Source: Mobula hypostoma (taxonomy: Eukaryota). Taken from it: 64,000 nt of DNA. The notes beneath the pieces were generated by a model that was not told the DNA's origin, made no database searches, and worked only from the letters and a program-made list of their open reading frames with translations. Below, in pieces: positions 1 through 64,000 of the stretch. The position numbers and the translations under genes were made by a program. Where the stretch lies: positions 116,376,001 to 116,440,000 of the forward strand of contig NC_086097.1 in assembly GCF_963921235.1 (NCBI RefSeq), given 5' to 3'. The number at the start of each line of letters is the position of its first letter. Within the stretch, counting starts at the first letter, position 1.

Positions 1-639
1 AGAAGCATTCAGGTCTGGCAACCAAGTGAAATGCAAGAGATCTAGGTATGAACACCAGAAAGCCATTTCATGTGCAAAGTGGCAATTCCAGACCACACAT
101 GAATCACTCAAGGATGGCTGCCCGCTGTGAGAGGGCGAGAATGTTATCACCTCCCACAAAGTGAAACCAAGCAACACAGATAACAACAAGGCTTTCGCAC
201 CCGGATGAGCTCAATTCATTTTATGCTCACTTTGGCCATCAAAAGTCGGAGGCACCTTCACAAACTCCCACAGCCCCCAATAATCCTGTAATTTCAGTCT
301 CTGAGACTGACGTGGGAGCATCCCACAGTGGGGAGAACCCATGGAAAGCATCCAATCCAGACAGGGCACTTGTCCGGGTATTAAAGACCTGTGCTGATCA
401 ATTAGCTGGAGTGTTCACCGATATTTTTAACCTCCCGCTTCAGCAGTTTGAGGTACCCACCTGCTTCAAGCAGACTTCAATTATGCCAGTACCTAAGAAG
501 AACGTGGTAATCTGCCTCAATGACGATCATCCAACCGCTCTGCGATGAAGTGATTTTTCAGCCTAGTGATGAAACATATGAACTCCTCCCTGAGAAGCGA
601 CTTGAATCCGCTGCAATTTGCCTACCATCACAACAGGTC

Positions 640-2350
640 AAGTTCAAGTTCAAAGTTAATTGTCTTCCAACCATACATGAATACCCATGAATACAGCCAA
701 ACGAAACAGCGTTAATCTGGGGCAAAGGTGCAAAAACACAGTACCAATAGTCATGCACAGCAGAAAGCATATATAGCACATATAAATGTAGCCAGGTGAC
801 TGTTGAATATTATTTATTGTTAAAAATTCACTTATATATTCACCCTGGTAATGCTAAAATAGCTGCCTGTACCTTTAAGAGGAAACAGTGAGGTCATTAT
901 GCATGTGTAGAGTAGAAAATAAGAGAGACAATGTTCTAGAAAGCATATGGAGTGCTGAGAGCTGCTTTTCCCAGGTGTGCTGATTGTATGGTCAGTAAAG
1001 GTGAATAATATTCAATAATATTCATGTAGATTCGATTATACTTGCATGTAAACCAAGAATATTGATAATTTGACATGTGGATGATCTAGGTTTTCACGAG
1101 CAAGGTGTTGGCGTTGGATAGCGTGGTTGTGCGCGTTCCTAATCAGCCTAGTTGGTTAGTCTTTCTAGTAATTTGACTACAAGGCAATATATTGTAAAAG
1201 TTTTATGAAGGTTTATTTTTGTCTTACTTTATTGTTTCATGACTGAATGTGAGTGTAACGGAGTAATGTGAATGTGTTAATCTCTGTTCACATAATGTGA
1301 GCGAGGAATACTCATCTCAGGGTCTAGTCTATACGAGTTTGGAAGTTAAGCACGTGTGTGCCGACATGAGTATATCTCTTAGTAAAGATGAGATGTTTTT
1401 ATTCATATTTGGGATGTTGTGTACAAGGTACAGGTTTGGGGGATTCTAATGTTGTTTGTATTGTTCTATTTGGAATTGTCACTACTGTATTGGTTTAGTA
1501 TATTTTGCTTTATTTATTTTCATACTGCATATGTAACTAGTTGATACACAAGTGCGTGGGCCAAATTTAAGCTGAGATTGTAACAGCAGGAACTGCTTTT
1601 GTTTAACTCATTTTGTTGTTTTTATTTTGATGCCCTCTTTCTGCATTAAAACATCTAAAAACAGATAAAGGAATTAAAGACCCAAAAAAGCATTTGTTGC
1701 CCTGAGTGTTTTTTTTTTCCCCCGGGCTACAAAGTGAGACATCAAGCACATATAAAACAGGACTAAAATACAGTCACACAAAAAATAGTCCAATTACAAG
1801 TCCATGAATGTTGCAGCAGTCTGCAGTTGAACACAATACAGCTTGTCTTCTGCCAAGCGACCACTGGGGGCAGCAATGACTCCAGTATGGACGCCATAAT
1901 ACACCGCATCCAGCACTCCAGTGGAGCACCTAACTTCAAAGTCTCCTCCGGGTGGCTGCAAACAGGCGCCACCATGGCTTGACGCCTAGTTCTCGAGACA
2001 TCCAAGGTCATGCAGCTTCCCCGGGCACTCACCAATAAACCAATGAATTGGACTTGCAGCATTCTGCACCACTAATGCCTTGCATTCACAAGTAAAGCAA
2101 CTAAGATAATCAGTCACCATTAGACTGCACACTGTATTTGTGCATCAACAGCTCTCTGATGTAGGCAACAGCATGATCCAGTTCATTCAGGTTCTTCGCC
2201 AATGCGCTACTCGCTGATGGGGTTAACCTGCAGTACTTAATGACAAGCAAGGTTGTGCAGTTGTAAAAACATATGGTAGAAACGACAATAACACCTTTGA
2301 TTGATCCTGTAGGAGTCAGTGAAATTTAACACACCCCCATCTTATCAGAA
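640..2350 (-). mobile_element. Non-autonomous LINE-tailed element (family A), itself split by a solo LTR at 787-1731
   Basis: 640-786 plus 1732-2350 is colinear with 26461-27237; (TTGAAC)n-like tail at the left end and CTTCTGATAAGATGG 5' end at the right end on the minus strand. Confidence 0.7.
787..1731. mobile_element. Probable solo LTR (TG...CA)
   Basis: Starts TGTAGCCAGG and ends CCGGGCTACA (9/10 inverted match); interrupts family A; ATTAAA near the right end; no clean TSD. Confidence 0.6.
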
Positions 2351-3039
2351 GTCAAGAGGAGATTCCATTTCATTGGCTCTTCACTCAACCCTGGAACATC
2401 TGCACAGTGAAGGTGCAAACATCAGGAAACTCTTCATTGACTACAGCTTGGCATTGAATACTATCATCCCCTCAAAACTAATCAATAAGCTTCAAGACCT
2501 CCTTGAGCAACTGGATCCTCAATTTCCTCACTTGAAGATCCCAGTCAGTTCAGATTGGCAACAACATCTCCTCCACGATCTCCATCAGCACAGGTGCAAG
2601 GCTGTTGCTTACCCCACTGCTCTGCTCACTTTACACATGACTGTGTGGCTAAACCCAGCTCCAATGCCATATTTAAGTTTGCTGAGGAAACCCACTGGCA
2701 GTGGCCGAATCAAATGTGGTGAGGTATCAGTATGTAAGAGGGAAACTGAAAATCTAGCTGAGTGGTGTCACAACAACCACCTCTCATTCAATGTCAGCAA
2801 GACCAAGGAGCTGATTATTGACTTCAGGAGGGGAAAACCGGAGGTCCATGAACCAGTCCTCATCAGGGGATCAGAGGTGGAGAGGGTCAGCAACTTTAAA
2901 TTCCTCACTGTTATCATTTCAGAGGACCTGTTCCAGCAAGTAAGTGCCATTTTGAAGAAAGCACAGCAGTGCCTCTACATTCTTAGAAGTTTGCGAATAT
3001 TCAGCATGTCATCTAAATCTTTTGACAAACTTCTGTTGA

Positions 3040-3146
3040 CCAACACACACAAAATGCTGGAGGAACAGCAAGCTGAGCAGCATCCATGGAAAAAAGTGCA
3101 ATCAACGTTTTGGATTTCCGGCATCTGCAGATCTTCTCTTGTTTGT
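3040..3146. mobile_element. Short 5'-inverted Penelope-like (PLE) terminal fragment with 14-bp TSD
   Basis: TSD CAAACTTCTGTTGA at 3026-3039 and 3147-3160; the left part is the inverted pLTR end and the right part is the forward PLE tail (GGATTTCCGGCATCTGCAGA...TGTTTG). Confidence 0.8.
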
Positions 3147-3569
3147 CAAACTTCTGTTGATGTGTGCTGGAAAGTATACCTCTGGTTGCATCGTGACCTG
3201 GTATGGAAACACCATTGCCCTTGAATGGAAAATCCTACAAAAAGTAGTGGATACAGCCCAGTACATCAAGGGTAGAGCACATCTATATGAAGTGCTGTTG
3301 CAGGAAAGCAGCATTCATCATCACGGGCCCTCAAGATCCAGGCCATGCTCTCTCCTCACAGCTGCCATCAGGAAGAATGTACAGGAGACTCAGGATCTAC
3401 ACTACCAGGTTCAGGAACAGTTATTACCCCTCAACAATCAGGCTCTTGAACTAGACAGGATAATTTCACTCAATTTCACTTGCCCCATCGCTGAACAGTT
3501 CCCATAAACTATGGACTCACTTTCAAGGACTGTACTTTCAAGGACTCTTCATCACATGTTCTCCATAGT

Positions 3570-3885
3570 AATTAGTTGACCATCAATGTTGCATTCTAAC
3601 TGGCTAGATATGCAAGCCTGGAAAGTACAATATGGAGAGCAAGATGTTGCCCACGTAGCAAGCTCCCCCTCTTCATGCATCTGATGAAGCCAAAGGAATG
3701 GCAAAGACCGACACAGTTTGGCACCAGCAGCAGTTTTCAGTCAGTGTTGAACCCAGGCTAGGACAGCTTTAGGGACTCCAGCTCTGGAGTTTTCCCTTGT
3801 GATTTACCCCCAAAGACTTCCCCATGAGTTGGTTTAGCCACAAGTTAGCAGAGGTTTGAGATCAGAGTTTTCCTTCTCCTAGATT
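3570..3885 (-). mobile_element. RTE-derived non-autonomous repeat fragment
   Basis: Reverse-complement similarity to 58500-58738 plus 60116-60190; RTE assignment is from resemblance to RTE 5' UTRs. Confidence 0.45.
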
Positions 3886-3904
3886 AGCTGAGTTGTATAT
3901 CGAA

Positions 3905-5064
3905 CTGGGGAAGAAATGTGATCTAAGTGACTTTAACCATGAAATGATTGTTGATGGCAGATGGAATGGTTTTAGTATTTCAAGGCTGATTTCTACTTGT
4001 GTGTTAAATGTACACCGTAGGTACAGCGTAGCCGCGAACTCTACGCTGTATCTATGCTGAACCCTACGCCGTAGCCTAATGCCCACCTCTCCCAAAATGT
4101 AGCTACGCATTGCGGCATCGCAGACCGCGACAACTGTGATCGGTCCGCTTGGTAGCATCACATTTCCTCCTACACTGCAATAGCTTCTCATTGGGCGACT
4201 GAAGGGCAGGGAAGGAACTCTGGCTGCAATGCTTTCCATAAAGCTTTACAGACCTCCGAAATTATGGAGGACCCTGTGCTTGATGCCAGTTTGTAGCTAG
4301 CTGCTACAGCCTGTTGACTTCCACCAACTCGAATGGTGATTGCCAGTCTCTGAGTATACTGTGCGTACACTGATGCAAAATAAATGGTTGGAGACGATGA
4401 CCCAAATCGTCAAATCTACCTGCCAACATCCGAAAATATTTGAAATACATTTCCTTGTCCATATCTCTCAGTCGCCGGACAAGCACAGAAAATTCACCCT
4501 CCTTCAGTTTCAGTCGCCATTGTTTGAAGTTTGAGTTTCTTTGTGTTGAGTTTCAACATGAAGAAACTCAACACAGTGGCATAGAAACCCCACCGCCAAC
4601 TAGCGTTTTGGCGGTGAATTGCAGAGCGACGCAGACACACCAACACACAAGTATAAATGCTCACAATGGCGTAGCCCACTTGCGAAGGCTACGGTGTAAG
4701 CTAGTACGCCCAAGTATAAATCAGCCTTCAGAAACAGCTCATCTACTGTGATTGTCATGCAAAGCAGTCTCTAGAGTTTACAGAGAATGGTACAAAAAGT
4801 AAAAACAGTGAGCAGCAGTTTGGTGGGTGAGAAATTGGGTTGCTAATGAGAGAGGATGGGAGAAAAGCCAGATTAGTGGAAATTGACAGAAACTAACTGA
4901 AATAACCACATATTACAATAATGGTGTGCAGATGAACATCTCTGAAAGCACAACATGTTGAACCTTGAAGTGGATGGGTACAGCAGCAGAAGACCATGAA
5001 CATCCACTTAGTGATCATTTTATTAGGTACAGGAGGTACTAAACAAATTGGCCACTAAGTGTAT
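3905..5064 (+). mobile_element. Tc1-like non-autonomous transposon remnant (host of the Harbinger insertion)
   Basis: GAAATGTGATCTAAGTGACTT...GCAGCAGAAGACCA shared with 13944-14365 and 41705-42120; ends in TIR GGCCACTAAGTG followed by TA. Confidence 0.75.
3983..4727 (-). mobile_element. Internally deleted PIF/Harbinger DNA transposon
   Basis: 17-bp TIRs AGGCTGATTT(C/A)TACTTG; 3-bp TSD TCA (3980-3982 and 4728-4730); minus-strand peptides [24 protein letters not shown] and [22 protein letters not shown] resemble the Harbinger transposase N-terminus; CpG-rich. Confidence 0.88.
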
Positions 5065-5854
5065 ATTTCATTTTCAATAACCAGCTCTATAAAATAGTCT
5101 GTTATTATCACTCCTTTACATTGCAACCATATTCTTTGCCTGACTATTAACAATATATTATTGGCATCAGAGGTAGTATATTTCATTGAAGTCTGACCAG
5201 TGAGGCTCTGCTCAGTGCTCAGGATGAAACAAATGTATGCTGCAAAGCAGCAGAATTTCAGCTGTCACACTTGCATGCCACAATCTCATTGTTACATCTG
5301 CAGATGTATCAAGCAAAAGATTTCAAAATCTACCACACTGACATTTGGCACACATGCTTCCATCTATTTCCCCGAAATCCAAATTGAATTTTATCAACTC
5401 TGGATTGTGGGAGAGTAAGGTGTCAGCAGCGTTCACTGACACCTGGTTATCAAAGTAGAGAGCTGGTTATGTTGTCTCAAGGGAAGTGTGAATGCCTTGC
5501 AGCAGGAGAGTGCTTGGAATCTATAACGGTGTAGATAAATGTGAAAGCAAACACTCTGTCTATCATGATGCTGACTCAGTGAAGTAAGGTCTCATTGAAA
5601 CTGAATGCTGCCATTAATCTGGTAAATGTAGACTGCATGATAATCCCAACCTTCAAAAAGAAATCTTTCCTGACTGACAAACCCAATTCCCTGTTTCAAT
5701 TTCTCCCGACTAGCTCCCAAAAAAGCTCAGCGACCTGACTCAATGTCAAATAAATCTATATTGAAAGATAGCTGCAACACAGGTTCTCTGCTGCTGGATT
5801 CCAATGGATTTTAACTGAAACTAGGTTATAAGTAAGGCTGTGTACTGGTTATGT

Positions 5855-6095
5855 GATATAGCCTAGCGGTTAGTGTAACATTATTAGTTTTCTTGACACA
5901 GGTTCAATCCCTACCGCTGTCTGTACGTTCACACCGTTATTGCATGGATTTCCTCCAGGTGTTCCGGTTTCCTCCCAGATGCCAAAGACGTGCGGGTTGG
6001 TAGGTTAACTGAACACACAGTGTTAATGGATGTCACGGGCTCATTGGCTCAGAAGGGCCTGTTAGTTGCTGCATCTCTAAATAAATAAACAAACA
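5855..6095 (+). mobile_element. tRNA-derived SINE (HE1/V-SINE type)
   Basis: A/B-box-like head (TAGCGGTTAG..GGTTCAATCCC), central GGATTTCCTCCAGGTGTTCCGGTTTCCTCCCA domain, A-rich tail. Confidence 0.75.
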
Positions 6096-6499
6096 AAAAA
6101 ACAAAAGGTAGCTCAGGTTCCATCGTGGGTCATGGTGTTACGTTGAACCTTGACAAAATACTGGTTAGGCCAAAAATGGAACCCTCTGCCAAATTCTGGT
6201 CCCCGCTCTGTCACCAGATTTGAAGGCCAAGGCAAGAGTGCAGAAAAGACTGACTAGTGTGTTTGTAGGGATGAATGCAACGCTGTTTACTATTGTAAAG
6301 AGTTACTAAGATAGCTTTCATTAGGGGAGAGAGGGCTGAGAGAAGATGTAGAAAAGAAATGTCCAAGACAGAATAGATGGAGAGAAGGTGTGCCTGTTGG
6401 TGAGGGGATTGTAAATGAGATTATTACAGAAGAAACAGACAAAAAAATGGAAATCACAGTGAATAAGTGATTTCCTATGGTTAATTCAGATGCTTTACA

Positions 6500-6750
6500 G
6501 GTAGACCATAAGACCGTAAGACATAGGAGCGGAATTAGGCCATCTGCCCATTGAGTCTGCTCCGCCATTCAATCATGGCTGATCTTTCTTTCTATCTCCT
6601 CCTCAACCCCAGTTCCCAGCCTTCTCCCCGTAACCTTTCATGTAATGCAAACAAGAACATATCAATCTCTGCCTTAGATACACCCAACGACTTGGCCTCC
6701 ACAGCTGCATGTGGCACAAATTCCACAAGTTCACCACCCTTTGGCTAAAG
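6500..6750 (-). mobile_element. CR1 LINE 3' end fragment
   Basis: FSQRVVNLWN motif and (CTTATGGT)-type tail. Confidence 0.75.
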
Positions 6751-6769
6751 GGTAGTTTGTCTTGACGTA

Positions 6770-7095
6770 ACCACATAGATCCCACAGCCAAAAAAGCTCT
6801 TCTTCCCCAGGAGTCTACAGAAATTTATAGGTCTCCTTTGGCCCTTATTGTTTTTTATTGACACACCAGAGAAACTGTCCTACCTGGAGGCATCATGGTT
6901 TGGTATGGCAACTGCTCTGCCCATGAACACAAGTAACTGCAGAGAATTGTGGACACAGCTCAGCATATCACAGAAACGAGTCTCCCCTCCATAAACTGTC
7001 TCTAATTTTTGCTGCCTAGGTGAAGCAGCCAGCATAAAAAAAGAACTCACCCATCCCAGATATTCTCTCTTCTACCTCCTCCCATTGGGCACAAA
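6770..7095 (+). mobile_element. Rex1/Babar 3' fragment
   Basis: TGGTATGGCAACTGCTCTGCC...CTGCAGAGAATTGTGGACACAGCTCAGC motif. Confidence 0.65.
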
Positions 7096-7219
7096 TAATG
7101 GGTGTGTGGAGATGAAAGTACTTGTTAGGCATCTCACCTTCTTGTCCTGTACCTAATTTTAAGGTTAAATCTGGTTTCTACAAATATACAGGTACATTAC
7201 AGGCTGGTCAATGAAGTTA

Positions 7220-8025
7220 TAGTTTACGTCCTATATTTTGAGTCAGTCTTCACTATGGAAGACACTGGCAGCATTTTTAGAAAAATGGGGCAGAAATGAA
7301 TTTAATTGCTATAAGAAAGGAGAAGATGCTTTGGAAGGTGAAAGGTCTCAAGGTGGATAAGTCACCTGGACCAGATGGACTACGTCCCAAGTTTCTGCTA
7401 GAGGTAGCTGAAGAGATTGTGGAGTCATTACTAATAATCTTCCAAGAATCATTAGATTCTTGAACGGTTCCAATAGGATAGAAAATTGCAAATGTCACTC
7501 CACCCTTTAAGAACAGAGAGGGGCAAAAGACAGGAAATTATATGTCAGTTAACCCCTGACCTTGGTGGTTAACAAGATGTTAGCGTCCACTATTAAGGAT
7601 GATGTTTTAAGGTATTTGATGGCACATGATAAAATAGGCAAAAGTCAGCATGGTTTCCTTGAGGGGAAATCTTGCCTGACAAATCTGTAAGAATTTTTGA
7701 GGAAATAATAGACAAGATAGACAAATGAGAGTAAGTGGATGCCATTTACCTGGATTTTCAGAAGGTCCTTACAAAGAGCCACATGAGGTTGATAAACAAG
7801 AGCCCATGGCATTAAAGGAAAAGTACCAGCATGGACAGAAGATTGCCTGATTGGCAGAAGACAAAGAAAGGGAATAAACAAGCCTTTTATGGCTGGCTGC
7901 CGGAGACTAGTGATGTTCTGCAGGGGTCGGTATTGGATTCACTACTTTTCATGTTATATATTAATGATTTGGGTGATGGAATTAATGGCTTTGTGGTCAA
8001 GTTTGCAGATGATACAAAGTTGGGT
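7220..8025 (+). mobile_element. Degraded CR1 RT fragment
   Basis: KVDKSPGPDG, QHGF, YLDFQK and QGSVL...YINDL...KFADDTKLG motifs. Confidence 0.85.
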
Positions 8026-8631
8026 GATTGATTATTGACTGCAAGTCCACCTTCAATACTATAATTCCAAGCAAACTCATCTCCAAACTCCTAGACCTAG
8101 GGCTCGACACCCCTGTTTGCAACTGGATCCTTGATGTCCTGACCAACAAACCATAGTAAGTAAGGATAGGCAGCAACATCTCCACCACAATTATTGTCAT
8201 CACTGCTACTCCATGAGGCTACATCCTCAACTTCTTATTCTACTCTCTATGTACTCAGGATAGTGGGCCAAATTGTGCTCTGACTACATAAACAAGTTTG
8301 CAGATGACACCACGGTAGTGGGCAAATCTCAGATAACAATGAGTTGCAGTCCTGCAAGGAAAGTTGAGTGAAATAGCATCATGGCAACAACCTTTTCCTC
8401 AATTTCAACAAAACATAAAAGCTGGTCATTGACTTCAGGAAGGGGTGAGGTAGTGCGCATGGTCCTGCTTACATCAACAGAGATGAGGTAGAGTGGGTTG
8501 AGAGCTTCAAGTTCCCAGTTCCCAGAACATCACCAATGGCCTGTCCTGCTCCAATCACATTGATACCACAGCCAAGCAAACTCACCAGTAACTCAACTTC
8601 CTCTGATGGCTGAAGTAATTAAGTATGTTCC

Positions 8632-8720
8632 TGTCATGGTCCCTTCTGGCAATCCCCCACCTTGCCATTTGCCTCAAGATTTGGGCCTCGATCACCTCAT
8701 TTAGATTCCAATCATTCCCA
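8632..8720 (+). repeat. Truncated 5' LTR of the Gypsy element
   Basis: 89 bp matching 11651-11739 with about 3 mismatches, then fused directly to the protease region. Confidence 0.9.
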
Positions 8721-9342
8721 CCCCCCTGGAGGCCTGGGCTTTGGACGGAAAGCTGCTGGCTCGGATGACCCACCGTACGCCGCCCCTGACCTTGATCCAA
8801 TCCAGCAACCATCGGGAGGAGGTAAGATTCAACCTCATTCATTCACCTCAAGCCCCGATAGTTGTAGGGTATCCATGGCTGACCCAACACAATCCCCATA
8901 TCGACTGGTCTATTGGGAGGACAGCAAGATGGAGTTGATCTTGCCATGCCAACTATCTGCGGTCGGCCCCATCCCCCAGAGAGGCTACTGCGACCCTGCC
9001 TGTGTTGGAACCCCTCGACTTGTCCCACATCCCCACAGAGTACCATGACCTGGGACAGGTGTTCAGTAAACAACGGGCCCTTTCCCTGCCTCCGTACCGC
9101 CCATATGATTGTGCTATCGACCTTCTCCCCGGGACCCCGCTACCCACCAGTCGCCTTTTTAACCTATCCTGACTGGAGAGGGAGGCAATGGAGAAATACA
9201 TTAGCGAGTCACTCCTGGCGGGCATTATCAGGTCTTCATCCTCCCCGGTTTCTTTTTCGTAAAAAAGGACGGGACGCTTCACCCTTGTATCGACTACCAA
9301 GGCTTAAATAACATAACAGTTAAGAACGAGTACCCTCTACCA

Positions 9343-9374
9343 CTGAGGAAGGGTCTCGGCCTGAAACGTCGACT
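9343..9374 (+). ncRNA. Minimal type I hammerhead ribozyme motif, 5' strand of stem I missing
   Basis: CTGAGGA-AGG/CCT-GAAAC-GTC-GACT; the upstream AGTC is replaced by Gypsy sequence. Confidence 0.55.
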
Positions 9375-10032
9375 GCACCTCTTCCTAGAGATGCTGCCTG
9401 GCCTGCTGCGTTCACCAGCAACTTTTATGTGTGTTACCCTCTACCACTCATTAGTTCGGCTTTTGAGCCACTGCATGAAGCCACTATCTTTTCGAAGTTG
9501 GACCTTCGCTACGCCTACCATTTAGTCAGGATAAGAGAGGGGAACGAATGGAAGACGGCCTTCAATACACCTCAGGGTCACTTTAAATACTTGGTCATGG
9601 CGTTTGGCCTCACTAATGCTCCCGCCATTTTCCAAACCCTGATCAATGATGTACTGAGGGACTTTATCTAGTCCTGACGAAGGGTCTTGGCCTGAAACGT
9701 CGACTGCACCTCTTCCTAGAGATGCTGCCTGGCCTGCTGCGTTCACCAGCAACTTTTATGTGTGTTACCCTCTACCACTCATTAGTTCGGCTTTTGAGCC
9801 ACTGCATGAAGCCACTATCTTTTCGAAGTTGGACCTTCGCTACGCCTACCATTTAGTCAGGATAAGAGAGGGGAACGAATGGAAGACGGCCTTCAATACA
9901 CCTCAGGGTCACTTTAAATACTTGGTCATGGCGTTTGGCCTCACTAATGCTCCCGCCATTTTCCAAACCCTGATCAATGATGTACTGAGGGACTTTATAT
10001 AGTCCTGACGAAGGGTCTTGGCCTGAAACGTC
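9371..10032 (+). repeat. Tandem duplication of 2 x 331 bp (PLE pLTR end plus Gypsy RT segment)
   Basis: 9371-9701 versus 9702-10032 differ at one position by my reading (9668 C / 9999 A); identical 80-aa ORFs at 9429 and 9760. Confidence 0.95.
9670..9705 (+). ncRNA. Minimal type I hammerhead ribozyme motif (PLE-type)
   Basis: AGTC-CTGACGA-AGG(GTCTTGG)CCT-GAAA-CGTC^GACT: stem I AGTC/GACT, palindromic ACGT stem III, predicted GUC cleavage after 9701. Confidence 0.8.
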
Positions 10033-10036
10033 GACT
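10001..10036 (+). ncRNA. Minimal type I hammerhead ribozyme motif (PLE-type)
   Basis: Same motif as 9670-9705, predicted cleavage after 10032; followed by the full PLE tail to ~10133. Confidence 0.8.
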
Positions 10037-10463
10037 GCACCTCTTCCTAGAGATGCTGCCTGGCCTGCTGCGTTCACCAGCAACTTTGATGTGTGTTGCT
10101 TGAATTTCCAGCATCTGCAGAATTCCTGTTGTTCGTATTTGTTTACCTTGACGACGTCCTAATATTTTCTAGCAGACCCCAAGTACACGTCCGTCAGGTC
10201 CTCCAGAGACTACGGGAAAACCAATTATTTGCTAAGGCGGAGAAATGCGAATTCCAAGTTCCTTCGGTCAGCTTCCTAGGCTATATCATTGAAAGCGGGC
10301 AGGTAAAAGCAGACCCCGACAAGATCCGGGCAGTGGAAGAATGGCCTCGACCCACGACACGTAAACAACTTCAACGGTTCCTGGGGATGTTAAACTTCTA
10401 TCGTAGATTCTTCAGAGAGGTCTCTAAAGTAAAGGAAGCCCAGCGGGTTGACCGACCCGGACA

Positions 10464-11525
10464 ATGGACCCGGCGATCGCCTGTACGTGCCCACCTCCGT
10501 CAGGTCCCAGGTTCTCCAATGGAGACACATCCCGGTTCGCCTGCCAACCCAAAAGTGATCGGACCCTGGCTCTCCTGAGGAAGCACTTTTGGTGGCCGTC
10601 CATGGAGGGACACACCCGTTTTATGTCTCAGCTTGATCCATCTGCCCGGGGAAAGGTCTCTCATGGACCACCTGCGGGACTACTTCGTCCTCTACCTGTC
10701 CCTGGTCGTCCCTGTTCACACATCGCCTTAGACTTCGTCACCGGTCTATCCCCTTCCCGCGGAGACCGATTATCTAAGGCGGTGCACTTTGTGGCCCTCC
10801 CTAAACCTCCTTCCTCTCAGGAAACCACAGATCTTCTCGTCCACCACGTCGTCCGCCTCCACGGAATCCCCGCGGACATCGTCTCCGATCGAGGTCCCCA
10901 GTTTGTCTCGCAAGTATGGAAGGCCTTCTGCCAAGCCTTGGGCGCATCGGTCAGCCTGTCTTCCGGCTTCCACCCCCAGACGAACGGGCAGACGGAACGG
11001 GCAAACCAAGACCTGGAGGCGACGCTTCGTTGTGTAACGGCAAACAACCCATCGACCTGGAGCGACCACCTCCCGTGGGTTGAGTACGCCCATAACTCTC
11101 TGGTGAGCTCTGCCATTGGGAGGTCTCCGTTCGAGTGCTCCGTTGGGTATCAACCCTCGCTGTTTCCCGCGCAAGAAGAGATTGCAGTACCGTCGGTTCA
11201 GGACCATATTAATCGGTGCCTTAAGATTTGGGAGGAGACGCGCACGGCCCTACTGAAATCAAATCGAAATAAGAAGACAGCCGACCGACACCGCATCCCG
11301 GCGCGGGAGTACCAACCTGGACAGATGGTGTGGCTGGCCTCCAAGGACATCCGGCTCAAGAACAAACATAGAAAACTCTCCCCTCGCTTCCTGGGACCAC
11401 TCAAGGTGGAAAGGGTAATCAATCCCACAGTGGTCTGCCTGAAGCTGCCTAGATCCATGCGCATCCACCCAACCTTTCATGTGTCTCAGTTAAAACCAGT
11501 TTCTGGTAGACTGAGAAGGGTATGA
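10464..11525 (+). pseudogene. Gypsy integrase (rve) remnant ORF
   Basis: 353-aa ORF with the DDE core motifs; small internal deletions. Confidence 0.9.
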
Positions 11526-11650
11526 TCGAGAAGAGCGTTCCTGGGTCCCCCACTCCTTCATCCTGGATCCTTCCCTCATCCAGGATTTTCATCGGGACCA
11601 TCCAGACAGGCCAGGAGGATCGCCTGGAGACTCCCATTGAGGGGAGGTAC

Positions 11651-11998
11651 TGTCATGGTCCCTTCTGGCAATCCCCCACCTTGCCATTTGCCTCAAGATT
11701 TGGGCCTTGATCACCTCACTTAGATTCCAACCATTCCCAGGTACCACTAACTACACGCACCTGCTTCCCATCAAACAGCAGGATTAAAAACCCTTTGACC
11801 ACAGCAAGAAGCTGCCAGTTCATTGGTCAACACTTGTGAGAGTAAACCTTGTTTCCTATTCCTGAGGACTGTTAGTTCTAAGCTTTGCATTGTCTCCTGG
11901 ATATCGGCTCCCTGTTCGCAGTGGTGCTACGCCTAACGACTCTGCCTCAGCATCTGTGTCCTGCACTTGGGTTTGTCCCCAGCCACATCCTTGCAACA
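11651..11998 (+). repeat. 3' LTR (348 bp) of the Gypsy element
   Basis: TGTCA...CAACA termini, preceded by the PPT. Confidence 0.88.
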
Positions 11999-12688
11999 GT
12001 TTGTTTTGTCCCTTACCAGTCTTTTATCAATACACAATAGAATGCATCCTGTCTGGAGGGGTCACAGCTTGGCATTGCAACTGCTCTGCCTGTGACTACA
12101 AGAAACCAGAGTTGTGGGCACAGCTCAGCACATCATGGAAATCAGTGCCACCTCCATAAATGCTATCTACATTTCTCATAGCCTCAGTAAAACAGCCAGC
12201 ATTATCAAATTTTCTCCAGATGCTGGGCCTCCTCACGCCTCTCCCCTCCCCTTGGGCAGAAAGTACACAGGCTCAAAGACAGCTTCTATTGTGCTGTTGT
12301 AAAACTATTAAATTATTCCCTAGGATGATAATGTGGGTATTTAATCTAACAATCTACCTTGCATCTTACTGTCTACCTTCACTGCACTTTCTCTGTAACT
12401 GTAACACTTTAAACTCTGTTGCTGTTTCAGTTTGTACAACCTCAATGCATTGTTGCAACAAATTGGTCTGTATAAGCATTATCCCTGACAGTTGTTCACT
12501 GTACTTATGACCATAGTATACCAGTTTACCAGCTCATACGATGAAAAACTTATCTGCACATTTAAGATAAAGTAGAAAACTATGGTTATATTGGAGTTTT
12601 TCAAGGCCTTTGGGATTTGAAAATGTAGAAAGGATTATTGTAAATTCAGGCCTACATATAAGAAAGAGATTTATTGGATTCAAACTGT

Positions 12689-13710
12689 ACATAGAAACAT
12701 AGAAACATAGAAAATAGGTGCAGGAGTAGGCTATTCTGCCCTTCGAGCCTGCACCGCTATTTATTATGATCATGGCTGATCATCCAACTCAGAACCCGCC
12801 CCAGCCTTCCCTCCATACCCCCTGACCCCTGTAGCCACAAGGGCCATATCTAACTCCCTCTTAAACATAGCCAATGAACTGGCCTCAACTGTTTCCTGTG
12901 GCAGAGAATTCCACAGATTCACCACTCTCTGTGTGAAGAAGTTTTTCCTAATCTCGGTCCTAAAAGGCTTCCCCTCTATCCTCAAACTGTGACCCCTCGT
13001 TCTGGACTTCCCCAACATCGGGAACAATCTTCCTGCATCTAGCCTGTCCAATCCCTTTAGGATCTTATACGTTTCAATCAGATCCCCCCTCAATCTTCTA
13101 AATTCCAACGAGTACAAGCCCAGTTCATCCAGTCTTTCTTCATATGAAAGTCCTGCTATCCCAGGAATCAATCTGGTGAACCTTCTTTGTACTCCCTCTA
13201 TGGCAAAGATGTCTTTCCTCAGATTAGGGGACCAAAACTGCACACGATACTCCAGGTGTGGTCTCACCAAGGCCTTGTACAACTGCAGTAGTACCTCCCT
13301 GCTCCTGTACTCGAATCCTCTCGCTATAAATGCCAGCATGCCATTCACCTTTTTCACCGCCTGCTGTACCTGCATGCCCACTTTCAATGACTGGTGTATA
13401 ATGACACCCAGGTCTCGTTGCACCTCCCCTTTTCCTAATGGGCCACCATTCAGATAATAATCTGTTTTCCTATTTTTGCCACCAAAGTGGATAACTTCAC
13501 ATTTATCCACATTAAATTGCATCTGCCATGAGTTTGCCCACTCACCCAACCTATCCAAGCCACCCTGCATCCTCTTAGCATCCTCCTCACAGCTAACACT
13601 GCCGCCCAGCTTCGTGTCATCCGCAAACTTGGAGATGCTGCATTTAATTCCCTCATCCAAGTCATTAATATATATTGTAATCAATTGGGGTCCCAGCACT
13701 GAGCCTTGCG
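12689..13710 (-). mobile_element. Young 5'-truncated CR1 (HER1-like) LINE
   Basis: Uninterrupted RT C-terminal ORF 12770-13759 (PQGSVLGP..KFADDTKLGG..LVRPHLEY..FFTQRVVNLWN) and (CTATGTTT)n tail. Confidence 0.95.
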
Positions 13711-13943
13711 GTTCTGGAATTGATCTTGGTGTACTTGTTCTCAAGTCACCTGATTTCAAAGTTTAAAATAATTACCATTCTTTATCTTGTCGGGATGATT
13801 CAGTTTGAAACCAGCTAATTTTTCTGGAATCATCTTGATCTTGAAAAGATACAATTAATTCAAAAGCAATCAATAAGGCATCTAAACTTTTATAGCAGAG
13901 GAAAGAAATTCATTTCATTAAGTATTAACCAGGGACTTCATTT

Positions 13944-14365
13944 ACTCAGTGGGCATTTTATCAGGTACACCCCTATACCAGCTTATTAATGCAAATATCT
14001 AATCAGCCGATCATGTGGCATGCAGAGATGGTCAAGATATTCAGTCATTGTTCAAACCAAACATCAACAGGTGGAAGAAATGTGATCTAAGTGACATTGA
14101 CCCTGGAGGGATTGTTGGTGCCAGATGAGGTGGTTTGAATTATCTCAGAAACTCATAATCTTTTGGGATTTTCATACACAGTTCTGTGGGCAAAATGCCT
14201 TTTTAATGAGAGAGGTCAGAGAAGAATGGCCAGACTCATTCAAACTGACATGAAGGTGACAGTAGCTCAAATAACCATGTGTTACAACAGTGGTGAGTGG
14301 AAGAGCATTTCTGAACACAGCATGTCAAAGCTTGAAGTGGATTTGGCATATCAACAAATACACTT
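13944..14365 (+). mobile_element. Tc1-like non-autonomous remnant
   Basis: TIR-like ACTCAGTGGGCATTTTATCAGGTAC; peptide ERGQRRMARLIQTD.KVTVAQIT..YN; same family as 3905-5064. Confidence 0.7.
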
Positions 14366-14925
14366 AAAAACTTCTAAAATTGTACCGTGGAGAGCATTCT
14401 GACGGGCTGTATCACTGTCTAGTATGGAGGGGCTACTGCACAGGACCAAAAGAAGCTGCAGAAGGTTGTCAATCTAGTCAGCTCCATCTTGGGCACTAGC
14501 CTGCAAAGTACCCAGGACATCTTTAGAGAGCAGTGTCTCAGAAAGGCAACATCCTTTAAGGACCTCCAGCACCCAGGGCATACCCTTTACTCACTGTTGC
14601 CATCAGGTAGAAGGTACAGAAGTCTGAAGGCACACACTCAGAGATTCAGGAACAGCTTCTTCCCCTCTGCCATCCGATTCCAAAATGGACATTGAAGCTT
14701 TGGACACTACCTCATTTTTTTGAATATACAGTATTTCTGTTTTTGCACATTTTAAAAACGTATTTAATATACATAATTGATTTACTTGTTTATTTTTTTA
14801 TGTTTTATTTTATTATTTATTATTTTTTTCTCCCTCTGCTAGATTATGTATTGCATTGAACTGCTGCTGCTAAATTAACAAATTTCACGTCACATGCCGG
14901 TGATAATAAACCTGATTCTGATTTC
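14366..14925 (+). mobile_element. Rex1/Babar 3' fragment
   Basis: HPGH.L.SLLPSGRRYRSLKAHTQRFRNSFFPSAIR; AATAAACCTGATTCTGATT tail. Confidence 0.85.
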
Positions 14926-15057
14926 TGAACAGTTTAATGCTCTTCTGAGTAACATAATTGACCTAAGCACCAATGCATTGATCTTCAAACGGAATCACTA
15001 TTGAATCAACATGCTGTCTATTAAAATTATGAAATTTGTTTTTTACAATGATAAATA

Positions 15058-15195
15058 GTAGTCCCAAAGAAGTGTCTTGGCCCAAAATTTCGACTATTCA
15101 TTCTTTCCCATAGATGCTGCCTGACCTGCTGAGTTTCTCCATCATTTTGCGTGTGTTGCCTTTGGATTTCTAGCATCTGCAGACCTTCTCGTGTT
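15058..15195 (+). mobile_element. PLE pLTR end fragment with decayed hammerhead motif
   Basis: AGATGCTGCCTGACCTGCTGAGTT...CATCTGCAGA; degenerate HHR core. Confidence 0.7.
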
Positions 15196-15289
15196 GAAAA
15201 TAACAGGGAAGTCTGGAAGTTGCCATTGCCTTCACTAAATATAACACATTTCAAATTAGCCAACATGGCAATCTGAACACACCCCACCA

Positions 15290-15745
15290 TTACAACATAC
15301 AGTAGAACTGTACAACACAGGAACAGGCCCTTTGGTCCATGATGTTGTGCCGAGCCAATTAAATTGGAAATCAAATTCTCAACTAAATTTATCTCTTCTA
15401 CCTACACAATGCCCATAACCTTCCATTTTCCTCCTGTTCATGTGCCTTCCTAAATGTCTCTGAAAAGTTCCTTATGTTTCTGGCTCTGTCATCACATCAG
15501 ACAGTGCCTTCCAGGCACCCGCCCCTTTTAGTGTAAAACAATTTTCTCCTTTGATATTATACCCTCTCACCTGTAATGCATGCCCTCTGGTATTAGGCAT
15601 TTCAACACCAGGGAAAGGTTACTGTCTGTCAACTCAACCTATTCCTCTCATAATTTTATAAACCTTAATCAGATCTCCCCTCAGCCTCCGCTGCTCCAGA
15701 GAAAACAGCCCAAAATTGTTCAAGCTCTCATGATAGCACATCGTT
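15290..15745 (-). mobile_element. Degraded CR1 3' fragment
   Basis: TAAACCTTAATCAGATCTCCCCTCAGCCTCC...CAAGCTCTC is the reverse of the CR1 RRLRGDLI region. Confidence 0.65.
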
Positions 15746-17167
15746 TAGACTAAAGACTAGAAGTGTGACTCATTCCACATGAGTCACAGTATGTTTTCAT
15801 GATCCCCTGTGAGAGGAGCAGAAGCATGAACTAACAGAAAACAGAATGCACGCTGATGAGGTGATATGTCCAGGAAAAGGTTCGCGTGGCTCAAAAAACT
15901 GAAAGCATTTTTTGTCAGTTCAAAACTTTCTTTTTCCAGTAAAATTGATGAAGCAACCAGGATTGGATTAAATTATTGACGTTAGAAAAATTTAATCAAA
16001 ATCTACCAACTTAAATGCGTTCCCCACAAATTTAAAATTATTCACATGCTGGCTAAAGTTATAGGGAATACCAAAGCAACTTTCACCCATGCATAAAAAT
16101 TTTGCTGTGTGTATTTCCTATGCAAAATAGAAGAGATATTCTCATATTTTAACAGAAAAAAGGTAGAGATTTTTACAACAGGATAGATCAAGGTAGTTGA
16201 ACAATCATGATGAGATGGGTTAGACTGAGCTCAGTGTTTCATGCTGTTACATCTTATAGGATACCCATGGTTTCATTTCCCTTTTGCAGTCACCTGGCTC
16301 CCAGTGCCCTGCCAGCTTCACTATTGTGGTTGTCCAGCAAGATGGAGCATTAACTTGCCTCAGAAATTGAGGTCCCTCATGTTCACCACTCTTTTAACCT
16401 CTTTATAGTTCAAGTTGAATTTCATTGTTTCTTATTTAATCCGGACATTAGAGACATTTTGGAAACTGTTAAACCAGCTAGAAGTATTAAAATAGCTTTA
16501 ATAATTAAAAATAATAAGATTGTTATATTCAAAAAAGGAATCAAACTTTGTAAGTTTTATTCCATATCCATTCTTTTACCCCTAACTTTATTGGCTTTTA
16601 TTTATATATAATTCTTTATATTCTTATTCTTTATAATTGTTAGATATAATTGTTTTTTTGATGCATGCCATGCTCTGATTGACATAACACAGGAAGTTAC
16701 TAATACATGTAAATATATATGGCAAGTAAAGTTGATCCTTAAAGTATGTAAATTAATGCATCAACCTTAATTAAAATAAAGTCAAAAACAAACCACTTCC
16801 CTTATCAGCGAAAGTTCAAATGAATAGGTTTGAACTGATTTGACCAGTTTTTGATGGTGTAAAGTTGATATTTGAAATACCTGGCCCCTCAATCAAAAAT
16901 GTTATGGAATTCCCAGGGACTCGATGCTGAATCCAAAGTCAGAGCAGGAGGTCAGATGTGCTCACATTCTGCTTGCATGTCCTGTCCATTGAGGAACTCT
17001 AGAACCTGCTGACACTTGCTAATTGCTGTTTTTCTCCAGAACACTAGGGCAAGGAGATTTTCTAAATCAATCAACGTTTAAGTGCCGTAGCTGTTCTAAA
17101 ACTGATTTTAAAGGGAAATGTAAGTAAAGGGTTAATTATGTCAGCTTCTAGTCCACAATGATAGTAC

Positions 17168-17199
17168 CTTCACTGCTTTTCTTCTGCAGCTTTTTAATT
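17168..17199 (-). CDS. Tentative 32-nt exon (KLKSCRRKAVK)
   Basis: tttctccatttacAG acceptor and AAG|GTACTA donor; phase-compatible with 31727. Confidence 0.22.
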
Positions 17200-17638
17200 C
17201 TGTAAATGGAGAAACATGATTCAAGTTAAAGTAGTGACAACAGAAACTTTGAACTGAGACCACCTTGGCAGAAGGAACCATCTTTTCAATAAGGGAACAT
17301 GATTAAGAACATAATAGAACATACGTTGTTCCTGAGCAACAGTGGTTGTAATCAATGCCACCAAGTAAATAAAATATCCTCTGGGTAAACATCATTTGTT
17401 TCCAATAGGATGCTGTTGGATCCAAAGAATTAAACGTCAACAGATGGTGCAAAATCAGTGGTATATTTATGATTAAAATGAAAAAGCAACTATTTATTTT
17501 CAAGGAAATAATTTGATAAAATACCAAATCATTCCATCCATATTAGACTAGTAGTGCAAACACTTGAATTGAGTATGATGTTCGCCTAAAGGATTGTCTA
17601 TTGGAGAGTCCTCAGAAGCCCGATCCAAAATACACATA

Positions 17639-18070
17639 CAGTACCGTGCAAAGGTCTTAGACACACTGGATTTTTTATTTGGTTTCAGATGGTATGGCCT
17701 CTGCAGATTCCTGATCTCAATGTCATCAAGGCTGTCAGGAATTATCTGGAAAGGCAGAAGCAAAGAAGGCAGCCAAAGTCTGTAGAAGCAAGTTCTCCAG
17801 GATATTTGGAACAACCTATCGACCGATTTTCCTATAAAACAACATGGCAATGCACCTACGAGGCGTGATACGGTTTGAAAGGCAAAGGGTGGTCACACCA
17901 AATATTGACTTAAAATAGTATATTTACTGTTTATAGTATTTTTTTCAATATTTAAACAATTTTCAATTCATTATTTTTGAAAATGTTTATTTTACAGATT
18001 TTTAAAATGTATGCAATTTTTCTGAAAAAATTGCTTTACAGAATTTAAAAAATATATTTGCACAGTACTG
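17639..18070 (+). mobile_element. Non-autonomous Tc1 element
   Basis: TIRs CAGTACCGTGCAAA / TTTGCACAGTACTG with TA on both sides; internal W-P-..-PDLN-like transposase C-terminal remnant. Confidence 0.85.
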
Positions 18071-18074
18071 TATT

Positions 18075-18395
18075 CTAGTGTAGTGTGGGCACCAGTAAGT
18101 GGGGGTTGAGGCTACTGGTTGGATCTTTCAGTTTATCAGTCTCTACTTCCACAGCTTTGCTTTGTTCTCCGTGGCACAACAGAGGTTCTTCTTCTGTACA
18201 CAGCTCAGGTATCCTCCATGTAAATCTATTAAGTGCAATGTCATCCCAGTATTTAGATGTAATGTTGAACTTGTTCAGGCTGATTTTGATGTTATCTTTG
18301 AAGCATTTCCTTTGCCCACCAGGGACTTGCTGACCTTCCTTCCACTGGGAGTAAAGGATTGTAAAGGGAGATGTGAGTTTGGCATCCAGATGACA
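18075..18395 (-). mobile_element. RTE-clade LINE 3' fragment
   Basis: ILYSQ.KEG...GGQRKCFKDNIKISL..FNI....W..IA.NR..WR. Confidence 0.75.
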
Positions 18396-18929
18396 TGACA
18401 TTGTTAGACTAAAATAAATATTATCCATAGTTAAAAAAGAACTTGATGGAATAAATTCAATTAGATTCTGCTTATTCAGTGAGCGTGTTTTTTTTTTAAT
18501 AGTTGTGCGATTATGCATGCAGTTTCTTGTGGAACTGCATTGAGAGAAATGTATAAAAGAGACAAGAAGAATTGCAAGGATTCATCAAGTTTGCAGTTCA
18601 TTACTTTCAGAACCTTTGAAAGATTTATTTGTAAACAGACAACACATAGAAAATCAGAGCATTTTAAGACAGAGTGGTTATTAAGCTGCCATTCAATCCT
18701 TAGCAATTAATTCCAGCATTTTCCAAATGACACCAGTTCAGCCAGCTGACCAATAGTTTTCTAATTTCTGTCTCTTCCATTTTCTTGAATAATAGCGTTA
18801 CATCTGTTCTTCTTCAGCCTTCTGAGAATGCTACACAATCCATGAGTTTAAAATTAATTTACCCACGACATTGTAGCTACTTCCTCAGAGAGCCAAAGGT
18901 GCAGGTCATCATATTCAGGGGCATGTTCA

Positions 18930-20065
18930 CCATGAGGGTCTGTAAGCACCGCCAGGTTTAGGAACAGTTACTACCCCTCAACCATCAGGCTTTTGAACCA
19001 AAGGAGATAAGTTCACTCAACTTCACTTGCCCCATCACTGAACTGTTCCCACAGCTCTGTTTCTATCTTTAATATCTCTATTTGTCCCTTTCAGGGTTCT
19101 TTTGATGACCCTGACCTGTTGTTTCATGCTGACTTCAGTTCTTTGCGGGAATGGGACCCGCTCTTGGGGTCTCACGACTGGCCGCTATTCAATATACCAA
19201 GAACGCAGCCTAGAAGACTAGTGCAACTTCAGAGGTCCCAGATCTCGTAGCTTTGAAGACAGATGGATTGGAGGTCAGTTCCTCCACAGGAGATTGGTGT
19301 GTCATTGGAGATGGAAAATCTCTGGCTGTGTGCCCAGGGACCTGAGGCACAGAGCAGAGAAAAAGCGACGCAACAGACTTTTAACACCATAAATCGGCAA
19401 GTTGTTTTGTTATGTCTCCCCTCTCACTGTGAAACAGGGACACCTCTTTTTCCCTTATTAAGGAGAGATAGAGCCTGCGGTATGTTGAATACCAGGTGAA
19501 AAAGTAGTCTTTGTGGTACTGCAAGTCTGTGTCGTTATCAATGCTTTACTACATGCTTGAGTGCTCAGTGGTGGGTGCTGATGCATTCTTTTGCTGGTGG
19601 GGGAGGGGAGATCATTGCTTTGCTGCTGCTTATGTGTGGGAGGGGGGAGCTGGGGGTTCTAACATTCTAACCGTCATTCATTCTTTGGGGGACTCCTCTG
19701 TTTTCGTGGATAGTTGTGAAGAAAAAGAATTTCAGGATGTATATCGTATACATTTCTCTGACATTAAATATACCTTTGAAATCTTTGAAAACGTTGAACC
19801 TAAGAACTCACTTTCAAGGGCTCTTTATCTCATGTTCTTGATATTTATTACTTATTTATTTATATTATTGTTTATTCTTTTTGCATTTGCATAGTTTGTT
19901 GTCTTCTGCACTCTGGTTGAAAACCCTAACTTGGTGGTCGTTCATCGATTCTGCTGCAGCTGCTGGTCTATAGACTTGTTGAGTATGCCTACAAGGAAAT
20001 GAATCTCTGGGTTCTATATGATGACATCTGTATACTTTGATGATAAAATGTTACTACTCTGAACT
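18930..20065 (+). mobile_element. Rex1/Babar 3' end interrupted by family B element
   Basis: AGGAACAGTTACTACCCCTCAACCATCAGGC...GTTCCCACA then ACTCACTTTCAAGG after the insertion; same tail as 3410-3560. Confidence 0.7.
19054..19797 (+). mobile_element. Non-autonomous retroposon (family B), copy 1
   Basis: Colinear with 61150-61812; ends ATTAAA...(CTTTGAAA)n. Confidence 0.75.
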
Positions 20066-20789
20066 TTGTAGTTGGCTTGTTGTTTTTTTCAGCTTGTGCT
20101 ACAGATTGTTTTTATATTATTCTTTCTTACCCTCCTCCCTTCCCCTTCATAATAATTATTATCGGGTTGTCCTTAGTGTCTTAAAGTGTGAAGTCCAATC
20201 CAGAATAGTTCTGTAGTATCTCTGCCATTTTTCTATTTCCAACTATTACCGTAACAGTCTCATTCATCATTATCTGTTACTTCAGCTATGCTCTTTCTTT
20301 TCATATCCCTGTGGAATCTTTTACTATCTTCTTTTATAGTATTTGTTAGGTTCCTCTCATTCTTTGTCTTCTTCATGTCTAACATTTTTAGTTACTATTT
20401 GTTGATTTCTAAAATAGTCCCAATACTTTGTTCCACCACTAATCGTCGTACCTTTGCAGGCTTTTTCTTAGAATGTAATGTCAACCTTAAATTCCGTAGT
20501 TAGGCACCGATGATTCATGCTTCACCAATGAGCTTCCACTCTCATAGGAATATGCCTTTACTCTGATTCATAAAACATCTTCTTAAATGTCAGCCATTCT
20601 CTTGTATATGATTTCCCAAATCACTTTCACTGAATCTTCTCTCATAACATTTTAAGTAAATTTATTTTAATTTAGTTTCACAACTCATCTTCTCAACTTC
20701 ATATACCTGAATTAGTACTGTGCTATGATCACTCTTTGCTGTAAGAAGCTTTCATGTGAGATCATGAATTAACCTGCCTTATTACACAA

Positions 20790-21215
20790 CTTATTTACTT
20801 ACTGCCTGTAACGTTGCTGGTGTTTAGGGCAGCAATGAAGGTCCTCCATCACTGGTGGTGTTCAGGGCTTCCTTCGTCATGTCAGTAGCTCCTTCTCCTT
20901 TTTCACTACTGTCAGTCATGCGAATCCCAGGGGGAGACTCAGGAATACTATCGCACTCAGATATTGAAGGATTCTTCATGATGTTTCCTTAACAATTTTG
21001 TTTTACAAGTCAGGGCTGTTAGCCCTGAACTGAACCCCAAACCTGGAGGAGTGGTAAACCACTCTTAGTCTGCCCTCTACCCTTTGACCTATTTGGCATG
21101 GCTGACCCTACCAAGAGCTGAAGCAAAATGCAATGACTCCAGCCAACATAGCTTTCTGGGTCATCGAGGCATGCAGGCCTCCCAAACCAATGATAAGGTT
21201 GTGATCATCTAAGAG
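20790..21215 (-). mobile_element. RTE-derived non-autonomous element (5' UTR fused to (TAAG)n 3' end)
   Basis: Minus strand: GCCTCGATGACCCAG..AGCTATG..TGGTAGGGTC..CCATGCC..GGTCAAAGGG..CAGACTAAGAG..GGGCTAACA; tail TAAGTAA. Confidence 0.6.
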
Positions 21216-21469
21216 ATTATTACACAACATTGAAATTATAATTCCCTAATGCCATCCTGGATGCAGTCCATAAATTTTATTGTTTCAGTGGAACTGCACA
21301 AGAAGTGTAGGAGAATATAACTGGCATTGTTGTCACCTTCATTCAGGTATGAAGAATGTTATCATTGCTGCTGTGATAGGCCAATATGCACCTGCGGATT
21401 TGTACTCATCAAGCAACCAGCAAAAATGTTTGGGCATGTGCAGCTATTGCTTGCAGAAGTTGGCAAATT

Positions 21470-22510
21470 AGAAGAGTATTTGGTAATTAGTTTATTATTG
21501 TCAAATCTACCAAGGTGCGCTGAAAATCTTCATTTTACATGCCTTCTATACTGATTATTTTTTTCACACCAGCATGTTGAGGTAGTTCAAATGGAAAAAC
21601 AAAATTAAATGTGGCGTCTAGATAAAAAGGGACAGTACAGGCAGGCAATCAGGTGGAAGGCCATGATCATGTAGATTGTGAAGTCAAGAATCTATCTTAT
21701 CATATTAGGATACTCTTCAATAGTGGCATGAAAACTGTAAAAACAGAAGATTCTACAGAATCTGGAAATCCGGAGTAAGAGACACAAAATGCTGGAGAAA
21801 CTCCGCAGGTCAGGGAGCATCTGTGGAAAGGAATAGAGAGTCGATCTTTATTGGGGTCTCGGCCCAAAAGATCAACTCTTTATTCTCTCCTGTCGAAGCT
21901 GCCTGACCTGCTGGAATGAAAGTGCTGGTGGTACGCCATTTCAGGCTTTTGGTTCTTCTGCCCAATGGGAACAGGAGCAGAAAGAATGACCGGGTGGGAG
22001 GAGTCTTTGGGAATGCTGGCTGCTGCAGACAAGCAGCACAAAATGTGGACAGAGCCGATGGAAGGGAGGTCGGTTTTTGTGATGAACTGCGTCCACAACT
22101 CTGCGGTTTCTTCCAGTCTTGCACAGAGCAATTGCTATACCAAGCTGTAATGTATCAAGTGATGGTTAATGGGAACATACTGAACTTCTTAAGCTTCTTG
22201 AGGAAGTAAAGGTGCTGGAGAGCTTGATTCGACATGCCATCCATGTAGTTGGACCGGGACAGCCTATTGTTGATTTTCCCTCCGAGGAATTTGAACTCCC
22301 AACACTTTCCACTTCAGAACCATTGATGCGAACAGGAGCATCTGTACCATATCCCTTCCTGTAGTCAATGACTAGCTCTTTTGTTTTGTTGATATTGAGG
22401 ATAAGGTTGTTGCTATGACATCACGCCAATATGCTCTCTAACTCGCTCTGCTAGTTCGACTCAAATTTATTTGAGATTTGGCTCTCTACAATGTTGTCAT
22501 CTGCAAATGT
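21470..22510 (-). mobile_element. Rex1/Babar remnant with a PLE pLTR fragment inserted at ~21745-21915
   Basis: Reverse KFADD, LVIDYRK and FLRKLKKF motifs; PLE CAAAATGCTGGAG..GCAGGTCAGG segment with a short inverted part. Confidence 0.7.
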
Positions 22511-22914
22511 CAATTAGTGTAAAAAGGTTGTCCCTAGTGCTATCAAACTGGAGTACAAAACTGTAACTATTGGTTTCTTTCAATTATGCATAAGTAGAGA
22601 TGCGATCAGCTGCAGTGCTTTATAAATGCTGATCTCCCATTTGCTCATTGAATTTTTAATGGTCTGTAACTGCAGTTCTATAAGGATTTGGTGCTTTGTT
22701 ATGGTCAACTGGGAGTGATGATTAAAGATTTTGTCTTGACTTCAAGGTTTCTGTATGAAACAGTTATTCCAGAAACTGGCGAATTCTGTGACTAATTTCT
22801 CCTGTCATTGTACCTCCAACATTCTTCTAGAACACTGCTACTTGGTGTAAAAATTCTTTGCATATCACCCCTGCACAACAACCTCTCCCCATAAGCCAAT
22901 ATCTTAGATATAAT

Positions 22915-23400
22915 CCTGGTTAGACCATGCTTGGAATATTAATTTTAGTTATGGATGCTTCATTATAGGAAGGATGTGGAAGCATTTGCGAGGGTGCAGA
23001 GGAGATTTACCAAGTTTCTGTCTGGATTGGAGAGCACGTCTTATGAGGACAGGTTGAGCAAGCCAGGAGTTCTCTCTTTAGACAGAAGGAGGATAAGCAG
23101 TGACCTCAAAGAGGCATAAAAGATGATAAGAGGCATGGATCGAATGGATAGCAAGAGAAACTTCCCAGTGTGGAATTTGCTAATAAGATGGGACATAATT
23201 TTAAGGTGATTGGAGGGAATTAGGATGGATGTCACAACTGCATTTTATACACAGAGAGTGGTATGTGGGTGAAATGTGCTGGCAAGGGTAGTGGTAGAAG
23301 TTGATGCAGTAGGAATATTTAAGAAAAAGTGACTGGACTGGATACGACATTAGACAATATGGTCCATCATATTTGCTCCACCAATTAATCATGGTTGGCT
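22915..23400 (+). mobile_element. Degraded CR1 3' fragment
   Basis: VRP.LEY, RVQRRFT and Y.DRL..GVLSL motifs. Confidence 0.75.
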
Positions 23401-23424
23401 TATTATTCCCTTCAACCCTATTAG

Positions 23425-26100
23425 ACCGTAAGACCATAAGACATAGGAGGAGAATTAGGCCATTCAGCCCATCAAGTCTTCTCTGCCACTGCATCATGGC
23501 GGATCCTGGATCCCACTCAACCCCATACACCTGCCTTCTCGCCATTTCCTTTGATGCCTTGATCAATCAGGAAACAATCTACTTCCACCTTAAATATACC
23601 AATGGATTTGGCCTCCACCACAGTCTGTGGCAGAGCATTCCACAGATTTACTACTCTCTGACCAAAAATTTCCTCCTCACCTCTGTTCTAAAGGGTCACC
23701 CCTCAATTTTGAGGCTGTGCCCTTCAGTTCTGGATACCCCCACCATACGAAATATCCTCTCCACATCCACCGTATCCAGTCGCTCAACATTTGATAGGTT
23801 TCAGTGAGATCCCCCACATACTTCTAATTTCCAGTGAGTACAGGCCAAAGCTGCCAAATGCTTCTCATATGTTAACCCCTTCATTCCTGGAATCATCCTC
23901 AGGAACCTCTTCTGGACTGTCTCCAATAACAACACATCCTTTCTGAGAAACCGTTGACAATACCCCAAGAGCCACCTGACTAGTGTCTTCTAAAGTCTCA
24001 GCATTATCTCCTTGCTTTTATATTCTATTCCCCTTGAAATAAAGACCAACGTTACATTTGTCTTCTTTACCACAGACTCAACATGTAAATTAACCTTCTG
24101 GTTGTTTTGCATGAGAACTCCTAAGTCCCTCTGCATCTCTGATGTTTGAGCTTCCTCTCCATTCAGATAAAAGTCTGCTCTATTGTTTCTTTTATCAAAA
24201 TACATTATCATACATTTCCCAACACTGTATTCTATCTGCCACTTTTTTGCCCATTCTTCCAATTTTTCTAAGTCCTTATGCAATTACACTGCCTACTCCT
24301 ACACCTTTCTCTGTATCATCCGCAGACTTTGCCACAAAGCCATCAATTCTGTTATCCAAATCATTGCCAACCAGAAAAGGCCCTTTTTATTCCCACTCAC
24401 TGCCTCTTGCCTGTCAGCCATTCTGCTATCCATGCAAGTATCTTTACTGTAACGCTGTAGGATTATATCTTGTTAAGCAGCCTCATTTGTGGCACCTTCT
24501 GAAAATCCAAATTAATGAAATGCAGTGCCCCTCCTTTGTCCACTCTGCTTGTTACTTACTTCGTCATGTAAGATTTACGTTCATAGAAACCATGCTGACT
24601 TTGACTTATTTTATTATTAGTCTCCAAGTACCACAAAACCTCATCCTTAATAATAGATTCCAACACTTTAACAACCACTGAAATTAGACTAACTGACCTA
24701 TAATTTCCTTCCTTTTGCTTTCCTCCCTTCTTAAAGAGTGGAGTAACAGTTGCAATCTTCCAGTCCTCCGGGACCATGCCAGAATCAAGTGATTCTTGAA
24801 AGATCATGACTAATGCATCCTTTCTCTCTTCAGCAACCATACTCAGGACTCTGGGATGTAGTCCATCTGGCCCAGGTAACTTATCCACCTTAAGACCTTT
24901 GAAATTGCCTAACATGTTTTCCTTTGTAATAGCAATGGCACTCTCTCCAGCTCATTGACACTCATAGACCTCTGGCACACTGCTAGTGTCTTCCACAGTG
25001 AAGACAGGTGCAAAGTACACATTAAGTTCATCTGCCATTTTTTATCCCCTATTACTACCTCATCAGCATCATTTTCCAGTGGTCCAATATCAATTCTCAC
25101 CTTCCTTTTATTCTTTATATAACTGAAAAAAAAACTTTCGGTATCCCGCTTTATATTATTGGCCAGTCTGCCTTCATATTTCATCTTTTCCCTTCTTATA
25201 GCTTTTTTAGTAACTTTTTGTTGGATTTTAAAACCTTCCCAATCATCCAAGTTCCCACTCACTTTTCCTACTTTATATGGTCTATCCTTAGCATTTATGC
25301 GGTTCTTAATTTCCTTTGTCTGCTACAGTTGCCTACCGCTACCATTCGAGAACTTCTTCCTCTGTGGGACATAACTATCCTGCACCTTGCGAACAATTTC
25401 CAGAAACTTCATCCATGTCTGCTCTGTCGTCATCCCCGCCAGTATCCTCCTCCAATCCACCTGGGCAAGCTCCTCTCTCATGCGTCTGTAATTCCCTTTA
25501 TTCCTTTGTGATCCTGATACATGTGACTTATGCTTCTCACTCTCATAATGCAGTATGAATTCAATCATGTTGTGAATACTGCCTCCTAAGGGTTCCTTTA
25601 AGTTAGGCTCTGCTATAAGATCTGGGTTATTACACAACCTCCAATCTAAAATAGCCTCTTCCCTAGGCTCCCCTTCTGAGCCACAGGTCCAGACTCAGCG
25701 CCAGAGGCAAGGTCACTGTTGCTTCCCCCAGGCAGGTCATCCCCCACCAAACAGAACTTAAACTGGAGTATTCATTGTTGAGGGGGACAGCCACAGGGAT
25801 GCTCTCCACTATCTGATATTCCCCCTTCCCTCTCCTGACTGTCACCTGTTTAGCAGTCTCCTGTAGCCTTGGGGTGATTACCTCCTTGTAGCTCCTGTCT
25901 ATCACCTCCTCACTTTCCCTAATAACCCGAAGGTCACCGAGCTGCATCTCCAATTCCCTAACACCATCTCTAAGGAGCTGCAACTCGATGCACCTGGTGC
26001 AGATGTGGCTGTCGGGGAGGCTGGTAGTCTCCTGAAAATGCCACATCTGGCACCCGGAACAGAACACTAGCTCTGTAGACACGCTCCCTACTTAGCTTAC
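23425..26100 (-). mobile_element. Long, degraded, internally deleted CR1 LINE including an ORF1 remnant
   Basis: ORF2 remnants (KVDKLPGPDGLHPRVL; PLFKKG..GNYR.VSL.SV; QHGF) and ORF1-like 25663-26082 (C-x2-C...C-x2-C, coiled coil, VPLNN.Y..L). Confidence 0.88.
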
Positions 26101-26460
26101 CTCTGACTGTTCTTTCCAAAGCCTTACTACTCTGCCTCAGACTACTCTGCCGATCTGTTCTGCTAAGCAATACCTCTCTTTTATAGAGACTAGGTTTCCC
26201 ATTGAAAATCTTTGTCTGACCTGCATGGGAATGCTCCCATTGCATCTGTGCAGCACTACAATCAACGATTCCTGTCAGAAAACTTGCTGCCTTTTCAAGC
26301 TCTTTGTCAGAACTACTGTCCTGCTTTCTCCTCATAACCTTTGATGGCTTCCTAATCAAAAACCTTTCAACCTCCGCTCTAAATATACCCAATGACTTGG
26401 CCTCCACAATCATCCATGGCAACAAATTCCACAGATTCACCACCCTGGAGTCCTTGACAA

Positions 26461-27237
26461 TAGTTCAAGTTTAATTATCATTCAACCATACACGAATGCC
26501 CCAAACAAAACAGGTTCAGGCAGGGACTAAGGTATAAACACAGTACTAACAGTCACAAACAGCACAATGCACACTTAGTGCATGTTAGACAGCAAGCATA
26601 TATAGATATCGGTAAAATACAGTCACACAAAAAAATACAGTCCATGAACGTTGCAAGAGTCTGCAGTTGAACACACTACAGCTTGTCTTTTGCTGAGCAA
26701 ACACTGGGGGCAGCACCGGCCCCCGATTAAAAGCTGCATTACACCGGCTCCAGTGGAGTGCACTGACTATGATGTCTCTCTCCTGGGCAACTGTAATCAG
26801 GTAGCACTGTGGCTTGAGGCCTCGTCCTGGTTACATCTGAGGACATGCAGTCACCCCAGCACCGTCCCTGCCATCCACTGATAAATCAGTGAATCGGACT
26901 TGCAGCATTCCACATTAACAGAGCCCAACAGGGTCTTGTGATCACAAGAAAAATGACTAAGATGATGACTCACTGTTAGACTGCACACCTCCTTCGCGCT
27001 CCAGCTCCTCTAATGCCTCTCTGATGCAGGCAGCAGCATGGTGCACACCACGTACTGTTCCTTCCCCACCTCCACCATCGAGCAAATCGCTGATGGGGTA
27101 GACCTGCAGTACTTTATGTTCTAAATGTCCAGCAGGTTCTTGAGATCATAAAAAAATATTTTGAAAGGACAATATCACCTTCGGTTGACCCTGTTACAGC
27201 TGCTGTGATCAAAAGCTCTGCCATCTTACCAGAAGGT
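26461..27237 (-). mobile_element. Non-autonomous LINE-tailed element (family A), uninterrupted copy
   Basis: Colinear with 640-786 plus 1732-2350; minus-strand 5' end CTTCTGGTAAGATGGC. Confidence 0.7.
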
Positions 27238-27240
27238 AAG

Positions 27241-28410
27241 ATTCTGCACACACCAGCTCGCTGGTGTGTTTGGAGACATCTTTAACCTCTCATCACTCTA
27301 ACCTGATGTTCCCACCTGAAGAAGAATACCATCAATCTAGTGCCAAAGAAAAATATGGTGACATGTCTTAATAACTACTCCCCAATAGTTCTGATATCCA
27401 TCATTATGACATGCTTTGAGAGACTGATCACAGCGCATAGAACCTCCAACCTCCAGGCAGCTATATCCCACTGCATTGAAACAGATCTATGGCAAATGAA
27501 TCCCTCTGGCCCTACACTCATTTCTGGAAATTCTGGATAACACGGGCACCCACATCAGACTCTCATTTACTAAGTGTAGATCCACCTTCAATATCACAAT
27601 TTCAAGCAAAACCATCTTCAGACTCCGAAAGGACTAGGATTCAGCACTTCTCTCTGCAACTAGTCTGTCAAGAAATTGCTAACCAACAGACTGCAGCCAG
27701 CAAGGATAGGCAGGAGCACTTCCGCTATGATTATCCTCAACACTGGTGTACCACAAGTCTGCCCCTGAACCTCTTACTTTATTCCCTATGCATGCATACA
27801 TGACCCTATGGCCAGATCCTGCTCAAACCCCATTTACAAGTTTGCAGATGACGCCACCTGAGTGGACCATATCTCAAACAATGATGAGATAGAGTGCAGG
27901 AAGGAGATGGAGACCCTAGTGGCATGTTGTCAAGACAACAACCTCTCCCACAAGATCCTCAAAAGTGCTGGTTATTGATTTCAGGAAAGAGTATGCACCC
28001 CAGTTTACTTCAATGGTCCAGATATGGAGGTGGTTGAGAATTTCAAGTTCCCAGATACAAATATCACCAACAATCTGTCCTGATCAAGACACATAGACAC
28101 TACAGCCAGAAAAGCACAATACCTACCTATTCTTCCTCAGAAAACTAAGGAAATTCAACATATCCCTGTTGGACCACATCAATTTATATGGATACATCTC
28201 AGGAAGTATCCTTTCCAGATGTTTCACATCTTGGGATGACAACTGGAAACCACGGAAAAAGAAAGGTATTTGTGAATGCAGCCTCTCTATCATGAAAACC
28301 AGATCCCTCCATTTTCTGTGTCTACACTTCAATTTGTCTCAGGAAAGCACCCAACATAATCAAAGACCCAGCCCACGCAAATAATTCTCTCTTCTCTCCC
28401 CTACCATCCA
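27241..28410 (+). mobile_element. Degraded Rex1/Babar RT
   Basis: QLAGVF.DIFNLS, PKK..VTCLNNY.P..L.S.IM.CFERL, KFADD, LVIDFRK. Confidence 0.8.
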
Positions 28411-29685
28411 GACTTGATGGGTCAAATAGCCTCCTACAATGAACCTAGAAAATATGAAATAGAAATATCCTTCAGAGTATAGCAACATTGTGGGTTTATC
28501 GTTGATCTACCAGCTGACAACTATATATAAAAAAATAAATGTGAGTGTTAATAAATTCCAGGTTTAATACCAAATAAAAAATAGAAAAGGAATTGATAAT
28601 TGAAAATAAGACGAAGCTTATTTGAATGCTAGAGTTGTAAAGAAACATTTGATTTTATAGTTAACAATTCCAAAAATGCAACTAATCAAACTATGGTCAC
28701 TGCAGTTATTTTAAGCAACCCAATTGCAAATCTAATCTTTAATTTGAAAATAGAAGGATTCCATTCAAAGCAAGAAGGGAGAGCTTTGCAGAATGCAAAT
28801 GAGAGCTGCCTCTGCCTAGTTTGGAATGTGAGTGGTGCCCAGATCACTGGTTGTATGAAATCAAAGAACAAACTGCCTGCATTTTTCCAAGTTCTGCAAA
28901 TCTGAATATGTTACAAAAAAGAAGAACGGTTGAGTTGAGATAAACCACAGCTTTCTGCATTTTCTGAGGATGTATGCATTGATTCAGCTGAAAGAAATCA
29001 ATATTAACTAACAAGTAGGAAAACTTAAAAATTTTTCATTGCTGAAGTCATTACTTCAATGTTGCACGTAATGCAATATTACAAAATGCCAACACACTGT
29101 GAGCATACTGTGAATTAGCATGCAAGAAAGAATCCATTAAAGCTGCAGCAAGTGAAGTCAGCCACTGTAATTGGATCTGTGTGCTTACAGTAGATCCTTC
29201 TCATTAGTTCTTAGAACATAGCACTACATTAATTAATTACATCTCAACTCAAATAATTCCAGCTTCCTCATGCAAGGGTTCACTTACACTCCAATCGCAT
29301 CAACGACATTCAATGGAAATCAATCCTTCCAGAATGTCTTGTGGAATTCACTGTTCTTAGTGATTTATTAAGGTAAGAATACAAGTGCAGACAAAATTGA
29401 TAACTGAATGGATCCATAATGGGCTGGGATAAAGAGCGGACAGCTAAATGTGGTTACAACAAGTGAGAGAACTGATTCATTACATGCATTGTAATGGCAC
29501 GTATAATATGTTCAAGTAGTTACTTTTTGTTGGTATTCTGTTATACAGTGGTTTTGCGAAGAACAATGTTTAAAATGAGAAGTTACAAAGAGAATTTGTA
29601 GAGTTGCAAAGAATCACAAAGAGATTAGGTATGTTACCAAAGTCTCCAACAAATTACTACGGATGTACTGCAGAGAACATTCCAG

Positions 29686-30130
29686 CTCAAGTTCAAATGT
29701 ATTGTCATTCAACCGTATACTTGCATACCACCAAAAGAAACAATGTTCCTCTGGACCATGTGCACAACACCATACATATAACTCACATATAAGACATAAA
29801 GTAATATTACCACAAATAAATGAACAAGTAATAAAATATGTTCCAGAAGACTGGCTTTTAGCATAAGGTGCATTTACGACAAAAGTTAAAAAATAAACAG
29901 TATAATGACACAGATGCTTCATTAGTGATGAGAGCTGGGTAGAGACAGGGAGTTCAGTAGTCTCACAGCTTGGAGAAAGAAGCTTTTTCCCACCCTAACA
30001 GTCCTTGTCCTAATGCTACGGTACCTCATGCCTGGTGACAGGGAGTCATAGAGTTTTTTGGGTGGATGGGAGTCATCCTTGACAGTGCTAAGGACCTTGC
30101 ATACACAGCGCTCCAGGTAGATATCCAGAT
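29686..30130 (-). mobile_element. Rex1/Babar 3' end with (TTGAAC)n tail
   Basis: Reverse of the ..GRRYRSIRTRT.R...SFF region; tail similar to family A. Confidence 0.65.
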
Positions 30131-30309
30131 GGTTATACTCAGCTGCCTCCCTGAATGTGCTCCAGGCTGTGTTTTCAATACAATCCTGTCATGCTGAGCT
30201 TCTTCCTTCTGGCCAGATTTTTATCTCCCTTTGAACTGGGTTGACTAATTCAATCAGTCATCTGCATGCAGGAATTAGCATAATAGATAAGTGACTGGAG
30301 TATCCACGG

Positions 30310-30745
30310 AGGGCGGACGGGATTGGAAAACAGCTGTGGAGGGTTACAAACTCAGCCAGCATCATCATGGGCACTTGCCTCACCAGCATCGAGGACATCT
30401 TCAAAAGGTGATGCCACAAAAAGGTGGCATCCATCATAAAGGACCTCTACCAACCAGGGCATGTTCTCTTCCTAATACTGCCATCAGAGAGGAGTCTGAG
30501 GATGCACATTCAGTGTTGTCGGAATAGCTTCTTCCCCTCGGGCATAAAGTTTCTGAACAGACAACGAACCAAACCATGAACACTAACTCACTAATTTTGC
30601 TCTCTATTTACACTGCTTAGTCAACATTTTAGTATATTTTCTATTGTAATTTATAGTATTTTTAATGTATCGCACCGTGCTGCAGCTACAAAACAATAAA
30701 TTCTGTGACCGTACCAGTGATATTAAACCTGATTCTGATTCTGAA
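30310..30745 (+). mobile_element. Rex1/Babar 3' fragment
   Basis: GCATCCATCATAAAGGACC..CACCCAGG-like region and (ATTCTG)n tail. Confidence 0.7.
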
Positions 30746-30879
30746 TGATTTCTACCTACAATCTTTCCAGTAATACAACTAAAATCATATTAGACATATG
30801 TGTTGCATAATACATGATGGATATAATCAGGGTTCTGTTGCAAACTGTAGGTTGATATTGCTATATACAAACAGAAGCT

Positions 30880-31490
30880 TCAGGTGCTCCTCTACCTTGA
30901 TGAGACCCATTGTAAATTACAGGACTGGTTCATCGAGCACCTCCACTTTGTCTACCAAAGGCAGAACTTCCCGATGTCCAAATGCTTTAATTCCCATTCC
31001 TATTCCTGTTTCGACATGTCTGTCCATGGTCTTTTCTTGTGCCAAGATGAGGCCACCCTCTGGGAGGAGTAGCAACACCTTATAATTTCATAATTAATAC
31101 TCACGTCTCCAATCTGATGGCATGAATATTGATTTTTCCTTCTGGTTAAAAAAAAATTCCCACACCCTCCCCTCTTCTTCTATTCTCCACTCTGGCATTT
31201 TACTTCTTCTCACCTGCTATCACTTCCCCGGAGTCCTCTCCTCCTTCCCTTTCTCCTATGGTCCACTCTGCTCTCCTATCAGATTCCTTCTTCTTCAGCC
31301 CTTGATCTTTCCCAAAAACTTGGCTTCACTTATCACCTCCTTCCCCTCCCCCACCCTTTTATTTTGGCATCTTCCCCCTTTCTTTTCAGTCCTGACGAAG
31401 GGTCTCAGACCGAAATAGCAACTGTTTTTTCATTTCCATAGATGCTGCTTGACCTGCTGAGTTCCTTCAGCATTTTGCGTGTGTTACTTA
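30880..31490 (+). mobile_element. Degraded PLE 3' part (GIY-YIG remnant plus pLTR with HHR motif at ~31388-31423)
   Basis: LLYL.ET..L.D.FIEHL...CFNS.S.S..DMSVHGL..CQDEATL; CTGACGAAGGGTCTCAGACCGAAA. Confidence 0.85.
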
Positions 31491-31726
31491 TTTAATCGCC
31501 ATTTTCATCTCATGTTGAGATTATCCCAATTTCGCCACAAACTGCAATCAATACAAGCCAGTTCTCAGTTTCCTTCCAGAAATTTTTAAAGAAATGCTTG
31601 CACTCACTCTGTGAAAATACTGTTAGGTTTGCAAAACATCTTATTTGCTGCATTGACAACTTTAAAGTGCCTGGAGTGATTGTATAATAATGCAAACCTT
31701 TAAGGGGCTTCTGACAATACACTCAC

Positions 31727-31829
31727 TTGCTTCATGCAAGTCCTGCAAATACCCTGACACATAGAGGACAAGGAGAAGGAAGAAGGAAACAGTGCAGAAA
31801 GGAGCAGTGACAGATGTTATACAGGGAGA
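31727..31829 (-). CDS. Tentative exon with hydrophobic stretch (SPCITSVTAPFCTVSFFLLLVLYVSGYLQDLHEA)
   Basis: Strong donor CAA|GTGAGT; acceptor ambiguous because the hydrophobic stretch could be a polypyrimidine tract. Confidence 0.3.
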
Positions 31830-32089
31830 CTTTGTACAAGAAAGCATTATCATAAAAATCATCATTTTGTCATCTCAAACCTACTGGGCCATGAGAACAT
31901 GTTTACAATTCTGTGAGAAACATCACCTAAGTTTGTGTTTCTCTAGTGAGGCTGTCAGAGTGTAAAGTCCTGACCTTTAATAAAAATAACAAGAATTTGA
32001 CAAAGCCAGCACATACAGTTTTCAGGTGCAGCTCAGGACACAGTACCTTTATATTGTTGCCTCTCTCACCTTTTAAAGATTAATTATTA

Positions 32090-32390
32090 TATTTATCACC
32101 TGAAAATCAAAACAATTAAAAATGTCATTAGCATCAAATCAAATCAGAGAGAATTGTGCGGGGCAGCCCACAAGTGTCGCCACGTTTCCAGTGCCAATGT
32201 AGCATGCCCACAGCTCATTAACCCTAACCGCTTGTCTTTGGAATGTAGGAAGAAGCTGGCGCAGCCGGAGGAAACCCACACAGTCAAGGGGAGAACATCC
32301 TTACAGTCAGTGGCAGGAATGAAACCCTGATTGATTTTATAGCTGGCACTGTAAAACGTGGTGCGAACAGCTACAGTACCATGCAGCTGT
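32090..32390 (-). mobile_element. HE1/V-SINE-type SINE
   Basis: Reverse central domain TCTTTGGAATGTAGGAAGAAGCTGG..CCGGAGGAAACCCAC. Confidence 0.7.
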
Positions 32391-33459
32391 TTTGGACTCT
32401 ATCAAAGAATATCATGAACAGTAGTAATATAGTGTTAATGGTTGTATTAAGCAGATGATGTCCATTTTCTTAGTGCAAAACATCCATGATTTTACACATT
32501 CCAGATACCTGAAGAGAGATCTTAGGCTTCCATCATTCAGAGCAATGCAGACGCAAGCATATCACAATGTAGGTTCAGAGATTGCAAAGACTTCCACTCC
32601 ATTCATTTAAATCTCTCATCAACAGCACTACATCAGACAGGTGTGTGTAACAAGTGTTCTGGATATTGTCATATCAAATTTACCATTTCCCTGTCCTCCT
32701 TTTACCCACCACAATTGTTTGCCTCTGAGCAGCAAGTGACAGGTTACACAGAGTCACAGATATTGCATTGCACACTGATCCACAGCTCAGCAGATGTTCT
32801 TAATTCAAGATCATGAATAAGGCAACATTGGAACCGTCCCAGCAACCTACAAGCCTCTATCTTAGCTGTATGAAGCTATCCCAGGAAGAGCAACTTCGAC
32901 AACACTTGTCTGTTCAGCAGTCCCAGAACAATGCTTTATTTATGATTAACGTAGTCATGCCTACCATCTTTCATGTAGAGAATCCACACAAAAACCTATA
33001 TTGCTATCAAAGTCAACTAAGGTCACCTGCTAACTTTCAGGGCAAGTTTTTAAAATGGATTGTAGAAACCATTGTATTAGAACTTCCTGCTCCTGCTTCT
33101 CATCCTGAGACTTAATATAGTCTATATTAAGTTCTCTCCCAGCAAATATAATGCAAGGCTGACTGTTGCTTGCAAGATAGAAGACTGTTGCTATTCAGGC
33201 AAATGAATTTTGTTTGTTATTGGTCAACACCATCTCGATCTCTAGGCATGGGAGGGTCCAGACATATACTGCGATCATTGATTTGTGGATTGGATGTTGG
33301 TGAGGCTGTAAGTAAGGTGTTATTTTAAGAGGATAGCAAGATCTATTCGCATCACCGAGGTACTTTACCATTGGACTACACCTTGATGATCCCACCAGCC
33401 TACAGAAGAGCATAAGATACCTTCTCTGTGATGTGACTGAAGATATGAACCTTTGGATA

Positions 33460-34730
33460 CCTGTGATGAAGTGTTTTGAGAGGTTGGTCATTACAAGGAT
33501 TCACTCTTGCCTGAGCAAGGACATGGACCCACTGTAATTTACCTACCACCTCAATAGGTCTACAGTGGATACAATCTCATTGACTTTCCACTTGGCCTTG
33601 GACCACCTGGGCGACAGCAATATACACATCAGACTGCTGTTTATTGATTAAACAGTTCAGCTTTCAACATGATCTTCCGCTTTGTACTAATCAACAGGCT
33701 TCAAATTCAGGGCCTCTACACCTCCTTCTGCAACTGAATCTTTGTCTTTCTCATTGGCAGATCAAAGTCAGCATGGATTGAAAATAATAACTCAACCTCA
33801 CTAGCAATCGAAGAAGGCGCAACTCATGGATGCATGCTTAACCCACTGCTCGACTGTCTCTACACTCATGACAATGTGGGCAGATACAGCTAAAATACCA
33901 TCTATAAATATGCCGATGGTACCACTATCATTGGCAGAATCTCAGATGATGCCAAGGAGATGTACTGGAATGAGATAGATCAGCAGGCTGAGAGGTGTTG
34001 CAACAAAATCCTTGCGCTCAACATCAGTAAGTCCAACGAATTGGTTGTGGACACCAGGAGGGGGAAGCTGGGAGAACCCACACCAGTTGTCAGTGGAAAG
34101 GGTGACCGACAACTTCAAATTCCTGGTTGTCAACATCTCAGAAGATCTATCCTGGGCTCAAAATATTGATGTGATTATGAAGAAGGCATATCAGCAGCTA
34201 TATTGCAACAGGAGTTTGATGAGATCTGGTATGTCACCAATGACTCTAGCAAATTTCCTCAAATGAATCGTGGAGAGCATTCTAACTGGTTGAATCACTG
34301 TCTGGTATGGAGGGGCCACTGCACAGGATCATAAAAAGCTGCAGAAAGTCGTAAACTGAGCCAGCTCCATCATGGGCATTAGCCTCCACACTATCAGGGA
34401 CACCTTCAAAAGGTGATGTCTCAAAAAGAGAGAACCCATTATAAGGGCACCCACCATTCAGGGCATGCCCACTTCTCATTATTGACATCAGAGTGGAGGA
34501 ACAGGAACCTGAAGACATGCACTCAATGTTTTAGGAGCAATTCCTTCTCTGAACAGACAATAAACTCATAAACACTACTACAAATTCTATTCACTCTTTT
34601 TTGCACCACATTTATTTTTAAAATGTATTTCGTATTATAATTTATAGCATATATTATGTATTGCACCGAATCACAGAACAAGAGATTTCAGGATAGTCAA
34701 CCTGATTATCAGTGATAATAAACTGATTAT
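33460..34730 (+). mobile_element. Degraded Rex1/Babar RT to 3' end
   Basis: MKCFERLV, LLFID, K(Y)ADGTT, FKFLVVNISEDLSW, LQKVV; AATAAACTGATT tail. Confidence 0.85.
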
Positions 34731-35664
34731 GCTTCCAAAATATTGGCAAACTGTTCAATTTCTCACAATTCAATTGTTGGATTAGAGTCCAAATCATTGT
34801 TTTATTGTGTGCCACCCCCCCCCCGCCCCGTAGTACATTAGTTTCTGCATGTTTGCAGTTTGCAAAGCTGAAGTGTGATTCAGTCAGTACCTGTCAAACA
34901 GGATATTTATCTAAACTGGTCCAGACAGCTTTGGAGTGTAAAAGGCAAGCATGTTCTCGGGATCCTTTGTTGCTTATCTTCCTGGCTGATAGAGGCTGAC
35001 CTTGTCTGACAGGCAATATGATGACCATCTAATCAAATGATGAGAACCATAAGATTTGCAACTCATTATTGACTTCTGAAGAACCTTTTGAACAACATCA
35101 TCTCCAGATCTAACACAGTCAATAACATGATCATTAAACCATTCACTGGAACTGGTAGCAACTTGACCACATGAAGAACAGGGAACCTGCATTGAGCCTC
35201 ACAAGAGGGCAAAGTGGAACCTTCACCAAAGACATTCTCTTTTCCAGCCCATCCTCTCTTCCAGTTTCTAAGTTTTACTTCTACTACCATTAAATCTCAA
35301 AAAGTTAGTTATGGCCAGTTCACACATTTACTTGATATGGTGCAGCAACTCTTATTAATTTTGAAATTAGGAATGTACACTTGTAGAAAACAGAATTTAC
35401 TAATTTAATTTGGTTATTAATTTCTTCAGAATCCAAGAAAGAAGTGATTTTTTAAAAAAGATAACTTTACAGTAATATATCAGCACCATTAATATTGTCA
35501 TTGATTTTTTCAAATATAAAAATATAACTTGCTTGTTACAGAGGTGGACGGCCATCTCTCATTATTTTTAAAGACGTATTATTATGATTCACGGGTTCCA
35601 CAGAATTTTAGCACTCCTCCTGGCTCAGTATGTGCCCCCCGCCCCACTAAACATGATATTAACA

Positions 35665-35940
35665 ATTTATTTATTTTATTTTATTTTTTATTTAGAGATC
35701 CAGCACGGCAGCAATCTGTCCTAGCTCCGCACCCAGCACCGTCCAATTATACCCATATGACCACTTAACCTACTTACCTATGTGTCTTTAGTCTGCGTGC
35801 GGAAATCGTGGCTCCTGAAGGAAGCCCAGGCGGCCATAGGGAGAACGTACAAACTATTCACAGACAGCAGCAGGAAGTAAACCTGAGTTGCTGGTGTTGT
35901 AAAGCATTACCTTAACTGTTGTGCTACCACGCTGCCCGAC
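35665..35940 (-). mobile_element. HE1/V-SINE-type SINE
   Basis: (TTTA)n tail at left; GGGAGAACGTACAAACT..CACAGACAGC. Confidence 0.7.
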
Positions 35941-36652
35941 TTTACAGTTTTATGTATCAAAATCCTTTGTTTTTGCCACTCGTGCAGAAATTATATAAGC
36001 AAGTTTGTTGATGAACCAATAGTTGCAAGTCACTTTCTCCTTTGTAATCACAATATTTAGAGATTGCACATCCTGAATTTGCTTATAAATTAACCCATTA
36101 TATTCTAGTATCTTTTTGTCGAGGTTATATTATATGATTCACAAGCCAGTATATTTTTACAAGGGTTTTATGTACAAAGTTGATTTCAATTACTATTTCC
36201 CACCTCAATCTATCCAATATTAATCAAAATTAATATGGTACATTGTCCAGCTTAAACATATAGTGTGTTCTTGTTCTGCAGCCAAAACACACAGCACAAA
36301 CTATTTGCTCATCTAATTGCATGTTCTCTTTACTCACTCAGGAGTAAGGGAGATTATGACCAGTTGCGAATACTTACAGTTTGCAAACTTACAACATAAC
36401 AGAAGTAGAAATGAAAATCCCTCATAGTACTCGTGAATCAGGCTTCATTTGTGGAGAGAGAAAATGTGAAAGGGTCAGTTCAGTAACCTTCCAACAGAAT
36501 CTTCATCAGATCTGATGCAAGGTCATTAGCCGGAAACAGTTTCACCATCCACAGAGGCTGCCTCACTTGTTGAATATTTCCAGAATTTTCTGTTTTCATT
36601 TCAGATTTTTAACATTCACTACTTGCCCTTTTATTATGACACAGAAATGCAA

Positions 36653-39600
36653 TATTATGTTGGTGTTAACGCCAGAAACTAACTGAAAGAAAAAACACAG
36701 GAACTGGGATTTGTCTACTTAATTTTTCTTTTCCTTTATTTTATTTAGGCACTCACGCACGACATGGTGGCATAATGACTTTTGCCATTCACGTACTTTT
36801 ACATAATGAATTATGTAAACAAACAAGGAATGCTTAATCAAACAATATATTTACAATATTACTCAAATATTACTGACATATTAAATACACAACACTCTTT
36901 TCTCCTTAACAATAAACTCCAGCACAATATAGAGTGTGTCACAACTGAAATATGTAGTGTATTACTCTCCAGTCATTTTATATATACCATATAAATCAAC
37001 AGCTACACAGACGTTCACAGCAGAATAAATTTTAAATTGTCCCATTCAGGCCAAAAGATTTCATTGCTGTGGAGGGTTTCTTACCTTTGTGGTTTTCATC
37101 TTTCCTGACAAAGGGGATCACTCTGTTTGGTGGGTGAGGCTTGCAGCTGTGAATCAATCTAACAATCTCAAGTTCTGGGGCCTCTTCCATGTTGGTGGTA
37201 GGAGCAATCAAGCCTACAGTATATTTGATTACCCGTATCTGTAGTCCCTCTCCAGCACTGCTGATCCAGGAGTGAAATATCAAACTGCCTTTGTTTCAGC
37301 TGTTTGTCCTGCATTCTCCTTCTGAGATTGTGCTGGAGGTGATCCAAGTGTAATTGCAAGGGACGACCCAGGTACAGCTTTGCTGCTGAGTTTTCGGTTG
37401 TGAAGTGTGCTGCGTTGTGATATGCAAAGAGGAAATTGGCATTCTTCTGATTCAGTGCAGTGTGTTCTACTGACATTATTCACAGTGTCTTCTTTAGACG
37501 CTGGACAAATCTTTCTGCCGAGTCATTTACAGCTGGCTGGTCTTGTGCAGATGGAATATGTCCCATTGCATTCATTTTCAGGAATGACTGAAACCGTTCT
37601 GCAACAAACGGTGGTTCATTGTCACTGACTAAGTGCTCTGGAACACCAGTCCTTGAGGAGAGGTTTCTCAACACATCAAGTGAACCTGTAGTGAAAGCTA
37701 TTGTGAAAATTTGCAGCTGCATCCACTACTACCAGGAAATCTGTGCCTATGAATGGTCCGATAAAATCAACATTAATACTCTGCCAGGGCAATGCAGGCT
37801 ATTCCTAGGGATGGGGAGGCACTGCTCTTGGCATCTTCTGGACACGTTGGCATCCCGGACAGTGCATGGCAAGCTGCTCGATCTGCTGATCTATCCCAGG
37901 TCACTAGACAAAGCTTCAAGTCAATGCTTTCATTTTGACCATATCTTGATAGTTGGCATGTAGTTCCTCCAACACATTTGCACTCAGCTTGGATAGTGCA
38001 ATAACTCTCAATCCCCACATATGGCAACCCCTATCAAGGCCAAGGTCATCTTGGCACTTAATAAAATGGAGGAGCTGGAGTACCTGTTGCACACTTCAGC
38101 CATTTAGAATCAGTGTTGGGCCCTTTCTGTTTTCCATTTGGATCATCACTGCTGTAACAGGGAGACATTTGAATTGAATTAGGGAGAATACAAGAGGGCT
38201 GACCTCTTTTGTAAATTTTTCAGGTATTTCCTTTTCCAAGGGTAAATGGGACAACCCCTCAGCACTTCCACGACTATTTGTCCTCTCGAATTTGATCTTG
38301 TGATTGTGTCCTCCAAGAAACTATACCCACCTCTGCATTTGGGATGCTGCTGTTAGTGGAACACTATTCTGTGGATTGAAAATGGACACCAGTGGTGATG
38401 ATGTGTAGTGGGGGGAAACTCTCTCCCATCCAAATATTGGTTGAAATGTTTTACATCCCAAACCATAATCAGGACCTCTCTGCCTATCTCTATGTAATTT
38501 TACTCTACAGCGGTAAGGGAACATGATACAAAGGCTATACCATAGGCAAGACATCACAGGCAAGCTTCACTGAATGACATGGACCATAATGCATGAGTAC
38601 AGTGTGAGTAATGTGTCTGCTGGCCCTCCTGTTTCCTTAACCACATACAAGCCTAATGTGGCTTGTTGGTTGTTGTATTTCACTGTTACAAATGTCATTC
38701 CCACGGAAATTATCTTTTCTCTGTTAGAAGTTCTTAGTTGGATATTTGCAGGTTTCAGCTCGGTGTCTTTGAAATACTGTTCAAACTCATTTCATGTAAT
38801 GACTGAAACAGCCGAGGCAGCATCCAATTCCATTTTAATTAATGTGCCATTCACTGCTGGTGTAAGCCCTATTGCCTGTCTCCTGTTAGTTTACACATTG
38901 TAAATATTAACACACTACTCTGTCCTGTGTCACTCTCATCATTATCAGTTTTTTTTTCATCAATAGCATGCAGATTAGTTCTCTTTTTCAATCTGCAGCT
39001 TGAGTGTTTATCTTTTTCTCTTCCTTATTCAGTCCATTTGTTTTTGTCTGCCTGACATGCTCTTTGTATGTATCCTATTTTGTGGCATTTTCTGCAAGTT
39101 TTGTTTATAAACCTACATTGGTCTGATGTATATGAACCACTTTCAGAACAGTTGCACAGTTTGCTCGGCTAGGCAAGTTTCTGTTTAGATATTGCAATTT
39201 TGGTCACATTCACTTTCATTCCTGACTGCAACTCAATTGTTTCTCTGGCTGCTGTTTCCATTGATACAGTGTTTTCAACTGCTCTTGTAATTGTGCATTG
39301 TGCTTCAGTTATGAATAACTTCTGAGTGTTTTCTTGGATGGTTCCACAAACTAAACAATCTTTCAGTTCATCATTAAACTTACCACTGAACTGACAATGC
39401 TCGGATAATTCGTTCAATACAGTTATGTAAGCAGAAATGGATTCCCCTTCCTTTTGATTCCATTTCTGAAGCCTGAAGCATTCTACAATCAACAATGTTC
39501 TTGGCTCTAAATGTTCCTGCATTGCATTCAAAATATCAACCAAGGTCATTTTGACTGGTTTGGTTGCAGCAGTTAAATTTCTAAACAAACTGTATGCTTT

Positions 39601-40150
39601 TCCACCCATTGCACTCAGTAATAGTGTTTTTCATCAGGTATTTAATTTGCTTCAAAATACTATGTTTGTTCAGTATACATCATCCAGATATCTGTTGTGC
39701 AATTGAATGTGTGCATCTTTCTGAAGTCGCCAGCTATTTTTGCTCCTTTTTATTATTGTTGTTATTATCATCTGGTACTCACCGTTTATGAATCTGTGGC
39801 CATACTCATTGTTTGTTAACTTAGTCCATTTTCTGCCTTTTTTAAAACTTAACATCTCTGTCCACATTCGAAGAAAAATGTGCTGTTCCTCAACAGGTAG
39901 GTAGCCATCTTGGGCTCATTTTAAAACTTTCTCATCACCACAGTTATGTTTTGCAACCCTTGAAACCAGTTGAAAGAAAAACACGGGAGCTGGGTTACTT
40001 TTCCTTTTTTGTTAGAGGTGCTCACATATGACATAGTGATATAATGATGAATGCCATTCACATACTTCTTACATATAACTCTTCATGAATTATATTAACA
40101 AACAACATATTTACAATATTACTCAAATATTAATAAAATATTAAATAGAC
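36653..40150 (-). mobile_element. Old degraded Ty3/Gypsy LTR element with both LTRs (~36653-36893 and ~39942-40150)
   Basis: Direct repeats at both ends; minus-strand PBS-like TGGTGATGAG and PPT TTAAGGAGAAAGAG; gag (AYSL.RNL..ERFR-like..QKEGESISAY..L..LSEHCQF) and integrase (LVSDN.P.F..E.FQSFL; AERFVQ.LK) remnants; RT not detected. Confidence 0.85.
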
Positions 40151-40729
40151 TCCAGATGCGAGCATGGATTGAGTTGCCAGCATAGCATTTAAAGTAAGTT
40201 TGAATTGGTGGGGTTTGGAGAGATCTGATCTGGATACAGATGATAGGACAAGGCAAAATACCAAGTTAGCATAGACTGATGGGCTGAAAGATTTGAATAG
40301 GAGTCACCAGGTCCTTTGCTGAAGCCTAAAATCATCACAGCCATTAGAGTAGCCACCAAGTAAAATGACAGTTAAGTCAGGAGCAAGAATGCATACTGTA
40401 GTCACTTGCTTACAAACATTTGGCTGGGAAACATTATGAAACTTTGCAAATTACCAAGAAGTCGCTTGGTAATATTTTCTGGAGAAGACTCAAGTAATTA
40501 GACAGTAAGCACAGTTAGAGCATTTCTCATCAGCATTCTTAAAGAAAAAGGCTTAGAAATACCTCCTTGCAGCTTTTAGAAGCATTACTTTGAATATGCA
40601 ATGATCGTGAGTCAGTCAATATGATTAAAATATTGGGCTCCAAAATCTATGTGGTCATCTTTACTAAGCTAAAGGATAACTATAGAAAAACAAACATCAT
40701 AACTGCCAAGACATCACTTATCTGCTCTT

Positions 40730-41020
40730 GTTTAGTGATACAGTGTGGAGTAGACCTTTTTGGCCCTTTGAGCCACAAAGCTTCAGCAACCACCAACAAA
40801 CCTGATTAACCTTAACCTAATCATGGAACAACTTACAATGACCAGCTAACCTAGCCGGTTTGTCTTTGGACTGTGGGAGGAAACCAGAGGACCCGGAGAA
40901 AACCCATGAATTCCACAGGGAGGATGTACAGAGACTCCTTACAGAATGCCTCAGGAATAAACTCCGAAATCTGAAATGCCCTGAGCTGTAAATAGTGTTG
41001 CACTAACTGCTATGCTACCA
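40730..41020 (-). mobile_element. HE1/V-SINE-type SINE
   Basis: TCTTTGGACTGTGGGAGGAAACCAGAGGACCCGGAGAAAACCCA. Confidence 0.75.
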
Positions 41021-42134
41021 AAGAGCCCTCACACTTATTGCAGGGTTATTGCAACTATTGAGGTACATAAGAAGAAGATGATAACATCAAATATACAGAA
41101 ATAGGTGGCTTGTTAAATTAGCTTGTTCCAGGAAACCACCAAGCTTAATTCCTGTAATATATCTTGTAGCAGTAGGTACTGTAAGTAGATAATGCAGGTT
41201 TCCAAAACAAGGTTGAAGCAAAGTGACTCATCACATTATATATTCACATCTTCTTCACATTACTTTCAGTGAAGATTGGGAAATTAGCAGAATCATTATG
41301 TTCATTTGAAATTCTGCATCCACATTGCCACCAATGATAATTAAGGATTAGTTCAAAAACTATGTCCAATCAGTTCTAAAATCAAGTGTAAAGGATAGAA
41401 CTCCTCAATAACAACCTGGAAAGCAATGATGTTTCATGAACTTGATGCTCTCTCTGCTAGCTCCTTGTATTCAATGATATTGATATTGATTTTCTGACTT
41501 GCATCCATCTTCCAATTCAAGAACTGCAGTGAAAATTAAGGCAAACTGCAGATGCTGGAAATCTAAAATTAGACAGAAAATGCTGGAAATACTCAAAAGG
41601 TCAGACCTGAAATGTTAACTCTGTTACTCTCCCAATAATTACAGTGTCACATTTTCTGTGTTTTTTTTAAACTTGTGATATACTAATTATGTTCAACATA
41701 AATACATCCAGTAGCCACTTTATTAGGTATAGAAAGTACCTAATAAAGAGGCCACTGAGTGTACTTCTGCATGTTCATGGCTTTCTGCTGCTGCAGCCCA
41801 TCTACTTGAATGTTTGTTGCATTGTGCATTCAGAGATGCTCTTCTGCACACATGGCTATTTGATTTATTGTTGCCTTCCTGTCAGCTTAAACTGGTCTGG
41901 CCATTCTCCTCAGAGCTCTTTCATTAGCAAGCCATTTTTGCCCACAGAATACCCACTCACTGGATATCTTTTTTTGCACCATTCTCTGTAAACTCTAGAG
42001 ACTGCTGTGCATGAAAATCCCAGGACAACAACAATTGATGAGATTTTCAAACTACCACATCTGGCAGCAAGAATCATTCCATAGTCAAAGTCACTTAGAT
42101 CACATTTCTTTTCCACTCTAAACATGCTAAAGTC

Positions 42135-45100
42135 TATAGATGCTGGAAATCCAAAGTAACACACACAAAATGCTGGAGGAACTCAGCAGGTCAGGCAGCA
42201 TGTATGGAAATTAATAGATAGTCAATGTTTTGGGCTGAGGCCCTTTTTCAGATTTGAGAAGGAAGCGGGGTAAATGTCAAAATCAAAAGGTCAGAGGGAG
42301 GAGAAGAAGGCTAGGTGGAAGGTGAAGCCAAGTGGGTGAGAAAGGTCAAGAGATAGAAATGAAGGAAACTGATAGGACAGGAGAGTGGACCATAGGAGAA
42401 AGGGAAGGAGGAGGGGACCCGGGGGAAGTAATAGAAGAGGTAAAAGATCAGGTGGGGAGTAGAGGAAATGGAGGGGGAAAATTGTTTATCAGAAGGAGAA
42501 ATCGATATTCATGCCACCAGTTTGGAGGTTATCAAGATGGAATATGAGTTGTTGCTCCTCCATCCTGATGGTGGCCTCACCTTGACACAAGAGGAGGCCA
42601 TGGATCAATATGTTAGCAGGGGAATGGAATTGACATTAAAATATTTGGCTGCCAGGAAGTCCCGCATGAGGCGGATGCTTGCGGAGGTGCTTGATGAATC
42701 AGCCCCCCAATTTATGACTCATCTCACCCACGTAGAGGAGGCTGCATTGGTAGCACCAGACAGTCTAGACGACCCCAGCAGATTCGCAGGTAAAGTGTTG
42801 CCTCACTTGGAAGGCCCGGAATAGAGGTAAGAGAGAACGGACGTGGTCAGATGTAACACCTGGGCTGCTTGCAAGTGTAAGCTCCTGGAAGGTGATTAGT
42901 GGGGAGGGACAAATGGACAAGAGAATTATGGAAGAAGCGATGGCTGTGGAAAGTGGGGCTGGGGGGGAGGCAAAGGTATTTTTAGTGGTAGGACCCTTTG
43001 GAGGTGACAGAATTTGCGGAGGCTGATGGGGTGACCGGTAAGGACAAAAGGAACTCTATCACTATTAAGGTGGTGGAAAGATGGAGTGAGCATGGATTTA
43101 CGGGAAATGGATGAGATGCGGGTGAGGGAAGCATCAATAGTGGAGGGATGGAAACACCATTCTTTAAAAAAGGAGGACATCTCTGATGTCCTGGAACAGA
43201 AAGCTGCATCCTGGGGACAGGTGTGGTGGAGGCAAAGAAACGGAGATAAGGGTGTCATGGTCCAGTCCGTGAAGTCCGCATTCCGGTTCACGGTCTGGTC
43301 CGCGCACTCAGGACTCCAGGTCTTCCAGCTGTCCCTTGTTTTGGTTGAGTTAATCATAGGCACCTGATTCCCATCTTGGGGCGTGGAATATAAGTAGCCT
43401 TGGGGACGACTGTGGGCTGCTGGTTTGTCTTGTCAAGATCCCCTGGGAGTAACCTACTGGTAGAAGGCTAGAGCAGCCACTTGCCATCTTTAGGCCGCGA
43501 TGGGAACCATCCCCTCATGGAGCCTTGCTGTTAGTAGTCGGAGTTGTCTTTGTGGTATGCATTCGGCCATTTCCCGGGCCAGCTGAGTGGCCATCAGCCA
43601 CTCCGAGCTAGGTAGGGATCTGACTGTTTCGTAGCCAGCCGAGGTTGCTGGCCATAACTGCTACTCTGAGCAACCCCAATGCAGAGATGGAACTGTCTGT
43701 TGTTCTTTGTTGTTTGTCTCTTCTTGTCTTCGCCTCCGTGGGTAAGTCAGGCTGCTCTGCCGTTGCCCTGCGGTGGGATCTGTCTTGTCTTGTCTTTGCC
43801 TATGTTGTGTAAGTCCAGCCATTCTGTTGTTACCCAACAGATGGTCCTGTCCCACCTTGGTCTGGAGAAGAAGTTGAGTCCTGGCTTGTTTAAGTATAAG
43901 TCCCGGCTCTATGTCTATGTACTGTCCTGTTCCATGTTGGTGTCGTGTTAAAGATGAGTCCCAGCCTTTTGAAGGGTAAGTCCCAGCTCTATGTTGATGT
44001 ACAGTTCCCAGTCTATCTCTGAGCTCCAGCCTCTGAGTTATCAGCCTCTGCATTCCAAGCCTCAAGACCCCAGCCTGTCTCCAACGTCAAGCCTCAAGAC
44101 CAAGACTCCAGCCTCAGTCTTGCTGTAGTCATGTCATGTCCTTGCCTGGTTCTAGGGCCCAAGCCCGAGGCAATACCCAGGTTCTGGGTACTTGTCCAGT
44201 CTCTGACTCAGAGCCCAAGCCCAGGCTCCTAGTACATAGTTCCTTGTCTGGGTTCCCTGTCTTGTCCATGTCCTAGCTCAAGTCTGCGTTCTTGTCCCTG
44301 CTCTTTGTCTGCAACCTGCCACGTCCCTACTCTTGTCAAGTCCTGTTCCTAGTACTTCAGTGTCTGTGTCTTGCATTTGGGCCCATTCCCAAAGCCCCCA
44401 TTGTGACAAAGGGATTGGCGTTCTTACAGGAGATAATTTGGGAAGATGTATATTTGAAATAACCGTAGGAATCAGTAGGTTGAAAAATGATGTTTATTGA
44501 TAGTTTGTCTTTATCTCTGGAGACCGAGAGATTGAGAAAGGGGAGGGAGGTGTAAGAGATGGACCAAGTGAATTTAAGGTCAGGGCAGAAGGTAGAGACA
44601 AAGTTGATAAAACTGACAAACTCAGCATGGGGTCATGAAGTAATGCACATGCAGTTGTCAGTGTAGTGGAGGAAGAGTTGGGGAGTATAACTGGGTAAGT
44701 CTTCAAACATGGATTGTTCTATGTAGCTATCAAAGAGGCAGGCATAGTTGGGGTCCATGAGAGTGCTCATGGCTAACCCTTGACGTCAGAGAAAGTGGGA
44801 GGAATTGCAGGAAAAATTGTTGAGGGTGAGGACCTGTTGTGCCAGATGGGGGGGGGTGGTGGTGAAAAGGGATTAGTTGGTTCTTTTGTCAGAAAGAAGT
44901 GGAAAGCTTTGTGGCCTTCTTGATGGAGATAGAAGTGTATAGGGACTGAAGATCCATGGTGAAGAGGAGGATGTCAGGGCCAGTTACTGAGAAGATCGAG
45001 GGCAGGAGAAGTGTTGCAGATGAAGGTGGGAAAGAACGGAACCAAGAAGGATAGAATGCAAGTGAGATATGAGGATATGAGTCCAGTGGGGCAGAAACAG

Positions 45101-45210
45101 GCAGAGACAGTAGGTCCTCCTGGACAGCTGGGTTTGTGGATCTTGGCTAGGAAGTGGAAGCGAGCATTGTGCTAAGGAAACTATGAGAGCATTGCAGGGT
45201 AAGGGAACTA
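42135..45210 (-). mobile_element. Degraded Penelope-like element (RT, GIY-YIG and pLTR remnants)
   Basis: pLTR end at 42135-42250; SEMSSFFK..F..STID..L.RIS and G.AM.T.M.P RT-motif remnants. Confidence 0.85.
43253..44408 (+). mobile_element. Solo LTR (1156 bp), Gypsy-type
   Basis: TGTCA...TGACA termini and perfect 5-bp TSD AAGGG (43248-43252 and 44409-44413); start TGTCATGGTCC shared with the LTR at 11651. Confidence 0.92.
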
Positions 45211-45335
45211 TGAACTTCTCCATTCTGATGTTTGGTCTGAATAACAACTGAACCTCTTGACCATGTCTGCATGCTTCTATACATTCAGTTGTTGCCAGAT
45301 GATTGGCTGATTAGAAAATTATATTAACAAGCAGG

Positions 45336-46585
45336 ACTTAGGCAGATTGAGAGAATAGGCAACAAGTAGCAGATGGAATATAGTGTCAGGAAGTGCATGA
45401 CCATGCACTTTGGTAGAAGGAATAAAGGTGTGGACTACTTTCTAAATGGGGAGAAAATTCTAAAGTCAGAGATGAAAATGGACTTCAGAGTTCTTGTGCA
45501 AGCTTCCCCAAAGGTTAACTTGAAGGTTGAGTTAGTGGTAAGGAAGGTAAGTGCAATGTTAGCACTTATTTCAAAAGGCCTAGAACAGAAAAGTAAGGAT
45601 GTAATGCTGACGTTTTATAAAGCACTGGTCAGACTGTACTTGGAGTACTGTGGTGTCAGTACCTCCAGCTGAACTCTGTCTTTTTGTGGGTTTCCCCCTA
45701 GTTGTCAGTCTGCGGTTTTGTATTGCCATGTGCTCTTGTTTGTTTTCATGCCCCATGTGCTCCTGTCCCCTCTCCTGCTCTGCTCCAGCCCCTGTATCAC
45801 TGAGTACTCAGTCCTTCATTTGTTTCTTCCCAGATTGTGCCAGTGAGTTTTCCTGGTCCTTTCCAGCATTTGTATCTGAACTCTGTCCATCTGAATATCG
45901 TCTCTGCCTGCTTCCCGATTCTTCTTTGGAATTTTTGATCTCCGCCTGAACTTTAACATTGACTTTGTTGCCCCCTCCCTGGATTTGCTACTCAGTAGAT
46001 ATTATAGTGCGCACAGTACATGGTCTGCGATTGGGTCCCTGCTTCAGCATCCTGACATGTGGTTAGTTTTGGGCCCCTTACCTAAAAGGTAAGGCATTGG
46101 AGAGGGTCCAGAGGAGGTTCCTGAGACTGATCCCAGGAATGAAAGAGTTAACATATGAACACCGTTTAATGGCTCTGGACCTATACTCACTGGAGTTCAA
46201 AAGAACGTGGGGGAGAGGGAGATCATTGAACCGGAACAAATATTGAAAGGCCTTGATAGAGTGGATAGAGAGGATATTTCCTAGAGTGGGGAAGACTAAG
46301 ACTAGAAAGCACAGCCTCAGAATAGAGTGACATCATTTAGAAAAGAGATGAGGAAAACTATCTTTAGCCTGAGAGTGGTGAACCTGTGGCATTCATTGCC
46401 ACAGACAGCTGTGCAGGCCAAGTCATTGAGTATATTTAAAGTTGAGTTTGATCGGTTCTTGATTAGTAAGGGTGTTTTGCAGGCAAAAGAATGAAATTGG
46501 AAGGGATAATAAAGCATCCAGGATGGAATGGCAGAATGGACTCGATGGGCCAAATGGCTTAATTCTGCTCCTATATCTTATGATT
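45336..46585 (+). mobile_element. Degraded CR1 3' part
   Basis: MEYSV.KC..MHFGRRN, YKALVRL.LEYC, ERVQRRF, RVVNLW. Confidence 0.85.
45654..46057 (+). mobile_element. Solo LTR (404 bp)
   Basis: TGTCAG...CTGACA termini and perfect 5-bp TSD TGTGG (45649-45653 and 46058-46062). Confidence 0.92.
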
Positions 46586-48049
46586 TAATGAAGTGGCCAC
46601 TGAGTGTATGTTCTTTCAGTATGAACATTGCTGGAATGGAAGTATTTTCTATTCATCCTTGGTTTTCCTGCACATATTAACCCAAAGTCATTGTATTTAA
46701 AAGATATCAATTAAGTTTAGTCACTTTCCTTCCCTGATGTATACTACTGAAAAAGTTGACCTTGCAACCCTTTATTATTGTTGATGGCATTTCCTATACT
46801 GACCTGTAAATGGTGAGATTTACTTCATTCTGTCTTATTCCTTGACACAGTAGGTTTGTGACCTCTAGTCCTCTGGTAACATAATAACGTACCTAAAAGG
46901 TCTTTCAAAATTAGGCACAATTTTAACAAATTCATACTCTTTTTGAATTAAAAACACAATTCCTGGTACACTCCAGGAACTCGTTAGCAAACTGCAGGAC
47001 GCTTCCTGCCCTCTCCAATTTCTCTTATTCTCTCAGAACATTTCTCTTCAATACTACACTATACTCCATTTTGGTGTCTATCTTCCATTGGAAATCTATC
47101 GTGTACTTTCTAAACTCTTAAGTCTGTCATGTCTTATTATTTTACATAGGTAATCAATAGTTTGGGAACACAGGACAATTTCTTTCATAAGCTAAATGGT
47201 TGTTGATTAATTTACTGACAGTAAAATGGTCCTAAAATTTGTGGTTAACAACTGTTTTATCAGTAACAGAAATTAAACTGATCTGTCCATATCCTCATTT
47301 TAGATATCTAAAATTTACTTTATTGTGGCTAAACTTAAACAGGAAAATTTGGCAGGTCCTCTTTTATAATATTTCATGGCCTGACTTCACTTATGGTGAT
47401 ACATTGGTTATCCAGTATTGGTTTCAGTAGTTTCAGTGGAATCGAAATTCAGAAATGGAGTTAAATGCACATAGAAAAACAAATATTGTGCATTTAGCGC
47501 ATGCAACAGAGGGTGAAATTCCCTCTCCTTTTAACAGAAGTTTAGCTTTGTTGCCTAGCTGCGCATATCATCCGTCCCATGCTTTCCCTGGATTGGTGGT
47601 GCTATATGAACTGCCATGCCTCCCCTAATACTTTTTCCCTAACTTCCTGGCATTGCTCCTCCGAAACAACTTTGAGACTCTTCAGCCTGTCTCAAGCATC
47701 ACCCTCAGTCTCTTGCTAAGTGTTATTTCCCATCTATTTCCTCTAAGGGACAGGGGAATCTTGGGGTTTGGGATGGCTCCAAAGATGCTAACAAATTTCA
47801 ACAGATGTACTGTGTAGAATATTGTAAATCCTGTAGAGTCCACAGCATCAAGGATATATTCAAAATGTGATGCCTCAAAAAGACGTATAGCATTCTGGAC
47901 CTCCATCACCCAGTCACCCGGTACAAATTCATATTTCTTACTTTAATTTACAGTATTTTATCTGTATTGCACCGTATTACTGCTGCAAAACCACAGATTT
48001 CATTACACACCATATGTCAGAGATATTAAACCTGATTCTGATTCTGAAA

Positions 48050-49320
48050 TCCATAGATCTCTCAAATTTGCTGTGCAAGTTGATAGGGTGATTAAGAGGG
48101 CATATGGTGTACTGGACTTCATTAGGTGGGAGATAAACTTCAAGAGCTGTGAGGTAATGTTGCAGCCTTATAAAACTCTGGTTGGATCACACAGAGTATT
48201 ATGTTCAGTTCTGGTCGCCTCACTATATTGTAAGTAGGATGTGGAAATTTCAGAGATCAAAGATTTACCAGGATGCTTACGGCATTAGAGAGCATGTCTA
48301 ATGAGGAAGGGTTAAGTGGGCTAGGAAAATGATAAAGGTATATAAGTGTAATTCCCTGTTCATATTTTCTGTTATGCTGTATGTATTTCATTTTGTGCTG
48401 TTCTGTGAGAGCTGCTTGTTTTCAGCTTGTTTGGGTTATTGCTGAAGATCAGAGATGAGGAGAAATGTGTGCCCTCCAATTAGGATGGTCGGATTGAAGG
48501 GGCGGTTTTCTCTGGTGAGGGAGACTAAAGTTGGACTTGGAACTTTTGTTTGAGAGCAGATGAGGAGAAGTCGCTGGGGAGAACCGGTCGTAGCATACGA
48601 TCCAGTGGGAGACCTGTTCATTTGAACTATGTTCTGAAGGTGGTGTGTGTTTTCACGTTGACCAAGGGCCCAGTGCGTGAGTGACAGAGAAGTTCAATAT
48701 GAGCTCCAACTTGTGCACATTTGTCTGTTTAATTAGAATGGGCCCTTTCTTTTTGTTATTCTTTACTAATCCATTAGTTAAGATTCATAAATATAATTCC
48801 TTTAATTGTATGCAGTGTACTATCTGTTATTTCATGGCATTAGATTGTAACAGGGCAGCAAACGACACAGCATCCACACAAACCGGGGTTTGGACTGGGA
48901 TCGAGCGCGCCTCAAGCTCTCGTTTGGCAGGGCCGGAGGTGTCTTCCCTGGACTTGTGCAGCCAAGGAAACCAGGAGGTTTCATAAGATTATAAGGTACA
49001 TAGATAGAGTAGGCAGCCAGCACCATTTTCCAAGGGAATTAACATCAGCACCAGAGGAAATCTGTTTAAGGTGAGTCATGGAAAGCTTAAGAGAGATGTC
49101 AGAGGTAGGTTTTTCACACAGAGTAGTAAACAGATGCAATGCACTGCTGGGGTTTGTGATAGAGATATTTAAATAGGCACGTAAATGTAAGGAAAAAGGA
49201 AGGTTATAGGCTATGTAGGAGGGAAGGGTTAGATTGATCATGGAGTTGATTATTTAAATCAGAATAACATCATGGGCAGAAAGGCTGCACTCTGCTGTAC
49301 TGCTCTTTGTTCTATGTTTC
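48050..49320 (+). mobile_element. Degraded CR1 3' part
   Basis: VMLQ.YKTLV, QFWSPHY, FFTQRVV; (CTATGTT) tail. Confidence 0.8.
48347..48983. mobile_element. Solo LTR (637 bp)
   Basis: TGTAA...TTTCA termini and 4-bp TSD TAAG (48343-48346 and 48984-48987); interrupts the CR1 KVYK/IIR junction. Confidence 0.8.
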
Positions 49321-49714
49321 ACTTTATCATTAAAAGATGAACAGTAACTTTGAGGATGGGTGGGAAATAAATATCCCACTTTGTTAAAATACAGTGCTCT
49401 ATTTCACCATGAGTTGTTTTTCTCAGCCAAAATGATACTTTGTGTGTGGCCAAATTGAAATTAGATTAAGCTGCTTTGCCAATGTTTCCTCAAACTAGGC
49501 TCCACAATGATGGAGACTCAGTCCAACCTCTGCTCGGACAACCCATCCATTAACCTTTGGAGCTGGCTTCTGGGAAGTTCTAATGAGTGATGCCATTTAA
49601 ATTCTAATTGCAAATTTTGTATACTGAAGCACAACAAGGCTGGGGTACTGAGAACTCTCATAAAAATTAAGCAATAAAAATTAGCAATTAGCAAAAATAT
49701 TCTGTGGATATGTA

Positions 49715-52400
49715 ATCACAAACAAGAGAAAATCTGCAAAAGCTAGAAATCCAAGCAACAGGCACAAAATGCAGGAGGAACTCAGCAGGCCAGGCAGCAT
49801 CTGTGGGAAAGAGTTGAGTTGATGTTTCAGGCCGAGATCCTTTGGCAAGACTGGAGAAAAAAAGCTGAGGGGTAGATTTAAAAGGTGGGGGGAGGGGAGG
49901 GAGAAACTCAAGGTACAGGTGCCCCCGCTTTTCGAACGTTCACTTTACGAAACCTCACTGTTACGAAAGACCTACATTAGTTCCCTGTTTTCGCTAACAG
50001 AAAGTGTTTTCACTGTTACGGAAAAATCAGCACATGAAAAAAAGCAGTGCACGCCCCGAGCAGCCGCTCTTCCCCGGATTCGGAACAGCATTCTCGTTGG
50101 CATTGCTTAGACACGTGCCTGTGAGCAGCCGTTAGCAAGATGAGTTCTAAGGTATCGAAAAAGCCTAAAAAAGCTCGTAAGGGTGTTACATTTAGCGTAA
50201 AACTAGACATAATTAAGCGTTTCGATCGTGGTGAACGAAGTAAGGATGAAGTGAGTTTGGCCTGTGGAAGTTGACGAAAATGATGTTGAAGCGGTTTCGG
50301 CATCCCATGACCAAGAACTGATAGATGAAGAGCTGATGCAATTGGAAGAGGAAAGGATAACAATCGAAACCTCAGTATCCCACCACCCCAAACCCCAGGC
50401 CGCAGGCAGATACTGATTCGTGGAGAATGCAGCGGTAGCCGGGAGGCACCCAGAACGTCTTTAAGAAAAAGGTCGAAATAAACAAGCTAATTAATTAGGT
50501 GCCACTCAGCACATAAATGTCGGCCCAGATCAGAAGCGATTGCCGATTTCACTTGCTCCATGTAATTGCCTCTGATCTGGGCCGACATTTACGTGCTGGG
50601 CGGCACCTAATTAATTAGCTTGTTTATTTCGGCTTTTTTTCTTAAAGATGTGCTGGGTGGGTCCTAGCTACTGCTGTACTCCTGCATGCTTCGCGGATCG
50701 GTATCGGTTTGCTGCCTGGAGGGTGGGGGCCTCTGCACTGCCCCAACCTCCGACTCAGCCTGACACACAATCATCACTGTGCTCGGCGCTGTCCCAATTC
50801 TGGTAAGTGAAACTACACTGTACATACATTATTTCTACTTTATATAGGCTGTGAATTTTTATGTGTTATTTGGTATGATTTGGCAGCTTCATAGCTTAAA
50901 GGTTACTGGAGAGCGCTTGCGTAAGATTTTCTGTCAACGCTGCTTGCGCCATGTTTCTGCCAAGAGCGCTTGTATGAGATTTTCGCTGCGGAGAACAATG
51001 CAGGCAATCGTTGTAGAGAAGTATTTCTAATTTACATAGGCTGTGTATTTATCATATCATTCCTGCTTTTACTATATGTTACTGTTATTTTAGGTTTTAT
51101 GTGTTATTTGGCATGATTTGGTCGGTTATTTTTGGGTCTGCGAACGCTCACAAATTTTTCCCATATAAATAAATGGTAATTGCTTCTTCGCTTTACGACA
51201 TTCCAGCTTACGAACTATTTCAAAGAAACGCTCTACCTTCGGATGGCGGGGGAAACCGGTAATGTTTGAAACCTGAAGGGGGAGGGATGAAGTAAGGAGC
51301 TGAGAAGTTGATTGGTGAAAGAGATACAGGGCTGGCGAATGAGGAATCTGATAGGAGAGGACAGGAGACCGTGAAAGAAAGAAAAAGGGGGAGGAGCACC
51401 AGAGGCAGGCGATGTGCAAGCAAGGAGATAAGGTGAAAGAGGGAAAGGGGGATGGGGAATGGTGACGGGAGGATATTACCAGATGTTTGAAAAATTAATG
51501 TTTATACCATCAGGTTGGAGGCTTCCCAGACCAAATATAAGGTGTTGTTCCTCCATACTGAGTGTGGCCTCATCACAACTGTAGAGGAGGCCATGGATAG
51601 ACATATTGGAATGGGAAGTGGCACTACGAGGGATTATCTCTGGGAGATCCTACCTTTTCTGGCAGATGGAGCACAGGTGCTCGGTGAAACAGTCTCCCAA
51701 TTTACGTGGCGTCTCACCAATATACAGGAGGACACAGCTGGAGCACCGAACATAGTATGTGACCCCAACAGACTCACAGGTGATATCTTGCCTCACCTGG
51801 AAAGACTGTAAGGGGCCCTGAATGGTAGTGAGGGAGGAGGTATAGGGGCATGTGTCGCACTTGTTCCACTTGCAAGGATAAGTGCCAGGAGGAAGATCAG
51901 TGGGGAGGGACAAATGGACAAGGGAGTTGCACAGGGAGCAATCCCTGTGGAAAGCAGAAAGTGTGGGTGGGGGGAGGGTAGGGAATGATGTGCTTGGTAC
52001 TGGGATCCCGTTGAAGATGGAGGGAGTTCCGGAGAATTACGTGCTGGATGTGGAGGCTGGTGGGATGGTAGGTGAGGACACAAGGAACCCTAACCCTGGT
52101 AGGGGGGGCAAGATGATGGAGTGAGAACAGACATGTATGAAATTGAAGAGATGCAGTTGAGGGAAGCTTTGATGTTGGAGTAAGGGAAGCCCTTTTCTTT
52201 GAAGAAGGAAGACACCTCCTTCATTCTGGAATGAAAAACCTCATCCTGCAGATTTGATGGAGATGGAGGAATCGAGAGAAGAGATGGCACTTTTACAAGT
52301 AACAGGGTGGGAGGAGGTATAGTCCAGGTAGCTCTGAGAGTCCATGGGTTTGTAATAGACATCAGTAGATAAGCTGTCTCCAGAGACAAAGATAGAGAGA
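49715..52400 (-). mobile_element. Degraded Penelope-like element interrupted by a Tigger-like transposon
   Basis: GIY-YIG remnant (YYVRCSSC.LLYIGET.RKLGD.F.EHL) at 51650-51913; pLTR end at 49715-49910. Confidence 0.88.
49916..51259 (+). mobile_element. Internally deleted pogo/Tigger DNA transposon
   Basis: CAGGTGCCCCCGC...GCGGGGGAAACCGG imperfect TIRs flanked by TA; MSSKVSKKPKKARKGVTFSVKLDIIKRFDRGER (CENP-B-type N-terminus) joined to VDENDVE....HDQELIDEELMQLEEE (Tigger C-terminus). Confidence 0.88.
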
Positions 52401-52634
52401 TCCTTCTTCACCATCATACCTTCAGTGCCTTCGTCTGCAAAAGGATCCTTGACTTCCTCATTGGAAGATTACATTCAGTGTGGGTCATAAGTAACATTTC
52501 CTCCTTGCTGATAATCAACACTGGTGCCCCACAAGGATGTGTGCTCAGAGTATTATACTGGCTCAGTACAAAGAATGTTCTCCAGTAGCATCTGATTTTT
52601 TTTTTCGGGCTGTCACTTTAAGTTTATGTTCATA

Positions 52635-53070
52635 AACAGAAGAGATGCTGCAGATTCTGGAAATCCAGAGTAACACACACACAATGCAGGAGGTATTCAA
52701 GAGGTCATATAGCATCTATGGAGGAAAATAAGTGATCAATGTTTCAGGCCAAGACCCTTCATCAGGACAGGATAGGAAAAGGAAGAAGGGGAAGGCACAC
52801 AAGCTGGGATCCGGGTGACGGGGAGGTGAAGGTGAAGTGAAAAGCTGTAAGGTGATAGGTAGAAAAGATAAAGGGCTGAAGAAGAAGGAACTTGAAAGGA
52901 GAGTGGACCCTGTGGGAAAGGGAAGGAGGAGGTACACCAGAGGGAGATGATATGCAGGTGAGGAGAAGAAAAGGGGCAAGAGGGAAGCCAGAATGGGAAA
53001 CACAAAAGAAAAGAAAGGGTAGAGAGGAGTAATTACCGGAAGTTGGAGAAATCAATGTTTATGCCATGAG
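52635..53070 (-). mobile_element. PLE pLTR fragment with HHR motif (~52737-52770)
   Basis: Minus strand GTCCTGATGAAGGGTCTTGGCCTGAAACATTGA; ends with the G.NIDFSNFR C-terminus. Confidence 0.8.
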
Positions 53071-53200
53071 TTTTTTTCAGCAGTCTATAAATGCAAACAG
53101 TTTTATTTTGGAATTGAAAGGTTGCTGTTGAACAGACAATCTGCCTTGGACCAACAAATAATTTAACTATATGCTTCATGTAGTTGAGAGTATCTAACAC

Positions 53201-53322
53201 CTCACAGGGCACAATACATGAGGCACCATGAACTAGTGAACCTGCATGAGGAGGAATTGTTCTGTTGCATGCTTCACCGTGGCAAAGCACACAAGGAGAG
53301 CTCTGTGAAGAGCAGCACAGAA
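53201..53322 (-). CDS. Tentative Cys-rich exon (LCCSSQSSPCVLCHGEACNRTIPPHAGSLVHGASCIVPCE)
   Basis: Strong polypyrimidine acceptor ..gttcctccttttcAG; open frame with 7 Cys and an NRT sequon; donor GAG|GTGTTA is weak. Confidence 0.4.
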
Positions 53323-54244
53323 CTGAAAAGGAGGAACAACGATTGGAAAGGAGAAGAAGGTTAATCAGTAAGAAAAGAGTTGAGGAAGGGGCTGGTCAAA
53401 ATCAATGCCAGCGTTAGCGTTAAGGGCTCACTCGGGGAGAGTTTCAAATGTTGGACTGAGACTTATTCAGGTAGATCTCCTGTAAGTAATGATGAAGCAG
53501 ACCCAACTAGAGTAATAATGAAGTAGATCTCACAATCACTGTCAAACCTACTTCTTGATGAGTTACCTCTCAATGATGTAGGCTACACGTACACGGAAAG
53601 CAACTAATGAAACGAGCCCCAATACGATGCTACAGATGCAAAGAAAAATAGTAAATTTCATGTCATTTACTTTAAGTCCCTGGTTTTCTAATTTGTTTCA
53701 GTCTTCATTAAAATTGACACATGTAATGCTGGAATTCTTTGTCCCGTCTATTTGCTTTATACATTTTGTTCCATTGCTTTATGATTTTAAGCACCCGTGT
53801 AAAATCAGTCTGCAATCTCCTTTGCTCTGGGAATAACAACAGCAGCCTCTCCAACAAACGCAGATTGCACAGCTCTCTAATCACCATAATTTTCAGTGAA
53901 TGAATCACTCTAGTATCTTACATTGTTCCCATTGTGTAATGACCAGAATTGGACACAATATCTCAAGTACAGTTAAAGTAGTATCTTACTGAGGTATAAC
54001 AAGTTAACTCAACAGGACATCCTTCATCAAATACTTAAATAGTCCTTCCCCAGTGACTATTATCATCTTTCTCTGACTGTTGTCTTTAACAGTTAGCCTA
54101 AGGTTAAGCTTTCAGGCCTGTAATTGCTGGATTCTTTTCTAATTTATTGTTTAAAAAATCTTTTATTATTGATTTGAAAGTTATTGCCCGTACCTCTGCA
54201 ATTTTGTCTGCATCTCATCCAGATTTGATACCTCATCTCCTTTA

Positions 54245-57200
54245 GGTAGTGCAATCACTCGAGTCAAGTATGATGTGCCCCTAAAGGGTGGTCTATTTCT
54301 TTTTTATTTAAAGAATAGGCCCTTCCAGTGAATCCCTGATTTAACCCTACATGGGACAATTTACAGTGACCAATTAACCTCAGGACCCAGAGAAAACCCA
54401 CACGTTCCAAGGGGAAGACGTACAGACTCTTTGCAGATGATGTCAGAATTGACCTCCAATCTTCAGCACTCTGAGCTGTAATAGCTTCATGCTAACCACT
54501 ACACTACCATGGCACCCGTTGGTGGGTCTCCAGAGGCTGTAGATGTCGATCATGGACCCACATATTCTAGTGCCGTGTGGGCAAGTGTAAGTGGTGGCTG
54601 TGGTTAGTGGTTGGGTCTTTTGGTTGTTAAGTCTCTCCTTTCACAGCTACCGCTTGTTCTTTGTGGCACAGCGGAGGTCGTTCTCATGTAGCACCATTCC
54701 GTCTTGAACAGATTTCCTCTAGCTCTACTTACTGAGTATAATGTCTTCCTAGCTTTTGGATATAATGGTGAATTTCTTCAGGCAGATTCTAATGCTATAC
54801 TTGAAACATTTCCTCTGCCCACCAGCGGCTCACTGACCTTGCTTCAACTGGGATTAAAGGATCTGTTTGGAAAGATGTGAGTTAGGAATTTGGATGACCT
54901 GACTTATCCATCGGACTTAGTATTGTTTTATCATGTTGGAAATGCTGTTCATGTCGACCTCCTCCAGTACACTACTGCTAGTGCATCTTCCCTTCCAGCT
55001 GATCGTCGAAGTTTTTCATAAGGATCTTTGGTACTATTGTTCCAGGGATTTCAGGTGCCCATAGTAGGTGGTCCCTGATTTAGCTCTACACAGTAATGTA
55101 GGGAGGATAACTGCTCTGTAAGCCATGTTTTGTTTGGACCTGTAAGTCTCCATCTTCAAAGACCCTTTTTCCTTAATCTCACATAGGCTCCACTGGTACT
55201 ACTCAACTACTAGTTGACTTCAGAGCCGATGTCTGCTATCGAGGAGAGAATGCTGCCAAGGTAGGGAAAGTGTGATGTGTGATATCACCAATTTTTATGG
55301 AGGGCTAGATAAATCGATGTTTGGGCAGTGGCTGATGTAGGACCAGTGTCAGTTTTATATTTGAGACAAAACCAAGCCCCTATATACCTGGACAAAGGCA
55401 TTCGGGATACATTGGAGGTCTTCCATGAGGCTCCATGATAGTAGTGATGCTGACCTTGTTCTCGGCTTTGAACCTTTTGAGATTGAAAAGCCTGCTGCCT
55501 ATTCTATACGTGTTTGGAATTCCCTGTGGTAGGTCTTGTCAAAGAAGTGAGGAATGGCAACAATAAAGATGGCAAATGGGGTGGGTGTAATGGTGCAGCT
55601 CTGTTTGACTCCTGTATTGACAGTGAAGGTTCTGATATAGCACTGCAACTGCTGAATGCAGTGTCTAACGTGCCACCATACAGTAGCCTCAGTATTTGTA
55701 AGAACTTGTCAGGGCAGCCATGTCTTGAAAGTATACACCAGGGAGCTTAGTGGTCTATGGTGTCAAATGCCTTTGTCAAATCTATAAAAGCCATGTTCAA
55801 GGCCTATTTTTGCTTATGGGATTTTTTCTGTAATTGGCATGCCATGAAGATCATGTCTGCAGTACCTCTTGATGGGCGAAAACCACAGAGCGATTCAGGG
55901 AGTTATTCCTCAGAGAGTGGAAGGAGCCGGTTGACAAGGAGACATGCAAGAACTTTACCTGTTGTTGACAAGAGGGAGATGCCTCTGTAATTGCCACAAT
56001 CTGCCATGTCTCCTTTCTTGGAGATGTCACCATTAGATCATCTCTAAGCTCTGAGGGCAGTTGTTCCTTTTCCTAGACCGTCAGGAAACACACTTGTATG
56101 TGGTGCAGGGGTGCTGGTCCACCTTCCTCGCGGAACTCTGCTGGAAACCTGGCATTGAAGAATCCTCTTGTGTCATCAGAGTCTGTCAGTCTCTGGATTC
56201 CAGGGCTTTCTCAATCCAGCAAGAGTTCTTCAGCTCCCTCTCCCTGCACTGGTCATTTGCCTTGGCTCTTAAATGTGCTTCTCTTTTGGCCTTGCTGTCG
56301 ATGTCATTCCGCCAGGCACAAAAGGCTTTCCTTTTCTTGGAGATCGCTTGCTCTACCTCCGTATCATTAGCATCAGGCCAATCCTGATATTTTCTGGATT
56401 TATATCCAAGGATTGTTTTGCAGGCTTCGAGGATGGTGGATTTAAATAGACCCCAGTGTTCTTCAATATCCTACATATATTCCCATTGGAAGTTCTCCCC
56501 AAATGGGTCCTGAAGGTGCTGTTGAGTGGCAATGTCAATTATGCTCTTGAGTTTTAGTCTTGGCCTGATCTGCTTCTTATGAACCCTCCTCTTTTTCATG
56601 AGTCTGATGGACATAGTGGAACTGATCAGGTGATGATCTATCCAGCAGTCATCTGTGCCATTTATGGCCCTTGTGATATTCACATGATGGTGATCCCTAG
56701 CTCAGACAATGACATGCTCAATGAAATACTGCTGTTTAGATTGGGGATGCTGTCAAGATGCCTTGAATTTGTTTTCCTGGTGGAAGAGAGTGTTTGTGAT
56801 GATAAGCTTGTGGTCAGCACATATGGAAAGAAGCAGTACTCTATTTGAGTTGATGTTGCCAATGGTTTATTTTCCTATGGTCCCCTTCCAAAGGCTGAGG
56901 ACCTGACCTCCTCTGATATTGATGTCACCGAATAGAATTATCTATTTTTATTTATTTATTGAGATGCAGTGCAGAAGAGGCCCTTTCAGCCATTCGAGCC
57001 ACACTGCCATCAATCCCCTAACTTAACACTAGACTATTCATGGGAACATGAATTCACACAACATGGGACAATTTACAGTGACCAAGTTAACCTATCAATT
57101 GGTACATCCTTGGACTGTGGGAGGTAAAGGGAGCACCCAGAGAAAACCCACATGATCACTGGGAGGAGGTACAAGCTCCTTATGGGCAGTGGCAGGAACT

Positions 57201-57370
57201 GAACCCGGGTCCCATCTGTACTGTAAAGCTAACCACTACACTACCGTTACCCTCCTTGGGGATACTTGATAGTGATATGTCCAGTCAAGCAAGGAAAGCC
57301 CCTTTGTCATATACATGTGAGTCCAATACACTGTACCATCCGGTATGGGGCACTGATAGAAACTGGAAAA
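54245..57370 (-). mobile_element. Long degraded RTE-clade (BovB-like) LINE, with SINE insertions at ~54300-54520 and ~56943-57250
   Basis: GNYRGISLLSTTGKVLA, ESLCGFRPSRGTADMIF, F.DLTKAFDT, FPYLGS and endonuclease-region remnants. Confidence 0.88.
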
Positions 57371-58057
57371 GATCAAAGGGGACTGTCCAAATTTCTATCG
57401 CCTCCTGAAGATATAGAGATGCTGCTGAGCTTTCTTGGCCATGTGGTTGCAACCCTAAAGCTATTTAAAGAAAGAAACAGAGCATGAATCTCTGAAACAT
57501 AACATACAATACTAAGAACTGTGATAAAGTAATACAGGAAAAGTGCAACAATTAAGAGCAACCAGTTTTTGTACAAGCACTCCAGCTAAGAACCCACCCC
57601 CAGCCCTCCATTAATACTCACTACTTATCGATTTTCAAGCAGATCAGTATCCTACCTATCTCTGTTATCATGAGTTCAGCAGCATTGTCTTCCTCAGTAA
57701 AGATAGATAAAATGTACACACTTAAACTTTGTATTGATCTCACTGATGCCGTCAACTCTCCTTGTCATAGCTGGAGAGTCATAAAGCACAGAATGGGCTC
57801 AGGTTGATTGCTAAGTATTGATCTATACAAATCACATTTACAAAGAATTGGTTTGCACCTTGGTGATTCAATCGCTTGTTGCTGGTACTTCTTAAATCTT
57901 GAGAGAGCACCTGTTTTCATCACCCGCTCAGGTGGTGCATTTCAGATTGCAACCATCCTCTGCGTGAAAACATTTTTCCTCAGGTCCCTCTATCCCTGTT
58001 AACCTTTATGCTAAACCTGCAACCCTCTAGTAATAGATATCTCTGCTACTATGTACC

Positions 58058-58188
58058 CCTGACGAAGGGTCTCGGCCCGAAACGTCAACTGTACTTCTTC
58101 CTAGAGACGCTGCCTGGCCTGCTGCGTTCACCAGCAACTTTTATGTGTGTTGCTTGAAATTCCAGCATCTGCAGATTACCTCGTGTTT
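58058..58188 (+). mobile_element. Young PLE terminal fragment beginning at the HHR core
   Basis: CTGACGAAGGGTCTCGGCCCGAAACGTC...CAGCATCTGCAGA..GTGTTT. Confidence 0.85.
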
Positions 58189-59130
58189 ACAGCCTCATGT
58201 TATCTGGCTGCTGTTTATAATTATTTATATGGATTAAATAGTTATATGGTTCCTAAGGTTGTTATAGCTAGGGATGGTATTGAGGATAAGCTCCCAATAG
58301 CTATTAAATGCTCCCAGTGGTGTATTTCTCAAATGACCTCTGTCAACCAAGTCCCGGTCTTGCCATTCACGTGTGGCTTAGCTACTAGGCCCAGTGGAAC
58401 TGTATCTACTGATAGTACAAGGGTCAAATGTGGGTTACTGGTACCTTAAAACCAGTTGCTAATGAATGTTGGGGCTCATCAGCCGTGGTTGACAACTCAT
58501 CCAGAAGAAGGAAAACTCTGATCTCAAACCTCTGCTGCCTTGCATCTATAGCCACTCATGGGGAAGGCTGCGGCAGTAAACCCGAGGGAAAATCCAAAGC
58601 TGGAGTCTCTAAGGTAGTTCTACATTGAGTTCAATGTAGAATGGCAACTGCTGGGACCAAACTGTTCCCCATTCCTTTGGATTCATCAGCTGAGTGAAGA
58701 GTGGGAGCCTGCTAAATGGGCAACAGCTTACTCTTCATGCAATACACATCAAAGTTGCTGGTGAACGCAGCAGGCCAGGCAGCATCTGTAGGAAGAGGTG
58801 CAGTCGACGTTTCAGGCTGAGACCCTTCGTCAGGACTAACTGAAGGAAGGGTGAGTAAGGGATTTGAAATTTGGAGGGGGAGGGGGAGATCCAAAATGAT
58901 AGGAGAAGACAGGAGGGGGAGGGATAGAGCCAAGAGCTGGACAGATGATAGGCAAAAGGGGATACGAGAGGATCATGGGACAGGAGGTCCGGGAAGAAAG
59001 ACGGCGGGGGGGGACCCAGAGGATGGGCAAGAGGTATATTCAGAGGGACAGAGGGAGAAAAAGGAGAGTGAGAGAAAGAATGTGTGCATAAAAATAAGTA
59101 ACAGATGGGGTACGAGGGGGAGGTGGGGCC

Positions 59131-59610
59131 TTAGCGGAAGTTAGAGAAGTCGATGTTCATGCCATCAGGTTGGAGGCTACCCAGACGGAATATAAGGTGT
59201 TGTTCCTCCAACCTGAGTGTGGCTTCATCTTGACAGTAGAGGAGGCCGTGGATAGACATATCACAATGGAAATGGGACGTGGAATTAAAATGTGTGGCCA
59301 CTGGGAGATCCTGCTTTCTCTGGCGGACAGAGCGTAGATGTTCAGCAAAGCGGTCTCCCAGTCTGCGTCGGGTCTCGCCAATATATAAAAGGCCACATCG
59401 GGAGCACCGGATGCAGTATATCACCCCAGTCGACTCACAGGTGAAGTGTTGCCTCGCCTGGAAGGACTGTTTGGGGCCCTGAATGGTGGTAAGGGAGGAA
59501 GTGTAAGGGCATGTGTAGCACTTGTTCCGCTTACACGGATAAGTGCCAGGAGGGAGATCAATGGGGAGGGATGGGGGGGACGAATGGACAAGGGAGTTGT
59601 GTAGGGAGCG
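59131..59610 (-). pseudogene. PLE GIY-YIG endonuclease domain (5'-truncated, open frame)
   Basis: VIYCIRCSRCGLLYIGETRRRLGDRFAEH...HFN...RLEEQHLIFRLGSLQPDGMN. Confidence 0.92.
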
Positions 59611-59966
59611 ATATTCCGTCTGGATAGCCTCCAACCTGATGGCATGAACATCGACTTCTCTAACTTCCGCTAAGGCCCCACCTCCCCCTCGTACCCCATC
59701 TGTTACTTATTTTTATGCACACATTCTTTCTCTCACTCTCCTTTTTCTCCCTCTGTCCCTCTGAATATACCTCTTGCCCATCCTCTGGGTCACCCCCCCC
59801 CGTCTTTCTTCCCGGACCTCCTGTCCCATGATCCTCTCGTATCCCCTTTTGCCTATCACCTGTCCAGCTCTTGGCTCTATCCCTCCCCCTCCTGTCTTCT
59901 CCTATCATTTTGGATCTCCCCCTCCCCCTCCAACTTTCAAATCCCTTACTCACTCTTCCTTCAGTT

Positions 59967-60002
59967 AGTCCTGACGAAGGGTCTCGGCCTGAAACGTCGA
60001 CT
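59967..60002 (+). ncRNA. Minimal type I hammerhead ribozyme motif in the pLTR
   Basis: AGTC-CTGACGA-AGG(GTCTCGG)CCT-GAAACGTC^GACT. Confidence 0.8.
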
Positions 60003-60339
60003 GCACCTCTTCCTAGAGATGCTGCCTGGCCTGCTGCGTTCACCAGCAACTTTGATGTGTGTTGCTTGAATTTCCAGCATCTGCAGAATTCCTGTTGTTT
60101 GAGTTTACTCTTCATATTGTGCTGCCCTGGCTTGTGTATCATGTGGACAGCTGGGACACAATGTCCATGATCAATCCTGACTAACAGAGGGCTTCAAAAT
60201 TAATTTTTAACAAATAAGTTTAAAACCATATATTGAAATAGGCTCATTTCTGAAACATCATTCAACATAGACGATTGTGGTGTCATGCACGTACGTAGAT
60301 CCTATATGAGGTATCTGTCCAAAAATGCTTTGTCAGAAT

Positions 60340-60740
60340 TGGAATTGATTTATTATTGTCAAATATACCAAGGTGAAAGGCTTGTCTTGCATACAGTACA
60401 TACAGATTAATTCATCACACAGTGTACTGAGGTGGAACAAAGTAAAGCAATGGGAGCTTGCAGAATATAGAGGACGTGCAAGTAGACCACAGCTGCCAGG
60501 TCAAGAGTCCATCCTAGCAAAGTAGTAAACCATTCAGTAGTCTTATAGCAGTGGGATAGAAGCTGTCCTTGAGCCTGGTGGAATGTGCTTTTTATCTTTT
60601 GCCCGATGGAAGAGAGGAGAAGAGAGGATGTCCTGAGTGTGTGGAGCTTTTGATTATGCTGGCTTTTTTACTGAGGCAGCAAGATGTATTACAGAGATTA
60701 TGGAGAGGAGGCTGATATCTGTGATGTGTTGTGATGTCTG
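60340..60740 (-). mobile_element. Rex1/Babar 3' fragment
   Basis: Reverse of ..RLKDSFYPTAIRLLN. Confidence 0.65.
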
Positions 60741-61149
60741 TACATCGAAACATTTATATGTGATAAAACAAAAGATCTGTATCTGAATCATTATTTCCCA
60801 ATTAGGATCAAGGTTCATTTATCATGTGCACATTGAAATATACTGAGGTTGGGTGGCACTACAACTCAAGGTCATGGGTTAAGGGTGAAAGATGAAAAGT
60901 TTAAGGGGAACATGAGGTGAAACTTCTTCACTCAGAGACTTGTGAGTGTAGAATAAGCTACCAGCACAAGTGAGCTCGATTTCAATGTTTAAGAGAAGTT
61001 TGAAATAGGTACATTAAAGGTACGGAGTGCTATGTTCATGGTGCGGGTCAATGGGAGTAGGCAGTTTAAGTACTTCAGCATGGACTAGATGGCCTGAAGG
61101 ACTTGTTTCTGTGCAGCACATTTCTATGGCTCTTGGAGTTACACATTGA

Positions 61150-61812
61150 CTGCAGTTCTTTGCGGAATGGGAGCCGCTCTCAGGGTTTCGCAACTGGCCA
61201 TTATTCGGCATGCCAAGGGCTCAGCCTAAAAGCTCAGCTTGCCTTCAGAGGGCTGAGCTCTCGTGGCTCTGGAGACAGGTGAATCAAAGGTCAGTGTCCG
61301 GACAGGAGATCGGTGTGTCATGGGAGATGGAAGATCTAAGGCTGTGTGCTCAGAGACCCAAAATCTTTGGGTACAGAGCTCGGAAAAAGCGATGCAACGG
61401 ATTTTTAACATTGCAAACCAGTGAGTTGTTTGTTCTGTCTCCCCTCTCACTGTGAAATGCAGACACCTCTTTCTCCCTTATTAAGGAGAGAGCCTGTGGT
61501 ATGTCGAATATCGGGTGAACAAGTAGCCTTTGGAATATTGTAAGTCTGTGTCTTTGCTGTTGCTTTGCTCACGCTTGAGTGCTCAGTGGCAGGTGCCGAT
61601 GCTTTTTTTGCTGGTGGGGGGAGGGGGATTGTTGCTTGCTGCCGCTTATGCGTGGGAGGGAGAGGAGCGGGGGTGAACTTGGGGTTCTCATGTTTAACTG
61701 TTGTTCATTCTTTGGGGGCACCCCTCTGTTTTTGTGGTTGGTTGCAAAGATATTTTAGGGTGTATATTGTATACATTTCTCTGACATTAAATGTACCTTT
61801 GAAACCTTTGAA
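61150..61812 (+). mobile_element. Non-autonomous retroposon (family B), copy 2
   Basis: Colinear with 19135-19790; tail CCTTTGAAACCTTTGAAA. Confidence 0.75.
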
Positions 61813-62206
61813 AGCTCCATATCTCTATGGAATACAGTGGAATGCATCGTCCATGCCAACAACCAACACACAAGGATGTGCTGGGGTGAGCTTGTAAGTG
61901 TGGCCACATATTCCAACACCAGTATAGCATGACCACAATGCTCAGCAGAACAACCGATGCCCTGTATTTTTGACTTGTAACTTTTGTTTATTTTCAAAAG
62001 TATTGGGTAGACATCCTGGACTGCAAATTTTTGAAATAGTCCCCTAATAGCTATTTCACTCATTTATGTTTCACGGCCAACAGGATCCTGCAGCCGAATG
62101 ATTCATGTCATTGCTGGAGCAATCACAGTCTTATCCCACTACTAGCCTCTCATCCCTTTGACACTATTTCAGCTGTTTCTGCTGCTGTATGTACATTCTC
62201 CCTATA

Positions 62207-62910
62207 CATAGAAACATAGAAACATAGAAAATAGGTGCAGGAGTAGGCTATTTGGCCCTTCGAGCCTGCACCGCCATTCAGTACGATCACGGCTGATCAT
62301 CCAACTCAGAACCCTGTACCTTCCTTCTCTCCATACCCCCGATCCCTTTAGCCACAAGGGCCATAACTAACTCCCTCTTAAATATAACCAATGAACTGGC
62401 CTTAACTGTTTCCTGCGGCAGAGAATTCCACAGATTCACCACTCTCTGTGTGAAGAAGTTTTTCCTAATCTCAATCCTAAAAGGCTTCCCTTTTATCCTC
62501 AAACTGTGACCCCTCGTTCTGGACTTCCCCAACATCAGGAACAATCTTCCTGCATCTAGCCTGTCCAATCCCTTTAGGATTTTATACGTTTCAATCAGAT
62601 CCCCCCTCAATCTTCTAAATTCCAACGAGTATAAGCCTAGTTCATCCAGTCTTTCATCATATGAAAGTCCTGCCATCCCAGGAACTAGTCTGATGAACCT
62701 TCTTTGTACTCCCTCAATGGCAAGGATGACTTTCCTCAGATTAGGGGACCAAAACTGCACACAATACTCCAGGTGTGGTCTCACCAAGGCCTTTTACAAC
62801 TGCAGTAGTACCTCCCTGCTCCTGTACTCGAATCCTCTTGCTATGAATGCCAGCATACCATTCGCCTTTTTCACCGCCTGCTGTACCTGCATGCCCACTT
62901 TCAATGACTG
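62207..62910 (-). mobile_element. Young 5'-truncated CR1, same subfamily as 12689-13710
   Basis: ORF 62287-62787 nearly identical to the C-terminus of 12770-13759; (CTATGTTT)n tail. Confidence 0.95.
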
Positions 62911-62911
62911 A

Positions 62912-63112
62912 TTGGGTTTCCTCCTAGTGCTCTGGTTTCCATTCATATTCGAAGTTCATACACCCTAAGGTTAGTCAGTTGTCGGCATGCTAGATTGGCA
63001 CCAGAAACTGCCCCCAGCACAATTCTTGGACTGTGTTGGTCATTGATGCACAAAAATGCTTTTCACTACGTTTCGATGTCTTGATGTACATGTGACAAAT
63101 AAAGCTAGTCTC
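62912..63112 (+). mobile_element. HE1/V-SINE-type SINE fragment
   Basis: GGGTTTCCTCCTAGTGCTCTGGTTTCC central domain; GTGACAAATAAAGCTA tail. Confidence 0.7.
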
Positions 63113-63351
63113 TCTAATTTCTCTCTCTTGTTGAGAAAGGTTCATAAAATTCTTCTTTGAAGCATGCATTGTCCAATGCTTTGTGTCTACCATCCTTGTT
63201 AATTTGCATTGATGGTTTTGTAGCTCATTTTTCAACGCCTTCTTCATATTTTCAACTAGTTGTGGCTTTGACAACTTTCATGATGAGGCTTCATGCCGAA
63301 GAAAATTTATAGAACTTAGAGAAGACAGCAATTAGTCTTGTAACCTTGGGA

Positions 63352-63356
<5 letters not shown>

Positions 63357-63401
<45 letters not shown>

Positions 63402-63414
63402 CGTGTGTGTGTGT
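63357..63414. repeat. Compound (GT)n(GC)n(GT)n microsatellite
   Basis: Direct reading. Confidence 0.95.
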
Positions 63415-63574
63415 TATCCTGCAAGCATCCCTTCTCTACTATCAGCCAATCTACTTATGACTACAATAGAAATTTTGATATACTGGTTACACGTTGGTAT
63501 GGGTCTCTGCATTCTGTTTTTAGTTGAGAACACTAAGCCTTTGCTTAGTTCCAAACTCTTGAGAATCAATTTAC

Positions 63575-63639
63575 CCTCCTTGTCAATGTCTTCAGATCTC
63601 TCTGGTGAAGGATATTTGCCTCTGTTTGGTGCTAGTAGT
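63575..63639 (-). CDS. Tentative exon of an unidentified host gene (LLAPNRGKYPSPERSEDIDKE)
   Basis: Unique sequence; ..cttttcatgacacctctaAG acceptor and GG|GTAAAT donor; phase-compatible with 53201-53322. Confidence 0.3.
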
Positions 63640-64000
63640 CTTAGAGGTGTCATGAAAAGAGTAAATAAAAGCATAAGATGCTGGAAGCGCTGAATGCATC
63701 AAGCAGTGTTTACAGTAAGAGAAACAGGGTTAATATTTCCGGTCTCTTTGATCTTCATGAAAAGAGTAAAATTTATTTCAGTTCAAAAAGCATTGTTTCA
63801 ACATTGTTCAGTAAAGTTGTTTCATGAAAAAAACATTTCACAAGTCAAATTTTTTACTGATACAAGTACTGCAGGATATTTTCACAAAGCTCCTGTCTCT
63901 TTGAACACAACATATTTATAAAATTGATACTTTCTAAAGTGGAATAATTTCACACAATTGGAAATTAAACCAGACATTTCCCTTTGCAAGGTACCTTTAC

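Follow-up and report, generated by a model that had tools for sequence, protein, structure and literature searches.

A tandem array of three PLE pLTR ends, separated by sequence from a Gypsy retrotransposon and carrying hammerhead ribozyme motifs, was analyzed within a 64,000-nt window of the Mobula hypostoma genome, and it likely arose by ordinary unequal DNA recombination or slippage between two solo PLE insertions. The array requires no junction beyond those of two ordinary insertions and no new junction is present, and a hybrid middle copy in the absence of a new junction is the signature of unequal recombination. Read from its sequence, the Gypsy segment is target DNA that would have lain between two independent insertions, been duplicated in situ and never moved, and the tandem is probably inert, left by an in-place duplication.

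Anatomy of the array, its host element and its PLE family

The array is placed inside a broken Gypsy RT, where a 93-nt block occurs as three same-strand copies that start at positions 9343, 9674 and 10005 of the window, with spacings of 331 and 331 nt. TRF describes the same repeat (9343-10097, period 331, 2.3 copies, 99% matches), and the block positions and the TRF result both agree with the three pLTR ends 331 nt apart that had been proposed from a first reading of this DNA (the original prediction). The two units that run from predicted cut to predicted cut (9371-9701 and 9702-10032) differ, as that reading had stated, only at 9668 (C) and 9999 (A). Their two-part composition also stands, with the sizes corrected from about 96 nt of PLE and 235 nt of Gypsy RT to 98 and 233 nt, respectively, so that Gypsy RT makes up ~70% of the unit.

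The host element is read on the + strand. A 90-nt remnant of its 5′ LTR (8631..8720, 87/90 identical to 11650-11739) is fused directly to internal pol-side sequence, the remaining LTR and the upstream internal region being absent, and other Gypsy copies align from 8718 onward. Internal sequence with broken frames follows (8721..9344, +, 87-89% identical to other copies), and its translation ends in the last RT codons before the array, ...KNEYPLPL. The spacer of the array is recognized as Gypsy RT (Pfam RVT_1, E 2e-13 over 9438-9668); the first copy of this 233-nt segment (9436..9668, +) is 89-94% identical to 18 other Gypsy copies, and the second (9767..9999, +) has a final A in the place of the C found in the first copy and in 16 of the 18 other Gypsy copies. 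Since the difference between the units is a departure from this common C, either the duplication would be young or two alleles were joined. Downstream of the array, the remainder of pol (10134..11649, +) contains the end of RT, an integrase core and an SH3-like domain (Pfam RVT_1, rve and SH3_Tf2-1), with an internal deletion near 10420 visible as alignment gaps, and is followed by the 3′ LTR (11650..12000, +, right end approximate). A scan of the window for host genes returned weak Pfam matches in 3 of the 130 unmasked frames of at least 55 aa, all under the cut-offs; it covered 130 of 133 frames (3 inside the Gypsy element were omitted), a design in which short exons would escape detection. 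Among the side observations from the window is a 153-aa frame (39169-39630, -) that resembles a retrotransposon gag, with a weak PNMA match under the cut-off.

The repeated block is the pLTR end of an endonuclease-bearing PLE, as indicated by the RT C-terminal region and GIY-YIG motif that lie upstream of the pLTR end in longer copies of the family (Pfam GIY-YIG, E 2.4e-4, 21.8 bits, just below the cut-off of 22.6). A cysteine-rich linker in these longer copies points to what is presumably a Neptune-type PLE. The family was sampled in 100 stretches (995,912 bases), 20 at round-number places and 80 around exact motifs within the first 5 Mb of C1, a choice of sites that makes the sample enriched. 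Within it, the whole motif is kept in 93 of 148 young copies, and two classes of 3′ end are evident, with 77 of the 148 reaching position 125 or beyond and most others ending near 90-111. These two end types match the optional tail of 30-40 nt that has been described for an anole PLE, where it derives from two internal RT start sites (PMC11167929). A TSD of 12-18 bp flanks 36 of 38 inverted insertions, which combine a tailed and a tail-less end, and among the simple insertions one of at least 10 bp was found for 10 of the 29 that are tail-less and 13 of the 35 that are tailed, so that the family shows the optional tail, the inverted partner copies and the variable TSD that mark PLE pLTR ends.

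Several other members of the family are recorded here in their own right. A ~1-kb PLE copy elsewhere in the window (59131-60099) has a GIY-YIG frame on the - strand and a pLTR end on the + strand that is 99% identical to copy 3 of the array, and is an insertion of the inverted type from this family. The bare ribozyme-bearing pLTR end, 102-107 nt long, forms head-to-tail dimers at L147:1413-1646, L148:1335-1651 and L151:1272-1612, and these are the 3 pure pLTR dimers with both copies near whole among 9 matches; the copies in the L147 and L148 dimers are 99% identical, lie within one TSD of 12-13 bp and were probably made at insertion. At L091:4673-5213 a 143-nt mini-tandem, apparently of the PLE ORF start, alternates with pLTR pieces that share private changes, and resembles an internally deleted PLE tandem. 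At L080:4940-6168 two tail-less ends 1150 nt apart are identical over 79 nt and have differing flanks, which may reflect chance or local re-insertion.

The three copies in the array differ in anatomy. Copy 1 (9343..9435, +) has a tail-less end, starts inside the ribozyme core, and is flanked by a 14-bp TSD whose left copy (9331..9344, +) recurs at 9435-9448 and 9766-9779; its 5′ junction has a 2-nt CT overlap. Given the family TSDs of 12-18 bp, this length is typical, and the assignment of copy 1 as a normal solo insertion is well supported by its sequence. An independent solo insertion elsewhere in the genome (L035:1300-1610; G000:C12, ~39.84 Mb) consists of a 96-nt tail-less PLE end that interrupts the same YPLP codons of a 70%-identical Gypsy RT and is framed by a TSD of 14 bp, and so shows how copy 1 would appear as a lone insertion. 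As a separate matter, the use of the same codons at both sites hints at a target preference of the endonuclease. Copy 3 (10000..10133, +) ends in a 36-nt tail (10098-10133) and has no TSD, which is common among simple tailed insertions of the family (20 of 35), and 6-8 nt of target are missing at its site compared with other Gypsy copies; from these features we infer a separate tailed insertion.

Copy 2 (9669..9766, +) is a hybrid of the other two. At the three variable columns the alleles are G,C,T in copy 1, C,T,T in copy 2 and C,T,G in copy 3, and copy 2 matches copy 3 in its 5′ junction and at the first two columns (C,T), and copy 1 at the last column (T) and in its tail-less 3′ junction. 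Along copy 2 there is a single change from the alleles of copy 3 to those of copy 1, and each of its junctions also occurs at an outer copy. Among 124 sampled copies the allele set of copy 2 was found in 0, that of copy 3 in 5, and the set C,C,T, one change from copy 1, in 12; the absence of the copy 2 set is weak evidence alone, as fewer than one occurrence was expected.

Proposed recombination between two insertions and competing routes

Taken together with the anatomy of the copies, the allele pattern is consistent with three steps. In the first, a tail-less, 5′-truncated PLE cDNA would have inserted at the YPLP codons and left the 14-bp TSD, giving copy 1. In the second, a tailed PLE end would have inserted 233 nt downstream with a target deletion of 6-8 nt, giving copy 3. 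In the third, copy 3 would have mispaired with copy 1, on sister chromatids or homologues, over the stretch of 68 nt that is identical across the three copies (9689..9756 in copy 2, +, with variable columns 15 and 84 on its two sides), and either crossing-over or template switching within this putative interval would yield the order copy 1, Gypsy, hybrid, Gypsy, copy 3. The ribozyme would be unnecessary for making the array.

The tandem as such is no chance match of sequence, but close pairs of PLE ends are to be expected by chance in this genome, because the exact-pattern motif alone has 52,767 matches in 3.48 Gb (reversed control, 0). The number of same-strand pairs 150-500 nt apart expected by chance is ~140 for exact-motif copies and 260-4400 for all young ends, the latter estimate being built on 9 young ends in 200 kb. 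The motif was present in 0 of the 19 long-period TRF arrays in the 996 kb sampled, so no second cargo-bearing tandem was found there.

Neighbouring Alu or other short repeats are known to give rise to tandem duplications through non-allelic homologous recombination. The array resembles such repeat-mediated duplications in having a hybrid repeat where the two copies of the duplicated segment meet, with same-strand repeats bounding that segment, and it differs from them in that the repeats bear a ribozyme motif and the priming end of a PLE, so that the product mimics a retrozyme.

Part of the evidence on age comes from a DNA sequencing run that is labelled as another organism (X5), in which an exact 53-nt contig crosses the 3′ junction of copy 1 (junction A). 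The 29-nt Gypsy part of this contig is exact in only 1 of 18 Gypsy relatives, and its rarity together with the exact junction suggests that copy 1 is probably old, with the caveat, from the L035 insertion, that the site can be hit twice.

Among the alternatives, an assembly artefact is quite unlikely but has some points in its favour. Here the true locus would consist of copy 1, Gypsy and copy 3, heterozygous for C and A, and the assembler would have looped from copy 3 to copy 1 and created a false hybrid; a loop through the 68-nt identical stretch would give exactly the hybrid seen. Sequencing runs bear on this question through their contigs, whose depth is a poor measure of copy number. In run X2 the C and A versions of junction B are separate contigs of equal depth (12.3 and 11.9), which fits two alleles and also fits one unit per haplotype, and in runs X3 and X4, which have the same sample label, the depth of the spacer contig (7.2 and 11.4) is not doubled relative to other single contigs (6.4-11.1 and 8.9). 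Against an artefact, the depth of the spacer and junction A is roughly double that of single joints at other loci, both in X2 (22.6 and 25) and in X1 (33.1 and 33.5 vs 12-25.7 in 9 of 10 single-contig joints, which are taken to derive from other loci). In addition, the assembly has 200 contigs of up to 256 Mb, which suggests that it was built from long reads, and such reads would cover an 800-nt array from end to end. Run X1 has no contig cover at 10156-10243, and among the contigs shown for X3, X4 and X5 none crosses junction B (word share 0.49 vs 0.61-0.62), which could reflect an allele with copy 1 only, low depth or bubble removal.

It is improbable that a single complex PLE integration made the array. 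For this, the PLE RT would have been primed on a transcript of the locus, copied a pLTR end and the Gypsy sequence upstream of it, switched to a second PLE RNA, and inserted the product at the site of copy 1, leaving copy 1, Gypsy and copy 2 in one 14-bp TSD. The segment 9345-9765 is indeed also bounded by the 14-bp word, pLTR-driven capture has been published (PMC3846280), and the family offers a precedent. A PLE insertion inside one 14-bp TSD (L112/L156; L112:4462-5141; G000:C1, ~2.9608-2.9614 Mb) carries 300 nt of flank and a 96-nt PLE end copied from a source 2.8 Mb away (L157; G000:C1:170.4-170.8 kb; 386/392 identical), and a second PLE is attached to this copied block. At the source, the PLE end is flanked by a separate TSD and is without a hammerhead, so that flank transduction appears to need only the 3′ end of the pLTR. 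At the array, however, the target would have to be the source locus itself, the copied flank would have to end exactly at the nick, and copy 2 would have to gain independently the column 84 allele of copy 1, a T that is present in 18 of 143 sampled copies. The L035 insertion argues further against this route by showing that a solo insertion can have the full form of copy 1, and the X5 junction contig leans the same way by suggesting copy 1 alone, but covers one side only.

Predicted hammerheads and a possible ribozyme route

Rfam returned 0 matches in the window at the gathering score, so the hammerhead assignment is based on the published description of minimal hammerheads (min-HHRs; Cervera and De la Pena 2014, PMC4209133) rather than on an Rfam model. 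As the original prediction had it, CTGANGA, stem II and GAAACGTC^GACT can be read in every copy, and in RNA terms all three have the core CUGANGA/GAAA, stem II, the palindromic helix III positions and an NUH site; these core features and the GIY-YIG and RT context bear out the view of the repeats as PLE pLTR ends with minimal hammerheads of the palindromic-helix-III kind. Three hammerheads had been proposed, and this holds for copies 2 and 3, in which 5 of the 5 first positions of helix I pair, and fails for copy 1, which keeps the core, stem II and the cleavage strand and lacks the 5′ strand of stem I. Target DNA precedes its CUGA, and the first 3 positions of helix I are mismatched. By sequence, the minimal hammerhead is complete in copies 2 and 3 alone (9669-9706, + strand, predicted cut after 9701, and 10000-10037, + strand, predicted cut after 10032), each with a 5-bp helix I, an unpaired A ahead of a 4-bp stem II and an ACGU palindrome, and cleavage at the first predicted site (after 9370) would depend on the core of one of these two copies.

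These motifs share with the min-HHRs of PMC4209133 the CUGANGA core, an unpaired base before stem II, a helix I of 4-5 bp and the palindromic helix III positions. They differ in the closing pair of stem II, which is G.U here and in 78 of 97 sampled motifs vs the conserved G10.1-C11.1, and in that the tandem consists of solo ends spaced by foreign target DNA and not of PLE units. In metazoan pLTRs, min-HHRs have been reported as thousands of single motifs from truncated PLEs for which a dimeric action was proposed, and they cleave poorly as dimers or trimers (PMC4209133). In the anole PLE, hammerhead activity depends on the PLE protein and insertion does not require the ribozyme (PMC11167929), and 8 of 9 Xenopus dimers were without cleavage (10.64898/2026.07.22.740005).

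Copies 2 and 3 have the geometry of a nested double hammerhead, with predicted cuts at 9701 and 10032, and a + strand transcript across the locus could in principle fold in this way and release a 331-nt RNA that corresponds exactly to 9702..10032 (+), as had been predicted. The predicted active double-hammerhead fold lies 26.6 kcal/mol above the minimum, and cleavage of the first site by the core of another copy lies 18-19 kcal/mol above it, by nearest-neighbour energies in which tertiary contacts are not counted. Pairing probabilities of stem II are 0 to 0.09, and the motifs of copies 2 and 3, taken in isolation, have a folding energy of -11 kcal/mol in a structure that pairs core bases and differs from the active one. 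The 331-nt unit folds no better than its shuffles (z -0.25 linear, -0.39 circular). A disfavoured fold and a ribozyme type reported as weak or protein-dependent together predict a low yield. Regarding expression, no listed run that contains array sequence is recorded as RNA, and runs X17 and X18, which are RNA by guess only, have cover on the PLE parts and none on the Gypsy parts and are uninformative.

A role for the ribozyme in making the array has very little probability. In this scenario a transcript of copy 1, Gypsy and copy 3 would have been cleaved at the two GUC sites and closed into a circle, DNA reverse-transcribed from it would have recombined into the locus, and the array would now yield 331-nt circles as a nascent retrozyme. 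The sequence is the same whether it comes from recombination or from a ribozyme-cut circle that reinserts at this place: a circle cut at the first and third sites would have the hybrid junction of copy 2, and the predicted cut falls within the putative crossover interval, but that interval spans most of the shared homology. The nested geometry of copies 2 and 3 is also as this route would have it, as are the length of the unit and its 49% GC, which are within the range reported for animal retrozymes (170-400 nt, <50% GC; PMC7229834). Against it, the two-copy precursor had a single core with a stem I strand, that of copy 3, so copy 1 would have been unable to cleave the third site in cis. The predicted energies of the active folds exceed the minimum by 18-27 kcal/mol, with tertiary contacts left out of the calculation, the unit has no excess of structure over its shuffles, unlike the highly self-paired circles of retrozymes, and published minimal hammerheads of PLEs are weak, protein-dependent or inactive (PMC4209133, PMC11167929, 10.64898/2026.07.22.740005). 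In addition, no dispersed copy was found, and the 5′ LTR of the Gypsy element is reduced to 90 nt.

It is extremely unlikely that copy 3 was instead duplicated twice in tandem and the first unit then lost its Gypsy part by microhomology deletion to give copy 1, for which the 2-nt CT overlap would speak, as chance would then have to produce a 14-bp TSD together with the kind of tail-less end that is usual in the family, columns 15 and 84 would have to change to alleles that are common in it, and L035 has the same anatomy as a plain insertion.

Mobility of the unit and its relation to retrozymes

The repeated unit was not found elsewhere in the genome. Exact junction A occurs only at this locus (2 of 12 genome matches at no more than 1 mismatch; control, 9), as does exact junction B (2 of 30 genome matches; control, 12), and among the best 40 candidates of each DNA search no match outside the locus spans either junction. 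At 12 loci taken from near-junction matches (8 for junction A and 4 for junction B, with 2 and 24 others left out, respectively), only L035 has Gypsy sequence beside a PLE end, and since that Gypsy is only 70% identical it is not a daughter copy. The original prediction had seen here a retrozyme at birth, with Gypsy cargo captured into a mobile unit and junctions to be sought at other loci. Neither chimeric junction was found elsewhere, there is no dispersed copy and no TSD around the array, and a Gypsy segment that stayed in place speaks against captured, mobile cargo. A transcript could, in principle, carry the 331-nt unit away as L157 flank was carried, and the ribozyme would be unneeded for that; there is no sign that this occurred.

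The movement of host DNA by pLTRs has been reported for rotifer PLEs of Adineta vaga (Arkhipova et al. 2013, PMC3846280). The array is similar in having unrelated DNA between direct pLTRs, and the present family does likewise at L112/L156, whereas the block of pLTRs and cargo in A. vaga has moved, with its own TSD and an empty site, and the array stayed put. L112 is the one clear cargo case among 143 ends; a search of these ends for distant TSD partners gave 13 rows vs 7 control matches, mostly longer PLE copies. Separately, for one PLE end (L094, ~5985-9927) a candidate 14-bp TSD partner lies 3.9 kb upstream, on the far side of non-PLE DNA; this may be chance (control rate 7/143) or a larger transduction. 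The available text of PMC9977147 contains nothing on duplications made by PLEs.

With animal non-LTR retrozymes the array shares its derivation from a pLTR and a tandem layout on the scale of a few hundred bp, in which each unit has one type I motif (PMC7229834). Li, Clavereau and Pollet (2026) proposed the birth of retrozymes from PLE terminal sequence and their growth by unequal crossover, and reported families averaging 363 bp in one chondrichthyan (10.64898/2026.07.22.740005). By their rule the locus would be classed as an active retrozyme, with a TRF tandem, two consecutive complete motifs and a folding energy below -5 kcal/mol, as applied here with different TRF settings and without their rnabob descriptor. 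Compared with the retrozymes of PMC7229834, which form dispersed multi-copy families and are expressed as monomeric RNA in linear and circular form, the unit and its junctions are at one locus, in 2.3 units and known from DNA alone, and 70% of the unit is Gypsy RT. The ribozyme is of the minimal type with a 5-bp helix I, in contrast to the canonical type I ribozyme with a 6-bp helix I and contacts between loops 1 and 2 (PMC7229834), and the monomer is not highly self-paired. There is also no mark of insertion as a unit, as no TSD surrounds it; the 14-bp TSD is that of copy 1, and the side of copy 3 has a target deletion. The locus resembles a retrozyme, and its best placement is among tandem duplications mediated by repeats, here the PLE ends. 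A literature search, mostly outside subscription papers, found no report of a retrozyme-like unit formed by recombination between two solo PLE ends that enclose foreign DNA; the supplementary family tables of Li et al. may already list such units.

As an ordinary duplication the locus is unusually legible, since the genome retains the two parent copies, the hybrid between them and a natural control in solo form. It illustrates that the bioinformatic rule for active non-LTR retrozymes, a tandem with two motifs, can be satisfied by passive local duplication, and such duplications may help to explain why 8 of 9 predicted Xenopus dimers failed to cleave.

It is unlikely, but conceivable, that the locus exemplifies a route by which retrozymes are born with foreign cargo, in which PLE ends that are neighbours by chance recombine into tandems of the intervening DNA, a PLE protein chaperones the 331-nt RNA, and the unit leaves its birthplace and founds a family. 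The movement of flank from L157 to L156 by solo pLTR ends keeps this weak precursor reading alive. If it is true, there would be hundreds of such precursors in a genome with >50,000 intact ribozyme-bearing PLE ends, and if RNA release and mobility are true as well, the array would provide a concrete route from PLE ends to retrozymes with an unrelated body sequence.
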